NCBI GenBank assembly: GCA_017513085.1
Contig: JAFWDK010000021.1
Location: forward strand, 1 to 23,105
Direction: 5' to 3'
Length of the DNA stretch: 23,105 bases
Source: Clostridiales bacterium
Lineage (GTDB): Bacteria > Bacillota > Clostridia > Saccharofermentanales > Saccharofermentanaceae
How positions within the stretch are numbered: the stretch's first letter is position 1; each line of letters starts with the position of its first letter. The notes below the pieces were generated by a model. That model was not told the DNA's origin. It worked only from the letters and a program-made list of their open reading frames with translations, and made no database searches. Below, one piece after another: positions 1-23,105 of the stretch. A program made the translations under genes and the position numbers.

Positions 1-50
1 AAGCTATAGATAAGTATATAGACTATTACAACAACAGAAGAATTCAAGCC

Positions 51-96
51 AAAACAAGATGGATGCCTCCTGCTGTTTACAGGAAGACATCCATCT
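51..96 (-). terminator. Probable intrinsic terminator hairpin (minus-strand orientation favoured)
   Basis: Inverted repeat AGATGGATG (57-65)/CATCCATCT (88-96) plus TCCTG/CAGGA (68-72/80-84). On the minus strand it is followed by TGTTTT. Confidence 0.5.
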
Positions 97-160
97 GTTA
101 AAACAAATTCATTAATCTATGTGTCCAGTTTCCTGGGTACACATCAATCCGGGAACCGCT

Positions 161-301
161 CCTTTTCTTTCGAAATGAAGCCAGTAAATAAGAGCCTGCG
201 ATGGATCCCGATAAGGCGGGCTTTGCGTAAGCAAACTGTTTGAGCCGGGGAGGAATGCCATCGCCGACGCTTGTTGGGGAGTTCTTTCGAAAGGGAAAAG
301 G
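161..301. ncRNA. Unassigned long rod-like structured element (candidate ncRNA or leader)
   Basis: Nested pairings: CCTTTTCTTTCGAAA (161-175) with TTTCGAAAGGGAAAAGG (285-301); GCGATGG (198-204) with CCATCGC (258-264); apical TTTGC-GTAA-GCAAA (222-235). No credible ORF. Confidence 0.4.
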
Positions 302-331
302 TGCTATAATATACACACTATTTTTAGGAGG
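302..331 (+). promoter_or_regulatory. Extended -10 promoter and RBS for the dnaD-like operon
   Basis: TGcTATAAT at 302-310; AGGAGG at 326-331, ending 6 nt before ATG 338. Confidence 0.65.
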
Positions 332-337
332 TCGATC

Positions 338-1642
338 ATGACGACGGAAGATAAGAATAAGCTTCTGCTTTCGGACACGCAAGTTCCGGATCTGTTCATT
401 ACCCAGTATATGTCGTCATTGACCGGCAGCAGCATCCAGATCTACCTGTTGATGCTTCTGAATCAGAAATCCTCCCGTCAGGTTATGACTATCGAGCGTC
501 TTTCCCAGAAGATGGGCATGTCCAGAAAGGAATTGGATGAGCAGATCTTCTATTTAACTTCGGCAGGCCTGGTAGAGTGCGTAGATGATTCCTCGCTTTA
601 TCTGGTGGACATTAAGGCGAAAGAGGTCGACAGATATATTGAAGCGAAGAGTGGAGAGGAACTGGAACTTCCTCCGCAACATACTGATCCGAAACTTGCC
701 AGCTTGTCGAGAAGCATCAGCGATACGTTTTTTATGGGCAGTATGAGCTACATTTGGCAACGCTTTATTGATGATAGTGCCCGTGTCCACAAGATGGAAC
801 CGGATGTGATCTATTACCTTTTCGGAACACTTCAGGAGAAGCGGAAACTATTGGTCAAGAATATCAAGCCGGCAGAGGAACTGCGTGAAAACTGGTGCAA
901 GCGTGGTGTTAAGACTTCTGCTGATCTGGAGAAGGTTCTTCAGGAAGAAAAAGATATACAGGATTGTATTTCCGCTATGGGAAAGAGGACACGCAAGAGC
1001 CTTGATGGTGTTGCGATCGACTATATAACGACCTGGATCATGAAATATAAGATGCAGCCGGATGTTCCGCCGTATCTTTATACATTCCTTCGTAAGGAGA
1101 AGAACCGAGAGAAGGTAACTTTCCCGGATATGGATGAGATCCTGCAAGAGTGGTTCGCGCATAATATCCACACCGTGGACGAAGCAAGAGCTTTTGAATT
1201 AGAGAAAAAAGCCGCGGACAGGACCTCTGCCATGACAGAATTCTGCGGAGAGCTTTTCAGAAAAAAACTCGATGGCATGGACCTTGCTATTATTTCGAAA
1301 TGGGCGACGGAGGACCTTTGGGAGGAGCCGATCGTTCGATATGCGTATGAGGTGCTGCATAAATATATGACCACGATCACGCTTCAGAATGTGGATGACC
1401 GTCTTCGTCTATGGAAAGAAAACGGGGTTGCTTCGGTGAGCAAAGCCCGGCAGTATGAGGCGGAGTGCAAGAAGAAGAATAAAGAGACGTATCAGCAACG
1501 GCATGCTGCAGGCACATCTTCCGGCGTTTTGGATCTTCCGTATATGCAGAATGAGTATACGAAGGAACAGATCGACGGATTGGAAAGCGATCCGATGCAG
1601 GATCTTGAGGATCTTCTGAGAAATGAGGGTAGAGAAGAATGA
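338..1642 (+). CDS. DnaD/DnaB-domain replication (primosome) protein
   Basis: N-terminal winged-helix-like segment (VPDLFITQYM...IYLLML...LSQKMGMS) and repeated DnaB_2-like units ending in 'W...G/N-v-t' (ENWCKRGVKT, QEWFAHNIHT, RLWKENGVAS). Strong RBS; 4-bp overlap with the DnaC-like gene. Confidence 0.8.
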   Translation: MTTEDKNKLLLSDTQVPDLFITQYMSSLTGSSIQIYLLMLLNQKSSRQVMTIERLSQKMGMSRKELDEQIFYLTSAGLVECVDDSSLYLVDIKAKEVDRYIEAKSGEELELPPQHTDPKLASLSRSISDTFFMGSMSYIWQRFIDDSARVHKMEPDVIYYLFGTLQEKRKLLVKNIKPAEELRENWCKRGVKTSADLEKVLQEEKDIQDCISAMGKRTRKSLDGVAIDYITTWIMKYKMQPDVPPYLYTFLRKEKNREKVTFPDMDEILQEWFAHNIHTVDEARAFELEKKAADRTSAMTEFCGELFRKKLDGMDLAIISKWATEDLWEEPIVRYAYEVLHKYMTTITLQNVDDRLRLWKENGVASVSKARQYEAECKKKNKETYQQRHAAGTSSGVLDLPYMQNEYTKEQIDGLESDPMQDLEDLLRNEGREE

Positions 1643-2601
1643 GCATGAGCGAAATTTTTGAAGAAGCGAACTTTACCCTTGAAAATAGAAGGATCGATAG
1701 TGAAGTTCGTCTGCAGGAACATATTGACGAGATCAATCGGAAGTTCCCGGAGCTGGCATCGATAGATAAAGAGATCTCTGATCTTACCCAGCAGCAGCTC
1801 CTGAAGTCATTAAACGGTGAGAATGTGACCGATATTCCGGATCGTATCGAGGTTTTGGAAGAAAAGAGAGCGGAACTTCGAATGAAGTATGGGCTGTGTG
1901 ATTCGGATTTCCGTCCGCAGCCGTATTGCTCTGTTTGCGGAGATACAGGCATGGTCGAAGTGAATGAAGACGGGAAGACCATCCGTCGTCCGTGTTCCTG
2001 CATCTGTGAGATCCTTGCGCCGACGCTGCTTTCGCTGGGGGGCATCAGTAAGTATCCGGATATGTCATTTGAGAAAGGCGCAACTTCTTTCTTTGCCAAG
2101 AATCCGGCGGGAGAAAAAGTATATTCTGCCGTCAAAATATTGGCTGAGCGCTTCAAGATCCCGGATATGGTGCTTTTCGGGACTTCCGGACAGGGAAAGA
2201 CTTTTGCTGCGGTAAGTGCCGCCCGCTATTATGCTGAGCATGGCATTCCGTCCATGGTGATACGCCTTTCCGATGCGCAGGAATTGATGATGGAATACAG
2301 AAAGATCGTGCAGGCATTTTATACGGTGCCGGATAAAGAGAAGAGAGTCACGGCGCTTCGTGATCTTATCGTGGATGCGGAATTGCTGGTACTTGATGAT
2401 CTGGGTGTAGAGGTGAAGACGCCGAATAGTGAGGCAGATCTGCTCTATATCCTGGATTCCCGGGCGCAACTGGGGAAAAAGACGATCATTACGACGAATT
2501 ACGATCTTTCCACTTTGCGTGAGCGTTATGGCGCGCGCATTTATGAACGGATCAAGCGGAGCTACAAGTGTTATTCGTTGTCTCCGAAGAATGCGGGTTA
2601 A
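1639..2601 (+). CDS. DnaC/DnaI/IstB-family helicase-loader ATPase
   Basis: Zn motif CSVCGDTG...CSC, Walker A GTSGQGKT, Walker B LLVLDDLG, TIITTN, YGARIYER. Confidence 0.85.
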   Translation: MSMSEIFEEANFTLENRRIDSEVRLQEHIDEINRKFPELASIDKEISDLTQQQLLKSLNGENVTDIPDRIEVLEEKRAELRMKYGLCDSDFRPQPYCSVCGDTGMVEVNEDGKTIRRPCSCICEILAPTLLSLGGISKYPDMSFEKGATSFFAKNPAGEKVYSAVKILAERFKIPDMVLFGTSGQGKTFAAVSAARYYAEHGIPSMVIRLSDAQELMMEYRKIVQAFYTVPDKEKRVTALRDLIVDAELLVLDDLGVEVKTPNSEADLLYILDSRAQLGKKTIITTNYDLSTLRERYGARIYERIKRSYKCYSLSPKNAG

Positions 2602-2604
2602 ACG

Positions 2605-2997
2605 ATGGTAGGAAGTGGAATTGATATTGTCGCTATCGGGCGCATAGAGGAATCTATCGGAAGATCAGGCAGATCTTTTCTTCAACGTGTCTATACGGAC
2701 AAGGAGATCGAGTACTGTGAAAGCCGAAAAGTCAATGCCATGCAGAGTTTTGCCGGCCGCTTTGCTGCCAAGGAAGCTGTGTCAAAAGCACTTGGAACGG
2801 GGATCGGTACCAGAGGTGTTTCTTTTCAGGATATGGAGATCCTGGCGGATCCTTACGGAATGCCGTGTGTCTCTTTGACCGGGCAGGCGGCGAAAGTGTA
2901 CGAAGAAAAGAAAGGGCGTTCGATATCCGTGTCGATCTCCCATGACGGTGGATTTGCCGTGGCAGTCTGCCATATAGAATATGAAGATGAAAGGTGA
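2605..2997 (+). CDS. acpS: Holo-[acyl-carrier-protein] synthase
   Basis: GIDIV, FAGRFAAKEAVSKALGTG and VSISHD motifs; 130 aa. Confidence 0.95.
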   Translation: MVGSGIDIVAIGRIEESIGRSGRSFLQRVYTDKEIEYCESRKVNAMQSFAGRFAAKEAVSKALGTGIGTRGVSFQDMEILADPYGMPCVSLTGQAAKVYEEKKGRSISVSISHDGGFAVAVCHIEYEDER

Positions 2998-3000
2998 AGA

Positions 3001-4203
3001 ATGAAGCAGGATTCCCGGTTATTCAAGCAGATCAAATTGAAGTTTGAGAAGCTTTTCCAGAAGAAGAGAAAGGACGACGGCGTCTCGATCTCCAAGGGAA
3101 GTTCTTTTTCTGAACCCGAAGGCTCCTTCGGTAAGGCAGAGGATCTGGCAAATGTCTGGTCCTTGGACAGTTCAGACTCCAATGTTTCTGAGTATAAGGT
3201 GAAGAGATGGCCGAAGATCGTGATCGCTGCCAGTGTTTTCGCAACGATCATGCTGGTGGTTTTCCTTCTGTTGCCGAAGATCCTGCCGGGCTTTTTCAAA
3301 AACACGGATATTGCGCTGTTTGTGGAAGTGGATCCGGTATATATTTACGACGACACCTATCGCGTCGTGACCTCGTATTGTACAAGCTTAATGGAAAAGG
3401 ACGATGTGACCAGTCACAGGATCACACAACTTCTGATGAATGAGCCGGTGCATTATTTGACTGATGACTGCAAAAACGGTTACGTGCTGGTCCGGACCAT
3501 GGATAACTTTGTCGGATATGTTAAAGCAGAGGATCTCAGCGCGGATATGACATCCTGTGAACCGGATCTGCATCTTTTTAAATTGGTTATAGCGGATGGA
3601 TCCAAGCGTGTAATGTCCCATGCAAGTAACGGAACACTGATCGCAGAGGTCATGATGAATACCGTGCTTTACGCCGACGTAAAGAGAGACGGTGTGTATC
3701 AGGTGTGCCTGCCGAACGGAGAGACCGGCTGGATCAGTTCGAACGGTGTAGTGGAACTCGGTCTTACGGAGAAGACGGAAAAGGTCGGTGTGCGTTATTT
3801 CGTCAGCTCGATCCTTACGATGGTGAATTCTACCTATCTCGAGGGCGGGCTTACTGAGAGAGGCATCTCTATGGAAGGTCTGGCCTTTGTTTCCGCTGCG
3901 GTAAATGGTATAGATATTCCGAGAGATATGGAAGGTCAGATGAATAGCGGGGAACCTGTCCAACTCCAGTATGATGCCGTGACCGGCGAACTTCTTCTGG
4001 ACAGTATTATTCCAGGTGATCTGGTATTCCTGTCGGATCCGTATCATCCGGAGAGCAAGCGAGTCTATGAAGTGGGTGTATGCACGGATACCGGTGTGAT
4101 CCTTATGAGATCCGACAGCGGGACATCCGTAAAGCTCCGTTCTTTTACGGCGAATTCAGACATCGTCAAGAGGATCATTGCCGTTCGAAGAGTATTCTCC
4201 TGA
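3001..4203 (+). CDS. Membrane-anchored SH3 + NlpC/P60-like protein, catalytic residues apparently degenerate
   Basis: TM segment (IVIAASVFATIMLVVFLLL); SH3-like segments (TQLLMNEPV...NFVGYV, YQVCLPNGETGWI); C40-like Y-x-x-GG...IPRD...Q...PGDLVF. Confidence 0.7.
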   Translation: MKQDSRLFKQIKLKFEKLFQKKRKDDGVSISKGSSFSEPEGSFGKAEDLANVWSLDSSDSNVSEYKVKRWPKIVIAASVFATIMLVVFLLLPKILPGFFKNTDIALFVEVDPVYIYDDTYRVVTSYCTSLMEKDDVTSHRITQLLMNEPVHYLTDDCKNGYVLVRTMDNFVGYVKAEDLSADMTSCEPDLHLFKLVIADGSKRVMSHASNGTLIAEVMMNTVLYADVKRDGVYQVCLPNGETGWISSNGVVELGLTEKTEKVGVRYFVSSILTMVNSTYLEGGLTERGISMEGLAFVSAAVNGIDIPRDMEGQMNSGEPVQLQYDAVTGELLLDSIIPGDLVFLSDPYHPESKRVYEVGVCTDTGVILMRSDSGTSVKLRSFTANSDIVKRIIAVRRVFS

Positions 4204-5412
4204 TCACTTTTTTCTGCTGAGATAGTATTCGTGCTTCAGACTTTTAAAGCCCATGCGCTTGATATCTTCATATGTGATTCTGTAATTGCCTTTATAGTGG
4301 CGTCCTTGGTATAGATAGCGGACGTATTCGATTAGATAGGCATCCAGGTCCGAAAGGCTTTTATCTGTGGTGATCACGGGGAAAAACCAACGGCTCCAGG
4401 TAAAGCAGTCTTCGTTTTTTTCGTTATAGAATTTTCGGTTGAAAGTCCGTATCAGAGCACGTCCTGCACGGGAGTAGTCCGCATCATTCTTTGTCTTCCA
4501 GCGAAGGAGAGCCTTGGCCTTCCGGCGGATCTTCCCTTTGAGTTTGGCTTTGGTCACGGATGATATATCCACCTGGCCGTCTTTGTAGCAAAATCCGAGA
4601 AATTCCCATGGTTCGGAAGGCGCGGAGATGGAGATCTTACTTGGATTTACGGAGAGTCCTTTTGCAGAGACCATAGCCATAAAATCGGATATGTGAGCAT
4701 CCAGATCCTCTTTCGTCCTTGCGAAGATCAGGATGTCATCGGAATAGCGGAAATAGGAAACTCCTTTGTTTTCGAAAAAACGATCCATAGACAGAAGGTA
4801 CACGTTGGCGAAAAACGGAGAGACGGGAATGCCGGCCATAGCGCCACGGTGTTCGGTGATGATGCTTCCGTCTTCCAGACGGCTTTCGTTTTGCAGCAGA
4901 AGCGTTTTCAGAAACCACATCAAAGACGGGTCGTCGTCGACGATCTCCTGAAGTACGGATACAAGAGATTCTTCCGGAATCGAATTAAAATAATTCGAAA
5001 TGTCTGCTTTGAAGCAGTAGAGGGAATCCCGGTCCTTCTGGCTGAGGATCGCAAAAATGGCATCTCTCGCTGAGCAGGATCTCCGAAAGGAAAAGCACTT
5101 GGGCGAAAGCTTCTCGTCGTAACGATAGAGTAGATATCCCAGACATTTCAAGAACAGATTCTCGTCATCCGAGAAAGTATAAATTACGCGTTTTTTCGAG
5201 GTGCCGCTCTTGTTTACCGTCCTTTTCATAGGAGGAAAAAAGCAATAGTTTCCACGGCATAGTGCCTCGGCGATAGGTAAATAACGCTTCTCGCCAACAT
5301 ACGAAGAGAGTGCATCCCGTTCCCGTTTGGAAACGTAATGACCATCCAGTTTATATTTGAGAAAATTCTGCCAGGTCGTTTCAAGCAAGAGTTGTTCCAG
5401 AATCGGCGGCAT
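4204..5412 (-). CDS. Stand-alone RNA-directed DNA polymerase (group II-like reverse transcriptase)
   Basis: RT motifs: NKSGTSKKRVI, CFSFRR, KADISNYFNSI, GAMAGIPVSPFFANVYL, YFRYSDDILIF (YSDD at 4735-4746), LSVNPSK, EFLGF. Thumb/X-like C-terminus (WSRWF...LSDLDAYL). No endonuclease domain. Confidence 0.92.
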   Translation of the reverse strand: MPPILEQLLLETTWQNFLKYKLDGHYVSKRERDALSSYVGEKRYLPIAEALCRGNYCFFPPMKRTVNKSGTSKKRVIYTFSDDENLFLKCLGYLLYRYDEKLSPKCFSFRRSCSARDAIFAILSQKDRDSLYCFKADISNYFNSIPEESLVSVLQEIVDDDPSLMWFLKTLLLQNESRLEDGSIITEHRGAMAGIPVSPFFANVYLLSMDRFFENKGVSYFRYSDDILIFARTKEDLDAHISDFMAMVSAKGLSVNPSKISISAPSEPWEFLGFCYKDGQVDISSVTKAKLKGKIRRKAKALLRWKTKNDADYSRAGRALIRTFNRKFYNEKNEDCFTWSRWFFPVITTDKSLSDLDAYLIEYVRYLYQGRHYKGNYRITYEDIKRMGFKSLKHEYYLSRKK

Positions 5413-5439
5413 GCGTTATTCCAAGTTCCTTCCTTCCAA

Positions 5440-5647
5440 AATAAAAAGAAGAGAAACAGCTTTGAAACAAGCATGCTTGTTTTACCGGATCTGAACCCGT
5501 ACCGGTTACCTGCAAAACCGGGAAATTCCCTAAAGATACAGGCTTGATCCATCGCAGGTGCGATCACCGCATTTCTCTTCTTTATATATCGCACATCAGA
5601 TGTACTGATGGAGACGATCTGTAATATAACTTTCCTCTAATCTGATT
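5440..5647 (-). ncRNA. Putative RT-associated structured non-coding RNA
   Basis: 12-bp perfect inverted repeat 5445-5456/5572-5583 enclosing hairpins at 5465-5482, 5484-5506, 5509-5542 and 5551-5564; a further 5' hairpin at 5582-5629. Lies between a predicted promoter and the RT start codon. Confidence 0.65.
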
Positions 5648-5653
5648 ATCTTG

Positions 5654-5682
5654 AGAATACCATAAAAAGCAGTGTTTATCCA
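5654..5682 (-). promoter_or_regulatory. Predicted sigma-A promoter for the ncRNA-RT unit
   Basis: Minus strand TGGATA-17 nt-TATTCT with extended TG (TGgTATTCT), just downstream of the trkH stop. Predicted start about 5647. Confidence 0.5.
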
Positions 5683-5691
5683 CAATGAGAA

Positions 5692-7164
5692 TCATTTGTC
5701 CATATGAACGTTTTTGGCAATCAATGGTTTTCTGAAATAGAGCTTCGGATGGAAAAGGATCAGAAGCGGGAACAACTCTAAACGACCGGCCAGCATATCG
5801 AAGATAAGAACGACCTTGGACAGGTCGGAAAAGTGCGAATAATTCTGTGTGGATCCGACAAGCTCGAGACCCGGACCGATGTTGTTGATCGTAGCTGCTA
5901 CGGCGGTAAAAGAAGTGATCAGACCTTTGTTGTCGATAGAAACGAGAAGAAAGGAGGCAGTAAACAGGATCAGAAATGTGATGATATAGACATTCACCGA
6001 GCGCGTGACCTCGTGCTCGACAGGATTTCCATCGATGCTGATCTTTGAGACGGATTTCGGATATACATAAGACTTGAGTTCACGACCAAGGGATTTGATC
6101 AGGATTATGAAGCGGGAGACCTTGATACCACCACCTGTACTTCCGGCACAAGCGCCGATGAACATGAGAGTGACAAGGATCGCCTTACTGGTCTCCGGCC
6201 AAAGGTCAAAGTTCATGGAAGCAAAGCCGGTCGTCGTGATGATCGACGCGACCTGAAAACTGGAGTGACGGAGGGCAGCCCAGAAACTCCCGACCTGATA
6301 AAGAATGTTTGTCGTGATGATCGCAATCGATGCCAGAATAATCAGAAGGTACACACGTACTTCGCTCATTCGGAATGCTTTTTTGATGTGACGGTAAAGA
6401 AGATAAAAGTAGAAATTAAAGTTGATGCCGAAGAGGATCATGAAAATGGTCACGACCCACTGGATATATGCGCTCTGGCTGACCATGCTGTCGTTTTTGA
6501 CACCGAATCCGCCTGTGCCTGCCGTGGCAAAAGAACTGCATATACTATTAAACAGGGACATTTTGCCGAGGACGAGAAGAAGTGTCTCCATTGCAGTCAG
6601 CGTAAAGTAGATCAGGTAGAGAAGCCGGGCGGTCTGGCGCATCTTGGGAACGAGTTTCCCGACAGATGGTCCGGGGCTCTCAGCACGCATGAGATTGATA
6701 TTTGAACCGCCACTCATAGGAATTACGGCCAAAAGAAAAACGAGAACACCCATTCCGCCCAGCCAGTGAGTAAAACACCGCCAGAATTGGGAGGCGTGAG
6801 AAAGGATCTCGACATTGGGCATAATGCTGGCACCGGTGGTCGTGAAACCGGAGACCGTTTCAAAGAATGCGTCAAGAAGCCCCGGTATTTCGCCACTGAT
6901 ATAGAAAGGAAGTGCGCCGACTAAACTCATAACGATCCAGGAAAACGCGGTGATCACACAGCCTTCTTTCAGGTGAATAGTGGCGCTTTTGGGTTTCTTC
7001 ATAGAAAAAAGAGTTCCGAGAAGAAAAGTACAAATGCCGAGTATAGCGAAAATGATTCCGTTATCTTCTTGATACAAGAGTCCGATAAAAGCAGGAAGAA
7101 GCATGAAGGCACCCTCGATCTGAAGGACATGACCCAGTGTGGAGATGATCATGGGATAATTCAT
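5692..7164 (-). CDS. trkH: Trk potassium uptake membrane protein
   Basis: FFETVSGFTTTG, WLGGMG, ATAGTGGF, TTTGF, GSTGGGIK, NNIGPG and MLAGRLE signatures; polytopic membrane protein. Confidence 0.95.
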   Translation of the reverse strand: MNYPMIISTLGHVLQIEGAFMLLPAFIGLLYQEDNGIIFAILGICTFLLGTLFSMKKPKSATIHLKEGCVITAFSWIVMSLVGALPFYISGEIPGLLDAFFETVSGFTTTGASIMPNVEILSHASQFWRCFTHWLGGMGVLVFLLAVIPMSGGSNINLMRAESPGPSVGKLVPKMRQTARLLYLIYFTLTAMETLLLVLGKMSLFNSICSSFATAGTGGFGVKNDSMVSQSAYIQWVVTIFMILFGINFNFYFYLLYRHIKKAFRMSEVRVYLLIILASIAIITTNILYQVGSFWAALRHSSFQVASIITTTGFASMNFDLWPETSKAILVTLMFIGACAGSTGGGIKVSRFIILIKSLGRELKSYVYPKSVSKISIDGNPVEHEVTRSVNVYIITFLILFTASFLLVSIDNKGLITSFTAVAATINNIGPGLELVGSTQNYSHFSDLSKVVLIFDMLAGRLELFPLLILFHPKLYFRKPLIAKNVHMDK

Positions 7165-7176
7165 GTCTGTTGCTCC

Positions 7177-8568
7177 TTACTTCAGAATATCGCGGATCTC
7201 TGTAAACCCGGTGTGTGTCGTGACGATCATGACGGTATCGCCAATCTCAATGGTATCCGAACCGGAAGGAATAATGATCTTTTCTTTTCGGTTGATGAAT
7301 GCTATTAGAAGATTGTCTTTCAGCGAAAGCCTCTTCAGTTCTTGACCGACGACAGGAGAATCTTTAGTGACACGGAATTCAATCGCCTCGGCCTTAGTAT
7401 CGAAAAGGTGATACAAAGTGTCGATATCTGAACTTCTGGATGCACGAAGCGCGCGAGCGTATGCAATAATGGCTTCTGCAGTGATCATCTTCGGATATAT
7501 AACGGAACCGAGATCCAGATCGGAAATGACTTCCGTGAAATTGATGCGGTTGATCTTCGTAATCACTTTGGCGTTGGAAACTTTTTTTGCATAGAGTGTC
7601 AGAAGGACATTTTCCTCATCGATTCCTGTCAACGGAACAAAGCCTTCCATTTCCTGGATGCCTGCGCTTCGAAGTCCTTCTTCGCTGGAGGCGTCACAAT
7701 TTACGATAATGGCGTCCGGCAAAAGGGTGGAAAGTTCCTGACAACGGGACAGAGAGGATTCCAGAATGTGCACATCGATACCTGCATGTAGAAGTTCGTT
7801 AGCAAGGTAGTAGGAAGAAAGACCTCCACCGACGATCATGGTATTTCTAACTTGCTTGGTGTAGATGCCGATATGCTTGAGAAACTTTCTGGCTTCATCG
7901 CGCTTGGCGGCAAAGGAGATCGTATCACCGGTCATCAGGCAAAAATTGCCGGAAGGAATGTATACCTCGCCATTTCTTTCCACGCCGCAGATCAGAATAC
8001 TATTTGTAATATGCTTGCCGAGGTTGGCAACAGTCATCTGATCCAGCATATTGCCTTCGGGGATCTTAAACTTGATCATTTCCGCCTGCCCATGCGCAAA
8101 TGTATTGACCTGCAATGCGGAAGGAAGATAGAGGATGCGAGCCATTTCCCGCGCAGATTCGAGTTCAGGGTTAATGATCATGGCAAGCCCCAGCCTGTCG
8201 CGCAGATAATTGACTTCCTTACTATAGTCAGGAGTGCGGACTCGAGCAATGGCCGCACATTTACTGAACTGTTTGGCTATGGTACAGCAAAGAAGATTCA
8301 GCTCGTCCGAACCGGTCACGGCGATGAGAAGATCGGCATCTTCAATGCCGGCCTCTTGAAGGGTGCTATAGCTCGCACCGTTCCCTTTGATTGCGATGAC
8401 ATCAAACTGTGAATCCAGATCTGAAATCAGACTCTGCTCTTTCTCGATAACGGTAATGTTATTTCCTTCTTTGCTTAATTGCTCGATAAGAGTACGGCCG
8501 ACTTTGCCATTGCCGACTATGATGATTTTCAGGCTTTTGGCATCGGAATGCAGCAAATTTGAAAACAT
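7177..8568 (-). CDS. trkA: Trk potassium uptake NAD-binding subunit
   Basis: Two RCK domains (IIVGNGKVG; MIVGGG), AVTGSDELN, IINPE. Start reassigned to ATG 8568 on AGGAGG RBS at 8575-8580. Confidence 0.95.
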   Translation of the reverse strand: MFSNLLHSDAKSLKIIIVGNGKVGRTLIEQLSKEGNNITVIEKEQSLISDLDSQFDVIAIKGNGASYSTLQEAGIEDADLLIAVTGSDELNLLCCTIAKQFSKCAAIARVRTPDYSKEVNYLRDRLGLAMIINPELESAREMARILYLPSALQVNTFAHGQAEMIKFKIPEGNMLDQMTVANLGKHITNSILICGVERNGEVYIPSGNFCLMTGDTISFAAKRDEARKFLKHIGIYTKQVRNTMIVGGGLSSYYLANELLHAGIDVHILESSLSRCQELSTLLPDAIIVNCDASSEEGLRSAGIQEMEGFVPLTGIDEENVLLTLYAKKVSNAKVITKINRINFTEVISDLDLGSVIYPKMITAEAIIAYARALRASRSSDIDTLYHLFDTKAEAIEFRVTKDSPVVGQELKRLSLKDNLLIAFINRKEKIIIPSGSDTIEIGDTVMIVTTHTGFTEIRDILK

Positions 8569-8688
8569 ATTGTCCCTCCTGAAACTATTACATCCACTAT
8601 ACTTCAAAAGAAAAAACATGTGAATAGAAAATAGGAAAAAGGAAATCATTATGTCCAATGCCCTGTATGTTATGAAAGGATATGGATA

Positions 8689-10062
8689 CTATACCCTGGT
8701 TGCCCAGTCTGGAAATTCTTTGGAAAAAAAGATCTGAGGTAACACGGACAGAAAGTGCATGTCGTGTTCGTTGATCGTAAATCCGAATATGTCCATGTTC
8801 TCCTTCATGCGTTCTTCGTGCGTGCTCTTCGGGATGATCTGGATGCCCGATTGATTCAGGAATCGAAGGAGAAGTTGAGAAACCGGACGGCCATACTGCT
8901 TCGCCATTTTCTGAAGACATGGTTCTTCCGAAAAGTACATCCTTCCCAGCGGACTCCAGGCCTGCGGGAGGATCCCGTTTGCCCGGCAGAAATCCAAGGT
9001 ATACTGTTGCAGATAGCCTACGTGAAGTTCGAGCTGATCGACCATAGGTTTGATCTCACAGTCATCAAGGATCACCTGAAGGTGATGCGGCTGGAAATTG
9101 CAAACGCCGATTGCACGGCATTTGCCTTCCTTATAGAGTTCCTCCATAGCACGCCAGGTGTCGCGGATCGACTGCCGCCACTGGAGATCCTGAGGATTTT
9201 TCTTCGGCCAATGGATCAGATAAAGATCGATATAGTCTGTACGAAGTTTCTCGCAAGATCGCGCAAAAGCTTCTTTGGTCTCTTCGTAGCCCATTTCCGA
9301 AGGCCACATTTTGGTAGCAAGGAAGATATCTTCACGCGGGATGCCGGATTCGGCCAGTGCTTCGCCGATAACTTCTTCATTCTTGTAGAAGGAGGCTGTA
9401 TCGATATAACGGTAACCGACTTCCAAAGCTTTTAAGATAGGTGCTTTTCCATCAGTAAGTGTAGACTTATAGGAACCGTATCCTACAGGCGGGATCTCGA
9501 TTCCATTACTTAACTTGAAGTTTTGAGGTGTGCCGGGCGTGGAGAGACGGTACATGCTGACGGTGCGCTCGGCGCCATCTTCCAGCATATGGTCGAGGCA
9601 GTCTCTTTCATAGACGAACCCGAGTTTTTTCATGACATTCCCGGAAGCGTTGTTTCGGATGTCGTGGCGTCCGCGGAACTGTGTCTGGTGAAGTGTATTT
9701 TTCCCGAAATCGATCATTGCGCGGGCCGCTTCCGTAGCAAGTCCCTTGCCCCACTGTGCTTTGGCAAAGTTATAGCCGATTTCGAACATGCCGTCCTCGT
9801 CGTCATAGTAGATTCCACCGGAACCGATAAGTTTGCCTGTTTCCTTAAGAACGAATCCCCAATCAAAATCCGTATCGCTGTTTTCTTTGGCAACGACAGA
9901 TTTTAGCCATTCTTTCGTTGTCTCGATATTTTTGTGGGCATAGTAGCGCATATATTTTGCTACTTCCGGATCGGAAGCCCATGTATCAAAAGCGGTTTGC
10001 GCGTCGTCTAAAGTCAAGGGGCGAAGGATCAGTCTTTCTGTCTCAATAATCGGGTTTTTCAT
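8689..10062 (-). CDS. Fusion of RimJ/RimL-type GNAT acetyltransferase and aldo/keto reductase
   Basis: N-terminal IETERLILRP...EIGY...WGKGLATEAA...NNASGNVMKKLGF; C-terminal LSNGIEIP, IDTASFY, ATKMW, DLYLIHWP, AIGVCNF, AWSPLG, IPKS. Confidence 0.9.
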   Translation of the reverse strand: MKNPIIETERLILRPLTLDDAQTAFDTWASDPEVAKYMRYYAHKNIETTKEWLKSVVAKENSDTDFDWGFVLKETGKLIGSGGIYYDDEDGMFEIGYNFAKAQWGKGLATEAARAMIDFGKNTLHQTQFRGRHDIRNNASGNVMKKLGFVYERDCLDHMLEDGAERTVSMYRLSTPGTPQNFKLSNGIEIPPVGYGSYKSTLTDGKAPILKALEVGYRYIDTASFYKNEEVIGEALAESGIPREDIFLATKMWPSEMGYEETKEAFARSCEKLRTDYIDLYLIHWPKKNPQDLQWRQSIRDTWRAMEELYKEGKCRAIGVCNFQPHHLQVILDDCEIKPMVDQLELHVGYLQQYTLDFCRANGILPQAWSPLGRMYFSEEPCLQKMAKQYGRPVSQLLLRFLNQSGIQIIPKSTHEERMKENMDIFGFTINEHDMHFLSVLPQIFFSKEFPDWATRV

Positions 10063-10155
10063 AAGAATTCTCCTTAATAATGTTTCTTCTATTATATATG
10101 AAGAAGGAGAGAAGCGAGAATCTATGTAGTATAAAGGAAAAACGGGAATAAATTG

Positions 10156-10185
10156 AAAAAACCCGCTTCTTCAAGAAGAAACGGG
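10156..10185 (-). terminator. Intrinsic terminator after rpmB
   Basis: Minus strand CCCGTTTCTTCTTGAAGAAGCGGG followed by TTTTTT. Confidence 0.7.
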
Positions 10186-10225
10186 ATTATTTTCATCTTA
10201 GCTGATCTGTTTCGGTGACAAGAAC

Positions 10226-10423
10226 TTACGCTCTTTCTACAGCACCGGAACGCAGGCAACGCGTACAAACATGCATAGTCTTAGGGGTGCCATCAACAAC
10301 TACCTTAACGTTACGAACGTTCGGCTGCTGCTGTGTCAACGCACGACGGGAAACCTGTGAACGCGTGATGCTGATCTTTCTGCCGAAATGAGTATCTTTC
10401 TGACAGATCTCACACTTTGCCAT
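10226..10423 (-). CDS. rpmB: 50S ribosomal protein L28 (Zn-binding CxxC form)
   Basis: MAKCEIC...PNV..VKVVVDGTPK...VCTRCLRSG; AGGAGG RBS. Confidence 0.95.
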   Translation of the reverse strand: MAKCEICQKDTHFGRKISITRSQVSRRALTQQQPNVRNVKVVVDGTPKTMHVCTRCLRSGAVERA

Positions 10424-10477
10424 GTAAACACCTCCTATGTGCTACTAAATACGCGACCTAAATTACGCGCAGACAAA

Positions 10478-10506
10478 ATGATAACACAATTACTTCTCTT
10501 GTGCAA
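10478..10506 (-). promoter_or_regulatory. Predicted rpmB promoter
   Basis: Minus strand TTGCAC-17 nt-TATCAT with extended TG; the -35 lies inside the last codons of rnfB. Confidence 0.6.
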
Positions 10507-11350
10507 GAGATTCTGAGTGATTATCTTGTTTTTTTGGTTCACCTCGTAAAAAAGCGATCGCATGGGTCGGACATCCGTTTACACATGCATCGCAATGAAT
10601 GCACTTGCTCTGGTCAATGACGGCCAGGGATTCTCTCATGGAAATGGCGCCCTGCGGACAGGAACGGACACACTTCTGACACCCGATACATCCGATGCTG
10701 CAGTTCTTTCGCGTCCTGGCGCCCGGCCATTCATTCTGGCAACGGACCGCAACAGTTGCAGTGATCGGCATCAGCTCGATCAGTTTTTTCGGACAGACTT
10801 TTACGCATTGACCACAACCGTGACAGAGCGCACGATCGATCTTACATATGCCATCCTTGATGGTTATTGCTCCAAAAGCACAGGCCGCTACACAGTCGCC
10901 GAAACCGAGACAACCGAATGTGCAGGAATTCGGTCCTCCGAGAAGGCCGGAGGCCGCATGACAACTGCTGGTGCCAAGATATACATATCTTTTGCTGGTT
11001 TGCTCGCAAGTACCCTGACAACGTGGTACAGCGACCTTTTTCTCCGGAATGGCTGCTTCAGTGCCCAGGATCGACGCGATCTCGCGAGCACAGTCCACGC
11101 CACCAACGGCGCATAATGCTGTATTGGCGCCTGGCTTGGTCAGGTAATCCGCGTAGCCTTCACATCCTGCAAATCCGCAACCACCGCAATTAGCGCCCGG
11201 CAAAGCTTCCAGGATCTTTTCCTTGGTCTCGTTCTTTTCCACGGCAAAAACTCTCGAAACGATTACGATAAGAATGCCCAGAAGAAGAGCGATGCCCAGC
11301 ATGATTCCGGTAGGTATTAATATATCGACAAGAGATTGTGGCATACTCAT
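10490..11350 (-). CDS. rnfB: Rnf electron transport complex subunit B
   Basis: N-terminal TM; LPGANCGGCGFAGC; CTFGCLGFGDC; several CxxCxxCxxxCP ferredoxin motifs. Confidence 0.95.
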   Translation of the reverse strand: MSMPQSLVDILIPTGIMLGIALLLGILIVIVSRVFAVEKNETKEKILEALPGANCGGCGFAGCEGYADYLTKPGANTALCAVGGVDCAREIASILGTEAAIPEKKVAVPRCQGTCEQTSKRYVYLGTSSCHAASGLLGGPNSCTFGCLGFGDCVAACAFGAITIKDGICKIDRALCHGCGQCVKVCPKKLIELMPITATVAVRCQNEWPGARTRKNCSIGCIGCQKCVRSCPQGAISMRESLAVIDQSKCIHCDACVNGCPTHAIAFLRGEPKKQDNHSESLAQEK

Positions 11351-11946
11351 TAACCTCCGAACAGATTCTCAACAAGACCCTTGAAACCAAGGAAAGAAAC
11401 AGCAACCAGGGAGGCCGAGATCAAAGTGATCGGAAGTCCTCTCAGAGCTTCCGGGACATCGGCTTTATCGATCCTCGAGCGCACACCGGAGAAAAGGAAC
11501 AGGGAAAGGGTGAAGCCGATACCGGCGCCCAACGCATTGACCATGGACTCCATAAACGTGTAGTTCGAGTTGATATTCAGGATCGTAACACCCAGTACGG
11601 CGCAGTTTGTAGTGATCAAAGGAAGATAAATGCCCAGCGCTTTGTGAAGCGGAGGCATGGATTTTTTCATGATCATCTCGATCATCTGGACCAATGCCGC
11701 AATTACAAGGATAAATACAAGAGTCTGAAGATATCCAAGCTTCAGCGGATTTAAAAGGAAATGCTGGATCGGCCATGTGATGGCAGAGGCTACCAGCATG
11801 ACGCACACTACAGCTCCGGACATGCCCATGGCTGTTTTCAGATTCTTCGACACACCCAGGAAGGAACAGATTCCCATAAACTTCGAAAGAACGAAGTTAT
11901 CGACAAGGATGGCAGAGAAGATAATGATCAGAAAGGTATTGCTCAT
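11350..11946 (-). CDS. rnfA: Rnf complex subunit A
   Basis: NFVLSKFMGIC, LGIYLPLITTNCAVLG. Confidence 0.95.
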   Translation of the reverse strand: MSNTFLIIIFSAILVDNFVLSKFMGICSFLGVSKNLKTAMGMSGAVVCVMLVASAITWPIQHFLLNPLKLGYLQTLVFILVIAALVQMIEMIMKKSMPPLHKALGIYLPLITTNCAVLGVTILNINSNYTFMESMVNALGAGIGFTLSLFLFSGVRSRIDKADVPEALRGLPITLISASLVAVSFLGFKGLVENLFGG

Positions 11947-12719
11947 TTGTCATCCCCCTTTCCCTTGCACAGATTGCATCCGGCACAAGCAAGGCAATCG
12001 CTGGAACTGCTCGTACCGCATGGCGAAGGTTCTTTGCCGGAAGAATGCTTCTCCTGTTTTTTCATGAGGAGCTGAACGATGCAGATGCAGATGCCGAAAA
12101 CGAAGAACCCTCCCGGAGGAAGCATGAAGAACATCATGGGCTCAATAACTGTCCCGAAAAGCGGAACCTTCATATCGAAAAAAGTACCGCATCCGAGGAT
12201 CTCACGGATCGTACCCATCATGAGCAGCGCGAGTGTAAAACCGGTACCCATGGAAAACCCATCCAGAATGCTCGGCAGGATCTTCTGCTTACTGGCGAAA
12301 GTTTCCGCTCTGGCCAGAAGGATACAGTTTACTACGATCAAAGGAATATATATGCCCAAAGATTCATTGAGCGCCGGGAAATAAGCGGAGATCAGCATCT
12401 GTACGATCGTTACGAATGTGGCAATGATCGTGATAAATGCCGGGATACGTACCTTGTTCGGGATGACGTTCCGAAGCAGGGAAATAATGGCTTCTGACGC
12501 TGTCAGCACGAAAAGCACTGCCAGCCCCATAAAGAGCGATGACTTGGCGGAGATCGTGACCGCCAGAAGCGGACATGTGCCGAGTACCAATCGAAGAGCC
12601 GGATTCTCAAATAGAACACCGTTCAGGAAGATGTACTTCGGAGTATACTTGCTTTTCTTTTCAGCCAGACGTTCATCCGGAGACCGGTAAGTGACGTCTT
12701 TCATCTTATTTTCACTCAT
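11943..12719 (-). CDS. rnfE: Rnf complex subunit E
   Basis: ENPALRLVLGTCPLLAVT, IPLIVVNC, REILG, LPPGGF. Start reassigned to ATG 12719, overlapping the rnfG stop. Confidence 0.95.
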   Translation of the reverse strand: MSENKMKDVTYRSPDERLAEKKSKYTPKYIFLNGVLFENPALRLVLGTCPLLAVTISAKSSLFMGLAVLFVLTASEAIISLLRNVIPNKVRIPAFITIIATFVTIVQMLISAYFPALNESLGIYIPLIVVNCILLARAETFASKQKILPSILDGFSMGTGFTLALLMMGTIREILGCGTFFDMKVPLFGTVIEPMMFFMLPPGGFFVFGICICIVQLLMKKQEKHSSGKEPSPCGTSSSSDCLACAGCNLCKGKGDDK

Positions 12720-13300
12720 GCGATCAATCCTTTCTCCACAAATACCCGGTAAGCGGAACGGGCCCTGTTCACGCACGCTGTGGCCGCACGTGAAGAGATG
12801 GTGGCGCCGGAAACGGCAGCCACGTCCTGATTTAAGATGATCTCGGATTCTGTGGAAAGTCCGGTAAATCCATCAAGGAACGGACGTCCTTCGACTTCTT
12901 TGCCGAGCTTCGGTGTATCTGAAGCAGCGGTGGCAATGACCATGATGATCTTGCCTTTACTGTCTATCCCCGTAGTGGTGACGATGTTGCCGGCATATCC
13001 GAATCCTGTGTTGACAAAGATGTAGCCAAGGGCGTCGCCGGTAGCGGAATAGGCCACAAAGGCTTCATCCGGATCGATGCCCTGCGACTTCAGTTCATTG
13101 CGGATGCTGTCCGAATACTGTAACGGCTCAAACGAACGCGCATCCGGAAAAATCGTCAACTTGCGCTCCTGAGCAGCGGCTTTTTCCTGATCAGCGATCT
13201 TATCCTTGGTGAGGGCATAGGTGCCGGCCAGAAGGAAAACGCAGATGGAACAGATCAAAGCCAGAACGATGGCAGGAAGAAAACCCTTAAGCTTTTGCAT
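12716..13300 (-). CDS. rnfG: Rnf complex subunit G
   Basis: N-terminal anchor; GYAG; FMN-attachment motif VSGATISS. Confidence 0.93.
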   Translation of the reverse strand: MQKLKGFLPAIVLALICSICVFLLAGTYALTKDKIADQEKAAAQERKLTIFPDARSFEPLQYSDSIRNELKSQGIDPDEAFVAYSATGDALGYIFVNTGFGYAGNIVTTTGIDSKGKIIMVIATAASDTPKLGKEVEGRPFLDGFTGLSTESEIILNQDVAAVSGATISSRAATACVNRARSAYRVFVEKGLIA

Positions 13301-14300
13301 TTTCTTTCACCTCCCCGAACGGCTTGCCCATCGTCCAATCATCGATATGAGGAGTCAGGATATTCATAAGGATAATGGAGAAGGAGACACCCTCAGCCAT
13401 ATTTCCGTAATAGCGGATCAGAAAAGTCAGGACACCGCAGCCAAAACCGAAAAGCAGTTTTCCTTTTACGGTAAGCGGTGAGGTGACATAGTCGGTCGCC
13501 ATGAAGATCGCACCCAGCACCAGACCACCGGAGCAGAGCATATAGCAGGCTTCGTAGAAAAGATCGGTCCATGCCTGTAAAGTGGTATAGTCACCGGAAG
13601 GTGCATGAAGCAGATTCGTATGTCCGAATAAAAGAACAAGGATCAGAAAAGTCCCGATATATGCAGCAGGGATCCAGGGACGGATGACATGACGGATCAA
13701 TAAGTAAAGACCACCGATCAGAAGGGCCAGGATACAGACTTCTCCGATACAGCCGGCTTTATTTCCGATAAACAGATCCCACAAGGAAGGCGCTTCTTTA
13801 GTTCCTACCATGGTGAGCGGTGTAGCAGAAGAAACGGCATCTACGGATTTCATACTGAACCAGGAACCGGTGTGGAGTGTCCAGGAAGTCATTGCTTTCG
13901 GAAAAGCGATGACCAGGAAGATACGCGCAGCGATGGCGGGATTTACGAAATTGTTTCCTATACCGCCGAACATCTGCTTGACGACGACGATGGCAAAACA
14001 TGCTCCGATGATGACCATATAAAAAGGTATCGTTACCGGAAGGTTCATGGCAAGGAGAAGACCTGTCACTGCGGCGGAAAGATCTGTAATAGTATTGTTC
14101 CGCTTCATGATCTTCCGGCAGATGTATTCAAAGCCGATACAGGAAACGATGGAAAGAAGTGTAACAAACACCGCTCTTACACCAAAGTAATACCAACCCG
14201 CAAAAGTTGCCGGCAAAAGCGCAATGATCACATCACGCATGATGGAGCTTGTAGTCGCTTTGTCCCGGACGTGCGGGGAATGAGAAACTTGAAGTTTCAT
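13287..14300 (-). CDS. rnfD: Rnf complex subunit D
   Basis: SPHVR, KQMFGGIGNNFVNPA, FMN site VSSATPL, FMATDYVTSP. Start reassigned to ATG 14300 with AGGAGG RBS. Confidence 0.95.
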   Translation of the reverse strand: MKLQVSHSPHVRDKATTSSIMRDVIIALLPATFAGWYYFGVRAVFVTLLSIVSCIGFEYICRKIMKRNNTITDLSAAVTGLLLAMNLPVTIPFYMVIIGACFAIVVVKQMFGGIGNNFVNPAIAARIFLVIAFPKAMTSWTLHTGSWFSMKSVDAVSSATPLTMVGTKEAPSLWDLFIGNKAGCIGEVCILALLIGGLYLLIRHVIRPWIPAAYIGTFLILVLLFGHTNLLHAPSGDYTTLQAWTDLFYEACYMLCSGGLVLGAIFMATDYVTSPLTVKGKLLFGFGCGVLTFLIRYYGNMAEGVSFSIILMNILTPHIDDWTMGKPFGEVKENAKA

Positions 14301-15688
14301 GATGGAGCAGAACCTCCTTTTTGTTCGGATGAGGCACGAAGCGCTTCTTCCTGTTTCGCGCGGGCACGCTCGGCACGGACCATGACCTTGCCGTTCTTGA
14401 TGCTCTGTGTCAGGAATCGCTTGGAGGGACATGCATAGGTGCAACAACCACACTCGATGCAGTCCATAACATGATACTTTTCCAGCATAGCCGGATCGCG
14501 CAGACGGGAAGCTTTGTCAATGCCGCAAGGGATCAGATCCATCGGACAAGACGCGACGCAACGTGCGCAACGGATACAAGGAGATTCAGGAGGAAGTGTC
14601 GTTTCTTCACTTCCGAAGACCAGGATAGCATTATTCGCTTTGATAATACCATGGTCGATACGGTCAAGAGCCACGCCCATCATAGCACCACCCATGATGA
14701 TCTTTTTAGGCTCTTCGCGTGTGCCGCCCGCTGCTGCAATAATATCCTGAATACGTGCACCGATCGGCACGATAAAGTTTCCGGGAGTATTGAGTGCGCT
14801 ACCGTCAAGTGTCATACGCTTTCTTGTCAGCGGGACTCCCTCTTTCAAATACAGACCGATAAAACGAAGCGTACTGACATTCATGACCAGCGTATGCACA
14901 TCGATCGGGAGTTTTCCCGGAGGTACTTTTCTACCGGTCAAGGTGTAGATCAGCATCTTCTCCGCGCCTTGCGGATAAATCGTTTTCAGTGTACGCACTT
15001 CAATGTCAGGATGTCTTCCTGTTTTGAAAACACGCTTCTTCAGTTCGTGCGAGAAAATACGTGTAACAAGCGGCTTGTTGTCCTCGACGCCGATGATGGT
15101 CTTCGGGATCTCCAGCCACTTCATGACTTCAATAATGCCGTCAATGATATCATCCGGATGTTCACAGATCTGACGATAATCAGCTGTGATATATGGCTCA
15201 CATTCTGCTGCATTGACGATAAGGGTATCCGGCATCTTGTTTTTCGGCGGATTCAGTTTAATGTATGTCGGAAAAGCAGCGCCGCCTAAACCGACAAGAC
15301 CGGAATCACGGATCATCTGAATAAAGTCTTCGAATGACTCGATCTTCGGAGGCCGGCAAAACGGGTTGATGGAATGTTTAAAGTCGGACTCGATCCGGAC
15401 AGCTTCTACCGGCGCACCATTGGCAGATACAACATAGTGGACTTCTTTGACGGTTCCGGAAATACTTGAATGGATCGGCACGGACATAGGTTTATCGGCA
15501 CGCCCGACAAGGGTGCCCACATCCACATGATCACCGGGTTTCACAACACAGGTGCAAGGCGGACCGATGTGCTGTTGCATCAGCAGCTCCACCTCGGGAA
15601 AACCGTGCAGATGAATGGAAGGTAGAACGTCGGTGTTTTTATTTCCGAGAGGATGCACACCTCCGGCAAAAGCATGTAACGAACGCAT
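14297..15688 (-). CDS. rnfC: Rnf complex subunit C
   Basis: GGVHP, QHIG, GLVGLGGAAFPT, NAAECEPYITAD, YPQGAEK, CIRCARCVASCP, CIECGCCTYACP. ATG 15688 preferred over TTG 15712. Confidence 0.95.
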   Translation of the reverse strand: MRSLHAFAGGVHPLGNKNTDVLPSIHLHGFPEVELLMQQHIGPPCTCVVKPGDHVDVGTLVGRADKPMSVPIHSSISGTVKEVHYVVSANGAPVEAVRIESDFKHSINPFCRPPKIESFEDFIQMIRDSGLVGLGGAAFPTYIKLNPPKNKMPDTLIVNAAECEPYITADYRQICEHPDDIIDGIIEVMKWLEIPKTIIGVEDNKPLVTRIFSHELKKRVFKTGRHPDIEVRTLKTIYPQGAEKMLIYTLTGRKVPPGKLPIDVHTLVMNVSTLRFIGLYLKEGVPLTRKRMTLDGSALNTPGNFIVPIGARIQDIIAAAGGTREEPKKIIMGGAMMGVALDRIDHGIIKANNAILVFGSEETTLPPESPCIRCARCVASCPMDLIPCGIDKASRLRDPAMLEKYHVMDCIECGCCTYACPSKRFLTQSIKNGKVMVRAERARAKQEEALRASSEQKGGSAPS

Positions 15689-15816
15689 ATTGCAGAATCC
15701 TGCTTTCCCCAAGTCTCATATAACCATATTAACACAAATTAAGAAAAAGTGACGAAATGATTTTCATTTCACCAAGATATCTTTTTTGCTACAAGAACTG
15801 AAGAAAAAGTGGACAT

Positions 15817-15847
15817 AAAAAACCTCTCCTCGTGAAAGAGGAGAGGT
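15817..15847 (-). terminator. Intrinsic terminator after the glycoside hydrolase gene
   Basis: Perfect 10-bp stem ACCTCTCCTC/GAGGAGAGGT with a T-run on the minus strand. Confidence 0.85.
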
Positions 15848-15863
15848 GGAAAACCAACATTGA

Positions 15864-17270
15864 TCAGTTATATTTTCCTGAATAGTCTGCGGATGCATTC
15901 CAAAGGATCCACTCGCTGTATCCGGCATCCTGAATAGCCTTGATCTGAGCCTTGACCGGTTCCGGATTATTCTTATAACTGAGGTATTTTCCTTCGCCGA
16001 GATAACTGGCCGTGAAAGCCTGCACATACGGACGTACAACAGCAAAACCACTCTGGTCGGCTTCATCTTTACCCATAATCAGAGCATTGTACATGATCTC
16101 ATAAGGATAAAGATCCGGCTTATCAAAATTCTTGCCGTTCAGAACCGTATTGGTAGCATAGTGCGACGGGTAAACCATCGGGCAAACTGCATCGACACCG
16201 GTAAGTCCGATGGTACTCCAGCCTTGACCGATCAACTTACCATCAAGCTCACTGGAAAGAATAATACCGAATACGTCAGCTGTCAGCGGGATGCCGTAAG
16301 TATCCTGCACACGACGGCGTGCAGTCTGCAGGAAACGGTTGATCGCATCAATACGAGTAGGCGTGGAATCCTCCGGTCCGAAATACGGTTTTTCACCACT
16401 CTTCGTACTGATCGTCGGGAAACGTACATAGTCGAACTGAATCTCGTCAACACCTTTGTTGATGGCTTCAACGGCCAGATCGATGAGGAAGTCCCAGACT
16501 TTGGAATCATAAGGATTGGCGAACTGATGATACTTCTCCAGCTTAAACTTCATTGAATTGCCGCTCTCGTCCTTGATGCTCATCTCAGGATGGTTATGCG
16601 CCAAAGACAGATCGTTAAAGCATACGATGCGGCCGATTACCGTGATGCCGGCCTCGTGACACTTCTGCACTACGTTTTCGAGATTATAAAGGGACTGGAC
16701 GTAATTGCCCATATCTTTCCAGGTTTCATTGCCGTCCGAATCTCGCTTGTAACTCCAAAGCTTCATGGACTTGGCAAACTCGTTATCACTGTTGAAAAGC
16801 ACTCCGTTAGTCTCATCTTTCAGATCGATAACGAAAGCATTGATATCGGTCTTCTTGGCTAATTCTATATTGGCATCCAGCTTGGCGGCTGCGGCACAGT
16901 AGATTCCGCGAACGTCATGGTGAGTCGCGGTCTTGACTTCGGCTACATCCGGAAGTGGTCCCCAATAGTCATTGGAAAGGTTGTTGTCAGCAAGAAGTTC
17001 CTTGATCGTAGCGGCGGGCAACGTTGTTTCGGTTGTGGCTTCAGTAGTCTCGGAAGTAGATGCCTCCGATGTATCTGCCACGGATGTGATCGATGAAATG
17101 ACAGGTACCTTCGTTGATTTGGATGACGTAGCGTTCTTCACGATCAAAACGATAACACAGACGACATCAACAACAAACATGATCAGGCACAGAGCGAAAA
17201 GAGCAAAAATTACTTTTTGCATAAGACGGATCTGGGCTCTCTTTTTTGCTTTACTAGTTGAAGTTCCCAT
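15864..17270 (-). CDS. Membrane-anchored putative glycoside hydrolase (DUF4015-like)
   Basis: N-terminal TM, Ser/Thr-rich linker, then VRGIY, NAFVIDLKD, RIVCFND, DEIQFDYVRFP, PMVYPSHY, RPYVQAF and WILWN. Confidence 0.85.
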   Translation of the reverse strand: MGTSTSKAKKRAQIRLMQKVIFALFALCLIMFVVDVVCVIVLIVKNATSSKSTKVPVISSITSVADTSEASTSETTEATTETTLPAATIKELLADNNLSNDYWGPLPDVAEVKTATHHDVRGIYCAAAAKLDANIELAKKTDINAFVIDLKDETNGVLFNSDNEFAKSMKLWSYKRDSDGNETWKDMGNYVQSLYNLENVVQKCHEAGITVIGRIVCFNDLSLAHNHPEMSIKDESGNSMKFKLEKYHQFANPYDSKVWDFLIDLAVEAINKGVDEIQFDYVRFPTISTKSGEKPYFGPEDSTPTRIDAINRFLQTARRRVQDTYGIPLTADVFGIILSSELDGKLIGQGWSTIGLTGVDAVCPMVYPSHYATNTVLNGKNFDKPDLYPYEIMYNALIMGKDEADQSGFAVVRPYVQAFTASYLGEGKYLSYKNNPEPVKAQIKAIQDAGYSEWILWNASADYSGKYN

Positions 17271-17305
17271 ATATTTTCCTCTCTAATATATCTTACGACG
17301 GAATC

Positions 17306-17334
17306 ATTATATCGATTCTGCAACCACGATGCAA
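17306..17334 (-). promoter_or_regulatory. Predicted promoter of the glycoside hydrolase gene
   Basis: Minus strand TTGCAT-17 nt-TATAAT. Confidence 0.7.
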
Positions 17335-17416
17335 GAATGTGAGAAAACGCTTATATTACATGGATATTTCAACTGTTACACGATGCTGAAACAGGCTGTT
17401 TGAGCGTTCCGGTTCG

Positions 17417-17446
17417 TTGCGTGAAAACAGTAAGTCATGATAAAAT
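17417..17446 (+). promoter_or_regulatory. Predicted promoter of NUDIX-yigZ
   Basis: TTGCGT-18 nt-TAAAAT with extended TG. Confidence 0.55.
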
Positions 17447-17480
17447 TATAAAAAATCTGACACAGGGTGAGGTGATTATC

Positions 17481-17894
17481 ATGCTCGAACGTAATTGTGC
17501 AGGAGGCATCGTTTTTTTCGGGGATTCGGTTTTGCTTCTGATGAATGAAAAAGCAGAATGGTGTTTCCCGAAGGGTGTGATCCGGACAGTGGAAAAGCCT
17601 GAGGAAGTGGCACTGGAAAGAGTGTCTTTTGAAGCAGGTGTGGAAGCGAAGATCCTTTTCCCGGTAGGACGGACGAACTACGAGTTTTACTCTATCACCA
17701 GACAGAAACCGGTATGCAACAAGATCGTCTGGTATGTTATGCGGGCGGAAAAAGACACGGTTACTCCGAACCCCGCACAGAATTTTTCCGACGGTGGTTT
17801 TTTTCCGATCGATCAGGCTCTGGAGATGGTTACCTACAGTCAGGATCGTTCTCTGCTCATGATGGCCTACCAGAGATATAAGGAGCTTGTGTAA
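17481..17894 (+). CDS. NUDIX-fold protein
   Basis: AGGIVF...VLLL...WCFPKG...E...EVALERVSFEAGV. Start ATG 17481 with GAGGTG RBS. Confidence 0.85.
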   Translation: MLERNCAGGIVFFGDSVLLLMNEKAEWCFPKGVIRTVEKPEEVALERVSFEAGVEAKILFPVGRTNYEFYSITRQKPVCNKIVWYVMRAEKDTVTPNPAQNFSDGGFFPIDQALEMVTYSQDRSLLMMAYQRYKELV

Positions 17895-18524
17895 TTGCAA
17901 CGGCAGAGTTGGAAAACAATAGAGAAAGTTTCCCGTATTGAATATGAAGTAAAAAAATCCGTTTTCATTGCTTCTTGCGCACCTGTGACAAGCGGGGAAG
18001 AAGCAACGGATTTTCTGCGCGCGGTTAAGAAAGAATTTCCCGATGCCCGTCATCATGTGTATGCCTATCGTGTAGGAGGTGAGACGGTTGAGCAGCGTTA
18101 CAGCGATGACGGAGAACCTCAGGGAACAGGTGGTATGCCGGTTCTGGAAGTGCTGAAGCATCAGGAACTGGACGACGTGATCTGTGTGGTGACCAGATAT
18201 TTCGGAGGGATCCTTCTGGGGACCGGAGGATTAACACGTGCGTATTCAACTGCTGCCGTGATGGGAATAGAAGCTGCACACCCATGTCAAATGGAATTGC
18301 GGGAGCTTTTTGATGTGAAAGTGGATTACGCTTTGGCGGAAAAACTGAAATATATGGTGAGCAAGAAAGGGTACATCCTTGGGGATATCCGGTACGAAGA
18401 CAAACCTGTGCTGCCTGTATCCTGCAGAAAAGAAGAGAAGGAATCTTTCCTTGAATTTATCAATGAGGCCACTTCCGCAAGAGCGCTTGTCGAGTATATC
18501 GGAAACAGACAAGTCCGCCTGTAA
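17895..18524 (+). CDS. yigZ: YigZ/IMPACT family protein
   Basis: KKSVFIA, ARHHVYAY, SDDGEPQGTGG, VVTRYFGGILLGTGGLTRAY. Confidence 0.92.
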   Translation: MQRQSWKTIEKVSRIEYEVKKSVFIASCAPVTSGEEATDFLRAVKKEFPDARHHVYAYRVGGETVEQRYSDDGEPQGTGGMPVLEVLKHQELDDVICVVTRYFGGILLGTGGLTRAYSTAAVMGIEAAHPCQMELRELFDVKVDYALAEKLKYMVSKKGYILGDIRYEDKPVLPVSCRKEEKESFLEFINEATSARALVEYIGNRQVRL

Positions 18525-18672
18525 TGATCTACGGAATTATTTTCGGTAAGTAATTTACGCTTTGTTTTCAAAAAGAACGAGAAAACGTATGTAATGGCAA
18601 GTATGATGATAATGTATTTTTTCTCATAGAAGAGACACGACCAGGTAATATCGCATCAGACGAGGACGTATT

Positions 18673-20589
18673 ATGAAAAGAAAAATCGCAGCTTTTGCAA
18701 ATGGATGGAGCGACGAGTATCTGTTGGTTGCTTTGGAAGGAATAAAGAAATGCGCACGCGAAGAAAATGTGGATGTGTATTTTTTTATCGATTATTCTTC
18801 CAATAACAGGCAAGATGCCAACGTTCAAGGTGAGGTCAATATCCTGAATCTTGCGAGACTTCAGGATTTTGACGGCGTGCTTCTTTTGGGAAATACACTC
18901 AACAATGCGGGAGAACTGGACATCCTTCGGGAAAGGATCCTGAAAGCAGACATTCCTGCGGTTTGCCTGGAGTATAAGATTGATGACATAGATTGCATCT
19001 GTACTGACAATTACAGCGGCATGCGTGAGTTGTGCGAGCATGTGATCTCAGAACATGGCGTGAAACGTATTGTGTATATTTCCGGCATGAGCGGAAACGA
19101 AGAGAATGAAGAAAGACTTCGGGCTCTCAGAGATGTGCTTTATGAGCATCGCCTGACATTGAATGATGACGACATTATTCCTGGAGAATGGAGTTTTTAC
19201 GCGATCCAGCAGATTCTTCCTCAATGGTTGGAGACCCATATTCTTCCGGATGCGTTTATTTGCGCCAACGATGTTATGGCATTGGGCGCGATGACCATCT
19301 TGTTTAAGATGGGTTATGATATGCCACGGGATGTGATCGTAACAGGATTCGACAATATCACTTCGTCGGCCACGTTTGTTCCGGCGCTTTCTACCGTGGA
19401 CCGTCAGTGGACGGACAGAAGTTATGATGGAATGAAGCACCTTATCGGGCTTATGGATGGTAAGCCGAAGCAAGGCATGATTTCTTTTCCGTCGAGAAAA
19501 CAGGTCCGTGAAAGCTGCGGATGTGAGATCTCTGCCGATCTGAGAATGAAACAGCTCCGTACCATCAATCGGGTATATACGGCCCCCATTGAGAGAACGC
19601 TGTTTGACTGGCACCTTACAGGTCTGGACGAGGCGACGACAGGAATGAACACTCTGGAAGCTGTCCACGACAGTATGGCCAGATTCTTCGGTGATGGTGT
19701 GTCGAAATATGAAGGAGACACATTCTGTATCTGCCTGGATGAAAACTTTGTGGAGTCGATCTACCAATCAGTGGAACCCAGATGCTTAGGATACAGCGAA
19801 CAGATGCATGTTCTCTATGGAAAGCGAGACGGCAAACACCTTCCTTACCAGAAGATCAAGACATCCTATATCTTTCCGGTCTTTTCTGCTCCGAACGAGC
19901 CGGCGAATATATATTTTATTGCTCCGCTTCATAATTTCAGCAGCGTTATCGGCTACGCCGTTTTCAAAAATTTCAGCAACGTGCTGGAGACTTTTTTTCT
20001 TTATTCCTGGCTCAGGCATCTTAAGACAGGACTTCTCCGATGCCGTCAGAATATTATCATGGGCGACATGAATGAGAAGTTAAAAGAGGTCTCGATGATG
20101 GATGAACTCTCCGGCCTTCTTAATCGAAAAGGATATGAGCGAAAAGGCATCCCGCTTCTGGAAAAGATCAAGAGTGAGAAGAAGACGGCCATGATGATGG
20201 TAGTGGACATCAATCATATGAAGAGGATCAATGACCGGTACGGACATCTTCAAGGAGACCTGGCCATCCGTCTTGTCGCAAAAGCCATCAAGGAATCTGT
20301 CCCGGAGAGCTGGTATGGTATCCGTTATGGTGGAGATGAATTTGTTGTGATCGGTGAGAAAGTCTTTGTGGATGATGGAACGATCCTGAAGAGGCATCTA
20401 TGTGCTGCCGTGGAGAATGAGGCAAAAGCGCTGATGCTGCCGTTTGCTCTGAGCGTCAGTGTTGGATCGGTACTGGTGGAGCCGGATAAGAATGTTGCGC
20501 TTGACGAGTACTTCAGCATGGCCGATACCGCCATGTATGAGATGAAAAAGAAGATCCACGAGGAAGAGCAGATGAACGAAGAAGTTTGA
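18673..20589 (+). CDS. Diguanylate cyclase with N-terminal LacI/periplasmic-binding-protein-like sensor domain
   Basis: DNYSGM, DAFICANDVMALG, VTGFD, LSTV, RESCGC; then DELSGLLNRKG, DINHMKRINDRYGHLQGD, RYGGDEF. Confidence 0.9.
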   Translation: MKRKIAAFANGWSDEYLLVALEGIKKCAREENVDVYFFIDYSSNNRQDANVQGEVNILNLARLQDFDGVLLLGNTLNNAGELDILRERILKADIPAVCLEYKIDDIDCICTDNYSGMRELCEHVISEHGVKRIVYISGMSGNEENEERLRALRDVLYEHRLTLNDDDIIPGEWSFYAIQQILPQWLETHILPDAFICANDVMALGAMTILFKMGYDMPRDVIVTGFDNITSSATFVPALSTVDRQWTDRSYDGMKHLIGLMDGKPKQGMISFPSRKQVRESCGCEISADLRMKQLRTINRVYTAPIERTLFDWHLTGLDEATTGMNTLEAVHDSMARFFGDGVSKYEGDTFCICLDENFVESIYQSVEPRCLGYSEQMHVLYGKRDGKHLPYQKIKTSYIFPVFSAPNEPANIYFIAPLHNFSSVIGYAVFKNFSNVLETFFLYSWLRHLKTGLLRCRQNIIMGDMNEKLKEVSMMDELSGLLNRKGYERKGIPLLEKIKSEKKTAMMMVVDINHMKRINDRYGHLQGDLAIRLVAKAIKESVPESWYGIRYGGDEFVVIGEKVFVDDGTILKRHLCAAVENEAKALMLPFALSVSVGSVLVEPDKNVALDEYFSMADTAMYEMKKKIHEEEQMNEEV

Positions 20590-21741
20590 TCAGGTTTCTT
20601 CTTTGGATCCGGCTTTGTCTTGGTGCGCATCCTTCGGGTGCGCATTTTTTTTGAAAAGCGAAAGGATCGCCTGGGCCACAAGATCAGAAACCACGGAAAA
20701 TGACAGGCAGATCAGAATGCCCCAGATCAGGACAAGGATCGGGTTTCTCGGAGCATAAAGGACTCTCTTGGTATAGCGGCTGAGGGCGCCGAAAAACATA
20801 CAGTGCCAAAACCACATATAGACAGAATACTTACCGAGTATTTCGAAAACACGGATCGCCTTCTTGTTTTCAAGAAAAGACAGTAGTTCGACCAGACAGA
20901 AAATGAAGACGGGAATGTAAAATGCATATCCGTTAATGGCAAGTCCGAATGTGAATCTTCCCACATGGAATAGTTCAACGAAATCAAAATAGAATAGATA
21001 AGGAGCCATAAAAGACGCGCCGAGCAGTACGATCAGGAGCAAGGCACGGAGAAAAGAAGGGACCTTGTCCAATTGCTTCTTGACTCGGGAATAAAGATCG
21101 GATCCGGCGATGGCATATCCCATAACGGTCGGAAACAAAGTGATCCAACAGTTCGAAACAATGGTCTTAAAAGATAGCAGGTCATTGCTGATAAGCGCGT
21201 ATATCGGACTGAAGAGAAAGTTGAACGCCAGAAAAAGCAACAAAAGAAGAAGCCAAGTTTTGTTGCGGAAGAGCTTCACCATCAACGGAAGGAAAAGCAT
21301 GATGAAAAGGTAGAAATATACATACCAGGCAAAACACATGACGTTTCCCTGTAACCCGAACAATTCCAAAATGATGTTGGAAAAGGACGCCTGATATACT
21401 CCGCTTACCACGGCAAGAGCTAAAAGAGGAAAGGCAATCACCCAGTAGCGTATAAGTAAGTTCCCACAGCTTTTTAAGGAGCTTTCAAAGGACTTCTTTT
21501 TGCTGAAAAAATACATATATCCGGTAATAAAAGCAAAGATCGCCACACAGCTTTTCGTCGGAGCTGTGAAGTATTTTTCGAAATCTGCGGCCCACGCGTA
21601 AGGGTGGTCAGAGGGAAGATATCTCTGGATCGAGAAAAAGTGATGGATGAACATGAGGATGATAGCGACCGATTTCAAAATACCGGTCATCTTTTTGCTC
21701 CAGAACGGACGTTTTTCAATTGTAGTCGTGTTATTTTCCAT
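20590..21741 (-). CDS. Acyltransferase family 3 (OafA-like) membrane protein
   Basis: LKSVAIILMFIHH, VAIFAFITGY, WYV..Y, LGKYSVYMWFWH; about 10 hydrophobic segments. Start reassigned to ATG 21741 to avoid overlap with rlmD. Confidence 0.85.
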   Translation of the reverse strand: MENNTTTIEKRPFWSKKMTGILKSVAIILMFIHHFFSIQRYLPSDHPYAWAADFEKYFTAPTKSCVAIFAFITGYMYFFSKKKSFESSLKSCGNLLIRYWVIAFPLLALAVVSGVYQASFSNIILELFGLQGNVMCFAWYVYFYLFIMLFLPLMVKLFRNKTWLLLLLLFLAFNFLFSPIYALISNDLLSFKTIVSNCWITLFPTVMGYAIAGSDLYSRVKKQLDKVPSFLRALLLIVLLGASFMAPYLFYFDFVELFHVGRFTFGLAINGYAFYIPVFIFCLVELLSFLENKKAIRVFEILGKYSVYMWFWHCMFFGALSRYTKRVLYAPRNPILVLIWGILICLSFSVVSDLVAQAILSLFKKNAHPKDAHQDKAGSKEET

Positions 21742-21807
21742 TCGCGCCTTTCTCTTTCTGTTCGTCTTTTGTATCATACAACACAGAGAGGTTTCTTGAA
21801 AAGGATT

Positions 21808-21816
21808 TGTTATAAT
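21808..21816 (+). promoter_or_regulatory. Extended -10 for rlmD
   Basis: TGtTATAAT, followed by an AAGGAG RBS upstream of 21852. Confidence 0.55.
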
Positions 21817-21851
21817 GAGAACATACTTATATACAAGGAGAAAGAGACCGC

Positions 21852-23081
21852 ATGATGACGTGTCCGGTAACAAAAACCTGTGGCGGATGTGAATACATAT
21901 CCCAGGAATATAAGAAGCAACTTGAGACAAAAGAGAAACGAGTCCGTGATCTGCTTTCTTCACTTTGCCCGGTCCGTCCTGCCGTCGGTGCAGATGATCC
22001 ATACTTTTACCGCAACAAAGTCCACTGGGCGTTCGGACACCAAGGGCCACATCTGATTGCCGGCCGTTATGCGGAGGGATCACACAAGATCATCGAGAAT
22101 GACCACTGTCTTTTGGAAGATAAGGAGTGTGCAGAGATCCTTTCCGATATCAGAGATCTGGCCATAAAATTCAAGATGCAGGCATATGATGAGCGGACGA
22201 AGCGTGGACTTTTGCGACGGGTCCTCGTACGGAAGGGCATGGCCACCGGTGAAGTGATGGTGGTCCTTGTGCTGGCATCTCCGATTTTTCCCGGTAAGAA
22301 AGGTTTTATCAAGTCTCTGCTTGAGAAGCACCCGTCCGTCAAGACGATGCTGATCAACATAAATACCCGTACTGATTCCATGATCCTCGGAGACAAGACT
22401 ATCTGCGAATTCGGAAGGGGGTCTATCCGGGACGGACTTCTTGGTGTGAAGTTCAAGATCTCTCCCGAGTCCTTCTACCAGATCAATCACGATCAGACGG
22501 AGAAACTCTATTCTCTGGCAATTGAAGCTGCCGGCCTTCAATCAGGAGAGAAGATCCTCGATGCATATTGCGGGATCGGCACGATCGGGTTATGCGCGGC
22601 TTCTTCCTGCAAGGACATTCGGCTTACCGGTGTGGAATTGAATCGCGCGGCAATCGCTGATGCGAAGGAAAATGCCAAAATGAACGGCATGGAAAAGACG
22701 CGTTTCATAGCGGCAGATGCTACGAAATACATGATGGATGCCGCTGCGCGGAAAGAATCGTATGATGTGGTTTTCCTCGATCCGCCAAGATCCGGAACCA
22801 CGCCCGAGTTCATTTCTGCATGTGAGAAACTTTCCCCTAAAAGGATCGTCTATGTTTCCTGCGATCCGGAAACTCTCGCTCGTGATCTCAAAGAATTCAA
22901 AAAAAGAGGGTATGATCCGCAATACGCGATTCCTGTGGATATGTTTCCTTTTACGAGCCATGTTGAGACTGTGTGCCTCTTGAGCAACCGAAAACCAGAT
23001 GCGAGAGTAAAGATCGATGTGGATCTGGAAGATTACTACCGTATCAAGGACGAACAGAAAAAGAATAAAGCCTCAGAATAA
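21852..23081 (+). CDS. rlmD: 23S rRNA (uracil-C5)-methyltransferase RlmD/RumA family
   Basis: CP...CGGC Fe-S motif, YRNK, SFYQIN, LDAYCGIGTIG, DPPRSG, YVSCDPETLARD, DMFPFTSHVETV. No N-terminal TRAM domain visible. Confidence 0.92.
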   Translation: MMTCPVTKTCGGCEYISQEYKKQLETKEKRVRDLLSSLCPVRPAVGADDPYFYRNKVHWAFGHQGPHLIAGRYAEGSHKIIENDHCLLEDKECAEILSDIRDLAIKFKMQAYDERTKRGLLRRVLVRKGMATGEVMVVLVLASPIFPGKKGFIKSLLEKHPSVKTMLININTRTDSMILGDKTICEFGRGSIRDGLLGVKFKISPESFYQINHDQTEKLYSLAIEAAGLQSGEKILDAYCGIGTIGLCAASSCKDIRLTGVELNRAAIADAKENAKMNGMEKTRFIAADATKYMMDAAARKESYDVVFLDPPRSGTTPEFISACEKLSPKRIVYVSCDPETLARDLKEFKKRGYDPQYAIPVDMFPFTSHVETVCLLSNRKPDARVKIDVDLEDYYRIKDEQKKNKASE

Positions 23082-23105
23082 AATAAAACACCGAACTTAA
23101 AGCGA

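Follow-up and report, generated by a model that had tools for sequence, protein, structure and literature searches.

Does the reverse transcriptase (RT) gene that stands among housekeeping genes in a Clostridiales genome work with an RNA encoded in its own leader, and if so, what would the two make? We analysed a 23,105-nucleotide stretch of this genome (the window: assembly GCA_017513085.1, contig JAFWDK010000021.1, positions 1 to 23,105), which an earlier note, made from the sequence alone, had read as carrying an RT with a cognate structured non-coding RNA (ncRNA), possibly of an undescribed class. The first part of this reading has held: a UG26 profile matches the RT and an Rfam RT-5 model matches the leader, the two components being those that the note had proposed. 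The second part has not, as the RT belongs to UG26, a group described by Mestre et al. (PMC9226505), and the RNA to RT-5 (RF03026), a motif described by Weinberg et al. (PMC5737381). That both parts are already catalogued is a sobering finding for the window. The features of the locus are collected in Table 1.

Table 1. Features of the RT locus in the window, by position
Feature	Position	Strand	Description and basis
SH3 + NlpC/P60-like gene	3001..4203	+	convergent, 400 aa; syntenic flank, outside the system
UG26-type RT gene	4204..5412	-	402 aa, YSDD active site; ORF, PADLOC RT_UG26, Pfam RVT_1
Shine-Dalgarno-like stretch	5425..5437	-	purine-rich GGAAGGAAGGAAC ahead of the RT start codon; inferred by reading the sequence
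Extended RT-5 ncRNA	5439..5587	-	P1, P1a hairpin, pseudoknot, P2-P3-P4 arm, P5 hairpin, J5/1, U-tract
P1 3' strand	5445..5456	-	all pyrimidine UUUCUCUUCUUU, then U-tract; pairs with 5572-5583
Core matched by Rfam RT-5 (RF03026)	5453..5563	-	covariance-model match
J5/1	5457..5466	-	single strand UUCAAAGCUG, candidate template; conserved UUYAAA; template role by analogy with DRT9/DRT10 template loops
P5 hairpin	5467..5480	-	ACAAGC-AU-GCUUGU; covariation
Pseudoknot 3' strand	5508..5513	-	GCAGGU, in P4 loop; pairs with 5554-5559
Pseudoknot 5' strand	5554..5559	-	ACCUGC; pairs with P4 loop 5508-5513
P1 5' strand	5572..5583	-	all purine AAAGAAGAGAAA; pairs with 5445-5456
c1 remnant	5596..5637	-	last 13 codons EESYITDRLHQYI and stop; tblastn with L018 c1
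Remnant of c1 upstream/promoter region	5641..5667	-	-10-like TATTCT at 5654-5659; blastn against L018 776-802
trkH	5692..7164	-	upstream flank, outside the system; Pfam TrkH 2e-59

The RT is assigned to the UG26 group

The RT reading frame is open throughout and intact, as the earlier note had stated, with RYSDDI at residues 222-227 of its translation. The PADLOC model RT_UG26 (PDLC03764) matched the RT nearly end to end (E = 2.3e-152, 505.4 bits, residues 4-401 on model positions 3-397/398). The runner-up, RT_UG27, reached 122 bits; RT_UG17 and Drt9 reached 95 and 92 bits, and the scores of the retron RT models lay far below that of UG26. In Pfam, RVT_1 and an overlapping RdRP_1 match fell on the same palm region, and no further known domain was found fused to the RT, which is the architecture of Class 2. 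These profile scores place the RT in UG26, a group that is catalogued but unstudied. Compared by sequence with solved structures, the RT matched GsI-IIC (5e-37), DRT9 (2.5e-24) and DRT2 (2.8e-18); its profile also reached TERT (E = 2.5e-7), in the palm only. Conservation and purifying selection extend over the whole protein, also over the N- and C-terminal regions specific to the family; dN/dS within the genus is 0.04-0.16, lineages without the accessory gene c1 (see below) included. A C-terminal residue, Y381, is tyrosine in 67 of 72 UG26 sequences and is replaced by phenylalanine in none.

At E <= 1e-30 we collected 247 cluster representatives (50% identity), and confirmed 514 metagenome UG26 loci among 600 pattern matches checked. 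Long 'fused' homologues (radical SAM-RT, LRR-RT, double RT) were set aside, since they look like gene-call run-ons. In its account of UG26, the survey of Mestre et al. (2022, NAR; PMC9226505) gives 35 members, names no ncRNA, calls the role 'inconclusive' and places a COG2852/YcjD-like protein near 9 of the 35. Against that account, the family found here is far larger and is tied to the RT-5 RNA. The window's RT, with its full-length 505-bit match and Class 2 architecture, is a member whose relatives occasionally have a COG2852-like partner upstream; in the window itself this partner gene has been deleted. In the literature that we searched, UG26 was mentioned alongside reverse transcriptase only in the founding survey and one virome listing.

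The leader encodes an RT-5 RNA with an extended, covarying fold

The RT start is separated from trkH by 279 nt. Over this entire leader the predicted fold is only somewhat better than chance (z = -2.38, 4/200 shuffles as good), whereas the 149-nt stretch 5439-5587, read on the minus strand, folds at -55.6 kcal/mol (z = -5.62, 0/200 shuffles as good). The extensive folding claimed for the leader is thus real and is concentrated in one element. By covariance-model match this element is the catalogued Rfam RT-5 RNA: it scored 73.2 bits (gathering score 45.7; E = 9.1e-14) and covered model positions 1-104/104, and the match, which is on the strand of the RT, stopped 40 nt short of the RT start codon. 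RT-5 occurs once in the window's genome, and the only other Rfam match at E <= 1 over 3500-6500 was one chance snoRNA match. Comparison with the RT-associated motifs of Rfam, a check that the earlier note had suggested, therefore leaves no new motif class. In one metatranscriptome run, a 151-nt Logan contig spans 5471-5621, a signal that DNA carry-over could also give; we saw no Logan contig over the RT or the flanks in the same run.

The RT-5 class was defined by adjacency to RT genes (Weinberg et al., 2017, NAR; PMC5737381), and the window's RNA, which covers all 104 positions above the gathering score and adjoins an RT gene, fits that definition. The main text of that paper does not use the name RT-5 (0 occurrences), and no mention of RT-5 RNA or RF03026 was found in the literature searched. 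The Rfam model lies within the span that helix P1 closes, and shows both strands of the pseudoknot as unpaired; P1, P1a, the pseudoknot and candidate tertiary pairs are added here. The RNA is about 140 nt, longer than the Rfam model, and its core is enclosed by a 12-bp outer helix and a pseudoknot, both of which covary. We built a covariance model of this extended RNA (R1), which matched the window's RNA over its full length (1-158) at 155.2 bits.

Covariation of the upstream RNA among homologues, another of the proposed checks, was counted in an alignment of 88 distinct RNA sequences and proved strong in a conserved structure. Paired positions were complementary in 96.2% of cells, compared with 73.5% in shuffles (0/500 reached 96.2%) and 44-52% when partners were slid, and 40 of the 44 pairs had changes on both sides. 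The top 27 pairs by mutual information were all annotated pairs, the highest lying in P5, where all 6 pairs covary, with pairing in 99.0% of cells. All 12 pairs of P1 covary as well, with pairing in 98.6% of cells; they are almost only A-U and G-C, and the 5' strand supplies the purine. The U-tract that follows is conserved in 85-90% of sequences. The pseudoknot helix, which lies outside the covariance model, is paired in 99.4% of cells, with changes on both sides in 5/6 pairs. One A of J5/1 is invariant (88/88), and the G one base after P1 behaves as part of a covarying pair (G-C in 82 and A-U in 5 of 88). The alignment counts also point to three additional candidate tertiary pairs. In total, the fold comprises about 7 helices, the pseudoknot and the candidate tertiary pairs.

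The RNA accompanies the RT and is coupled to it in trans

An Rfam RT-5 match precedes the RT in 19/20 genome loci and in 4/4 of a second set. Of 75 metagenome loci, 65 have a full-length RNA, found with R1, ahead of the RT in the same orientation; 62 of these RNAs were adjacent and 3 lay 153-2495 nt from the RT. In these metagenome loci the RNA mostly stands 0-150 nt upstream of the RT start. The loci without it comprised 3 with too little flank, 1 with none, and 6 with at least 200 nt of flank in which no RNA was found at E <= 1e-4. It was not found in any of nine RT-free genomes of the family (0/9), and divergent UG26-like RTs (316-370 bits) had no detectable RT-5 RNA in 5/5 genomes.

The sister genus separates the two components. 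In all five of its genomes without an RNA adjacent to the RT, exactly one RT-5 copy is present elsewhere, at Rfam scores of 86.6-91.2 bits: in four it shares contig and strand with the RT and precedes it by 4.0-7.3 kb, and in one it is on another contig. Opposite-strand genes intervene between RNA and RT in both loci inspected (GH43, LytTR and DUF7010 in one; HD, HAD and Fe-ADH in the other). As read from these layouts, the RNA and the RT are coupled in trans. In one species of the window's genus the RT is internally deleted, with most of it lost, and the RNA is kept; the RT is thus dispensable in that species.

An accessory gene has been reduced to a remnant upstream of the RNA

Relatives often carry a further small gene, c1, directly upstream (40/80 metagenome loci and at least 14/22 genus loci), with the RNA between c1 and the RT in many loci. 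The earlier note's remark that no effector gene is adjacent is therefore true of the window but not of its relatives, which carry c1 just ahead of the RNA. Against PADLOC RTasCOG2852, c1 gave weak matches (E = 2e-4 to 4e-3) in 4/6 sequences tested, and we regard it, on these matches, as kin of RTasCOG2852 and an optional feature of UG26. None of six c1 sequences matched Pfam (0/6) or NCBIfam (0/6). We rejected a relation to the LINE-1 ORF1p RRM, the best solved-structure match (E = 0.03-0.35, not significant); DUF2726 and DUF559 came up in ESM Atlas at 0.83-0.85, a level that makes them leads and no more. Repeatedly, c1 has been lost with RT and RNA retained.

In the window, c1 has been deleted down to 13 codons: a tblastn search with c1 of locus L018, the closest relative, matched the remnant at 13/13 residues (E = 1.8e-4), and there was no further c1 match in the window's genome at E <= 1e-3. 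Next to it, 5641-5667 is 92.6% identical over 27 nt to L018 776-802, the stretch just upstream of c1, and a TTTATGGTATTCT motif is also found just upstream of the RNA in relatives without c1. The RT had been credited with its own promoter about 240 nt upstream. A promoter scan does no better than shuffles, calling one weak site (5720-5691; 0.9 expected from shuffles) and none at 5641..5667, but by eye TGGATA-17 nt-TG-G-TATTCT can be read upstream of the RNA, with the -10 hexamer at 5659-5654. Because 5667-5641 is homologous to the stretch upstream of L018 c1, the promoter of the earlier note is plausibly the old c1 promoter.

The locus is inherited vertically among housekeeping genes

The RT gene, with its stop codon at 4204-4206, abuts the end of the convergent gene with 0 nt between, as had been observed; in this neighbour Pfam finds SH3_16/SH3_3 and, below threshold, NlpC/P60 (16.8 bits against a cut-off of 23). 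An SH3/NlpC-like gene adjoins the RT in all 22 genus loci (L006-L027). Outside the window's own genome, the RT is present in 22/23 genomes of the genus and 31/35 of the family; it is found in 41/63 genomes of the sister genus and, across the class, in 18/398, only 10 of them outside the family. The family and sister-genus surveys gave one copy per genome. Divergence of the RT correlates with that of its neighbours (Mantel r 0.749, 0/2000 permutations as high). The locus is thus vertically inherited, single-copy and syntenic in the genus, and co-diverges with its neighbours. The statement that it was 'inserted among housekeeping genes' is right about its location; as an account of its history, 'inserted' is misleading, because the locus has been inherited vertically in the genus.

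The host group in which this holds is rumen-type Clostridia. The 10 window neighbours include replication, AcpS, Trk and Rnf genes and no defence or mobile-element genes; in a small sample of 10 neighbours from diverse loci, 8 were ordinary metabolic or cell-surface genes, 2 unknown and 0 defence. No relatives were found at E <= 1e-30 in 72,556 plasmids and 50,697 phages, and 0/40 candidate pattern matches in IMG/VR were confirmed as relatives. The context here does not look like that of a defence system, though kinship would give the RT an antiphage role.

A probable ribonucleoprotein and its relation to known systems

On analogy with its characterised relatives, we think it probable that the locus encodes a two-part ribonucleoprotein, in which a Class 2 UG/Abi RT (UG26) and a pseudoknotted ncRNA of about 140 nt make RNA-templated cDNA. 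In the window, the RNA would probably be transcribed from the old c1 promoter and probably end at the U-tract after helix P1; if so, the mRNA of the RT would come from read-through. The RNA would bind the RT in trans as a scaffold and, most likely, also as a template, and the RT would copy a short single-stranded segment of it into a defined cDNA. Our best guess for this segment, by analogy, is J5/1, with hairpin P5 as its 5' boundary, and a conserved tyrosine near the C terminus, for example Y381, may prime the synthesis. We infer RNA binding, templating, the template site, priming and the biological role from such comparisons.

The Class 2 UG RTs DRT2, DRT9 and DRT10 all use an ncRNA template, and in DRT10 the template loop lies just 3' of a boundary stem-loop and synthesis is primed from a C-terminal Ser or Tyr, as described in 10.1101/2025.10.16.682844. 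The UG26 locus resembles DRT10 (UG17) and DRT9 (UG28) in its upstream structured ncRNA of about 140 nt, in a stem-loop 5' of a conserved loop and in a candidate C-terminal Tyr. It differs from them in having neither a SLATT partner nor a defence-island context, and its RT is not a member of their profiles. The DRT analogy is not close, because the RT is nearer by sequence to group II intron RTs than to DRT9 or DRT2. With group II intron and G2L RTs, of which GsI-IIC is nearest by sequence, it shares the fingers-palm region with its YxDD motif; the UG26 C-terminal domain is different and conserved, however, and GIIM and intron RNA are missing. 

Could the locus instead be a decayed mobile retroelement, either a group II intron that has been truncated or a retron with the leader as its msr-msd? 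The retron msr-msd is closed by a1/a2 inverted repeats, to which P1 can be likened, and here, as in retrons, a structured RNA that a long-range helix closes stands ahead of the RT; the UG26 RNA, however, has no long msd hairpin, and the RT does not belong to the retron family. Group II intron RTs are the best solved-structure relatives by sequence, some homologues are annotated 'group II intron reverse transcriptase domain-containing', and Weinberg et al. (PMC5737381) speculated that RT motifs may be retrons. Yet the RT scored only 102.7 bits against a cut-off of 300 for NCBIfam group_II_RT_mat and 58.1 against 235 for retron St85, there is no GIIM domain, intron RNA or room 3' of the ORF, the full-length RT is conserved under purifying selection, and the G after P1 behaves as a covarying pair, which would not suit a branch G that stays unpaired and invariant. 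Apart from a palindrome counted twice, every 16-mer of the RNA is unique in the 3.06-Mb genome, and hence there is no TR/VR pair. These results agree with the earlier note, which had argued against a group II intron, a retron and a DGR and had listed the VTG, NAxxH and GNxxSQ motifs as absent, as they are from the translation; we consider a decayed element very unlikely. We also find it very unlikely that the folded leader is a cis-acting 5' UTR element (a terminator/attenuator or an autoregulatory RT-binding site) and not a partner RNA. Its position shortly ahead of the RT, at 0-150 nt from the start and in the same orientation in the window and most loci, and the terminator-like succession of P1 and U-tract would suit such an element, but the RNA persists at 86.6-91.2 Rfam bits in the five sister-genus genomes (5/5) where it is detached, opposite-strand genes separate it from the RT in the two loci inspected, c1 precedes it and the RT follows in many loci, and its pseudoknot, tertiary candidates and helices go well beyond the needs of an attenuator.

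The same ribonucleoprotein might serve a domesticated cellular role (repeat or signalling DNA, a DNA-end or repair function, or a telomerase-like one) rather than phage defence. Such a role would explain the near-core, single-copy, syntenic retention: the RT is present in nearly all genomes of the genus and most of the family, always beside the same SH3/NlpC-like flank in the genus loci, diverges with its neighbours and has a low dN/dS. The lack of defence or mobile-element genes near the window and diverse loci, and of relatives in plasmids, phages or, as confirmed cases, IMG/VR, points the same way, as does the 'inconclusive' defence prediction for UG26 (PMC9226505). Against it, the RT is patchy across the class (18/398) and in the sister genus (41/63), a distribution expected of accessory genes; the RT carries an internal deletion in one species of the genus, c1 has been lost repeatedly, every characterised UG/Abi relative is antiviral, and one paper reports UG26-type RTs on predicted cold-seep viral contigs (PMC10504277). 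On this evidence we hold a cellular role to be possible, if somewhat unlikely. Its boldest form, a vertically maintained bacterial RT-RNA enzyme resembling a minimal telomerase, seems to us distinctly unlikely. Here P5 would be the boundary, J5/1 would be copied, the nascent DNA would realign where the 3' strand of P1 begins with a UUC-type sequence, and tyrosine-primed synthesis would yield tandem repeats for a cellular purpose. Telomerase RNA has a pseudoknot and an enclosing helix. In the cited literature its template lies beside a boundary element, and the resemblance to the UG26 RNA is one of layout alone: a short conserved single strand beside a boundary hairpin, a pseudoknot and an enclosing helix. 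The A-B-A' realignment pattern of DRT10 can be read in nearly every J5/1-P1 start (e.g. GUUUC...GUUUC in the window's genus), although these stretches are U/C-rich and chance could produce it. Tandem dimers of 7-12-nt J5/1 units were not found in the genome, and four 6-nt units each occur once as dimers, as chance gives.

Implications

UG26 is now tied to a defined RNA that acts in trans, measures about 140 nt and has a well-supported pseudoknot fold enclosed by a helix, which supplies exact boundaries and targets for mutation. DRT2, DRT9 and DRT10 each proved to make an unexpected kind of DNA. If the telomerase-like reading were true, the core of the UG26 RNA, a pseudoknot enclosed by a helix, would correspond in bacteria to the core of telomerase RNA. 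In one genus the RT is near-fixed, syntenic and under purifying selection, and c1 has been lost repeatedly with RT and RNA kept; both are unusual for a gene presumed to act in defence, and they raise the question of whether the RT serves the cell rather than immunity.

Identity of the reverse transcriptase

The gene layout described in the earlier note was borne out: the reverse transcriptase (RT) is an open frame of 402 aa with RYSDDI at residues 222-227, its stop codon abuts that of a 400-aa gene that converges on it, carries SH3 domains and weakly matches NlpC/P60, and a gap of 279 nt separates it from the upstream trkH, with trkA beyond. Retron and DGR motifs were absent from the RT, as that note had claimed. 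The PADLOC profile RT_UG26 covered the whole length of the protein (E = 2.3e-152, 505 bits), which establishes its family; the runner-up groups were UG27 (122 bits), then UG4, UG17 and Drt9. By comparison, the NCBIfam group II intron RT/maturase model scored 102.7 bits, its cut-off being 300, the NCBIfam retron and Drt2-5 models were even further under their cut-offs, and Pfam recognized RVT_1 alone. Near a contig end of the same genome lies a second, partial RT-like frame (156-aa open frame, 46 bits to RT_UG26), which probably belongs to a different type of RT.

Within the UG/Abi family, UG26 is a Class 2 group with 35 reported members, nine of which adjoin a COG2852/YcjD-like protein; the defence prediction for the group was graded 'inconclusive' (Mestre et al., 2022; PMC9226505). 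The available text of that paper contains no mention of an ncRNA for UG26. Within the literature searched, UG26 and reverse transcriptase were mentioned only there and in a cold-seep virome paper, the available text of which lists UG26 on predicted viral contigs (PMC10504277).

An extended RT-5 RNA lies upstream of the RT

The region 5' of the RT matched all 104 positions of the Rfam family RT-5 (RF03026; 73.2 bits, gathering score 45.7), and a whole-genome search returned this single copy. RT-1 to RT-19 are motifs near RT genes with no role assigned, perhaps retrons (Weinberg et al., 2017; PMC5737381); RT-5 is not named in the main text of that paper as available, and 'RT-5 RNA', 'RT-5 motif' and 'RF03026' did not occur in the searched literature. 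Given the RT_UG26 and Rfam matches, both parts are already catalogued. Hence, the earlier interpretation holds as to an RT with a cognate structured ncRNA, but not as to an undescribed class. No printed statement of the pairing of UG26 with RT-5 was found in the main texts searched.

The RNA exceeds the Rfam model in both length and degree of structure. When the 300 nt 5' of the RT were aligned across the genus, an invariant AAGAAGAGAAA 5' of the Rfam core proved to be the reverse complement of an invariant UUUCUCUUCUU 3' of it. A covariance model including this outer helix P1 (R1; 158 positions, 38 pairs) was searched against 100 sources, which at E <= 1e-4 gave 91 matches for alignment, 88 of them distinct. 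Standard pairs occupied 96.2% of pair cells, versus 73.5% in shuffles (0/500 as high) and 44-52% for slid partners, figures that for the nested helices lean towards R1 because the alignment was fitted to it. Free of this bias is a pseudoknot outside R1, between ACCUGC in the 5' single strand and GCAGGU in the P4 loop, which is 99.4% paired and changes on both sides in 5/6 pairs. Overall, 40/44 pairs changed on both sides among the 88 distinct sequences, establishing the fold and bearing out the conserved upstream structure for which the earlier note had proposed a covariation test. All 12 pairs of P1 covary, almost exclusively between A-U and G-C, so its 5' strand is purine and its 3' strand pyrimidine throughout.

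Each of the top 27 mutual-information pairs is an annotated pair; columns 68-114, 51-173 and 78-160 are additional candidates, as is one base that tracks a P1 pair. Conserved unpaired positions comprise UU ahead of the pseudoknot loop, GUAC after P3, GU after P2, as well as UUYAAA within the 10-nt joint that links hairpin P5 to P1, where one A is invariant (88/88). A U-tract lies 3' of P1. For the window's 149-nt element, the folding energy is -55.6 kcal/mol (z = -5.62).

RNA and RT remain coupled when separated

RT-5 lies directly upstream of the RT in 19/20 and 4/4 genome loci, and, among 75 metagenome loci whose RTs are 41-75% identical, is adjacent to it in 62. It was 153-2495 nt upstream in three of the latter and unmatched in six despite enough flank, while three had too little flank and one had none. 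At one locus (L123), whose RT has lost its own upstream region to the contig end, an RT-5-like RNA lies downstream on the opposite strand, pointing either to rearrangement of the locus or to a further system that converges on the first.

In a sister genus (RT ~40% identical), 20 of 30 loci lacked the RNA within 1.5 kb, and whole-genome searches of five such genomes each found exactly one copy (Rfam 86.6-91.2 bits). In four of the five, the copy shares contig and strand with the RT and lies 4.0-7.3 kb upstream of it. The genes in between were unrelated in the two loci inspected (table), and a search of nine family genomes that lack the RT gave no match to the RNA. This coupling in trans, demonstrated by an RNA that is detached yet kept with the RT, rules out a purely cis-acting leader; from these sequence data, the RNA is predicted to act in trans. 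RT-5 was undetected in all five genomes with divergent UG26-like RTs (G025, G027, G029, G030, G049; 316-370 bits), most of which begin to match near profile position 45-52; this subgroup may use another RNA or none.

An accessory gene has been lost

Clustering of open reading frames from all loci identified a small gene, c1 (~155-195 aa), on the same strand directly upstream of the RNA in 40/80 metagenome loci and at least 14/22 genus loci, and in 0/30 sister-genus loci. Its product starts with a conserved MGLLDxL stretch, followed by a disordered linker and, at the C-terminus, a domain of ~100 aa in which conserved acidic catalytic residues were not seen. The protein matched no Pfam or NCBIfam family and PADLOC RTasCOG2852 weakly; its top solved-structure match, the LINE-1 ORF1p RRM, was not significant (E 0.03-0.35), and the ESM Atlas pointed weakly to DUF2726/DUF559 instead.

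In the window, a clean internal deletion fused the region upstream of c1 to its last 13 codons, and no copy was found elsewhere in the genome; the locus has a reduced, c1-less architecture. Six other genus loci (L015, L016, L017, L019, L020, L022) lost c1 through a different deletion that left no remnant. The RT is under purifying selection in c1-less lineages (omega 0.06-0.07), so RT and RNA are kept without c1. The c1 stop codon lies within a hairpin, CAUCAG-N5-CUGAUG, that is conserved in c1-bearing genus loci and persists in the window remnant; on the 5' side of the ncRNA, this hairpin could serve in processing or stability. In the closest relative (L018; RT 87% identical), a GNAT-aldo/keto reductase gene lies upstream of c1, so the trkA-trkH pair of the window does not occupy that site there, implying local rearrangement.

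Coordinates and gene content of features at the window locus and in related genomes
Feature	Location	Strand
RT gene	4204-5412	-
RT-5 (Rfam)	5453-5563	-
CAUCAG-N5-CUGAUG hairpin	5594-5610	-
c1 remnant, last 13 codons	5637-5599	-
c1 upstream-region remnant, 27 nt	5667-5641	-
c1 deletion region (L018 776-1310)	5596-5667	-
GNAT-aldo/keto reductase region (L018 13-656)	8702-9345	
DnaD/DnaB_2-like and DnaC/IstB-like replication genes	wider window	
acpS	wider window	
GNAT-aldo/keto reductase gene	wider window	
rnf genes	wider window	
DUF4015 gene and GGDEF protein gene	wider window	
Partial RT-like frame, same genome	G000:C25:2486-2773	-
Intact c1 examples	L018:843-1310; L058:3320-3814	
RT-5-like RNA, downstream of and opposite to RT	L123:1322-1489	-
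GH43, LytTR, DUF7010	between RNA and RT, inspected locus 1	opposite
HD, HAD, Fe-ADH	between RNA and RT, inspected locus 2	opposite
Truncated RT	L141 (G014:C20:16485-19643), ~1500-1930	
Two full-length UG26 genes	G360, C32:27356-28543 and C63:19662-20846	

Distribution and inheritance

RT_UG26 occurs once per genome in 22/23 other genomes of the genus and 31/35 of the family; it was present in 62/88 family genomes of at least 90% completeness, and in only 18/398 sampled across the class. One genome (G360) was the only one seen with two copies, all other positive genomes having one. The RT is convergent with the same SH3/NlpC-like gene in 22/22 genus loci, 14 of which were seen to have trkH on the upstream side, and pairwise identities of RT and NlpC-like gene correlate (Mantel r 0.749; 0/2000 permutations as high). 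RT dN/dS of 0.04-0.16 shows purifying selection on the protein. In the sole 'RT-negative' species of the genus, an internal deletion cut the RT to residues 1-53 and 374-402, and the upstream RNA is intact (158.6 bits R1, 72.6 bits Rfam). No RT relatives were found in the plasmid or phage collections searched, and pattern matches in IMG/VR yielded no confirmed relative.

Proposed mechanism and role

In Class 2 relatives, according to the available text of a recent study (10.1101/2025.10.16.682844), an ncRNA of ~140 nt is bound by the RT, which copies from it a short loop situated immediately 3' of a boundary stem-loop. Synthesis is primed by the RNA 3' end in DRT2, by an internal Tyr in DRT9 and by a C-terminal Ser/Tyr in DRT10. 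By analogy, RT-5 RNA would be both scaffold and template, the conserved joint after P5 would be copied, and a C-terminal tyrosine may prime. Residue 381 is Tyr in 67/72 sequences and Phe in none. An A-B-A' realignment pattern can be read in the genus as GUUUC...GUUUC, a sequence too simple to set apart from chance. We infer the chemistry, and lean towards the RNA being a scaffold/template partner of the RT; we hold the template and priming details with much less confidence.

The locus belongs to a known but uncharacterized kind. No defence or mobile-element genes were found in the wider window. Kinship of the RT points to a role in defence, whereas its genomic context points away from one.
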